In this document: piece by piece, positions 1 through 11,812 of the stretch | Numbering within the stretch: position 1 is the first letter of the stretch | Layout of the letters: each line of letters begins with the position of its first letter | Translations under genes and position numbers: made by a program | DNA from: an uncultured Candidatus Saccharibacteria bacterium | Lineage (GTDB): Bacteria > Patescibacteriota > Minisyncoccia > Portnoybacterales > UBA2143 | DNA: 11,812 nucleotides | Direction: 5' to 3' | Assembly (NCBI GenBank): GCA_964650035.1 | Contig: CAZYSH010000021.1 | Coordinates: 1-11,812 of the forward strand | The notes under the pieces: generated by a model | Databases searched by the model: none | What the model was told of the DNA's origin: nothing | Seen by the model: only the letters and a program-made list of their open reading frames with translations

Positions 1-2064
1 GAGGCAAAAATGACTAAGCTATCTGAAGAGATGCTGACAGATATTGATAAGGAAACAGTTGATTGGATGGATAATTATGATGGCACGCGTCAGGAGCCGG
101 TTGTTTTGCCGGCCAGGCCTCCTCAATTATTAGTCAATGGCGCTTTTGGAATTGCTGTGGGAATGACTACTAATATCCCACCTCATAATTTAGGGGAATT
201 AATTGAAGCAGTCGCCTATTTAATTGACCATCCTAAAGCCACAGTTAAGGACTTGTTCCAATTTATTAAAGGACCTGATTTTCCAACAGGCGGAGAGATT
301 TATGACAAAAAGAGCATGATTCAGGCATACAGCACCGGCCGCGGCCCGGTTGTTAATCGGGCTAAAGCGGAAATTATTGAAGAAAAAGCAAATAGATACC
401 AGATTATTATTAATGAAATGACTTATGGGACTAATAAGGCGAATTTGATTGCTAAAATCGCCGAGCTTTATAAAGCTAAGAAACTTGAAGGTATTAAGGA
501 TGTGCGCGACGAGTCGGACAAGGATGGGGTGCGGGTGGTAATTGACCTTAAAACTGATGTTAGTCCTCAAAGAGTGCTCAACCGCCTCTATAAGTTGACT
601 GATTTGCAAAAGACATTTCATATGAATATGTTGGCTTTGGTCAATGGGATTCAGCCGCAGGTCTTATCTTTGGTTAATGTTTTAGAAGAATATATCAAGC
701 ATCGTCAGGAAGTGGTTACTCGCCGAACCAAATATCTCTTAAAACAGGCAAAGGATAGAGCTCATATTTTAGAGGGTTTAAACAAAGCGCTTGACCACAT
801 TGACGCGGTTATTAAGACAATTAAAAAATCGCCTACCCGCGAGGAAGCGCATAAGAATTTAGTGAAAAAGTTTAAATTGAGCGAACTTCAAGCAACTGCT
901 ATTTTAGAGATGCGGCTTCAAACCTTGGCCGGTTTGGAACAAAAGAAAATCAAGGATGAATTAAAAGAAAAGAAGAAGTTAATTAAAGAATTAGGGGCCT
1001 TATTAAAGAGTCCTAAAAAGATTCTGGGGGTGATTAAAAAAGAGCTTAAGGAATTAAAAGAAAAATATGCTGATGAACGGAGAACTAAAGTTTATGCTCG
1101 GCCTTTAGGTAAATTGACTGAAGAGGATTTAGTGCCTAAAGAAGAATGTATTATTATTCTTACCCAAGGCGGCTATATTAAGAGAGTCAATCCGCAGTCA
1201 TACAAGGCGCAGAGAAGAGGCGGTAAAGGTATTTTAGGAATTAAGCCACGCGAAGAAGATGCGGTTGGCTGGTTTTTGCCCGCTTCAACTCATGATAGCA
1301 TTCTTTTCTTTACTGACCAGGGCAGGGTTTTCCAGATTAAGGCCTATGAATTGCCAGAGGCCAGCAGAGTAGCTCGGGGGCAGGCAATTGTTAATTTTCT
1401 TCAGTTGGGCGCCAAAGAGCAGGTTAACGTTGTTTTGAGGATGGGGAAAAATAAAGAGATGAAATATTTGGTTATGTCAACTGAAAATGGTATAATCAAA
1501 AGAACCAAAATAGAGGATTTTGTTAATGTTAGACAAAGCGGATTAATCGCTATCAAATTAAAGAAAGACGATAAGCTAAAATGGGCTAAGTTTACTTCTG
1601 GAAATGACGAGATTATATTAATAACCACTCAAGGACAAAGCATTCGCTTTAAAGAAACTGATGTTCGGTCTATGAGTCGGGCGGCGGCTGGAGTTAAAGG
1701 AATTAGTTTAAAAGGCAAAGATAAGTTGATTAGAATGGATGTGATTGGCAAAGATTCAAAAGGACAAAAGGTCTTGGTGGTCACGGAAAACGGTTTTGGC
1801 AAGAAAACTTATTTGAAGAATTATAAATTGCAGAAAAGAGGCGGTTTTGGAATTAAGACCGCCAAGTTGACCGCTAAAACAGGCAATATCGTGGCTAGTC
1901 ATGTAATTAAGTCGGAACAAGAGGACTTGATTGCCATCTCTCAAAAGGGGCAGGTGATTAGAACTGAACTTAAGAATATTGCTACTTTAGGTCGGGCAAC
2001 TCAAGGAGTTAAAGTTATGAAAGTGAATCAGGGGGATAAGGTGGCTTCAATCGCCTGTGTGTAA
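1..2064 (+). CDS. gyrA: DNA gyrase subunit A, 5'-truncated at window start (frame 1 open from nt 1; C-terminal ~685 aa including the beta-pinwheel domain)
   Basis: Translation contains the conserved GyrA segment [30 protein letters not shown] (cf. E. coli [28 protein letters not shown]). It also has [13 protein letters not shown], the GyrA-box (QRRGGKG), which distinguishes GyrA from ParC, and repeated beta-pinwheel blades in the C-terminus. The reading frame is open to nt 1, so the listed ATG at 10 is internal. Confidence 0.93.
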   Translation, partial: [687 protein letters not shown]

Positions 2065-2065
2065 C

Positions 2066-2082
2066 CCGAGGTTCAACCTCGG
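2066..2082 (+). terminator. Short palindromic hairpin (ccgaggttcaacctcgg) immediately after the gyrA stop; no U-tract. Shares a 12/13-nt core with the outer arm of palindrome P2 at 7635..7693
   Basis: Perfect 8-nt inverted repeat around a single c, starting 2 nt after the gyrA TAA (2062-2064). Followed by ataataaa rather than a T-run, so classing it as an intrinsic terminator is uncertain. Confidence 0.3.
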
Positions 2083-2100
2083 ATAATAAATGATATTAGT

Positions 2101-2649
2101 ATGGACAAAGTCGTTAATGGTTTAATTCAGCCAAGCGAGGTCTTAAGTCAATTAGAGCTGCGTGATAATATAGAAGTGGCTGATTTTGGCTGTGGTAATG
2201 GTTATTATAGCGTTCCTTTAGCTAAAATGATTCCCCAGGGCAATGTTTACGCTTTAGATGTAGTTAAAGAAACATTAGAGGCGGTTATTAGCGCGGCCAA
2301 GCTGGAGAACATTGAAAATATTGAAACGATTCATTGTAATTTAGAAATTTTGGGAGCTTCTAAATTGAAAGATGAGTCAATTGATTTAGTCCTAATGCGC
2401 AATATTTTGTTTCAGTCAGAGAAAAAAGCCGAAATGATTAAAGAAGCCAAACGTATCCTAAAACCGGCCGGCCAATTGGTTTTATTGGAATGGATTCCTA
2501 ACGCCTCAATGGCTCCTAAGGAGGGCTGGTTAATTTCTAAAGAAGAAGCGCAAAAGTTAATTGAGACGGAAGGGATGAGTTTGAATAAAGAATTAGTTAT
2601 GGATAATCAGCATTATGGATTAGTATTCAAAAAAATTTCTAAGTCCTAA
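2101..2649 (+). CDS. Class I SAM-dependent methyltransferase (Methyltransf_11/25-like small MTase)
   Basis: Motif I VADFGCGNGYYS, acidic post-I residue in ALDVV, motif II IDLVLM, motif III LKPAGQLVLLEW. 182 aa. Starts 36 nt after gyrA, so probably co-transcribed. Confidence 0.85.
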   Translation: MDKVVNGLIQPSEVLSQLELRDNIEVADFGCGNGYYSVPLAKMIPQGNVYALDVVKETLEAVISAAKLENIENIETIHCNLEILGASKLKDESIDLVLMRNILFQSEKKAEMIKEAKRILKPAGQLVLLEWIPNASMAPKEGWLISKEEAQKLIETEGMSLNKELVMDNQHYGLVFKKISKS

Positions 2650-2718
2650 TTTCTAATTTCTAATAAAATGACTAATAACTAAATTTCTAATTGTTTTAGA
2701 TATTTGACATTAGATATT
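2647..2718. repeat. AT-rich short direct repeats in the MTase/SBP intergenic region (tttctaat x3; tagatatt x2 flanking a TTGACA-like hexamer)
   Basis: taatttctaatttctaat at 2647-2664 and aaatttctaatt at 2681-2692. tagatatt at 2697-2704 and 2711-2718 flank ttgaca (2704-2709). This may be the promoter/operator region for the SBP gene. Confidence 0.4.
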
Positions 2719-2734
2719 AGGAATTCTGAATTTT

Positions 2735-4027
2735 GTGTCTAAAAAGAAAATCGCCACCATTTATACCTTTATTGCCCCAATAATCATTTTTGGGTTGGCC
2801 GCTTCTTTTCCCGGTTGTAAACCAGATCCGTTTAAAGAGGTGGAGTTAGAATTTTGGGGTGTTTTTGACGATTCTGACATTTATCAGCCGTTGATTACCG
2901 CTTTTAATGAAGAGTATAAGCATATTAAAATTAACTATTACAAGAAGAACCATCAGACCTATGAGAAAGATTTATTAGAGGCAATGGCTACCGGACGCGG
3001 GCCGGATATTTTTATGCTCCATCATACTTGGGCGCCCCGCTATGAGGATAAATTAGTGGCCGCTCCTTCTGATTTAATCACTCTTAGAGAAATTCAGGAG
3101 GATTTTGTTGATGTGGTTTATGATGATTTTGTTACTGAAGGATATATTCTTGCTTTGCCTTTAAGCGTTGACACTCTTGCTCTTTATTATAACAAAGATA
3201 TTTTTAATACGGTTGGTATTGCTCAACCGCCGCAGACCTGGGAAGAATTTTTAGCTGATGTAAAAAAAACAACTCTTAAAGACGAGAGAAATAATATTAT
3301 TAGGGCGGCGGCCGCTTTAGGCACGGCCCGCAATGTCAATCGTTCAACTGACATCTTATCTCTTTTAATGCTTCAATCAGGCGCTCAAATGGTTGACAGC
3401 GATAAAACTGAGGCGACTTTTGACCAGGCGGTCAGTTTGGAAGGAGAGAATTTTTATCCCGGCCAGCGAGCCCTGGAGTTTTATACCAATTTTGCCAATC
3501 CTTTGAAAACGGTCTATACCTGGAATAACCGAATGCATTATTCAATTGACGCTTTTTATGAGGGTAAGCTGGTTATGATGTTTAATTATTCTTATCATTT
3601 ACCGACTATTAAGGCCAGGTCGCCTTATTTGAATTTCGGGATTGCCTCAATGCCTCAAGTCAAAACAGCAACTAAAGATGTTAATTACGCTAATTATTGG
3701 GGTTTGGCTGTGTCTCATAATTCAGAAGCGGCTAAAGAGGCCTGGCAATTTATTGTTTGGCTGACTGACAAGGAAAACGCCGAAGCATATTTAGAGGCGG
3801 CCGAGAAACCAATCGCCCGCCGGGATTTAGTCAATTGGCAAAAAAACGACCCGGATTTAGGCGTTTTTGCTCAACAGGCCTTAACCGCCCATTCTTGGTA
3901 CCAAGTGGATAACTTAACTATTGAGCAATACTTGGCTGATATGATAGAATCAGTAGTATTAGGCGAAGCAACTATTGAAGAGGCAATTAAAAAAGCGGTT
4001 AATCAAGTAACTTTGTTAATGAAATAG
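2735..4027 (+). CDS. Extracellular solute-binding protein, family 1 (sugar/MalE-like ABC transporter substrate-binding protein), with an N-terminal signal/anchor. No cognate permease or ATPase lies adjacent (orphan SBP)
   Basis: GTG start at 2735. N-terminal hydrophobic segment IATIYTFIAPIIIFGLAASFPGC (cysteine after the signal, but a non-canonical lipobox). SBP_bac_1-like motifs ELEFWGV...DIFMLHHTWAPRY and LALPLSVDTLALYYNKDIFNTVGIAQPPQTWEEFLADVKK. Confidence 0.85.
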   Translation: MSKKKIATIYTFIAPIIIFGLAASFPGCKPDPFKEVELEFWGVFDDSDIYQPLITAFNEEYKHIKINYYKKNHQTYEKDLLEAMATGRGPDIFMLHHTWAPRYEDKLVAAPSDLITLREIQEDFVDVVYDDFVTEGYILALPLSVDTLALYYNKDIFNTVGIAQPPQTWEEFLADVKKTTLKDERNNIIRAAAALGTARNVNRSTDILSLLMLQSGAQMVDSDKTEATFDQAVSLEGENFYPGQRALEFYTNFANPLKTVYTWNNRMHYSIDAFYEGKLVMMFNYSYHLPTIKARSPYLNFGIASMPQVKTATKDVNYANYWGLAVSHNSEAAKEAWQFIVWLTDKENAEAYLEAAEKPIARRDLVNWQKNDPDLGVFAQQALTAHSWYQVDNLTIEQYLADMIESVVLGEATIEEAIKKAVNQVTLLMK

Positions 4028-4041
4028 AGATTAAGGATTTC

Positions 4042-4107
4042 ATCAAGGACGTTCCTTAAAATGACGTCCTTGTACACAAGGACGTCATTTTAAGGAACGT
4101 CCTTGAT
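4042..4107. repeat. Palindrome P1: perfect 32-bp inverted repeat with a 2-nt spacer (atcaaggacgttccttaaaatgacgtccttgt-ac-acaaggacgtcattttaaggaacgtccttgat). The core looks like a bidirectional intrinsic terminator (AAAA - 12-bp stem - TTTT) nested inside extended perfect outer arms
   Basis: The reverse complement of 4042-4073 equals 4076-4107 exactly. The outer-arm segment aaggacgttcctt is itself near-self-complementary, and the GACGTC palindromes sit inside the central stem, not in that segment. It fills the whole SBP/pilin-1 intergenic gap and ends 5 nt before the pilin-1 ATG at 4113. Confidence 0.85.
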
Positions 4108-4112
4108 ATATC

Positions 4113-4541
4113 ATGAAAATCTTTCAAAAAACTTTATTTTTCACTTTATTTTTAAGCGGATTAGTCAGAGCTAATCTGGCTTTAGCCGCTTTAGTGCCTT
4201 GCGGCGGTCCTACTCAATCACCATGTACGCTTTGCCATCTTTGGCAATTGGGCAGCAATATCATTAATTTTCTTACTTTTAGTTTAGCTATTCCCGCGGC
4301 CGCGCTTTTGTTCGTGGCGGCTGGTGTTATTTTTCTCGTTTCCGGCGGCAATGAATATAAATTGACTAAAGCAAAGACCATTTTTACTAACACAGTTATT
4401 GGTCTGTTAATAGTATTTTGTTCTTGGCTATTAATTGATACTTTAATAAAAACAATAGCAACCACAAGTACAGAAACAGGGGTAATTATATGGTCTTGGA
4501 ATGATTTTCCCATAGATTGTGCGGTTGGCTCCGAAGATTAA
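4113..4541 (+). CDS. VirB2/TrbC-like (CPR-type 'T4SS pilin'-like) small secreted two-helix membrane protein, paralog 1. It has a Cys-rich mature N-terminus and an extended C-terminal tail
   Basis: Signal peptide MKIFQKTLFFTLFLSGLVRANLALA. Cys-rich LVPCGGPTQSPCTLCHLW. Two hydrophobic helices separated by a charged loop (...AALLFVAAGVIFLVSGGNEYKLTKAKTIFTNTVIGLLIVF...). This loop/helix core is shared with the two downstream paralogs. Confidence 0.75.
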   Translation: MKIFQKTLFFTLFLSGLVRANLALAALVPCGGPTQSPCTLCHLWQLGSNIINFLTFSLAIPAAALLFVAAGVIFLVSGGNEYKLTKAKTIFTNTVIGLLIVFCSWLLIDTLIKTIATTSTETGVIIWSWNDFPIDCAVGSED

Positions 4542-4545
4542 AATA

Positions 4546-4899
4546 ATGTTTAAAAATAATTCTAAAAAAATTTCTATATTGTTTGTTTTGTGTTTTTTAT
4601 TATTTGGTTTATTTACAATAGAAGTTGAAGCAGATATTGTTTCAGATTCAATAGAAAATCCACTTGAGGCAGATAATTTTACTGAATTGATTGCAAATAT
4701 TATTGGATGGATTTCCAATATTGGTAAAGCTGTAGCAGTAATTATGATTATCTATGCCGGATTATTGTTTATGATCTCTGGAGGCAATGAAGAAAAGATT
4801 ACTAAGGCTAAGAAAACCTTAATTTGGTCTTTAATTGGTTTAGGCGTCTTGATAATAGGCGATGGATTTGTTAATATAGTAAAAAACCTTTTGGGGTGA
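4546..4899 (+). CDS. VirB2/TrbC-like small secreted two-helix protein, paralog 2
   Basis: Signal peptide MFKNNSKKISILFVLCFLLFGLFTIEVEA, then GKAVAVIMIIYAGLLFMISGGNEEKITKAKKTLIWSLIGLGVLI. The start was chosen at the ATG at 4546, 4 nt after the paralog-1 stop, because the signal peptide begins there. An upstream ATG at 4519 that overlaps paralog 1 is an alternative. Confidence 0.7.
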   Translation: MFKNNSKKISILFVLCFLLFGLFTIEVEADIVSDSIENPLEADNFTELIANIIGWISNIGKAVAVIMIIYAGLLFMISGGNEEKITKAKKTLIWSLIGLGVLIIGDGFVNIVKNLLG

Positions 4900-4943
4900 C
4901 TACTTAATAAATAAAACTATTCAATGAAAGGGGGTGAGAATTA

Positions 4944-5300
4944 GTGAGAAGTAAAAAAACAAAATTATTTTCTGTTGTTTTGGGTTCGCTTTTTGTGTTT
5001 TCGTTTTTAGCTGTGTCAGTGGCCTTTGCCGCTGTGCCAACTCAAGTAACCTCGGGTCTTGATGACCCAAGTGAAATAGTAACTCTAATTTCAGATATTG
5101 GTAAGTATTTTCAGGCTATTGTTTTGGCGATAGGTGTTCTTATGATTATTTACTCTGGTTTTTTGTGGATGACAACTGGAGGAGAAGAAGAAAAGTTAGG
5201 CAGCGCCAGAAAGATTTTGATTTATGGATTAGTTGGTATTGCCATAGCTGTTTTTGCTTATGCGGCTCAAACATTCCTGTTGGCTTTATTGCCAAAATAG
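4944..5300 (+). CDS. VirB2/TrbC-like small secreted two-helix protein, paralog 3
   Basis: GTG start preceded by a strong SD (aaagggggtgagaattaGTG). Signal peptide MRSKKTKLFSVVLGSLFVFSFLAVSVAFA. Core IGKYFQAIVLAIGVLMIIYSGFLWMTTGGEEEKLGSARKILIYGLVGIAIAVF is homologous to paralog 2. Confidence 0.78.
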   Translation: MRSKKTKLFSVVLGSLFVFSFLAVSVAFAAVPTQVTSGLDDPSEIVTLISDIGKYFQAIVLAIGVLMIIYSGFLWMTTGGEEEKLGSARKILIYGLVGIAIAVFAYAAQTFLLALLPK

Positions 5301-5325
5301 GAGTATTGTTGATTAAAATAAAAAA

Positions 5326-5364
5326 GCCAGAGAAGCGGTCTATTTTTTGCTTCGCTGGCTTTTT
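5326..5364. terminator. Bidirectional rho-independent terminator between the convergent pilin-3 (+) and membrane-protein (-) genes
   Basis: Stem gccagagaagc / gcttcgctggc (1 mismatch) with an A-run upstream (aaaaa) and a T-run downstream (ttttt), so it is usable on both strands. Confidence 0.55.
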
Positions 5365-5383
5365 GGTTGATTGATATATTAGT

Positions 5384-6343
5384 TCAAGTGCGTCGTGGTT
5401 TTATTTGCACCTGAACTAATATTTCTTTTCCTCCTTTTTGTTTCGGTACCATTAGCTCTATTTTTTTGTCTGATACAGCTCGGCCGCTGAATCTCGGCCG
5501 GGTTATGGTTTTTGAGTGCCTATTGCGGTTTACAATGATGAATTTCCCGACGGAACCAAGTTGTTGGAAAGAGATTCCATCGCCTGCTTTATAGTATAGT
5601 TCTCGGCCTTCGGTATCCCGGCTGACAGTCTTTCCATTAGCCGGCAGTCGGAATATTCCAGAAAGGATTCGGGATTTAGTGAGGCGGATATCTTTATCTG
5701 GCTTTTTTTTGGGCTTCGGTTCTTTTTTAGGTAGCAGTTCTTTAATCTCTCTTTTTTTTTGTTCTAAAGAGATATATATCGGCAACCCATTCTTCTCAGT
5801 ATTGCTTTTGATCTCTTTTAGGTCTTTGACTAGAGGCTTCATTTTATAATCCTTGTCCGCCCGTTTGGTCTCTTCAACAAGAGAAAGAAGAACATTGCGG
5901 GTTAATCCATAGTAAATCTCGTTAATCTTGGCAGCACCGTTTTCTGTAAATTGAGCTATAAGTATAACTAGGACTAGACCAGTTAAGCCATAACCAGTCA
6001 TCCGAACTATAAAAACGAAGAAATTAGTTCTACCTAAGCAGGCCAGAAGAATACACAGGAACATTATTTGGAAAACCCAGAACGATTTAGTATGAGCTAT
6101 GACCTCTAGGGTAGCCGGGCTATGAAAGTCCCATAGAAAATGGAAAATAAACCAGGCAATAATTGCTCCGGAGAGCCAGTAGAGATCTTTGCCTTTTTTG
6201 AATTTTATCCCGATGGCAATGGTGATTGCCGCCAGGCCGATTAGGGTTAACAAAACCATGGTCTTGGTAAAGACCACATATGACGCTATAAGAATGAGCG
6301 CCGTAGCGATAGCCGCGATTATTATTTTTCTCCTATTGCTCAT
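5384..6343 (-). CDS. Polytopic membrane protein (about 5-6 N-terminal TM helices, a Lys/Pro-rich linker and a C-terminal soluble domain). Translationally coupled to the upstream SPFH gene; possibly an NfeD-like partner
   Basis: Its ATG (6343-6341) lies 8 nt upstream of the SPFH stop, an 11-nt overlap, and is preceded by a strong SD (GGAAAAGGAGGGAAGAATG). Hydrophobic N-terminal half, then KKEPKPKKKPDKD linker, then a beta-rich C-terminal region. The NfeD assignment comes only from gene context (cf. qmcA-ybbJ) and architecture, not from recognised motifs. Confidence 0.75.
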   Translation of the reverse strand: MSNRRKIIIAAIATALILIASYVVFTKTMVLLTLIGLAAITIAIGIKFKKGKDLYWLSGAIIAWFIFHFLWDFHSPATLEVIAHTKSFWVFQIMFLCILLACLGRTNFFVFIVRMTGYGLTGLVLVILIAQFTENGAAKINEIYYGLTRNVLLSLVEETKRADKDYKMKPLVKDLKEIKSNTEKNGLPIYISLEQKKREIKELLPKKEPKPKKKPDKDIRLTKSRILSGIFRLPANGKTVSRDTEGRELYYKAGDGISFQQLGSVGKFIIVNRNRHSKTITRPRFSGRAVSDKKIELMVPKQKGGKEILVQVQIKPRRT

Positions 6344-7358
6344 TCTTCCCTCCTTTTCCTTCGGTTTTGCCGGGTTCTGTTTCCCTTGCTGTTTTAAGGA
6401 TGTTGGCCACAGTGCCGATTCCGCTTTCTAATCCTTCTCGGATAATATCGGCTACAGCCAATTTTGTGCCGTCAGCTTGAGTGGCTTCTTTAATGATTTT
6501 TAATTCCGAACCACGTGTTTTTGCCGCTTCTTGGCGCATTTGGGCCACGGTCTTGTACTCGGATGCTGCCCTAACTTCTTCCGGCGGCAGAAATTTCTGG
6601 ATTTCAATAGCGTCTGTCCAGATTCCCAGGCGAAGGTTATTCATAGCTTGATTGAACAAACGAGCGGCATTTTTTTCCATTTTTCCCAGTTCACCTTCTT
6701 CGATTTCAATCAGGTCAGCCATGGTTTTTTTGGCGCAGAGCTGATTAAGAATGACAGAAGCCTGGTCGTCTTCAAAGTTATTTCTTGTCTTGTCGTCATT
6801 ATCAACTCTGATGGCATAATTAATTGCTGCGTTTGGGTCAGGAATTGAAGTGATAATCCTGGCGTCAACAATTAGATTCTGCCCGTCACTGGAACTAACC
6901 GTGATCGGCTCCAGGTTTCTGGCCTTAGGCGACATATCTACCAAGCCAACTACAATGTGCCAAGCTTTTTTTAGAATGAACCGCCATCCCTCCTTTTTAG
7001 CTGTGTATCCATCATTGGTGTCTGGATTGGAACTCCACGCGTTCCTTAAGACAAGAATGTGGTTGTCTGGTGCATTAAGCCAGAAATTGGCAAAAACTTC
7101 TTCTGCGCTTTTTTCTTTTTTAATATCTTTTTTATCCTTTTTGACAAAAGTGATTCCGGTAGCGATTGCCCCGAAGACACATAGAAAAATAAGGATAACA
7201 GGTAGAAGAATTGCCAAATGTTTAACTGAACCTGGAAGGGTAATCAGTAGAGCGGTAATTACTGTTACTATTCCAGCAAGCGCGATAAGCAAGTCAATTG
7301 TGTTTTCATCTAAACCTCTTGGTGAGATAGTTGTCCCTATAAGATTTATTCTCATCAT
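6333..7358 (-). CDS. SPFH/band-7 domain protein (stomatin/prohibitin/HflKC family) with an N-terminal membrane anchor
   Basis: Two N-terminal TM helices. SPFH core motifs ITVSSSDGQNLIVDARIITSIPDPNAAINYA and GIWTDAIEIQKFLPPEEVRAASEYKTVAQMRQEAAK (cf. E. coli QmcA [28 protein letters not shown] / GIKVTRIEIRDVRPPAEL). SD aaaggagagaaaaATG. Confidence 0.88.
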   Translation of the reverse strand: MMRINLIGTTISPRGLDENTIDLLIALAGIVTVITALLITLPGSVKHLAILLPVILIFLCVFGAIATGITFVKKDKKDIKKEKSAEEVFANFWLNAPDNHILVLRNAWSSNPDTNDGYTAKKEGWRFILKKAWHIVVGLVDMSPKARNLEPITVSSSDGQNLIVDARIITSIPDPNAAINYAIRVDNDDKTRNNFEDDQASVILNQLCAKKTMADLIEIEEGELGKMEKNAARLFNQAMNNLRLGIWTDAIEIQKFLPPEEVRAASEYKTVAQMRQEAAKTRGSELKIIKEATQADGTKLAVADIIREGLESGIGTVANILKTARETEPGKTEGKGGKNEQ

Positions 7359-7457
7359 TTTTCTCTCCTTTCTTTCTTTTCAGAAATTTCTGTTTTTTTG
7401 TATTTTTTAAATTTTCAAAGGACTAGAATAGTCCCTCCTTTACTTTTCTTGTGTCAT

Positions 7458-7486
7458 ATTATATAATATGTAAGAGTAATTGTCAA
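7458..7486 (-). promoter_or_regulatory. Consensus sigma70 promoter for the SPFH/membrane-protein operon (minus strand: TTGACA-17nt-TATAAT)
   Basis: The reverse complement reads ctaTTGACAattactcttacatattaTATAATatg. The -35 is at 7481-7486 and the -10 at 7458-7463, about 95 nt upstream of the SPFH ATG. Confidence 0.6.
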
Positions 7487-7489
7487 TAG

Positions 7490-7519
7490 TTGACGAGAGC
7501 GTAGAAAAAGGGATAGAAT
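7490..7519 (+). promoter_or_regulatory. Putative promoter for tRNA-Leu (TTGACG-18nt-TAGAAT), back-to-back with the SPFH promoter
   Basis: TTGACG at 7490-7495 and TAGAAT at 7514-7519. The mature tRNA 5' end is at 7530, 10 nt downstream. Confidence 0.45.
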
Positions 7520-7529
7520 AAAAGTAAAT

Positions 7530-7613
7530 GCGGACGTGGCGGAACTGGAATACGCGCTGGGTTTAGGACCCAGTGGGATTTATCCCTTGTGGGTTCAACT
7601 CCCACCGTCCGCA
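7530..7613 (+). tRNA. tRNA-Leu (anticodon UAG), type II with a long variable arm. The 3' CCA is not encoded
   Basis: 7-bp acceptor stem GCGGACG/CGTCCGC; U8; 3-bp D-stem GCG/CGC with a long D-loop; anticodon stem CUGGG/CCCAG; 7-nt loop UUUAGGA with UAG at positions 34-36. Variable-arm hairpin GGGAU-uuu-AUCCC; T-arm GUGGG-UUCAACU-CCCAC; discriminator A. Confidence 0.9.
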
Positions 7614-7634
7614 CAATAGAATGTCCGGTAACTC

Positions 7635-7693
7635 GAGGTTGAACCTAAAAACTACGAACCTCGCAGAGGTTCGTAGTTTTTAGGTTCAACCTC
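7635..7693. repeat. Palindrome P2: perfect 28-bp inverted repeat with a 3-nt loop (gaggttgaacctaaaaactacgaacctc-gca-gaggttcgtagtttttaggttcaacctc), 22 nt downstream of tRNA-Leu. The core is a bidirectional terminator (AAAAA - 11-bp stem - TTTTT)
   Basis: The reverse complement of 7635-7662 equals 7666-7693 exactly. The outer segment (c)gaggttgaacct shares 12/13 nt with the gyrA-proximal hairpin ccgaggttcaacctcgg at 2066-2082. Confidence 0.85.
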
Positions 7694-7772
7694 TATGCAC
7701 TCAATTCTATTCTGTATCCTGTGGAAAAAGGTCTTGACAAGGTTTTCTTAATTGGTTAGGATTAACGCTAAT

Positions 7773-7880
7773 ATGGAATTTTTTCAAATCAAAACCTTAA
7801 ATAGCTTTTATGGTTTTTACTTTTTTAACTGGTTTGTTCAGATCGGTTTTGGTTTGGAGAAAATAAGGATTAGAGTATAA
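7773..7880 (+). CDS. Hypothetical 35-aa aromatic-rich micro-protein (MEFFQIKTLNSFYGFYFFNWFVQIGFGLEKIRIRV) sitting between a TTGACA-containing promoter region and an intrinsic terminator
   Basis: An ORF with no SD. TTGACA at 7734-7739 with TAGGAT 17 nt downstream; TAATAT abuts the ATG. A terminator follows at 7906-7934. This unit is not in the provided ORF track (below its length cutoff). Coding status is unproven. Confidence 0.25.
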   Translation: MEFFQIKTLNSFYGFYFFNWFVQIGFGLEKIRIRV

Positions 7881-7905
7881 ACATAAAGTATATTTTCAGC
7901 AAATT

Positions 7906-7934
7906 AAAACCGGCCTGAATAAGACCGGTTTTTT
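7906..7934 (+). terminator. Rho-independent terminator (aaaaccggcc-tgaataa-gaccggtttttt)
   Basis: GC-rich stem ACCGG/CCGGT extended to about 9 bp with one mismatch, followed by a 6-T run. It closes the short transcription unit that starts near 7734. Confidence 0.5.
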
Positions 7935-7987
7935 AGTTCAACAGTTCTTTATAAACCAAAAACTTCAAATTAAAGAAAGGGGGTATC

Positions 7988-8194
7988 ATGGATTTAGATG
8001 TCAATGTGCAAGAATTATTAAAGGTAAATACAGAGAAATGCGAATGCGGAGGGAGGATTGTTCCTGCCAAAACGTCTGAGGATAGGTTACTTGGCAAGAT
8101 GAAAGAGTGTGATACTTGCGGGAAATCTTCAATAAATGGGGAAGAGGTTGATCTTTTTTCGTCTAAAAGAATGTCAGGAGTTCTATTGTTTTAA
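7988..8194 (+). CDS. Small zinc-ribbon-like protein (68 aa; CxC...CxxC)
   Basis: Strong SD (aaagggggtatcATG). Cysteine pairs KCECGG ... ECDTCGK, a typical Zn-ribbon arrangement. No recognisable larger family. Confidence 0.6.
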   Translation: MDLDVNVQELLKVNTEKCECGGRIVPAKTSEDRLLGKMKECDTCGKSSINGEEVDLFSSKRMSGVLLF

Positions 8195-8222
8195 ATTTAA
8201 ATAAGCAAAAAGGAGAAAGATT

Positions 8223-8408
8223 ATGGGAATAGAAGCTTACAGCGATGAGCAATTAAAAGGAATGCTTGAATCGTGTATCAAGGGAAAGAATTCTACTATG
8301 GAAAAAGAGATCAGGGATATTCTAAATTCAAGGGGCGTTTCTTACGAAGAATTATTAAATAAACCTTTTCCACCCATGGTATTGGGCTGGTCGTCGCCTT
8401 CAGATTGA
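8223..8408 (+). CDS. Hypothetical small protein (61 aa), probably co-transcribed with the zinc-ribbon gene
   Basis: Strong SD (aaaggagaaagattATG). Begins 28 nt after the upstream stop. Predicted helical and acidic; no recognised motif. Confidence 0.55.
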   Translation: MGIEAYSDEQLKGMLESCIKGKNSTMEKEIRDILNSRGVSYEELLNKPFPPMVLGWSSPSD

Positions 8409-8420
8409 AGTTTAATCAAA

Positions 8421-8458
8421 AGGGCCGTATCTGGAATGATACGGCCCTATCTTTTCTT
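8421..8458. terminator. Bidirectional rho-independent terminator between the convergent small-ORF pair (+) and vanW (-)
   Basis: 10-11 bp stem agggccgtatc / gatacggccct with loop tggaat. A T-rich tract (atcttttctt) lies downstream on the + strand and ttttg downstream on the - strand. Confidence 0.65.
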
Positions 8459-10154
8459 ATTCCTCTTTTTCAGTTTCGATTGGATACAAATCAGGGGATT
8501 TGTAGTTGGAATAAAAAGTTTGTTTTTCCAGCTCTTCGCCACTTAGTTTATAAACTTCCTGGGTTAAGACGGCTTTCATAGAGCCGTCTTCATTGCTTTC
8601 TAAAATATAAGGGCCTTTGATTTTTACTTGACGGTTGTCATCTGTGCCGTAGAAATTGACAATAACCTGGCTACCCTGGACAGAGGCCTGAATTAAAAGG
8701 TGATTGGGCGTATTATTAACAAAGCGCAGGTCGGGTTTAGGATCGTAAACTGTGGCGTCAAAGCCCTGGGGATTGTAATAAACAACCGGGAAGGCGTGAT
8801 GCTGACGTTCAGTAATTTTTAAACCGGTATTGATTGCTGCCCGGAAGAAAGTAGTTGAAACCTGACAAACGCCGCCGCCGTATTCCGGGGTGGTTTTATC
8901 TTTTTTAATGACTAATTCTGCTTTGTATCCTTGCTCCGGGCCGGTTTCGCCCAGGAAGGCGTTAAAAGAGAATTCTTCATTTGGGTTTAGGATGTAGCCG
9001 TTTAATTTATTAACCGTTGTTTTGATATTGTGTTTTCGGTTAGCTGGCGAACCGGCAAAGCTGGAAATCCCCTGCCCAATTAGTTTTTTAATGCCTAACT
9101 GGTTAGTTTCCCATAATTTAATTTTAGGCAGGGCTTTATCGGCAATAATGGCGGTGGTTTTAATCGGCGGGTCAGCTAAAATATTTTTTACTAAATTATC
9201 AAAAGTTTGTTCTTTTTTAACTTCAAAACCGGGCTGGTCGGGCGCAAAAATAATCGCTTTATTTCTTTCAGTTTTTAGTTGAGCATTAGTTACTGGCTGG
9301 TCAACTTTACTGGCTACTCTATCTAAATATTTTTTGACTTTTTCAATGTCTAAATTAAAACCTAAAATCAGATTATCATAATCTTCTTCTTTAATTGGCT
9401 CAAAAATTATCCAATCAATTAAAATTGTTTTGTCAATTTCATATTTTTCTCCCTCAAAGGTTAAATAATAGGGCTGATTGGCTAAAACTTTCTGCGCTTT
9501 TTGTTTAGCTGAATCAACTTCATTGTTTTCCACTTCTGGCCGGCCGAGAAATAACTCTAAATTGATTGGTTCTGAAGTAAAAGTATTAATCTGTTGCTTT
9601 AGATTATTTATTAATTGTTCTCGGTTAACAGCAACGCCTTGGGTTGAGTGTTGTAGCGAATAATCATTTATTTCTGAATTAAAAATTAAAGTAGCGTTTT
9701 GAGTCGGCCGTTCAATATTTTCAAAAAGTTGGCCGGTCTGCTCTTGGAATTTTTCTTGATTTATTTGGTAAGCAGCGCTAAAAGAGCGAAAGCCGAATAA
9801 AGCGATTAATTGTTCTTTAATGTTGACTAATGGATTTGAGTGATGGCCGATTTGCTCGGCCTGATTAATAGTTGTTTGGTAGTCAGGCTGGAAGCCGAGC
9901 TCGGTAATGTCAACTAACCAAATTTTATCTTGATAAACGAGCTTTACTTTTTGTTGAATAAATTGCTCCCATTTTTCAGCTAATAGTTTTTCCGCGGAAG
10001 AAATATTTTTTCCGCCCAAATGCAAATCATCTACTTTAACGCCCCAGGCAATTTTTTGGCTATTAACTATTTGCAGGGTTAGAATGAGATAAATTGAGCA
10101 GATAAAAATAATTAGAACGAAGATTTTTAGTTGTTTTTTAAGAAATTTTTTCAT
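8457..10154 (-). CDS. VanW-domain protein (vancomycin-resistance protein W family) with an N-terminal membrane anchor
   Basis: N-terminal TM (IFVLIIFICSIYLILTL). VanW signature region PEYGGGVCQVSTTFFRAAINTGLKITERQHHAFPVVYY (conserved GGGVCQVSTT motif). 565 aa. Confidence 0.88.
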   Translation of the reverse strand: MKKFLKKQLKIFVLIIFICSIYLILTLQIVNSQKIAWGVKVDDLHLGGKNISSAEKLLAEKWEQFIQQKVKLVYQDKIWLVDITELGFQPDYQTTINQAEQIGHHSNPLVNIKEQLIALFGFRSFSAAYQINQEKFQEQTGQLFENIERPTQNATLIFNSEINDYSLQHSTQGVAVNREQLINNLKQQINTFTSEPINLELFLGRPEVENNEVDSAKQKAQKVLANQPYYLTFEGEKYEIDKTILIDWIIFEPIKEEDYDNLILGFNLDIEKVKKYLDRVASKVDQPVTNAQLKTERNKAIIFAPDQPGFEVKKEQTFDNLVKNILADPPIKTTAIIADKALPKIKLWETNQLGIKKLIGQGISSFAGSPANRKHNIKTTVNKLNGYILNPNEEFSFNAFLGETGPEQGYKAELVIKKDKTTPEYGGGVCQVSTTFFRAAINTGLKITERQHHAFPVVYYNPQGFDATVYDPKPDLRFVNNTPNHLLIQASVQGSQVIVNFYGTDDNRQVKIKGPYILESNEDGSMKAVLTQEVYKLSGEELEKQTFYSNYKSPDLYPIETEKEE

Positions 10155-10203
10155 TAATTTAAGGAGAAAAACCTGAGATAGTTGGGGACAGAGTTAGAAG
10201 TTG

Positions 10204-10277
10204 GAGATTCAAGGTGTGGCCTCAAAATTACTACCCTTTGCAAAGGGTAGTAATTTTGAGGCCACACCTTGAATCTC
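10204..10277. repeat. Palindrome P3: 74-bp perfect palindrome (37-bp arms, no spacer) in the vanW upstream region, with a bidirectional-terminator-like core (AAAA - 13-bp stem ttactaccctttg/caaagggtagtaa - TTTT)
   Basis: The reverse complement of 10204-10240 (gagattcaaggtgtggcctcaaaattactaccctttg) equals 10241-10277 exactly. It is flanked by imperfectly complementary agttgg / ccaact-type short repeats, which could extend the pairing. Confidence 0.85.
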
Positions 10278-10329
10278 ACCCAACTCCCAACTCCAACTCC
10301 CTCCACTCCTATAATTATCATAACAAAAA

Positions 10330-10358
10330 ACAGGGGATGAGTGTATCCCCTGTTTTTT
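10330..10358 (-). terminator. Rho-independent terminator of the hsp20 gene, usable on both strands (aaaaaacaggggat-gagtgt-atcccctgtttttt)
   Basis: 9-bp stem acaggggat/atcccctgt with a 6-nt loop. An A6 tract lies upstream and a T6 tract downstream. It sits 15 nt beyond the hsp20 stop on the minus strand. Confidence 0.65.
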
Positions 10359-10372
10359 GTTCCTAGAAAATT

Positions 10373-10996
10373 CTATTCACTTTTAATCATTATCTTCTTA
10401 GTTTTGATTTTTTCCACTTTAGGTAATCTGATAGTTAGAATTCCATTTTTCATACCGGCATCGGCATTGTCAACTTCAACGTCAATAGGTAGAATTATCG
10501 ACCGCGAGAATGGCCCCCAGTAGCATTCTTGGTAATAATAATCTTCTTCTTTGACTTTCTCGTCTTTTTCTCTCGTTCCCTTAATGGTTATCATATCATT
10601 AGTCATACTAATATCAATATCTTCCGGTTTAACACCGGCAATAGTTGATTTAATAATAACTTCGTTGGGCGTCTGGTAGACGTCAATAGTTAGCTGGCCT
10701 TCTGATTCAGTTAGCCATTCCTCTGATTTTTTGTCTTCTATTACAGGTTCTTTTTTAGTTTTAGCGGTTTTTTTGGGCATAGTTATTTTTTTGGCTCTGT
10801 CAGACGGATGTTCTACTGAAATATCTTTTTCAATCACTTTGGATTTTACTTTCTTGGTATTTTTATTAGCGGTCTTCTTCTTTTTGGTTTCTTCTTCAGA
10901 CCAGCTGGCGCCGGTTAATTTTTCGAAGAATGATGAGGGCATAGATATGTTTTTGTCATTGTGAGCGAAGCGAAACAATCCCGTGCAATATCTCAA
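10373..10996 (-). CDS. Hsp20/alpha-crystallin family small heat-shock protein with a Lys-rich N-terminal extension
   Basis: Alpha-crystallin domain: TIDVYQTPNEVIIKSTIAGVKPEDIDISMTNDMITIKGTRE ... WGPFSRSIILPIDVEVDNADAGMKNGILTIRLPK (GxLTIxLPK C-terminal signature). The ORF track starts at a TTG (10996) that has an AAGGA SD 10 nt upstream. An in-frame ATG at 10942 with no SD (MPSSFFEK...) is an alternative start. Confidence 0.88.
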   Translation of the reverse strand: MRYCTGLFRFAHNDKNISMPSSFFEKLTGASWSEEETKKKKTANKNTKKVKSKVIEKDISVEHPSDRAKKITMPKKTAKTKKEPVIEDKKSEEWLTESEGQLTIDVYQTPNEVIIKSTIAGVKPEDIDISMTNDMITIKGTREKDEKVKEEDYYYQECYWGPFSRSIILPIDVEVDNADAGMKNGILTIRLPKVEKIKTKKIMIKSE

Positions 10997-11005
10997 TTCT
11001 GTGGG

Positions 11006-11059
11006 ATCCTTCGCCTGCTCGCCTCGCTGAAGCTTCGGCGAAGCGGGCAGGCTCAGGAT
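11006..11059 (-). promoter_or_regulatory. GC-rich imperfect hairpin in the prsW-hsp20 intergenic region. Its 5' AUCCU pairs with the hsp20 SD (AAGGAU). Candidate translational control element (RNA-thermometer-like)
   Basis: On the minus-strand RNA: AUCCUgaGCCUGCccgcuucgcc-gaagcuuc-agcgaggcgaGCAGGCgaAGGAU. The outer AUCCU/AGGAU and GCCUGC/GCAGGC pair perfectly, and the inner arms pair with 2 mismatches. The element is GC-rich in an AT-rich genome. The SD lies 10 nt upstream of the TTG start of hsp20. Confidence 0.4.
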
Positions 11060-11068
11060 GACAATAGT

Positions 11069-11812
11069 TTAAGTTTTACAAATAGATTGTTGGTTTTTTA
11101 ATTTTTTAAAATAATAGGAAACTACCAAACCAGTACTGATTAACAAGACGGCGATTACTGAAAGGAATAATAATTTAATATTGGAGTCGGTTTGGTTAAA
11201 GGTTGTAAGGATAAGGTAATTGTAGCAGCTGTGGAAAATAATGGCAATAGTTAAACCAACAAGAACGAATTTAGTTCTTTTTTTAAGTTCAATCAAACCT
11301 CGGGCCAGCCAATAACCAACTATTGCTGAAGCTAAAGCATGGACCAAGGTGGCTCCCAAAAAGCGAAAACTTATAGTGCTTAAGGCCTGTTCCAGCCCGG
11401 GGAAATCAATTTTAAAAAGAACCATTAGATTTTCCACTGCGGCAAAACCCAGACCTGCTATAATACAATATATCATAGCATCAGTTGGTTCGTCAAATAC
11501 TGATTTTTTAATAACTTTAAATCTAACTATTGCGTATTTAAGATATTCTTCAACTAAGGCCGGGACAAGAGTGGCTGCCAGGGCGACTTTGATAAATCTA
11601 GCTTGGGGCAGACGCGATAAGATTTCCAGGGGATTAACGCTTGGATTAAGCAGCCAAATCAGAGTCAGTTCAAAAACAATGGCCAGAGGAGCAATTAACA
11701 TGCCGTAGAAAAATATTTTCAAAACCATTGAATTCGGCTCCGGGTTTTTATCTTTTCTTAAATAAAAAGACAGCCAGATTAAGCTGGGCAGGAGACCAAG
11801 GAGAATGTAGAA
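11069..11812 (-). CDS. PrsW-family intramembrane metalloprotease (CPBP/Abi-like), 5'-truncated at the window end (frame open through nt 11812)
   Basis: Polytopic membrane protein with the PrsW motifs EExxK (PALVEEYLKY), FxxxEN (GLGFAAVENL) and HxxxN (FHSCYN). The reading frame continues upstream of the listed ATG (11728) to the window edge (..FYILLGLLPSLIWLSFYLRKDKNPEPNS-MVLK..), so the true N-terminus lies outside the window. Confidence 0.8.
   Translation of the reverse strand, partial: FYILLGLLPSLIWLSFYLRKDKNPEPNSMVLKIFFYGMLIAPLAIVFELTLIWLLNPSVNPLEILSRLPQARFIKVALAATLVPALVEEYLKYAIVRFKVIKKSVFDEPTDAMIYCIIAGLGFAAVENLMVLFKIDFPGLEQALSTISFRFLGATLVHALASAIVGYWLARGLIELKKRTKFVLVGLTIAIIFHSCYNYLILTTFNQTDSNIKLLFLSVIAVLLISTGLVVSYYFKKLKNQQSICKT

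What the first reader, a model, noticed from the sequence alone, without database searches (positions are those of the whole stretch)
4113..5300. Tandem triplet of divergent VirB2/TrbC-like secreted two-helix 'pilin' paralogs with no other secretion-system genes in the window
Three consecutive small ORFs each encode a signal peptide, a variable mature N-terminal segment and a conserved core. The core is hydrophobic helix, then S/T-GG-(N/E)E-x-K-hinge-(K/S)A(K/R)K, then a second hydrophobic helix (xSGGNEYKLTKAK, ISGGNEEKITKAK, TTGGEEEKLGSARK). This topology matches VirB2/TrbC conjugative pilins and the CPR-specific T4SS-pilin-like family. The N-terminal mature regions differ sharply. Paralog 1 has a 4-Cys segment LVPCGGPTQSPCTLCHLW and a 30-aa C-terminal tail. 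Paralogs 2 and 3 are acidic and Cys-free. This suggests functional or antigenic diversification of a surface filament or adhesion subunit. No VirB4, VirB6 or other secretion-system genes are visible in the window. In episymbiotic CPR such pilin arrays are proposed to mediate host attachment or DNA uptake.
Basis: partly seen in the sequence, partly recalled or inferred. Interest (0 to 1): 0.6.

Follow-up and report, generated by a model that had tools for sequence, protein, structure and literature searches.

The report
Three VirB2-like pilin genes, Patescibacteria
The window carries a real operon of three divergent VirB2/TrbC-type "T4SS pilin" genes of an ultrasmall Patescibacteria bacterium, a kind of array already described in the literature, although this one is a fixed, anciently specialised triplet that is always coupled to a solute-binding-protein gene and led by a pilin with four invariant cysteines.

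Summary
Three adjacent + strand genes (p1 4113-4541, p2 4546-4899, p3 4944-5300) each encode a signal peptide, a variable mature N-terminus and a helix-loop-helix core. All three pass Pfam's cut-off for PF18895 (T4SS_pilin), and p2 and p3 also pass TrbC/VirB2. Tandem arrays of divergent VirB2-like pilins in Patescibacteria are already published (441 arrays; one essential array in Ca. Southlakia epibionticum), so the finding is a new member of a known kind. Four further points emerged. (1) The triplet is old and position-specific, since each paralog has its own ortholog at the same position in about 24 syntenic loci. Mean identity across 22 species-level loci is p1 57%, p2 40% and p3 35%. (2) The array always follows gyrA, a methyltransferase and an orphan SBP_bac_1 gene. 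The SBP stop usually abuts or overlaps the p1 start, and one relative has SBP and p1 fused. (3) p1 belongs to a widespread subfamily with four conserved cysteines, three N-terminal and one C-terminal. Co-loss of C41 and the C-terminal Cys suggests a disulfide joining the two exposed termini. (4) No T4SS machinery lies within 10 kb in about 30 genomes. Fold searches were non-discriminating. The function remains inferred.

The parts
2735..4027 (+). Orphan extracellular solute-binding protein gene (SBP_bac_1/SBP_bac_8, MalE/UgpB-like; N-terminal signal anchor or lipoprotein-like 'SFPGC'), the conserved upstream partner of p1
   Evidence: Pfam 124.5 bits. NCBIfam gives only weak MalE/GanS/UgpB matches. 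It lies immediately upstream of a p1-type pilin in 24 syntenic loci plus L042-L044. It is fused to p1 in P0146. No ABC permease or ATPase gene is in the window.
4042..4107 (.). Perfect 66-nt palindrome (32-nt arms, 2-nt centre) that fills the SBP-p1 spacer and ends 5 nt before the p1 ATG. It is strain-specific.
   Evidence: the repeat finder I1, 100% complementary. The RNA fold is -56.3 kcal/mol, z = -13.4. It is present only in this strain's contigs L001-L006. In relatives SBP and p1 abut or overlap.
4113..4541 (+). p1: four-Cys 'p1-type' T4SS_pilin (142 aa; signal peptide res 1-25 = 4113-4187; C30 4200-4202, C38 4224-4226, C41 4233-4235; helix 1 ~res 40-76; loop SGGNEYKLTKAK; helix 2 ~res 81-116; C-terminal W129-x-x-F-P-x-x-C136, Cys at 4518-4520)
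   Evidence: PF18895 30.1 bits. About 75 full-length homologs with invariant C30/C38/C41/C136. AF2 hairpin. Cys co-occurrence.
4546..4899 (+). p2: Cys-free T4SS_pilin/TrbC-like pilin (117 aa from ATG 4546; signal peptide res 1-29; acidic mature N-terminus DIVSDSIENPLEADNF; loop SGGNEEKITKAK)
   Evidence: PF18895 54.0 and PF04956 32.0 bits, both above cut-off. NF045849 34.5 bits, below its cut-off of 40. Position-2 orthologs.
4944..5300 (+). p3: Cys-free T4SS_pilin/TrbC-like pilin (118 aa, GTG start with GGGGGTGA RBS; signal peptide res 1-29; the most variable mature N-terminus; loop TGGEEEKLGSARK)
   Evidence: PF18895 41.5 and PF04956 29.5 bits. Position-3 orthologs. The mature N-terminus is 20% identical across species.
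5321..5364 (.). GC-rich hairpin flanked by A- and T-runs: a likely bidirectional intrinsic terminator that closes the pilin operon against the convergent downstream gene
   Evidence: Inverted repeat I4, 16-nt arms, 94% complementary. Terminator-like site 5332-5353.

Best explanation
The locus is a chromosomal, core-genome operon of a Paceibacteria-type (Portnoybacteria-like) Patescibacterium. It encodes three non-redundant subunits of the VirB2/TrbC pilin superfamily (Pfam T4SS_pilin). Shown: homology to the family, the signal peptide plus helix-loop-helix architecture, tandem arrangement ending in a terminator, position-specific orthology across species, tight coupling to an upstream SBP gene, and four conserved cysteines in p1. 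Inferred mechanism: each precursor is exported by Sec and cleaved after the AxA site. It then sits in the membrane as a hairpin with the basic loop (..GGxExKxxxAK..) on the cytoplasmic side and both termini outside. From that membrane pool the subunits are used by the Patescibacteria chromosomal T4SS (VirB4/VirB3/VirB6/VirB8-like, encoded elsewhere in the genome) to build a heteromeric surface conduit or short pilus. p1 is the conserved structural or adaptor subunit. Its N-terminal segment and C-terminal tail are tied together outside the cell by disulfides (most likely C41-C136, with C30-C38 forming a small loop). This would be a covalent closure analogous in effect to the head-to-tail cyclisation of TrbC, VirB2 and TrhA. 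p2 and especially p3 expose fast-evolving acidic N-termini and provide the variable, partner-facing surface. The co-transcribed SBP probably works at the same surface assembly.
For: Family membership is shown. The hairpin has pLDDT of about 90. Mature VirB2 of the T-pilus (8exh_A) aligns over all its 69 residues with TM 0.59 and the highest identity in the list. Position-specific orthology: same-position bit scores are 152-165, 96-119 and 84-90, against 26-67 between positions. The conservation gradient is GyrA .73, SBP .65, MTase .62, p1 .57, p2 .40, p3 .35, and the p3 mature N-terminus is .20. The synteny gyrA-MTase-SBP-pilin x3-4 holds in 24 loci (23 of the 27 species-representative genome loci), with SBP stop and p1 start abutting or overlapping. 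More distant lineages show the same arrangement, including an SBP::p1 fusion and a p1::SLT fusion at the orthologous position. Four Cys are retained in 138 of 141 p1-type cluster representatives, and the only two that lost C41 also lost the C-terminal Cys. Published precedent: pilin arrays are common in Patescibacteria, the pilin gene is not near virB4 in 813 of 1,948 assemblies, and the array is essential in Ca. S. epibionticum (PMC12102498, PMC10633639, PMC12857230). VirB4 is present in 7 of the 13 Portnoybacteria draft assemblies I could read in Table S1 of PMC12102498.
Against: No VirB4, VirB6 or VirD4 gene lies within 10 kb of the array in about 30 genomes, and I could not check the rest of the source genome. 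Six of 13 Portnoybacteria drafts lack a detected VirB4. No filament has been seen for any PF18895 protein. Fold searches do not separate VirB2 from ATP synthase subunit c or designed hairpins, and PDB sequence and profile searches find no pilin. p1 itself fails the TrbC cut-off (14.4 bits). The cysteine-bearing termini are modelled with low confidence (pLDDT 43-68), no coordinates were available to measure Cys-Cys distances, and the co-loss rests on two sequences. The SBP link could be inherited gene order in compact genomes, and the fusion was seen once among thousands of SBP homologs.
Confidence: 0.55

Rival explanations
1. SBP-coupled membrane module that is not a pilus. The hairpin proteins stay in the membrane as a hetero-oligomer that anchors or partners the orphan solute-binding protein, for example as a substrate-capture or uptake device or a scaffold for surface enzymes. 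It would work independently of any T4SS.
For: SBP and p1 are adjacent in every syntenic locus, with overlapping stop and start codons, and they are fused in P0146 at the orthologous site. The SBP has no permease or ATPase neighbours. p1-type modules often carry C-terminal extracellular domains (55 of the top 150, including SLT), as a membrane anchor would. Proteins with 5-10 concatenated pilin repeats look like polytopic membrane proteins. No T4SS genes lie nearby.
Against: Sequence homology to TrbC/VirB2 is above curated thresholds. In other Patescibacteria the same family sits inside T4SS clusters and is essential together with them (PMC12102498, PMC10633639). Fusion is rare, and the top 120 SBP orthologs are all stand-alone. 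gyrA and a methyltransferase are equally syntenic, so order alone is weak evidence. No known transporter uses such hairpins.
Confidence: 0.2
2. Host-range or antigenic variation array, as suggested in the literature for Patescibacteria and Bartonella/Anaplasma VirB2 paralogs. The three genes would be interchangeable major pilins diversified to present alternative surfaces.
For: Paralog identity is low at 23-36%, similar to the published mean of 25%. The exposed N-terminus of p3 is only 20% identical between species, and p2 is 38%. Array size varies from 1 to 7 in relatives.
Against: Gene order and identity are fixed, and each position has its own ortholog across about 24 syntenic loci. p1 is conserved at 57%, including its exposed N-terminus at 60%. 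There are no repeats, recombination cassettes or invertible elements in the locus. All three sit in one operon, so they are probably co-expressed rather than alternated.
Confidence: 0.15
3. Generic small two-TM membrane proteins whose match to pilin models is compositional, for example holin-like, bacteriocin-immunity-like or ATP-synthase-c-like hairpins.
For: Hydrophobic hairpins attract weak matches to many membrane families (lower rows). Structure searches rank ATP synthase subunit c and designed hairpins as high as VirB2.
Against: Scores reach 54 bits, twice the curated cut-off, with the conserved loop motif aligned. 33,291 cluster representatives match the p1 profile. Members with 8 repeats score 223 bits against PF18895. 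There are no hits in the defence library. Each protein has a cleavable signal peptide followed by two helices, as in VirB2 precursors.
Confidence: 0.05

Closest known systems
VirB2-like pilin arrays of Patescibacteria (Quinonero-Coronel et al. 2025, PMC12102498; essential six-pilin array of Ca. Southlakia epibionticum ML1, Wang et al. 2023, PMC10633639)
   Same: The same Pfam families (PF18895, PF04956), tandem arrangement, low identity between array members (23-36% here, published mean 25%), chromosomal location, a monoderm host and no relaxase context.
   Different: This array is not in or near a virB4 cluster. It is a fixed triplet with position-specific orthologs. It is led by a four-Cys pilin and is always preceded by an SBP_bac_1 gene. 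None of these features is mentioned in that paper.
Conjugative pilins VirB2 (Agrobacterium T-pilus), TrbC (RP4) and TrhA (H-pilus), which are cyclic pilins
   Same: A long signal peptide, two hydrophobic helices joined by a short basic loop, and both termini on the outer face. The solved VirB2 superposes over its full length (TM 0.59). A covalent link between the N- and C-terminal ends is a recurring solution (PMC13434634, PMC12037004).
   Different: Those pilins are closed by a peptide bond made by a dedicated peptidase, are encoded inside T4SS operons of diderm plasmids and are single-copy. In p1 the proposed closure is a disulfide (inferred, not shown), the mature protein is longer (117 aa against about 70-78), and the host is a monoderm.
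Mbov_0395 / ICE_MMCAP2_0565 pilin-like conjugal transfer protein of Mycoplasma ICEs (NCBIfam NF045849)
   Same: A VirB2-like hairpin protein in a wall-less or monoderm lineage. p2 aligns over nearly the whole model (34.5 bits).
   Different: The score is below the family cut-off of 40, and this locus is not in an integrative conjugative element.
Tandem VirB2 paralogs of Bartonella and Anaplasma T4SSs
   Same: Multiple divergent virB2 copies side by side.
   Different: Those are thought to vary antigenically within a pathogen T4SS locus. Here the copies are stable orthologous positions in a housekeeping neighbourhood.

Membership tests
Pfam PF18895 T4SS_pilin (Patescibacteria-rich pilin family) | Whole-protein HMM score at or above the gathering cut-off (26.6 bits) | tested here: met
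   p1 30.1, p2 54.0, p3 41.5 bits. All homologs found carry PF18895.
Pfam PF04956 TrbC/VirB2 pilin | Whole-protein HMM score at or above the gathering cut-off (27.9 bits) | tested here: met
   p2 32.0 and p3 29.5 bits pass. p1 at 14.4 bits does not, so p1 is a member only through PF18895 and its paralogy to p2 (E 4e-11).
VirB2-type conjugative pilin | Precursor with a cleavable signal peptide followed by two hydrophobic helices joined by a short charged loop | tested here: met
   Hydropathy and AxA sites. AF2 helices 40-76 and 81-116. Mature model H15-51 and H56-91 with pLDDT of about 90. Cleavage itself was not tested.
VirB2-type conjugative pilin | Three-dimensional similarity to solved pilins (T-pilus VirB2, F TraA, archaeal conjugation pilins) that stands out from other folds | tested here: inconclusive
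VirB2-type conjugative pilin | Encoded with, or dependent on, T4SS machinery (VirB4 ATPase, VirB6, VirB3/8) | tested here: not met
   None in the window or within 10 kb in about 30 related loci. The genome-wide presence in the source organism was not testable. VirB4 was reported in 7 of 13 Portnoybacteria drafts.
VirB2-type conjugative pilin | Polymerises into an extracellular filament, usually with bound phospholipid | not testable with these tools
   Needs microscopy or biochemistry. No experimental filament has been reported for PF18895 proteins in the papers read.
Cyclic pilins (TrbC/VirB2/TrhA) | Head-to-tail peptide-bond cyclisation by a TraF-like peptidase | not tested
   No TraF-like gene is in the window. 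For p1 a disulfide closure is proposed instead, based on four conserved Cys and the co-loss of C41 with the C-terminal Cys.
Patescibacteria VirB2 array (PMC12102498) | Two or more PF18895/PF04956 genes in tandem with low mutual identity | tested here: met
   Three adjacent genes, 23-36% identical.
NCBIfam NF045849 Mbov_0395 pilin-like conjugal transfer protein | Score at or above 40 bits | tested here: not met
   p2 34.5, p3 17.7, p1 no hit.
SBP-dependent ABC importer (for the linked SBP gene) | SBP encoded with membrane permease(s) and an ATPase | tested here: not met
   No BPD_transp or ABC_tran gene is in the window or in the syntenic flanks. The SBP is an orphan followed by pilins.

The most novel reading that the evidence does not exclude
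p1 defines an undescribed, widespread class of 'disulfide-closed' T4SS pilins. Its extracellular N- and C-termini would be covalently joined (C41-C136, plus a C30-C38 loop), which would be a monoderm, redox-based counterpart of the peptide-bond cyclisation of TrbC/VirB2/TrhA. This subunit would be the docking module of the Patescibacteria T4SS surface structure. It is translationally coupled to, and in one relative fused with, a solute-binding protein, and in other relatives it is fused to cell-wall hydrolases. That would point to an import or host-scavenging role for the apparatus rather than DNA export.
Probability: 0.2. Interest if true: 0.7.

Novelty: new member of a known kind. Interest (0 to 1): 0.35.

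Why it matters
The T4SS and its pilin array are among the few systems shown to be essential for the epibiotic life of Patescibacteria, and their function is openly described as unknown. This locus adds nothing categorical to that picture. It does supply testable constraints: the paralogs are specialised rather than interchangeable; one conserved subunit type probably has its termini disulfide-stapled; and that subunit is genetically tied to a substrate-binding protein and, in relatives, to peptidoglycan hydrolases. If these links are functional, they favour a nutrient-capture or host-wall-processing role and identify p1 as the subunit to target in structural and genetic work.

Tried and rejected
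1. Heme c attachment at C38-T-L-C41-H42 (CxxCH) was rejected. Position 42 is His in 64 and Asp in 62 of 141 representatives, and all four Cys are extracytoplasmic.
3. The Cys-Cys geometry could not be measured, because the prediction tool returns no coordinates and the termini have low pLDDT.
4. A defence-system role was rejected. PADLOC gave no hits for p1-p3 or the two downstream genes.
5. The idea that the palindrome is a repeated mobile element was not supported. There is no second copy in the window, it occurs only in this strain's contigs, and there was no exact match in the metagenome scan. That scan also missed contigs known to carry the palindrome, so it is uninformative.
6. A search for T4SS genes next to atypical p1-type loci (L025, L031, L040, L041, L045) found only housekeeping genes.
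7. Recurrent SBP-pilin fusions were not found. The top 120 SBP orthologs are stand-alone, so the fusion is a single case.
8. Identification of the source assembly failed, because the look-up of the NCBI-style p2 protein returned only short contigs.
Full report
**Observation.** The window holds three adjacent + strand genes at the reported place.
- p1 is 4113-4541 (142 aa).
- p2 is an ORF opening at GTG 4519, whose likely start is ATG 4546 (117 aa, 4 nt after the p1 stop; this is the start used in JGI gene calls).
- p3 is 4944-5300 (118 aa, GTG start behind a GGGGGTGA Shine-Dalgarno sequence).

Each protein has a basic N-terminus, a hydrophobic stretch and an AxA-type cleavage site. The three are true paralogs: p1-p2 34% (E 4e-11), p2-p3 36% (E 1e-15), p1-p3 23% (E 2e-5). 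A hairpin flanked by A- and T-runs at 5321-5364 closes the unit against the convergent downstream gene.

Two details need correcting. The 'four-Cys segment' holds three cysteines (C30, C38, C41). The C-terminal tail is about 26 residues and contains the fourth conserved cysteine.

**Family.** All three proteins pass the curated cut-off of Pfam PF18895 T4SS_pilin (30.1, 54.0 and 41.5 bits against 26.6). p2 and p3 also pass PF04956 TrbC/VirB2 (32.0 and 29.5 against 27.9), while p1 does not (14.4). NCBIfam's Mycoplasma ICE pilin-like model matches p2 below its cut-off (34.5 against 40).

AlphaFold2 models of p1, first with its signal peptide and then as the mature protein with a 76-sequence alignment, give a helix-loop-helix hairpin. 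pLDDT is about 90 in the hairpin and 43-68 in the cysteine-bearing termini.

**What is already known.** Tandem arrays of VirB2-like pilins in Patescibacteria have been described with exactly these two Pfam models. The survey found 441 arrays of 2-11 genes in 383 assemblies, with a mean identity of 25% within arrays. The pilin gene lay near virB4 in only 1,135 of 1,948 assemblies (PMC12102498). In Ca. Southlakia epibionticum the pilin series lies inside the T4SS cluster and is essential by Tn-seq (PMC10633639; review PMC12857230). The role of this T4SS is described as completely unknown (PMC11665869). Its remark about host attachment and DNA uptake belongs to type IV pili, not to these pilins.

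**Context and conservation.** The parent contig and relatives were recovered, along with 27 loci from species-representative genomes. I annotated them with profiles made from the window's own proteins.

In 23 of the 27 genome loci, and in all the metagenome contigs, the order is gyrA, SAM methyltransferase, SBP_bac_1, then three pilins (four in two cases). Downstream there usually follow a convergent unknown membrane protein and an SPFH/Band_7 protein, then VanW, Hsp20 and PrsW. FtsH, an S1-domain protein and a metallo-beta-lactamase-fold protein lie upstream.

This is a housekeeping neighbourhood, not a mobile element. Names attached to homologs (Portnoybacteria, Parcubacteria group) place the organism in class Paceibacteria.

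No VirB4, VirD4 or VirB6 gene lies within 10 kb in any locus. I checked this through the precomputed Pfam tables and by scanning the unassigned large ORFs. Whether the source genome has a T4SS elsewhere could not be tested. In Table S1 of PMC12102498, 7 of the 13 Portnoybacteria drafts I could read carry VirB4.

**The triplet is ancient and specialised.** All-against-all comparison of arrays from four genomes shows that each position has its own ortholog. Same-position bit scores are 152-165 (position 1), 96-119 (position 2) and 84-90 (position 3), against 26-67 between positions.

Mean pairwise identity across 22 species-level loci:

| Protein | Identity |
|---|---|
| GyrA | 0.73 |
| SBP | 0.65 |
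| methyltransferase | 0.62 |
| p1 | 0.57 |
| p2 | 0.40 |
| p3 | 0.35 |

By region, the exposed mature N-terminus is 0.60 in p1, 0.38 in p2 and 0.20 in p3, while the inter-helix loop is about 0.5 in all three. p1 therefore evolves almost like a housekeeping protein, and p3 presents a fast-evolving surface. This fits fixed, non-redundant roles better than interchangeable antigenic variants.

**The p1 type.** About 75 full-length homologs of p1 (50-76% identical) share invariant C30, C38, C41 and C136 and a C-terminal W-N-x-F-P-x-C motif.

An exhaustive profile search found 33,291 cluster representatives at E <= 1e-3 and 7,290 at E <= 1e-10. Among the best 150, 141 span the whole p1 architecture.
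- 138 of these keep all four cysteines (in six the first Cys is shifted by one residue).
- One is a truncated fragment.
- The only two that lack C41 also lack the C-terminal cysteine.

Position 42 is His or Asp in equal numbers, which rules out a heme CxxCH site. With a cleaved signal peptide and a two-helix hairpin, both termini lie outside the membrane. I therefore infer a C41-C136 disulfide tying the tail to the N-terminal segment, with C30-C38 forming a small loop.

This would achieve by oxidation what TrbC, VirB2 and TrhA achieve by head-to-tail peptide cyclisation (PMC13434634, PMC12037004). It is an inference only. The termini are poorly modelled, no coordinates could be inspected, and the co-loss rests on two sequences.

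**The SBP link.**
- In most relatives the SBP stop codon abuts or overlaps the p1 start (from -4 to +8 nt), which suggests co-transcription and perhaps translational coupling.
- The arrangement persists in lineages whose p1 is only 35% identical (L011) and in other 50%-identity clusters (L044).
- In GCA_042568045.1 the orthologous position holds one 746-aa protein with SBP_bac_1/8 and T4SS_pilin domains, followed by six more pilins.
- In another lineage the position after the SBP holds a p1-type module fused to an SLT lytic transglycosylase.
- 55 of the top 150 p1-type proteins carry C-terminal extensions of more than 60 residues.

The fusion with the SBP is nevertheless rare, because the 120 closest SBP orthologs are all stand-alone. 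gyrA and the methyltransferase are equally syntenic. The SBP has no permease or ATPase neighbour and only weak similarity to MalE, GanS and UgpB. The published survey mentions neither solute-binding proteins, nor cysteines, nor pilin fusions.

**Mechanism.** My best account (confidence about 0.55) is as follows.
1. The three precursors are Sec-exported and cleaved after the AxA site.
2. They are held in the membrane as hairpins with the basic loop on the cytoplasmic side.
3. They are then used by a chromosomal T4SS encoded elsewhere to form a heteromeric surface conduit or short pilus.
4. p1 is the conserved, disulfide-closed structural or adaptor subunit that works with the SBP.
5. p2 and p3 form the variable outer surface.

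The rivals are these:
- A T4SS-independent membrane module serving the SBP (0.2). The fusions, the poly-pilin proteins and the absence of nearby machinery support it.
- The published antigenic or host-range variation idea (0.15). The fixed orthologous positions weaken it.
- A compositional artefact (0.05). The scores and the size of the family contradict it.

**Verdict.** The parts worth carrying forward are the fixed, specialised triplet, the four-Cys p1 type and its coupling to an orphan solute-binding protein.

Noticed in passing
window 4042-4107: A perfect 66-nt palindrome (32-nt arms) fills the SBP-p1 spacer and ends 5 nt before the p1 start codon. As RNA it folds at -56.3 kcal/mol (z = -13.4) and would bury any ribosome-binding site. 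It is present only in this strain's contigs, whereas in relatives the two genes abut or overlap. It could be a terminator or attenuator, an RNase III site or an operator.
   Followed up: partly
L001 3903-7952 (parent contig, upstream of window 10-2064); also L009/L022 4114-8157: The gyrA gene of which the window holds the 3' part is 1,349 aa in the parent contig and carries an intein (PF14890) inside the DNA_topoisoIV domain. Some relatives have the intein (about 1,347 aa) and others do not (about 815-822 aa).
   Followed up: no
P0096 (L045 9925-12387), P0097, P0102, P0109, P0128: Single polypeptides of 550-970 aa made of 5-10 concatenated T4SS_pilin hairpin repeats (P0096: 8 repeats, 223 bits). 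These are whole pilin arrays fused into one ORF. In L045, P0096 is followed by a pilin, a pilin-PKD fusion and a PKD-repeat protein. This raises the question of whether such proteins can be pilus subunits at all.
   Followed up: partly
P0104 (L043 10001-11188) and other p1-type proteins of 280-900 aa: p1-type pilin modules carry C-terminal extracellular extensions: an SLT lytic transglycosylase in P0104, and Cys-rich linkers with 'GGTE.GH...H..VD'-type domains without a Pfam match in others. They look like VirB1-like wall hydrolases anchored by a pilin hairpin.
   Followed up: partly
window 5384-6343 (-) and 6333-7358 (-): A convergent pair lies downstream of the array: a 319-aa multi-TM protein with no family match, overlapping by 11 nt with an SPFH/Band_7 protein (weakly HflK-like). 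An SPFH protein recurs just downstream of the pilin array in many related loci, which may indicate a membrane-microdomain partner.
   Followed up: partly
window 7988-8194 (+) and 8223-8408 (+): Two small conserved ORFs (68 and 61 aa) are called as genes in sibling contigs. The first has a CxxG...CxxC zinc-ribbon-like pattern. Neither has a significant family match.
   Followed up: no
L025 10001-10420, L031 9218-9640; L040 968-2143, L041 9782-10786: Some genomes carry a lone p1-type pilin between dnaE and ligA. Others carry the pilin module at the N-terminus of 334-391-aa proteins in housekeeping surroundings. So p1-type genes also occur outside arrays and away from the SBP.
   Followed up: partly
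window 7530-7614 (+): A tRNA-Leu (anticodon TAG) lies between the SPFH gene and the small ORFs (ARAGORN and Rfam agree).
   Followed up: yes

What the first reader, a model, noticed from the sequence alone, without database searches (positions are those of the whole stretch)
7635..7693. P2 palindrome directly after tRNA-Leu shares a 12/13-nt core with the hairpin after gyrA
The outer arm of P2 (cgaggttgaacct) and the short palindrome after gyrA (ccgaggttcaacctcgg, 2066-2082) share 12 of 13 nt. A match of that length is unlikely by chance in 11.8 kb. P2 looks like the short gaggttNaacctc palindrome expanded by insertion of an A5-stem-T5 terminator core into its centre. That suggests a mechanism of palindrome growth or nesting, and a dispersed repeat family marking the 3' ends of transcription units.
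Basis: seen in the sequence. Interest (0 to 1): 0.55.

Follow-up and report, generated by a model that had tools for sequence, protein, structure and literature searches.

The report
Dispersed palindromic repeat family in a CPR bacterium
The hairpin after tRNA-Leu and the small hairpin after gyrA are two copies, one double and one solo, of a short palindromic repeat that has inserted itself between many genes of this tiny-genome bacterium, much like the REP/REPIN elements of E. coli and Pseudomonas but not described before in this group.

Summary
P2 (7635-7693) is a perfect 28+3+28 palindrome. Its shared segment with the gyrA hairpin runs 19 nt (GTAACYCGAGGTTSAACCT), against 0.01 matches expected by chance.

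Walking to a longer contig of the same organism gave a third locus, P2', 4.3 kb upstream of the window. It is a 59-nt perfect palindrome with the same loop. Its arms are 25/28 identical to P2, and all three differences are mirrored in both arms.

One strain carries only a solo AGGTTCAACCTC after tRNA-Leu in place of P2.

Every copy sits in a gene junction that is 0-30 nt long or element-free in the closest sister genomes.

P1 (4042-4107), P3 (10204-10277) and three imperfect elements upstream share the same architecture. P1's arms are sequence-homologous (E=1.8e-7) to units at non-orthologous junctions in other Patescibacteria.

The best reading is a REP/REPIN-like non-autonomous palindromic repeat family. 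The inverted doublet is the propagating form and solos are probably collapse products.

"Terminator inserted into the centre of the short palindrome" is not: each P2 arm holds a whole short palindrome, and P2' has no A5/T5 run. The mobilising enzyme is unknown.

The parts
2061..2082 (.). Solo short palindrome (SP), CCGAGGTTcAACCTCGG, with shared left flank GTAACC. It lies in the gyrA|methyltransferase junction.
   Evidence: RNA hairpin -11.3 kcal/mol. The junction is 1-3 nt in the sister genomes L004, L006, L007 and L018 and 36 nt here.
7530..7614 (+). tRNA-Leu (anticodon TAG), the gene that P2 follows
   Evidence: ARAGORN; Rfam tRNA 56 bits.
7635..7693 (.). P2: 59-nt perfect palindrome, an inverted doublet of a ~30-nt unit (28-nt arms, loop gca)
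   Evidence: RNA fold -48.3 kcal/mol, z = -11. Absent after tRNA-Leu in all sister genomes. Replaced by a solo AGGTTCAACCTC in strain contig L224. Second copy P2' in the same genome.
7635..7646 (.). Left copy of the short palindrome inside P2 (GAGGTTgAACCT)
7647..7681 (.). P2 core: A5 (7647-7651), inner stem CTACGAACCTC / GAGGTTCGTAG (7652-7662 / 7666-7676), loop gca, T5 (7677-7681). It has the shape of a bidirectional intrinsic terminator.
   Evidence: Core alone folds at -20.3 kcal/mol. The terminator scan flags it. The A5/T5 run is not conserved in P2'.
7682..7693 (.). Right copy of the short palindrome inside P2 (AGGTTcAACCTC). Identical to the gyrA hairpin core and to the solo left in strain L224.
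7616..7622 (.). Imperfect outer arm ATAGAAT, pairing with 7704-7710
   Evidence: Centroid structure. The whole 7620-7718 segment is the polymorphic block in L224.
7704..7710 (.). Imperfect outer arm ATTCTAT, pairing with 7616-7622
4042..4107 (.). P1: 66-nt perfect palindrome of the same architecture (motif CAAGGAC/GTCCTTG, A4/T4), in the SBP|pilin junction
   Evidence: RNA fold -54.6 kcal/mol. The junction abuts or overlaps in sister genomes. An HMM built only from units of other genomes hits both arms at E = 1.8e-7.
10204..10277 (.). P3: 74-nt perfect palindrome (37-nt arms, no loop) with the same 5' signature TCAAGG-N5-CCTCAAAAT. Imperfect (AGTTGG)n/(CCAACT)n flanks extend it to about 10180-10305.
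   Evidence: Absent from the VanW|Hsp20 junction of relatives. Other assemblies break in it.

Best explanation
P2, the gyrA hairpin and P2' (just outside the window) are copies of one sub-family (motif GAGGTT/AACCTC) of a small, non-coding, palindromic repeat family. The family has colonised intergenic junctions in a clade of Patescibacteria (Parcubacteria/Portnoybacteria-like).

The building block is a ~30-nt unit with three parts:
- a short palindrome, h-N-h';
- an A-rich run;
- a third copy of h'.

Two units in inverted orientation make a long, usually perfect, hairpin. This doublet is the form that spreads, as in REPINs. Solo short palindromes are most likely what is left after the doublet collapses by deletion between the direct repeats that two inverted copies of a palindrome necessarily contain.

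Spread is probably through a single-stranded hairpin intermediate handled by a trans-acting enzyme encoded elsewhere in the genome.

Once inserted, the hairpins are transcribed with their neighbours. They can then act as mRNA 3'-end protectors or processing sites. Where an A-run/T-run flanks the inner stem, as in P2 after tRNA-Leu, they can act as bidirectional intrinsic terminators.

Shown: the repeat family, insertion polymorphism between species and strains, mirrored substitutions, and hairpin energetics. Inferred: the transposition mechanism, the enzyme, and the effects on RNA.
For: 1. Multi-copy within one genome.
- In 27.7 kb there are 8 long hairpin elements of the same architecture plus 1 solo: P1, P2, P3, P2', E1, E3, E4 and an AT-rich element.
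- P2 and P2' share 25 of 28 arm positions, the loop gca and the right flank TATG.
- The left flanks are TAACTC, TAATCC, TAACCC and TAATCC for P2, P2', the solo and E1.

2. All are insertions. The gyrA|MT, MT|SBP, SBP|pil1, S1|FtsH and VanW|Hsp20 junctions are 0-30 nt or element-free in the nearest sister genomes.

3. Strain-level presence/absence exactly at P2: L224, with flanks 99.7-99.9% identical.

4. Homologous units at non-orthologous sites in other species.
- P1's arm and the L098 arm are 27/31 identical.
- The leave-out HMM gives E = 1.8e-7.
- AGGAC-N-GTCCT occurs 20 times (12 distinct contexts) in 2.07 Mb, against 0.95 expected, mostly intergenic. The everted control GTCCT-N-AGGAC occurs 0 times.
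- Each genome has its own variant: GGGGAC in L107, AAGGAC in L016/L020/L034.

5. The three P2/P2' differences are all mirrored in both arms, with none unmirrored. REPINs likewise show compensatory changes (PMC3116915).

6. Singlet and inverted-doublet organisation, with hairpin-forming doublets, is the REP/BIME/REPIN pattern.
Against: - No transposase of any kind lies in the 27.7 kb examined (Pfam). The whole genome could not be read.
- Copy number is extrapolated from 27.7 kb.
- P2 and P3 are not detected by a sequence-only HMM of the AAGGAC-type units. Their link to P1's family rests on shared architecture and on a signature, TC[AG]AGG-N5-CCTH-ARAA, that I derived after seeing them.
- The canonical REP 5' GTAG is not present at the outer ends.
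- No target-site duplication and no excision intermediate were seen.
- Repeated use of the same junctions in different lineages (gyrA|MT, SBP|pil1, FtsH 3' end) could reflect selection for a hairpin there rather than mobility.
- Perfect arms of 28-37 bp are unusual for REPINs.
Confidence: 0.6

Rival explanations
1. Functional hairpin modules (terminators, mRNA stabilisers or RNase III sites) are kept by selection. They are copied between sites by ectopic recombination or gene conversion and perfected in place by hairpin-templated repair (template switching). No dedicated transposase is involved.
For: - The core of P2 has the anatomy of an intrinsic terminator, and relatives have ordinary A-tract/T-tract terminators after tRNA-Leu.
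- The same junctions are occupied in several lineages. These include the gene after a solute-binding protein, the classic position of the malE-malF REP (my own knowledge of Newbury et al. 1987).
- Arms are perfect even though copies differ, which fits intrastrand templating.
- The indel between L016 and L020 lies strictly inside the palindrome.
- No transposase was seen.
Against: - P2' lacks the T-run yet is otherwise the same element, so terminator function is not what is conserved.
- P3 lies next to an existing, conserved terminator.
- Insertions occur in junctions that were 0-5 nt long, with no earlier hairpin to convert.
- Units homologous to P1's arms lie at different junctions in different species.
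Confidence: 0.22
2. The short palindrome is the operator of a dimeric DNA-binding protein (a regulator or nucleoid protein), and the long forms are arrays of half-sites.
For: GAGGTT-N-AACCTC is a 6-1-6 inverted repeat. P2 holds six copies of the half-site in the order + - - + + -.
Against: - The half-site differs between elements of the same genome (GAGGTT, CAAGGAC, AGAGGAC, CAAGGTG), while architecture and spacing are kept.
- Positions are after stop codons rather than at promoters.
- One strain lacks P2 with no other change in the locus.
- There is no regulator gene nearby.
Confidence: 0.06
3. The two hairpins are unrelated and resemble each other by chance, or the palindromes are assembly artefacts.
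For: An exact 12-mer shared by some pair of sites is not rare in 11.8 kb (birthday effect, my estimate). Assemblers do break at these palindromes.
Against: - A 19-nt pattern is shared, against 0.01 expected.
- A third copy exists.
- The sequence is identical in independent assemblies of several samples.
- Both arms of P3 are joined to unique flanks in separate contigs.
Confidence: 0.02

Closest known systems
REP / BIME / REPIN elements of Proteobacteria (mobilised by RAYT = TnpA_REP, an HUH Y1 transposase)
   Same: - Short intergenic palindromes occurring as solos and as inverted doublets that fold into one long hairpin.
- Family variants specific to each genome.
- Compensatory (mirrored) changes between copies.
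- Solos interpretable as remnants of doublets.
- Frequent position just after genes inside operons, including after a solute-binding-protein gene (PMC8266576, PMC3116915).
   Different: - No outer 5' GTAG. The conserved flank is (T)AAYYC / AATC.
- The unit carries three copies of its motif (h-N-h'-A-run-h'), so each arm can also fold on itself.
- Arms of 28-37 bp are perfect.
- The host is a ~1-Mb-class Patescibacterium.
- No RAYT has been seen (not testable here).
Correia/NEMIS elements of Neisseria and other bacterial MITEs (my own knowledge)
   Same: Small non-coding inverted-repeat elements inserted between genes and co-transcribed. They form long hairpins that are RNase III substrates and can carry terminator or promoter activity.
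   Different: MITEs have terminal inverted repeats around a non-palindromic body and make target-site duplications (TA for Correia). No duplication is visible at P1, P2, P2' or P3, and the elements here are palindromic throughout.
Bidirectional intrinsic (Rho-independent) terminators
   Same: P2's core is an A5 run, an 11-bp stem, a 3-nt loop and a T5 run. The genome uses such terminators elsewhere (10322-10361, conserved in relatives).
   Different: There are 12 further perfectly paired bases outside the A/T runs. The sister copy P2' lacks the T-run. The element is an insertion and is polymorphic between strains.
Ends of IS200/IS605-family elements (hairpin recognised on single-stranded DNA, insertion 3' of a fixed tetra- or pentanucleotide, no target duplication)
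   Same: Hairpin-based elements with no target duplication. A similar short sequence (TAAYYC) lies on the left of all three GAGGTT-type copies and of E1.
   Different: There is no transposase ORF between the hairpins. Four flanks are too few to call a target site.

Membership tests
REP/BIME/REPIN | Short palindromic unit, repeated many times, mostly intergenic | tested here: met
   There are 8 long elements plus 1 solo in 27.7 kb of one genome, all intergenic. The clade-wide excess of AGGAC-N-GTCCT is 20 observed against 0.95 expected. Genome-wide copy number itself could not be measured.
REP/BIME/REPIN | Inverted doublets separated by a spacer that fold into a hairpin, with solos also present | tested here: met
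   P1, P2, P2' and P3 have spacers of 0-3 nt. L098 has two 27-nt arms with a 45-nt spacer. Solos are at gyrA, L224, L020 and L016.
REP/BIME/REPIN | Compensatory changes between copies keep the hairpin | tested here: met
   P2 versus P2': 3 differences per arm, all mirrored, none unmirrored.
REP/BIME/REPIN | Conserved tetranucleotide (usually GTAG) 5' of the palindrome (PMC8266576) | tested here: not met
   The outer flanks are TAACTC, TAATCC, TAACCC (GAGGTT type) and ATC/TTC (P1, P3). The GTAG inside P2 (7673-7676) is GTAA in P2'.
REP/BIME/REPIN | A RAYT/TnpA_REP gene in the genome, typically flanked by the repeats | not testable with these tools
   No Y1_Tnp hit appears among the genes of the 27.7 kb.
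MITE (DDE-transposase dependent) | Target-site duplication flanking terminal inverted repeats | tested here: not met
   There are no direct repeats at the borders of P2 (..AACTC | TATGC..), P2' (..AATCC | TATGT..) or P3.
Intrinsic terminator | G+C-containing stem-loop immediately followed by a T-run | tested here: inconclusive
   Met in sequence by the cores of P2 (T5), P1 (T4) and P3 (T4). Not met by P2' (AATTCT). Termination itself was not measured.
DNA uptake sequences (DUS/USS), which often form inverted pairs in terminators | Short motif over-represented throughout the genome, including in coding regions | tested here: not met
   GAGGTT/AACCTC occurs 10 times in the window against 5.9 expected, and 6 of the 10 lie inside the two elements. 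The new 16 kb shows no excess outside the elements.
Integron attC site | R''(RYYYAAC)...R'(GTTRRRY) in that order, imperfect stem with extrahelical bases, integrase nearby | tested here: not met
   P2 reads GTTGAAC...GTTCAAC, the reverse order. The stem is perfect. There is no integrase.

The most novel reading that the evidence does not exclude
This is a previously undescribed class of palindromic mobile DNA in Patescibacteria. Its two arms are regenerated from a single strand at each move (fold-back copying of a hairpin intermediate) or are continuously homogenised. As a result, copies diverge only by mirrored substitutions and stay perfect over 28-37 bp. The class is mobilised by an enzyme other than a classical GTAG-reading RAYT. 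It occupies roughly a third of the gene junctions of a streamlined genome, supplying portable terminators and processing sites.
Probability: 0.2. Interest if true: 0.75.

Novelty: new variant of a known kind. Interest (0 to 1): 0.55.

Why it matters
Patescibacteria are regarded as extremely streamlined, with tightly packed genes. Here roughly one gene junction in three of a 28-kb stretch has gained a palindromic insertion that the sister species lack, and one of these insertions is polymorphic between strains that are otherwise nearly identical.

This has four consequences:
- It gives a tractable case of selfish or semi-domesticated DNA in a minimal genome.
- It gives a natural series of double, solo and empty sites for studying how palindromes are born and collapse.
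- It offers a source of strain markers.
- It explains a practical problem: metagenome assemblers break contigs inside P2 and P3.

If the arms are kept perfect by the copying mechanism, that would be new mechanistic information for REP-like elements.

Tried and rejected
- Rfam, at permissive thresholds, gives only sub-threshold microRNA-precursor hits on P1 and P3. These simply reflect long hairpins.
- blastn of the P2 and P1 regions against the phage and plasmid collections found no match.
- A scan of viral contigs for CAAGGACNGTCCTTG found 64 contigs with one site each, which I judge to be background.
- The metagenome scan with the SBP protein found nothing closer than 76% identity, so it gave relatives but no same-species contigs. 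Those came from exact-protein look-ups instead.
- The genome-contig scan holds no conspecific genome; the best gyrA match is 83%.
- Shine-Dalgarno sequestration was rejected. The AGG motifs lie 17-33 nt from the downstream start codons.
- CsrA-type GGA sites were rejected. The GGA lies in stems, and P2 has none.
- attC, DUS and MITE were rejected on defining features (see the membership tests).
- I first used contigs L225 and L226 as 'more divergent strains' to argue that the long P2 allele is ancestral. I withdrew this. Their differences from the window are confined to patches inside the VanW gene, and they are identical to the window elsewhere.
- A sequence-only HMM could not link P2 or P3 to the AAGGAC-type units.
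- Alignment of the spacers after the solos (window versus L016/L020) for a shared tail (ATGA.., GATATTAG) was suggestive but not convincing.
- Literature searches for such repeats in Patescibacteria/CPR found nothing.

Full report
**Context**

The window (38% G+C) carries the following genes:
- the 3' part of gyrA;
- a methyltransferase (MT);
- a solute-binding protein (SBP);
- three T4SS-type pilin genes;
- two minus-strand genes, one with a Band7 domain;
- tRNA-Leu(TAG);
- two small ORFs;
- VanW, Hsp20 and PrsW.

The closest genomes in the species-representative collection are Patescibacteria MAGs, variously labelled Parcubacteria, Portnoybacteria or 'Saccharibacteria'. Their gyrA identity to the window is at most 83%. 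Gene order is conserved in about twenty of them.

**The observation**

P2 (7635-7693) is a perfect palindrome with 28-nt arms and the loop gca. It begins 20 nt after tRNA-Leu. The hairpin CCGAGGTTcAACCTCGG (2066-2082) begins 2 nt after the gyrA stop codon.

The 12-of-13 match is real, and the right outer arm of P2 matches at 12 of 12. GAGGTTSAACCTC with up to one mismatch occurs 3 times, against 0.01 expected. The shared segment extends leftwards over the gyrA stop codon: GTAACYCGAGGTTSAACCT fits both sites exactly, again against 0.01 expected.

The same sequence is present in independent assemblies from several samples. Some of them break inside P2 or P3, and contigs reaching P3 from either side each carry one whole arm attached to unique flanks. 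The palindromes are therefore real DNA.

**Anatomy**

P2 reads GAGGTT g AACCT | A5 | CTAC g AACCTC | gca | GAGGTT c GTAG | T5 | AGGTT c AACCTC.

- Each arm holds a complete copy of the short palindrome (SP), not half of one.
- Each arm also holds a third copy of the motif near the centre. The six motif copies therefore run + - - + + -.
- P1 (4042-4107, motif CAAGGAC/GTCCTTG, A4/T4) has exactly the same plan.
- P3 (10204-10277) has a looser version of it.
- As RNA the three fold at -48, -55 and -67 kcal/mol, with z-scores of -11 to -15. The solo SP folds at -11 kcal/mol.
- P2 and P3 have further, imperfect, outer pairing.

**All of them are insertions**

On a gyrA+MT+SBP tree the window groups with L004, L018, L006 and L007. 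In those genomes:
- the gyrA|MT gap is 1-3 nt, against 36 nt here;
- SBP and the first pilin gene abut or overlap, against 85 nt with P1 here;
- nothing like P2 follows tRNA-Leu;
- the VanW|Hsp20 spacer holds only an ordinary terminator, the orthologue of window 10322-10361, and no P3.

The source genome is not in the collections as a whole. Exact-protein look-ups found a 24.4-kb contig of the same organism (Ga0118719_1003984). It overlaps the window at 99.99% identity and adds 15.9 kb upstream.

*P2'.* At L236 3545-3603, between the S1 stop codon and the FtsH start codon, lies P2': GAGGTTGAACCTCAGAATTACGAACCTC gca GAGGTTCGTAATTCTGAGGTTCAACCTC.
- It is 59 nt long and perfect, with the same loop and the same right flank TATG as P2.
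- Its arms are 25/28 identical to P2.
- The three differences are all mirrored in the opposite arm.
- The S1|FtsH junction is 5-30 nt in most relatives, including all the sister genomes.
- The left flanks of P2, P2', the solo and a further element E1 are TAACTC, TAATCC, TAACCC and TAATCC.

*Other elements.* The added sequence also holds three imperfect hairpins of the same architecture:
- E1 (L236 1618-1692, motif AGAGGAC), 5 nt after the FtsH stop codon;
- E3 and E4 (L243 ~15537-15612 and ~15980-16056), two mutually similar copies flanking rplS. Their cores, AAAATGATGTCCCTTG...CAAGGGCGTCATTTT, resemble P1's core.

*Counts.* In 27.7 kb the 13-mer (up to 1 mismatch) occurs five times, at three loci, all intergenic. 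Coding sequence holds one 11-nt core match (L236 5344).

**Simple and expanded forms at one site**

*Between strains.* Contig L224, from another sample, has flanks 99.7-99.9% identical to the window. After tRNA-Leu it reads CACAATAGGTTCAACCTCAAGG.... Only a solo AGGTTCAACCTC replaces the segment 7620-7718, with TAG microhomology at the junction and a diverged right flank.

*Between species.* L016 and L020 have flanks about 93% identical. L016 carries a 56-nt perfect palindrome, CCAAGGACTGTC...GACAGTCCTTGG. L020 carries CCAAGGAAAATCCTTGG at the same position. The 39-nt indel lies strictly inside the palindrome. Outgroups lack the whole insertion.

*Why collapse is easy.* The SP is itself palindromic, so two inverted copies of it are also direct repeats.
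- A deletion between P2's two AGGTT copies yields CGAGGTTCAACCTC, which matches the gyrA solo at 14 of 14.
- The corresponding deletion in L016 yields CCAAGGACAGTCCTTGG, the solo found after gyrA in L020.

Collapse of doublets to solos is thus mechanistically simple. I could not polarise either case, because L225 and L226 differ from the window only inside VanW.

**The wider family**

- Arms of long palindromes from other genomes align with P1's arm (consensus TCAAGGAC-N-GTCCTTAAAAT(N)AC-R-TCCTTG).
- P1 and L098 are 27/31 identical, although L098's element sits at MT|SBP rather than SBP|pil1 and has a 45-nt spacer.
- An HMM built only from units of other genomes finds both P1 arms at E = 1.8e-7. 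It does not find P2 or P3.
- P2 and P3 share with P1, L098, L110 and L117 the signature TC[AG]AGG-N5-CCTH-ARAA. It occurs 9 times in 2.07 Mb, against 0.13 in shuffles, but I derived it after seeing these sequences.
- AGGAC-N-GTCCT occurs 20 times (12 distinct contexts) against 0.95 expected. GGGAC-N-GTCCC occurs 13 times against 0.65. Everted or scrambled controls are at expectation.
- Most copies are intergenic, although by a crude ORF mask only ~9% of the sequence is non-coding.
- Individual genomes favour their own variant, for example GGGGAC at three loci of L107.
- L109 has an exact AGAGGTTCAACCTCT within an imperfect cluster of the same motif.
- The window's sisters L004-L007 and L018 have none.

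**Function**

The cores of P2, P1 and P3 look like bidirectional intrinsic terminators: A-run, 11-13-bp stem, T-run. The clade uses such terminators, for example 10322-10361, and after tRNA-Leu in L006, L009, L016 and L033. P2 is the only such structure between tRNA-Leu and the next promoter-like site (7734-7762). It plausibly terminates the tRNA transcript.

P2' lacks the T-run, so termination is not what defines the element. P2's A5/T5 may be an adapted variant.

Long perfect stems in operon transcripts, such as P1 after the SBP gene, would be expected to protect the upstream mRNA or to be cut by RNase III. This would parallel the REP between malE and malF (my own knowledge). None of this was measured.

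**Comparison with known families**

The organisation matches REP/BIME/REPIN elements as defined in PMC8266576 and PMC3116915:
- solo and inverted-doublet forms;
- hairpin-forming doublets;
- genome-specific variants;
- mirrored changes between copies;
- intergenic location.

It differs in these respects:
- the outer GTAG is absent (tested, not met);
- the unit has three motif copies;
- the arms are perfect;
- the host phylum is different;
- a RAYT could not be looked for genome-wide.

There is no target-site duplication, which argues against DDE-type MITEs. The attC and DNA-uptake-sequence readings fail on defining features. Rfam, the phage and plasmid collections, and literature searches gave no prior description.

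**Verdict**

It is a dispersed, strain-polymorphic palindromic repeat family of REPIN-like design in a Patescibacterium. P2 and P2' are doublets and the gyrA hairpin is a solo. The proposed 'terminator inserted into the short palindrome' is not the right anatomy, and the direction of short/long change is open. The mobilising mechanism is inferred, not shown.

Noticed in passing
window 2634-2725 (MT|SBP junction): An 85-nt spacer, 0-15 nt in the sister genomes, is filled with AATTTCTAA 9-mers in the order + + + + - - -, forming an imperfect AT-rich palindrome. Similar AATTTCTAAT-like runs flank the short palindromes in L016 and fill junctions in L044, L086, L109, L111 and L121.
   Followed up: partly
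window 7829-7934, with promoter-like site 7734-7762: A ~100-nt long imperfect hairpin followed by T6, preceded by TTGACA-17-TAGGAT. It is conserved downstream of tRNA-Leu in L007 and L011, with 3 compensatory pairs. It is a candidate small RNA gene. There is no Rfam family; only a sub-threshold mir-77 hit.
   Followed up: partly
window 7482-7494: GTCAAtagTTGAC consists of two back-to-back -35 hexamers of divergent promoters. TTGACA-17-TATAAT faces the Band7 operon and TTGACG-18-TAGAAT faces tRNA-Leu. It is conserved in relatives.
   Followed up: partly
window 10322-10361: A canonical bidirectional terminator (A6, 11-bp stem, T6) after Hsp20. It is conserved in position across relatives, whereas P3 next to it is not.
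   Followed up: yes
window 8511-9747 (VanW gene): Contigs L225 and L226, and to a lesser extent L223 and L228, differ from the window only in patches of this gene, mostly at third codon positions. They are identical elsewhere. This looks like a recombination mosaic in a cell-wall-related gene.
   Followed up: partly
window 10221/10258, 7651/7686: Contigs from other assemblies end inside P3 and P2, about 18 nt past the centre of P3. These palindromes fragment metagenome assemblies of this organism.
   Followed up: yes
L236 5915-9964 (same genome, upstream of window): The full gyrA gene encodes 1349 aa and contains an intein (Pfam Intein_splicing). The window starts downstream of the intein.
   Followed up: no
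L243 11008, 12201, ~13865, 14668; L236 ~300-400 and ~1480-1520: A ~65-nt repeat, AAAGTTCGGATAAGGTCTCGTAGAGCCCACCACCCCGGGTAAATTTATC, recurs between consecutive genes (313-aa, 370-aa, DUF3800, methyltransferase). Its ...GCCCACCA-CCCCGGGTAAATTTATC part copies the 3' end of tRNA-Val plus its downstream flank. It may be a tRNA-derived repeat or cassette boundary.
   Followed up: no
L245 7989-8870: In one sample an IS481-type transposase gene (rve) interrupts the DUF3800 gene of the same genomic region. This is strain-level insertion-sequence polymorphism.
   Followed up: no
L016 9881-9913 (also L095 11793): GGGAGCAAAGCTCCCAtTGGGAGCTTTGCTCCC is another nested palindrome, two inverted copies of the small palindrome GGGAGCaaaGCTCCC, with an unrelated motif.
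   Followed up: no
SBP|pil1 junction in L016, L091, L109, L111, L125 and window: This one junction carries family members in many lineages, as solos, nested forms or doublets with a long spacer, and is empty in many others. It is a hot spot or a selected position directly after the binding-protein gene.
   Followed up: partly

What the first reader, a model, noticed from the sequence alone, without database searches (positions are those of the whole stretch)
10155..10329. 74-bp spacer-less perfect palindrome P3 plus flanking agttgg/ccaact repeats in the vanW 5' region, downstream of the hsp20 terminator
hsp20 already ends at its own strong bidirectional terminator (10330-10358). P3 lies between that terminator and the vanW start, leaving only about 49 bp for a vanW promoter, and no convincing -35/-10 is visible there. 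So vanW is either transcribed through a 37-bp perfect hairpin, giving a highly structured 5' UTR that probably affects translation or stability, or P3 acts as a second tandem terminator or insulator. The flanks (gagttagaagttggag / caactcccaactccaactcc) are partly complementary, which could extend the structure to more than 100 bp. A zero-spacer palindrome of this length can also extrude as a DNA cruciform.
Basis: partly seen in the sequence, partly recalled or inferred. Interest (0 to 1): 0.6.

Follow-up and report, generated by a model that had tools for sequence, protein, structure and literature searches.

The report
Mobile-type palindromic repeat before vanW
The 74-base perfect palindrome is one copy of a family of hairpin-forming repeats, of the kind moved by a small transposase, that sits between a cell-wall gene's promoter and its start codon in an uncultured ultra-small bacterium; it is a new variety of a known kind of selfish DNA, not a purpose-built terminator.

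Summary
Window 10204-10277 is a 37+37 nt perfect palindrome with no spacer, and independent assemblies confirm it (they break inside it). The interpretation needs revising.

In 15 of 17 related Patescibacteria genomes, vanW starts 3-12 nt after a conserved extended -10 that follows the hsp20 terminator. The window keeps that -10 (TGTTATGAT, 10325-10317), but 162 nt now separate it from the ATG. P3 is therefore the core of a lineage-specific insertion in the vanW leader. The missing promoter lies upstream of P3.

P3 is one of at least five perfect palindromes in about 22 kb of this genome: P1 4042-4107, P2 7635-7693, P4 and P5. All share one architecture, and P1 and P2 also fill sites that are empty in relatives. 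Differences between copies are mirrored in both arms.

The hairpin modules of P1 (AAGGAC-N-GTCCTT) and P2/P5 (GAGGTTGAACCTC) flank both ends of RAYT-like Y1 transposase genes (checked in 13 loci), including one beside vanW in a Portnoybacteria relative; P3's own module was not seen beside one.

Best reading (0.68): a REPIN-like, non-autonomous repeat that is transcribed as a -63 kcal/mol leader hairpin. It lacks a T tract, so it is not a canonical terminator. No transposase was seen in the 24 kb available from this genome.

The parts
10204..10277 (.). P3 core: perfect 37+37 nt palindrome with zero spacer. It is two inverted REP-like units, each AAGG-TGTGG-CCTC module / CAAAATTAC linker / TACCCTTTG half-site.
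   Evidence: family alignments; arm identity tests
10155..10316 (-). 162-nt lineage-specific insert between the vanW -10 and the ATG; the predicted vanW 5' leader. It holds P3 plus 39 nt and 49 nt of flanking sequence.
   Evidence: (spacing 3-12 nt in 15 of 17 relatives, 59 nt in L024); the flanks resemble the L024 insert at the same site
10279..10301 (.). Tandem CCCAACT x3.4 next to the core (GGAGTTGG-type repeats on the vanW strand).
10317..10325 (-). Conserved extended -10 promoter element TGTTATGAT of vanW.
   Evidence: TGnTAnnnT at the same place in 17 relatives
10322..10361 (.). hsp20 intrinsic terminator, bidirectional form (17-bp stem, A6/T6 flanks). Not part of the repeat.
   Evidence: I23; conserved position in relatives
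10152..10154 (-). vanW start codon (N-terminus MKK..., aligned with relatives).
4042..4107 (.). P1: family member, perfect 32+2+32. It lies within an 85-nt insertion (4028-4112) exactly between the SBP stop TAG and the pilin ATG.
   Evidence: 0-10 nt gap in 9 relatives; profile E 5e-6
7635..7693 (.). P2: family member, perfect 28+3+28, 20 nt after tRNA-Leu. It lies within about 110 nt (7615-7733) that L010 and L021 lack between the tRNA and the TTGACA promoter.
   Evidence: module GAGGTTGAACCTC identical to the repeats flanking the L030 transposase

Best explanation
P3 is a REPIN-like element. It consists of two copies of a REP-like unit of about 33-37 nt, joined in inverted orientation with no spacer. 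Each unit has an AAGG-N5-CCTy module, an A-rich linker ending in TAC (GTAG/GTAA on the other strand), and a CCyTT half-site.

P3 is a non-autonomous member of a repeat family that is dispersed in this Portnoybacteria-like (Patescibacteria) genome and in its relatives.

Shown: it is a lineage-specific insertion between the conserved vanW -10 and the start codon. The family has at least five perfect copies in about 22 kb of this genome. Copies differ at positions that are mirrored in both arms. The hairpin modules of P1 and P2/P5 flank both ends of RAYT-like Y1 (HUH) transposase genes in Patescibacteria; P3's own module was not seen beside a transposase gene.

Inferred: a RAYT-like transposase encoded elsewhere in the genome mobilises the doublet through single-stranded hairpin DNA. 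The arms stay perfectly complementary because a doublet is made or repaired from one unit (inverted duplication or hairpin-templated copying), not because of selection on RNA pairing.

Consequence, also inferred: vanW is leaderless or nearly so in relatives, but here it is transcribed with a leader of about 155 nt that carries a -63 kcal/mol hairpin and no Shine-Dalgarno sequence. This probably lowers or reshapes its expression, through a double-strand-specific RNase such as RNase III or through hindered initiation. That effect would be a side effect of the insertion. P3 is not a terminator or insulator.
For: (1) Insertion. TGnTAnnnT follows the hsp20 terminator in 17 relatives and lies 3-12 nt from the vanW start in 15 of them; the distance is 162 nt in the window.

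(2) Other copies are insertions too. The P1 site is TAA/TAG|ATG in relatives. The P2 site is 6-21 nt in L010 and L021 against 119 nt here. At the P4 site the stop of the upstream gene abuts the PrsW ATG in relatives.

(3) One architecture. P1, P2, P3, P5 and elements from other genomes and metagenomes align almost without gaps. The P3 arm matches P5 at 19/27 positions (1 of 200,000 shuffles). In the register fixed by the palindrome centre it matches L131 at 23/33 and L122 at 21/33 (0 of 200,000). A profile built only from arms outside the window finds P1 (E 5e-6) and then P3 (E 0.06, full length) in the window.

(4) Repetition within one genome. The 31-nt arms of P1 and P4 are identical. P2 and P5 differ at 3 positions per arm, all mirrored.

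(5) Symmetry is kept across the family. 25 of 37 pairs changed on both sides, with almost no G-U (0 of 500 shuffles).

(6) Transposase link. Proteins of 226-233 aa pass the Pfam Y1_Tnp cut-off, and the only NCBIfam hit is REP-associated tyrosine transposase. Both flanks were checked in 13 loci with a complete gene, and every gene is flanked on both sides by family-type hairpin repeats: AAGGAC-N-GTCCTT in most, related variants in L194 and at the 5' side of L185, and GGAGGTT-S-AACCTCC with close variants around the L030-type genes. L030, a Portnoybacteria MAG, carries the gene directly downstream of vanW and the same repeat after its tRNA-Leu, at the position of P2.

(7) The protein family is very large in Patescibacteria.
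Against: No transposase gene lies in the 24 kb available from this genome.

The P3 sequence variant itself has been seen only once. Its module AAGG-TGTGG-CCTC is not self-complementary, unlike those of P1 and P2.

No target-site duplication or common target motif is evident.

There is no direct evidence of movement: no empty-site reads and no polymorphism among the assemblies.

L024, a more distant relative, has short hairpin inserts at the same two sites as P3 and P1. This calls for either site preference or precise loss in closer relatives.

The RAYT-like proteins score below the NCBIfam RAYT cut-off and match solved TnpA structures only weakly. One of them occurs in several genomic contexts, which is more like an insertion sequence than a single-copy RAYT.

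All evidence is computational.
Confidence: 0.68

Rival explanations
1. P3 is a selected cis-regulatory RNA hairpin of vanW, acting as a stability, processing or translation control element in the 5' UTR.
For: It lies in the predicted leader. The hairpin is extremely stable. No Shine-Dalgarno sequence lies nearby.
Against: It is absent at this site in all 17 relatives, where vanW starts 3-12 nt (59 nt in L024) after the -10.

The same kind of element sits after a tRNA, between operon genes and upstream of a promoter.

Pairing is strictly Watson-Crick with almost no G-U. This points to DNA-level copying rather than selection on RNA.
Confidence: 0.1
2. P3 arose on the spot by template switching or fold-back replication at a small pre-existing hairpin. 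On this view it is an immobile local palindrome with no transposase involved.
For: The core is perfect and centre-contiguous while the periphery is imperfect. The P3 flanks resemble the small hairpin insert of L024 at the same site. Quasi-palindrome correction is an established mutational process (own knowledge).
Against: Purely local origin does not explain the sequence similarity between P3 and elements at other loci and in other genomes, in a fixed register. It also does not explain the identical arms of P1 and P4 at different loci, or the link of the modules to transposase genes. Template switching could still be what keeps the arms perfect.
Confidence: 0.12
3. P3 is a DNA-level binding platform or cruciform site for a host protein (nucleoid protein, regulator or recombinase). 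It would be built from six regularly spaced AAGG/CCTT half-sites.
For: AAGG-N5-CCTT modules and a CCTT-N4-AAGG centre recur with fixed spacing across the family.
Against: The positions are not conserved between genomes, so there is no regulon-like pattern. The variable stem positions differ between copies. The only protein found next to the modules is the Y1 transposase.
Confidence: 0.06
4. P3 is a second, tandem terminator or insulator behind hsp20.
For: It is a long hairpin 45 nt downstream of the hsp20 terminator.
Against: There is no T run after the stem on either strand. It lies downstream of the conserved vanW -10. Relatives do without it. The genome's terminators are canonical.
Confidence: 0.03
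5. P3 is an assembly or library artefact (fold-back chimera).
For: Short-read contigs end inside it, and one scaffold has an N gap at its centre.
Against: The same junction is read from both sides in different samples and by different assemblers. Unique flanks continue on both sides. Four sibling palindromes are crossed by several JGI contigs.
Confidence: 0.01

Closest known systems
REPINs and REP sequences with their RAYT transposases (Pseudomonas fluorescens SBW25, E. coli; Bertels & Rainey 2011, PMC3116915)
   Same: Extragenic. Two REP units in inverted orientation pair into a long hairpin in ssDNA or mRNA. Compensatory changes occur on both sides of the hairpin. The REPs flank a Y1 transposase gene and are dispersed elsewhere. 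Short tandem arrays lie next to the repeats (for the published features; here).
   Different: The spacer is 0-3 nt rather than tens of nt. The arms are perfect over 28-37 nt. Several clearly diverged variants (53-63% identity) coexist in a very small genome. The host phylum is Patescibacteria. The transposases are about 230 aa and fall below NCBI's RAYT cut-off. The P3 module is not itself a palindrome.
IS200/IS605 insertion sequences and their miniature derivatives (palindrome-associated transposable elements, PATEs)
   Same: The transposase is a Y1 HUH enzyme (PF01797 hit). The gene has hairpins at both ends. There is no visible target duplication. A TTAC/NTAC tetranucleotide lies next to the hairpin, as at IS608 ends (own knowledge). 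One transposase is found in several genomic contexts.
   Different: P3 carries no gene. Its two ends are exact mirror images, whereas IS200/IS605 left and right ends differ. NCBIfam matches the RAYT model, and no IS200/IS605 transposase model reached E <= 0.01.
Correia elements of Neisseria and ERIC/IRU of enterobacteria (MITEs transcribed into mRNAs; own knowledge)
   Same: Small non-coding palindromic insertions next to genes. They are co-transcribed and fold into hairpins in leaders or between cistrons, where RNases cut them and mRNA levels change.
   Different: Those elements have terminal inverted repeats around a non-palindromic interior, and TA target duplications (Correia). They are not linked to Y1 transposases.
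Intrinsic bidirectional terminators, such as the hsp20 terminator at 10322-10361
   Same: A perfect inverted repeat between two genes on the same strand.
   Different: P3 has no flanking A/T runs, a stem two to three times longer, no loop, and a position downstream of the promoter.

Membership tests
REP/REPIN-RAYT system | Located in extragenic space | tested here: met
   P3 lies between the hsp20 terminator and the vanW ATG. P1, P2, P4 and P5 are also intergenic.
REP/REPIN-RAYT system | Repeated within one genome | tested here: inconclusive
   Met for the family: P1 and P4 arms are identical over 31 nt, and P2 and P5 match at 25/28 per arm; there are 5 copies in about 22 kb. The exact P3 variant was seen only once in the 24 kb available.
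REP/REPIN-RAYT system | Each REP unit contains its own short palindrome (hairpin) | tested here: inconclusive
   P1 (AAGGACGTTCCTT) and P2/P5 (GAGGTTGAACCTC) meet this. The P3 module AAGGTGTGGCCTC pairs only AGG/CCT.
REP/REPIN-RAYT system | Two units in inverted orientation that pair into a hairpin, with compensatory changes | tested here: met
   37/37 pairs in P3. 25 of 37 pairs changed on both sides across 9 elements (0 of 500 shuffles). The differences between P2 and P5 are mirrored.
REP/REPIN-RAYT system | A RAYT gene in the same genome, flanked by the same REP | not testable with these tools
   Only about 24 kb of this genome could be retrieved, and it holds no Y1 gene. The feature is met in relatives: both flanks carry family-type hairpin repeats in all 13 loci with a complete gene that were checked, including Portnoybacteria L030.
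REP/REPIN-RAYT system | Conserved tetranucleotide (GTAG in E. coli) 5' of the hairpin | tested here: inconclusive
   GTAG lies 5 nt (P2) or 7-8 nt (P3) from the module. P1 has GTCA and other members have GTAA or GTAT. That GTAG defines REPs is from own knowledge.
REP/REPIN-RAYT system | Spacer of tens of nt between the two REPs (about 71 nt between the invariant 16-mers in SBW25) | tested here: not met
   Spacers are 0 nt (P3), 2 nt (P1) and 3 nt (P2, P4, P5).
Y1 (HUH) transposase, RAYT type (the proteins next to the repeats) | Pfam Y1_Tnp above its cut-off, with HUH and catalytic Tyr motifs | tested here: met
   PF01797 at 25-37 bits against a cut-off of 23. LMPNHxH and Y-x-H-x-N-P are invariant.
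Y1 (HUH) transposase, RAYT type (the proteins next to the repeats) | NCBIfam REP_Tyr_transpos (NF047646) above its curated cut-off | tested here: not met
   30-61 bits against a cut-off of 80. It is nevertheless the only family hit, with E from 8e-17 to 5e-7.
Intrinsic terminator | G+C-rich stem-loop followed by a T/U run | tested here: not met
   No T run follows P3 on either strand, and the scan does not list it.
Rfam RNA families | Score at or above the family gathering threshold | tested here: not met
   Only microRNA-precursor models hit, at 29-49 bits against thresholds of 79-200. This is the generic response to a long hairpin.
MITE with terminal inverted repeats and target-site duplication (Correia-like) | Direct duplication of the target at both ends | tested here: inconclusive
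   Only an A/T-rich AATTA occurs near both ends of the 162-nt insert. There is none at P1.

The most novel reading that the evidence does not exclude
These are self-symmetrising REPINs. A Patescibacteria-wide, undescribed branch of RAYT-like transposases would mobilise doublets whose second arm is regenerated from the first at each copying event, by snap-back or hairpin-templated synthesis. This would yield zero-spacer perfect palindromes that diverge between copies but never within a copy. Because the genes of these bacteria are leaderless and tightly packed, the host might use such insertions to convert leaderless genes into hairpin-leadered, RNase-controlled ones.
Probability: 0.15. Interest if true: 0.75.

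Novelty: new variant of a known kind. Interest (0 to 1): 0.55.

Why it matters
REP/REPIN-RAYT systems have mainly been described in Proteobacteria. I found no paper linking them to Patescibacteria and none that mentions the 13-mer modules.

The data here show a very large RAYT-like protein family in these ultra-small genomes, flanked by related hairpin repeats, together with dispersed doublets that are perfect palindromes with essentially no spacer.

If this holds, three things follow:

1. It offers a natural system for asking how the two arms of a REPIN are kept identical. Differences between copies are mirrored in both arms.

2. It shows selfish repeats landing between promoter and start codon, or between stop and start codons, in genomes with almost no intergenic space. 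That has likely costs for expression of genes such as vanW.

3. It explains a practical problem. Short-read assemblies of these organisms break at these palindromes, and transposase contigs are typically 1-3 kb.

Tried and rejected
1. Rfam: only sub-threshold microRNA-precursor hits. These are hairpin artefacts.

2. Exact P1 arm in metagenome contigs, and P1, P2 and P3 arms in viral contigs: no matches. No phage link.

3. Literature search for the 13-mer modules, and for palindromes, RAYT or REP in Patescibacteria: nothing relevant.

4. Terminator or insulator reading: rejected. No T run, and the position is downstream of the -10.

5. New promoter between P3 and the ATG: none. Only TTAAAT/TAAATT lie 1-2 nt from the ATG.

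6. Extension of the palindrome through the flanks: not above chance.

7. Upstream ORF 10321..10154 (55 aa, open through P3, stop overlapping the vanW ATG as TAATG): considered as a translational-coupling device. Not supported: the assemblies of this strain are identical, so codon-level conservation cannot be assessed, the start would lie inside the -10, an open frame across 165 nt in one of three frames is not rare, and stop codons abound before the ATG.

8. Integron attC, dif/Xer, C-box, CIRCE/HAIR operators and DNA uptake sequences: recalled and dismissed. The motif or spacing does not fit, and there is no conserved position.

9. TIGR arrays (surfaced): not arrays, unrelated.

10. PDB sequence search with the transposase: no single-sequence hit, and only weak profile hits to ISDra2 TnpA and E. 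coli TnpArep.

11. Search for this genome's own transposase: not found. PrsW, hsp20, VanW and methyltransferase look-ups gave about 10 kb of additional sequence from this genome, and contigs break at the repeats.

12. The degenerate metagenome pattern also returned chance hits and ordinary terminators. Only loci with full second modules, long palindromes or adjacent transposases were used.

Full report
**What is there**

Window 10204-10277 is a perfect palindrome with 37-nt arms and no spacer. In 100 shuffles of the window the longest arm was 13 nt. As RNA the core alone folds at -62.9 kcal/mol, z = -18.

The hsp20 gene (10373-10996, minus strand; Pfam HSP20) ends at a canonical hairpin-plus-T terminator at 10322-10361. 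vanW (8457-10154, minus strand; Pfam VanW and PG_binding_4) starts at 10154. The right flank holds a CCCAACT x3.4 tandem at 10279-10301.

Contigs of the same strain from other samples and assemblers are identical up to P3 and stop inside it. Contigs arriving from either side read 18 nt past the centre without any spacer. The palindrome is therefore real, and it breaks short-read assemblies.

The claimed complementarity of the flanks is not above chance.

**Where the promoter is**

A scan of species-representative genomes with VanW returned 80 loci from Patescibacteria, mostly Portnoybacteria-like MAGs. The order PrsW-hsp20-vanW is conserved.

In 17 relatives with this gene order, the intergenic region consists of the hsp20 stop, a terminator hairpin with a T run, and then an extended -10 (TGnTAnnnT). 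In 15 of these 17, the vanW start codon follows 3-12 nt later. That makes the mRNA leaderless or nearly so.

The window keeps the same element, TGTTATGAT, on the minus strand at 10325-10317. However, 162 nt separate it from the ATG. P3 and its flanks are therefore a lineage-specific insertion into the vanW leader. No promoter-like site lies between P3 and the ATG.

It explains why no promoter was seen downstream of P3. The terminator or insulator alternative fails for three reasons: there is no T run, the position is downstream of the -10, and all relatives lack the element.

**P3 is not alone**

The window holds two more perfect palindromes. P1 is at 4042-4107 (32+2+32) and P2 at 7635-7693 (28+3+28).

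A fourth, P4, lies just beyond the window end, upstream of PrsW. Its arms are identical to those of P1 over 31 nt, but its centre differs.

A fifth, P5, lies about 8 kb upstream of P1 on a 24-kb contig of the same genome (L219:3545-3603). That makes five copies in about 22 kb.

P1 fills a site that is empty in relatives. There the SBP stop codon and the pilin ATG are 0-10 nt apart, against 85 nt here. P2 sits in about 110 nt that L010 and L021 lack between tRNA-Leu and the promoter of a conserved small ORF. At the P4 site, the stop of the upstream gene abuts the PrsW ATG in several relatives.

**One architecture**

All copies, and elements from relatives (L012, L014, L024) and from unrelated metagenome contigs (L122, L131), align almost without gaps. 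The common plan is:

- a module AAGG-N5-CCTy, which in many members is the 13-bp palindrome AAGGAC-N-GTCCTT or GAGGTT-G-AACCTC
- an A-rich linker ending in TAC (GTAG, GTAA or GTCA on the other strand)
- a CCyTT half-site
- a TGCA-like centre

The P3 arm matches the P5 arm from the same genome at 19/27 positions (1 of 200,000 shuffles). In the register fixed by the palindrome centre it matches L131 at 23/33 and L122 at 21/33 (0 of 200,000). A profile built only from arms outside the window finds the P1 arms (E 5e-6) and then the P3 arms (E 0.06, full length) as the best hits in the window.

Across nine elements, 25 of 37 pairs changed on both sides and almost none are G-U (0 of 500 shuffles). 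P2 and P5 differ at three positions per arm, and every difference is mirrored in the other arm. The symmetry is thus maintained at the DNA level, not merely tolerated as RNA pairing.

**Link to a transposase**

tblastn of the collected loci found proteins of 226-233 aa with YHIYNRG, LMPNHxH (HUH) and YxHxNP motifs. They pass the Pfam Y1_Tnp cut-off. Their only NCBIfam match is REP-associated tyrosine transposase, and it falls below the curated cut-off.

Both flanks were checked in 13 loci with a complete gene. In every one the gene is flanked, within about 20-70 nt of its start and stop, by family-type hairpin repeats:

- AAGGAC-N-GTCCTT types in the metagenome loci, with related variants in L194 and at the 5' side of L185
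- GGAGGTT-S-AACCTCC around L030, with close variants around two further Patescibacteria transposases that were found by protein homology rather than by the DNA pattern

L030 is a Portnoybacteria MAG. It carries this gene directly downstream of vanW. It has the same hairpin again right after its tRNA-Leu, at the position of P2, whose module GAGGTTGAACCTC is identical. It also has an 80-bp perfect palindrome between hsp20 and vanW.

The protein family is very large, with at least 7,886 hits at E <= 1e-10. Where sources name these proteins, they mostly call them transposases of Patescibacteria or Portnoybacteria (one is labelled Nanoarchaeota). Most sit on contigs of 1-3 kb.

Flanking of a Y1 transposase by the dispersed repeat, and inverted REP doublets that form hairpins with compensatory changes, are the published hallmarks of REP/REPIN-RAYT systems (PMC3116915).

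**Interpretation**

P3 is best read as a REPIN-like, non-autonomous doublet. Its mobilisation by a RAYT-like enzyme through single-stranded hairpin DNA is inferred, not shown. No transposase gene lies in the 24 kb recovered from this genome. The P3 variant is so far single-copy, its module is not self-complementary, and no excision products were seen.

The P3 flanks, with the core removed, resemble the 59-nt hairpin insert that L024 has at the same site (18 of 2,000 shuffles). This suggests the core sits inside an older repeat of the same kind. It also raises the question of site preference versus precise loss.

The perfect arms are best explained by copying one arm from the other, through inverted duplication or hairpin-templated synthesis or repair. 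Which of these operates is open.

For the host, the likely effect is incidental. A gene that is leaderless in relatives acquires a leader of about 155 nt with a 37-bp perfect helix and no Shine-Dalgarno sequence. The predicted leader, taken from about 10310 through the first 15 nt of the coding sequence (10310-10140), folds at -95 kcal/mol.

**Comparison and novelty**

The closest known kind is the REPIN/REP-RAYT system. The differences are:

- a spacer of 0-3 nt
- strictly perfect arms
- several diverged variants in one small genome
- the phylum
- transposases that fall below the curated RAYT threshold, at least one of which occurs in several genomic contexts, as an insertion sequence would

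I found no paper linking RAYTs or REPs to Patescibacteria, and none that mentions the modules. I rate this as a new variant of a known kind. Interest is moderate.

Noticed in passing
window 10-2064; L219:5915-9964: In this genome gyrA is called as a 1349-aa product with an intein (PF14890) inside the topoisomerase domain. The window starts within this gene, so its ORF at 10-2064 is only the C-terminal part.
   Followed up: no
window 7615-8456: The space between tRNA-Leu and the 3' end of vanW varies between relatives from about 10 nt to about 6 kb. Here it holds P2, a promoter, a small ORF, two further ORFs and a terminator at 8421-8448. The two further ORFs are 7988-8194 (with CxC...CxxC, zinc-ribbon-like) and 8223-8408. 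In L030 the same space holds the Y1 transposase gene.
   Followed up: partly
window 7773-7880 (+): A 35-codon ORF (MEFFQIKTLNSFYGFYFFNWFVQIGFGLEKIRIRV) lies behind a TTGACA-17-TAGGAT promoter (7734-7762). It has evident counterparts after tRNA-Leu in L010 and L021. It is below the ORF list cut-off and is probably a small membrane protein.
   Followed up: partly
window 10154-10321 (-): A 55-codon ORF stays open through the whole insert and P3. It ends in TAATG, overlapping the vanW start. It is probably chance, but it would allow coupling if translated.
   Followed up: partly
L002:1-76 (about 11836-11911 in window numbering, beyond the window end): P4 has the same arms as P1 and the centre TGC. 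It is followed by a tandem duplication, GTCCTTGATCTAC x2, directly before the true PrsW ATG. The PrsW gene as called (219 aa) is N-terminally truncated; the ORF starts at L002:77.
   Followed up: partly
L219:3545-3603: P5 is a second P2-type perfect palindrome in the same genome, between the S1 stop and the ftsH start. Here the -10-like CATAAT lies between the palindrome and the ATG, so the repeat is upstream of the promoter, unlike P3.
   Followed up: yes
L014:12940-13020 and L015:11824-11867: Two close relatives with near-identical flanks carry different palindromes at the same spot, between the back-to-back -35 boxes (GTCAA...TTGAC) of tRNA-Leu and the divergent gene. L014 has a P1-type element with mismatches. 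L015 has a 22+22 perfect GGGAC-N-GTCCC doublet.
   Followed up: partly
L216:10468-10496; L030:3880-3891: A copy of the flanking hairpin repeat also lies inside the C-terminal part of the transposase ORF itself.
   Followed up: no
L194, directly 3' of the transposase gene (3730-4410, minus strand): A seven-fold tandem array, GTGAGTCCTTGAT, lies next to a RAYT-like gene. It recalls the tandem duplication at P4 and the CCCAACT array beside P3.
   Followed up: no
L008-L030, vanW upstream regions; L219:3519-3545: An extended -10 or -10-like element lies 3-12 nt before start codons, without a Shine-Dalgarno sequence. This suggests that leaderless mRNAs are common in this clade.
   Followed up: partly
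L208-L215: One identical 233-aa transposase (P0003) is followed, directly after its 3' hairpin, by at least four different sequences in different samples. This is behaviour like an insertion sequence rather than a fixed single-copy RAYT.
   Followed up: partly
window 4113-5300: Three consecutive paralogous T4SS/TrbC-type pilin genes lie downstream of the solute-binding protein gene.
   Followed up: no

What the first reader, a model, noticed from the sequence alone, without database searches (positions are those of the whole stretch)
10942..11068. Hsp20 leader: GC-rich long hairpin that base-pairs the Shine-Dalgarno sequence, a candidate RNA thermometer, with prsW-hsp20 co-transcription implied
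The prsW stop (11069) and the hsp20 start are separated by a locally GC-rich segment that is unusual for this genome. On the minus-strand RNA it forms an imperfect hairpin of about 25 bp. The AAGGAU SD of hsp20, 10 nt before its TTG start, is paired to AUCCU at the 5' base of the hairpin. Occluding the SD with a meltable hairpin is how ROSE and fourU thermometers control small heat-shock genes. No promoter fits between prsW and the hairpin, so hsp20 would be co-transcribed with the PrsW-family protease. That would be a stress-protease plus chaperone unit in which the chaperone has an independent post-transcriptional thermal switch. If the true start is instead the ATG at 10942, the structure is still a conspicuous 5' element. 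The region also has imperfect terminal inverted repeats (tgtcattgtgagcgaagcg ... cgcttcgccgaagc..tgacaat), so a MITE-like insertion is an alternative explanation.
Basis: partly seen in the sequence, partly recalled or inferred. Interest (0 to 1): 0.6.

Follow-up and report, generated by a model that had tools for sequence, protein, structure and literature searches.

The report
Palindromic repeat element, not thermometer
The GC-rich hairpin in front of the small heat-shock gene is one copy of a widespread palindromic DNA repeat (a REP-type inverted doublet) that sits between two genes, and neither its position nor its predicted stability fits a temperature-sensing RNA switch.

Summary
The structure is real: 112 nt (10953-11064, minus strand), GC-rich, MFE -50 kcal/mol, z = -4.7. 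It is not an Hsp20 thermometer.

- **Start codon.** The conserved Hsp20 start is ATG 10942. 116 of the 120 best homologues begin M + 1-4 residues + SFFEK. This ATG lies 10 nt outside the structure, in an unpaired A/U-rich stretch with no Shine-Dalgarno (SD) sequence.
- **The "SD".** AAGGAT is simply the 3' half of a repeat-module stem, and the TTG ORF reads through the other module.
- **Stability.** The fold persists to 55 C in silico.
- **Closest relative.** It has lost 12 nt of the GC hairpin.
- **Other orthologous loci.** Some lack the element altogether.

The element is an inverted doublet of two modules: TGTCAT-xyz-GAGCGAAGCGAA-x'y'z'-ATC. One of the two carries a variable GC hairpin in place of the small loop. 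The same module occurs in at least 120 viral contigs. One arm's exact 22-mer occurs in 34 unrelated metagenome contigs (GC 0.31-0.69). Several copies occur per 20 kb in other Patescibacteria, some in frame inside RecG, TsaD and an aminoacyl-tRNA synthetase.

This matches the published CGTC/TGTC-tagged REP superfamily (PMC3733652). Co-transcription of prsW and hsp20 is plausible from conserved synteny. The element changes far more slowly than synonymous sites, so some constraint or homogenisation acts on it.

The parts
10953..11064 (-). Whole palindromic doublet (REP-type heterodimer), bounded by TTGTCAT ... ATGACAA. It starts 5 nt after the prsW stop and ends 10 nt before the hsp20 ATG.
   Evidence: Read directly from the sequence. 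MFE -50.2, z = -4.66. The two TGTCATNNNGAGC sites are the only ones in the window.
11003..11063 (-). Expanded (E-type) module: TGTCAT-CCT-GAGC [37-nt GC hairpin] CGA-AGG-ATCCC.
   Evidence: Structural scan. Other members of the family carry comparable variable GC hairpins at this position.
11014..11050 (-). Its sequence is not conserved across the family.
   Evidence: Folded with its two flanking C residues (39 nt), the insert gives -24.5 kcal/mol, z = -4.8. The 98%-identical relative L121/L122 lacks 12 nt of it (TTCGCCGAAGCT).
11006..11011 (-). It is the 3' strand of the module stem (ATCCT/AGGAT).
   Evidence: The CCT/AGG stem variant occurs in 27 of 123 independent modules. P(unpaired) is 0.08-0.20 from 15 to 55 C.
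10983..11002 (-). 20-nt spacer between the two modules. It contains the in-frame TTG (10996-10994), which is probably not a start codon.
10954..10982 (+). Short (S-type) module, TGTCAT-TGT-GAGCGAAGCGAA-ACA-ATCCC. It reads in the module sense on the + strand, so it is inverted relative to the E module.
   Evidence: The exact 22-mer arm occurs in 34 unrelated metagenome contigs.
10373..10942 (-). hsp20 CDS from the conserved ATG (MPSSFFEKLTG..., 189 aa).
   Evidence: Pfam HSP20, 1.7e-19. Homologue N-termini. Orthologous loci.
11069..11812 (-). prsW (PrsW-family intramembrane protease). It runs off the window end.
   Evidence: Pfam PF13367, 9.9e-30. Synteny.
10325..10352 (-). Terminator-like hairpin plus T-run directly after the hsp20 stop (CAGGGGATacactcATCCCCTG TTTTTT).
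   Evidence: Read directly. Identical in L121 while the unstructured bases in front of it differ. The consensus scan did not list it.

Best explanation
The segment is one copy of a repetitive extragenic palindrome of the CGTC/TGTC-tagged REP type, organised as an inverted heterodimer.

**Anatomy.** Each module has five parts:
- a terminal TGTC tag;
- a stem that starts with AT and whose next three positions covary;
- a GA-rich internal loop (GAG / CGAA);
- an apical GCGNAGC mini-hairpin, or a longer GC hairpin of variable sequence in its place;
- a short C-rich tail.

Here an expanded module (11063-11003) and a short module (10982-10954) face each other across a 20-nt spacer.

**Location.** The doublet sits in the prsW-hsp20 spacer, starting 5 nt after the prsW stop. 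That is where such repeats typically sit.

**Shown.**
- The element belongs to the repeat family.
- Its presence is patchy among orthologous loci.
- The hsp20 start is the conserved ATG outside the structure.
- The predicted fold is insensitive to temperature.

**Inferred.**
- The unit is transcribed as part of a prsW-hsp20 message, where it forms a very stable Y-shaped structure.
- By analogy with REPs, that structure would act constitutively, for example as a barrier to 3'-exonucleases or a processing site that uncouples the two cistrons. It would not act as a thermal switch.
- Hsp20 translation starts without an SD, as it appears to in most relatives.
- How the family spreads is unknown. 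Published CGTC REPs have no dedicated transposase.
For: **Family membership**
By my arithmetic, fewer than 1 hit is expected by chance.
- In 111 of 123 distinct instances the three variable stem bases are matched by their complement downstream. At least 8 different compensated stem variants were seen.
- 36 of the 123 have an inverted partner within 170 nt. Total element lengths are 53-158 nt.
- The exact 22-mer of the window's short arm occurs in 34 metagenome contigs with GC 0.31-0.69 and unrelated flanks. Most of these show a recognisable expanded partner module upstream.
- A Novosphingobium megaplasmid carries doublets.

**In Patescibacteria**
- L164 has 4 elements in 20 kb. L156, L133, L131, L148 and L186 have others.
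- Some are in frame inside a class I aminoacyl-tRNA synthetase, RecG and TsaD. The insertions stand out cleanly in the aaRS and RecG alignments against orthologues. The TsaD copy is read from the ORF translation and a split Pfam match.

**Orthologous loci**
- The element is present in L121/L122 and L129.
- It is absent in L123, L126, L127 and L128. L123 is the sister lineage in a rough tree.

**Start codon**
- 116 of 120 homologues begin M + 1-4 aa + SFFEK.
- Only 3 of 28 relatives have an SD-like motif.

**Folding**
- MFE is -72 kcal/mol at 15 C and -33 at 55 C, with essentially the same structure.
- P(unpaired) of AAGGAU rises only from 0.08 to 0.20.
- The ATG region is 0.53-0.76 unpaired throughout.

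**Literature (PMC3733652)**
CGTC REPs are described with:
- a CGTC or TGTC tag;
- stems starting with AT;
- short tails;
- inverted, mostly heterodimeric pairs with 20-100 bp spacers;
- a position under 20 bp from the 3' end of the upstream ORF;
- in-frame copies inside tRNA synthetase, helicase and repair genes;
- no dedicated transposase.
Against: - Only 11.8 kb of this genome is available, and it holds a single element. Multi-copy status in this organism is therefore inferred from relatives, not shown.
- The consensus sequences of the four published CGTC families are in a figure I could not read. Assignment to the superfamily rests on architecture, not on a sequence match.
- The element is much better conserved between the window and L121 than synonymous sites. 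There are 2 substitutions in 112 nt against pS = 0.14 (binomial P about 9e-6). It is not freely decaying, so a local function cannot be excluded.
- Its presence at the same junction in the window and in L129, but not in lineages placed between them, needs either repeated loss or repeated insertion at one site.
Confidence: 0.85

Rival explanations
1. RNA thermometer. Hsp20 starts at TTG 10996. Its AAGGAU SD is sequestered in the hairpin at low temperature and released by heat.
For: - AAGGAT lies 9 nt upstream of an in-frame TTG, and the 18 codons down to the ATG contain no stop.
- The motif is mostly paired: P(unpaired) is 0.14 at 37 C.
- The downstream gene is a small heat-shock protein.
- ATG 10942 has no SD.
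Against: - The TTG extension (MRYCTGLFRFAHNDKNIS) is the translation of the repeat arm. Comparable ...RFRGND and ...PRND peptides arise wherever such repeats are read.
- 116 of 120 homologues start just before SFFEK.
- L129 carries the element without a comparable SD/TTG pair.
- The fold is still at -33 kcal/mol at 55 C.
- There is a 12-nt deletion in the hairpin in the 98% relative.
- AAGGAT is an ordinary stem variant of the family.
- No Rfam thermometer family matches at E <= 1.
- SD-less hsp20 starts are the norm in the clade.
Confidence: 0.04
2. Exapted repeat. The element is of REP origin but is now a required cis-acting RNA for the prsW-hsp20 unit. It could be an intercistronic processing or stability element, an attenuator, or a standby platform for SD-independent initiation.
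For: - The substitution rate in the element is about 8-fold below the synonymous rate of the flanking genes.
- Roughly ten of the 28 related loci have a significantly stable hairpin (z <= -2) of unrelated sequence in the same spacer. The hairpin ends 10-15 nt before the ATG.
- The element starts 5 nt after the prsW stop.
Against: - Many relatives have no spacer hairpin at all (L123, L126-L128, L132, L136, L142, L154).
- The apical hairpin is dispensable, as shown by the L121 deletion.
- Low divergence could equally come from gene conversion among copies, or from selection on the repeat's own maintenance.
- There is no T-run for termination.
Confidence: 0.2
3. Chance hairpin, or an ordinary terminator of prsW.
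For: Its position directly after a stop codon.
Against: - 0 of 200 shuffles fold as well.
- Both arms match a family found hundreds of times elsewhere.
- No T-run follows the structure, and the scan reports no terminator here.
Confidence: 0.01

Closest known systems
CGTC-tagged REPs (Di Nocera, De Gregorio & Rocco 2013, PMC3733652). The superfamily includes Neisseria dRS3 and Rickettsia RPE-4/RPE-6.
   Same: - Terminal (C/T)GTC tag.
- Stem beginning with A-T, A-T.
- Short C-rich tail.
- Inverted dimers, mostly heterodimers, with 20-100 bp spacers.
- Position within 20 bp of the 3' end of the upstream ORF.
- In-frame copies inside tRNA synthetase and helicase genes.
- No neighbouring transposase.
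- Encoded peptides starting VI... and ending ...ND.
   Different: - The stem-loop sequence (xyz-GAGCGAAGCGAA-x'y'z', with tandem G.A and a GNA triloop) could not be compared with the four published consensus sequences, which are in a figure not held.
- One module here carries a 37-nt apical hairpin.
- The paper lists five host phyla. Patescibacteria and viral contigs are not among them.
REPIN/RAYT systems and E. coli BIMEs (PMC3116915, PMC3337134)
   Same: Two inverted REPs separated by a spacer that fold into one long hairpin. They are intergenic, and the dimers are of unlike partners.
   Different: - The tag is TGTC, not GTAG.
- No RAYT gene is known for CGTC-type repeats (PMC3733652), and none is in the window.
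Rickettsia palindromic elements (RPE), as summarised in PMC3733652
   Same: Members of the family are inserted in frame in essential genes and translated: aaRS, RecG and TsaD in other Patescibacteria.
   Different: The copy in this window is intergenic. Its usual coding frames are not in register (109 nt from TGT to GAC).
ROSE and fourU RNA thermometers of small heat-shock genes (PMC3669281, PMC2887971)
   Same: A hairpin upstream of an sHSP gene, with a purine-rich AGGA-containing motif base-paired.
   Different: - No Rfam match.
- The true start and its upstream 15 nt are outside the structure.
- There is no SD.
- The structure is far too stable (-50 kcal/mol, persisting at 55 C).
- It is not conserved among orthologues.
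- It is a repeat found at unrelated loci.

Membership tests
ROSE-type RNA thermometer | Sequence/structure match to the curated family model | tested here: not met
   cmscan of the whole window at E <= 1 returns no thermometer family. The only hit in the region is a sub-threshold miRNA-like hairpin.
ROSE-type RNA thermometer | SD and start codon of the regulated gene lie in the final hairpin and are paired at low temperature | tested here: not met
   The conserved ATG 10942 is 10 nt beyond the element. It has no SD, and its -15..+6 region is 0.53-0.76 unpaired at 15-55 C. The start is fixed by homologue N-termini.
ROSE-type RNA thermometer | Marginal stability, melting within the physiological range | tested here: not met
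   In silico only. The structure is essentially the same from 15 to 55 C, at -33 kcal/mol at 55 C. Experimental melting is not testable here.
fourU RNA thermometer | Four consecutive U residues paired with AGGA of the SD | tested here: not met
   AAGGAU is opposite AUCCU or GGGAUU, with no U4 stretch. No Rfam hit.
CGTC-tagged REP superfamily (PMC3733652) | [quoted passage not shown] | tested here: met
   TGTC at 11063-11060 and at 10954-10957 (opposite strands). The orthologous copy in L129 has CGTC.
CGTC-tagged REP superfamily (PMC3733652) | Stem of 8-9 bp with complementary A-T in the first and second positions | tested here: met
   AT-xyz ... x'y'z'-AT in both modules. Counting the tandem G.A and two G-C pairs, the short module has 9 stacked positions. 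111 of 123 instances have complementary xyz.
CGTC-tagged REP superfamily (PMC3733652) | Loop of 4-5 nt and a short unpaired tail (consensus CCA) | tested here: inconclusive
   The short module has a GAA triloop (5 nt if the closing C-G pair is not counted). The expanded module has a 37-nt hairpin instead. The tail is CCC or CTC rather than CCA. The paper notes that families with other loops exist.
CGTC-tagged REP superfamily (PMC3733652) | Mostly inverted dimers, often heterodimers, with spacers of 20-100 bp | tested here: met
   E and S modules are inverted with a 20-nt spacer. 36 of 123 viral instances have a partner within 170 nt.
CGTC-tagged REP superfamily (PMC3733652) | Many copies dispersed in one genome | not testable with these tools
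   Only 11.8 kb of this genome is held, with one element. A related Patescibacteria locus (L164) has 4 elements in 20 kb.
CGTC-tagged REP superfamily (PMC3733652) | Sequence match to one of the four published family consensus sequences | not testable with these tools
   The consensus sequences are in Figure 2, which is not held. The supplementary files contain no matching strings.
REPIN/RAYT system | GTAG-tagged REPs and a cognate single-copy RAYT gene flanked by them | tested here: not met
   The tag is TGTC. No transposase domain is found in any window ORF. The rest of the genome is not available.
MITE | Terminal inverted repeats plus target-site duplication and a related autonomous IS | tested here: inconclusive
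   TIRs are present (TTGTCAT/ATGACAA). No consistent duplication appears at the flanks of copies. No autonomous partner was identified. An association with GIY-YIG genes was tested and rejected.

The most novel reading that the evidence does not exclude
The TGTC-tagged GAGCGAAGCGAA repeat may be an undescribed branch of the CGTC REP superfamily, under active maintenance.

- It would be shared across very distant hosts: Patescibacteria, Alphaproteobacteria, and contigs classed as viral with 31-69% GC.
- It colonises essential genes in frame.
- In this lineage it is held almost unchanged while synonymous sites diverge by 14%.

That would point to a trans-acting maintenance or mobilisation activity. 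One candidate is an enzyme that recognises the GCGNAGC DNA mini-hairpin on single strands. It could also point to an exapted role in the prsW-hsp20 transcript.
Probability: 0.25. Interest if true: 0.55.

Novelty: new member of a known kind. Interest (0 to 1): 0.27.

Why it matters
- **Removes a false positive.** A stable hairpin that pairs an AGGA motif in front of a heat-shock gene looks like a thermometer. Here it is a generic repeat, and its 'SD' and 'alternative start' are by-products of the repeat sequence.
- **Annotation.** Start-codon callers can be drawn into these repeats, producing N-terminal extensions such as ...RFAHNDK. Gene callers will also translate in-frame copies inside real proteins.
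- **Host range.** It extends CGTC/TGTC-type REPs to Patescibacteria, whose small genomes are usually thought to carry little repetitive DNA.
- **An open problem.** The low substitution rate makes the unsolved question of how CGTC REPs are maintained or mobilised somewhat more concrete.

Tried and rejected
- **Rfam.** Searches of the window and of five loci with canonical copies gave no family for the element.
- **Literature search by sequence string.** It returned only unrelated primer matches. Keyword searches for palindromic elements in CPR found nothing relevant.
- **GIY-YIG homing endonucleases.** I recalled a link between these repeats and small GIY-YIG genes. A regex scan found one GIY-YIG ORF among 204 neighbouring ORFs. 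Only 1 of the 6 credible GIY-YIG ORFs (7 regex hits) across all loci lies near a module. Rejected.
- **Hammerhead-like core.** Considered for CUGA...CGAA and rejected by inspection: the motif is not kept in the TGC stem variant.
- **Orientation relative to genes.** The bias is only weak. Between co-directional genes the short module is sense in 50 cases and antisense in 29. Convergent pairs number 31 and divergent 22. This uses mechanical ORFs, so it is noisy, and it cannot decide between an RNA-level and a DNA-level role.
- **Formal pair counting.** Not done on alignment A1. The TGC and TCT/CCT variants differ by one base in register and MAFFT left the alignment ungapped. The direct count is used instead.
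- **Plasmid and isolate-phage collections.** They gave almost nothing: one Novosphingobium plasmid and spurious 26-nt phage hits.
- **Promoter scan.** No credible promoter was found inside the element.
Full report
**Context**

The window is a low-GC Patescibacteria (CPR) contig. Pfam identifies the following:
- a GyrA fragment;
- a SAM methyltransferase;
- a solute-binding protein;
- three T4SS-pilin-like proteins;
- a Band_7 protein;
- a tRNA;
- a VanW protein;
- Hsp20 (10373-10942, minus strand);
- a PrsW protease (11069-11812, minus strand, running off the end).

The best Hsp20 relatives are all from Patescibacteria. Several are labelled Portnoybacteria.

Yes. Between the prsW stop (11071-11069) and the hsp20 ATG (10942) lie 126 nt. 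Of these, 112 nt (11064-10953) form a GC-rich structured block.

- GC is 0.53 against 0.28-0.43 in the flanks.
- The GC hairpin is inverted repeat I5, with 31-nt arms that are 84% complementary.
- The 146-nt region folds at -50.2 kcal/mol. Shuffles average -33.1 +/- 3.7, giving z = -4.66, and none of 200 shuffles folds as well.

The full-length MFE is a three-way junction:
- an outer stem (TTGTCAT..GAGC with GCTC..ATGACAA);
- the apical GC hairpin;
- a third helix in which CGAAG-GAUCCC pairs with GGGAUU-UUCG across the spacer.

**Which start codon?**

The ATG at 10942.
- Among the 120 best homologues, 116 begin with M, then 1-4 residues, then SFFEK. One has a long extension.
- In orthologous loci the ATG and the following codons are conserved (MPSSFFEK or MSPSFFEK) whatever lies upstream.
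- The 18-codon TTG extension, MRYCTGLFRFAHNDKNIS, is the repeat arm read in one frame. Comparable peptides (...LLRRYVPRNDA...APRNDK...AQNDK) appear wherever such repeats are translated. Published CGTC REPs give ...RFRGND.
- Between the window and its 98% relative, the 18 codons carry two non-synonymous changes and one synonymous change. The hsp20 CDS has 4 non-synonymous and 18 synonymous. These counts are small.

**Is there an SD to occlude?**

No.
- The 20 nt before the ATG (acaatgacaaaaacatatct) contain no SD.
- This is normal for the clade. Only 3 of 28 related loci have an SD-like motif before hsp20.
- Several other genes in the window that follow hairpins also lack one.
- The ATG region lies outside the structure and is predicted 0.53-0.76 unpaired from 15 to 55 C.

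**Does the structure behave like a thermometer?**

No.
- The predicted structure is essentially unchanged from 15 to 55 C. The MFE goes from -72 to -33 kcal/mol.
- P(unpaired) of AAGGAU rises only from 0.08 to 0.20.
- No Rfam thermometer family, or any other family, matches.
- The nearest relatives (L121 and L122, Hsp20 98% identical) have lost 12 nt (TTCGCCGAAGCT) from the GC hairpin, which removes half of its stem.

**What is it?**

It is an inverted pair of two versions of one module.

- **Short (S) module**, 10954-10982, read on the plus strand: TGTCAT-TGT-GAGCGAAGCGAA-ACA-ATCCC.
- **Expanded (E) module**, 11063-11003, minus strand: TGTCAT-CCT-GAGC-[37-nt GC hairpin]-CGA-AGG-ATCCC.

Evidence from public collections:
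The 3' side was left free in that search. A pattern with 18 fixed and 3 two-fold positions has a per-site probability of 1.8e-12, so by my arithmetic fewer than one chance hit is expected even in 1e11 bases.
- In 111 of 123 distinct instances the three variable bases are followed by their complement: TGC/GCA 48, TCT/AGA 36, CCT/AGG 27.
- Further compensated variants occur elsewhere: TGT/ACA, CGC/GCG, CTT/AAG, TCC/GGA, TAC/GTA.
- AAGGAT is therefore just the CCT-type stem.
- 36 of 123 have an inverted partner within 170 nt. Whole elements measure 53-158 nt.
- Partners are usually of the expanded kind. Their apical parts differ in sequence but are mostly hairpins.
- 22 of 58 partner arms carry GCGNAGC, and none carries its reverse complement.
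- GCGNAGC is the 'extraordinarily stable' DNA mini-hairpin reviewed in PMC13037366.
- The exact 22-mer of the window's short arm occurs in 34 metagenome contigs with GC 0.31-0.69 and unrelated flanks.
- Doublets also occur on a Novosphingobium megaplasmid.

**In Patescibacteria**

In about 1.2 Mb of loci fetched around Hsp20 relatives, clear modules occur in L129, L131, L133, L148, L156, L164 and L186. L164 alone has three doublets and a singlet in 20 kb.

Several copies are inside genes and in frame:
- a class I aminoacyl-tRNA synthetase, in L133;
- RecG, in L164 and L131 at different positions. The L164 copy shows as a clean 30-residue gap in the L131 protein;
- TsaD, in L164, encoding ...VCHSERSEESRG...AQNDK (read from the ORF translation and a split Pfam match).

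**Orthologous loci**

The gene order class I aaRS - PrsW - Hsp20 - VanW is conserved. PrsW directly precedes Hsp20 in all 28 loci examined.

The element's distribution:
- It is at the same junction in L121/L122 and in L129. L129 has a simple 60-nt doublet with a CGTC tag.
- It is absent from L123, L126, L127 and L128, whose spacers are 0-21 nt. Three of these carry AAGGAG or AAAGGAA 7-8 nt before the ATG.
- In a rough neighbour-joining tree of PrsW+Hsp20, L123 is sister to the window lineage and L129 is more distant. Presence is therefore patchy, needing repeated loss or repeated gain.

Other relatives carry unrelated hairpins in the same spacer.

**Comparison with the literature**

The architecture matches the CGTC-tagged REPs of Di Nocera et al. 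2013 (PMC3733652):
[quoted passage not shown] - short tails;
- predominantly inverted dimers, often heterodimers, with 20-100 bp spacers;
- a location within 20 bp of the 3' end of the upstream ORF;
- in-frame copies in tRNA synthetase, helicase and repair genes, including Rickettsia RPE-4/-6;
- no dedicated transposase.

That paper lists Proteobacteria, Chlorobi, Bacteroidetes, Spirochaetes and Thermotogae as hosts, not Patescibacteria. It also notes that REPs falling in the 5' end of annotated ORFs are probably not coding, which is the situation of the TTG ORF. I could not read the family consensus sequences (Figure 2), so assignment to one of the four families is open.

**Constraint**

Between the window and L121:
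- pS is 0.14 across hsp20 and prsW (40 synonymous differences over 286 synonymous sites);
- pN is 0.014;
- the 112-nt element has 2 substitutions plus the 12-nt deletion;
- the 10 nt between the element and the ATG have 2 substitutions.

The binomial probability of 2 or fewer substitutions at the synonymous rate is about 9e-6. The hsp20 terminator hairpin shows the same pattern. The element is therefore not decaying freely. Selection on structure or sequence, or homogenisation among copies, would both explain this, and I cannot separate them.

**Mechanism**

*Shown:*
- the element belongs to the repeat family;
- its presence is patchy among orthologous loci;
- the hsp20 start lies outside the structure;
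- the predicted fold is stable across temperatures.

*Inferred:*
- The doublet is transcribed within a prsW-hsp20 message.
- It acts, if at all, as a constitutive structural element, for example an exonuclease barrier or processing site, as proposed for REPs (PMC3733652). It is not a thermal switch.
- Its spread may involve single-stranded DNA hairpins. This is only a lead, based on the GCGNAGC motif.

**Verdict**

The thermometer interpretation is not supported. This is a new member of a known kind, in a new host phylum, and of low to moderate interest.

Noticed in passing
window 10170-10300 (core palindrome 10204-10277): A 74-nt perfect palindrome flanked by GGAGTTGG-type repeats lies between the hsp20 terminator and the VanW start. 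The whole block is absent from the 98%-identical relative L121/L122, where a different 80-nt sequence sits. It is therefore a strain-level insertion/deletion.
   Followed up: partly
window 4042-4107: A 66-nt perfect palindrome (32-nt arms, 2-nt loop) ends 5 nt before the ATG (4113) of the first T4SS-pilin-like gene. An AAGGAA lies inside its 3' arm, 14 nt before the ATG. This looks more like an occluded ribosome-binding site than the finding under review does.
   Followed up: no
window 7635-7693 and about 2065-2085: A 59-nt perfect palindrome lies just downstream of the tRNA (7530-7613). It shares the motif GAGGTTsAACCTC with a small hairpin upstream of the methyltransferase gene. L121 has a similar GAGGTTGAAC... 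sequence in its hsp20-VanW spacer. This may be a second repeat family.
   Followed up: no
L164:1907-1995, L164:7578-7712, L131:507-600, L133:4376-4455: Copies of the same repeat family are inserted in frame in RecG (at two different sites in two genomes), TsaD and a class I aminoacyl-tRNA synthetase of other Patescibacteria. They add 25-45 residues such as VCHSERSEES...AQNDK.
   Followed up: yes
L124:2933-2991, L140:~9905-9990, L143:~848-911, L144, L145, L146 (prsW-hsp20 spacers): A sister clade carries a different, A/U-rich imperfect hairpin (GAACAATGAACAATGAACA ... TGTTCGCTGTTCTCTGTTC) at the same place. It ends 10-15 nt before the hsp20 ATG and is not found elsewhere within these loci; similar motifs were seen only at other positions in L168 and L170. 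Its marginal stability makes it a better thermometer candidate than the element in the window.
   Followed up: partly
window 10325-10352: A canonical-looking intrinsic terminator (8-bp GC-rich stem plus T6) directly follows the hsp20 stop. It is fully conserved in L121 while the unstructured bases in front of it differ. The consensus terminator scan did not list it.
   Followed up: partly
viral loci, e.g. L053, L067, L118, L052 (and 52 listings): Many modules are preceded by one or more partial tandem copies of their own 5' end (TGTCATTGCGAGC-spacer-TGTCATTGCGAGC...). This suggests slippage or abortive copying at the tag end.
   Followed up: no
L156:15909-16000: A doublet of the family lies about 330 nt upstream of the 5' end of a 16S rRNA gene (13924-15578, minus strand) in a Portnoybacteria MAG.
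   Followed up: no
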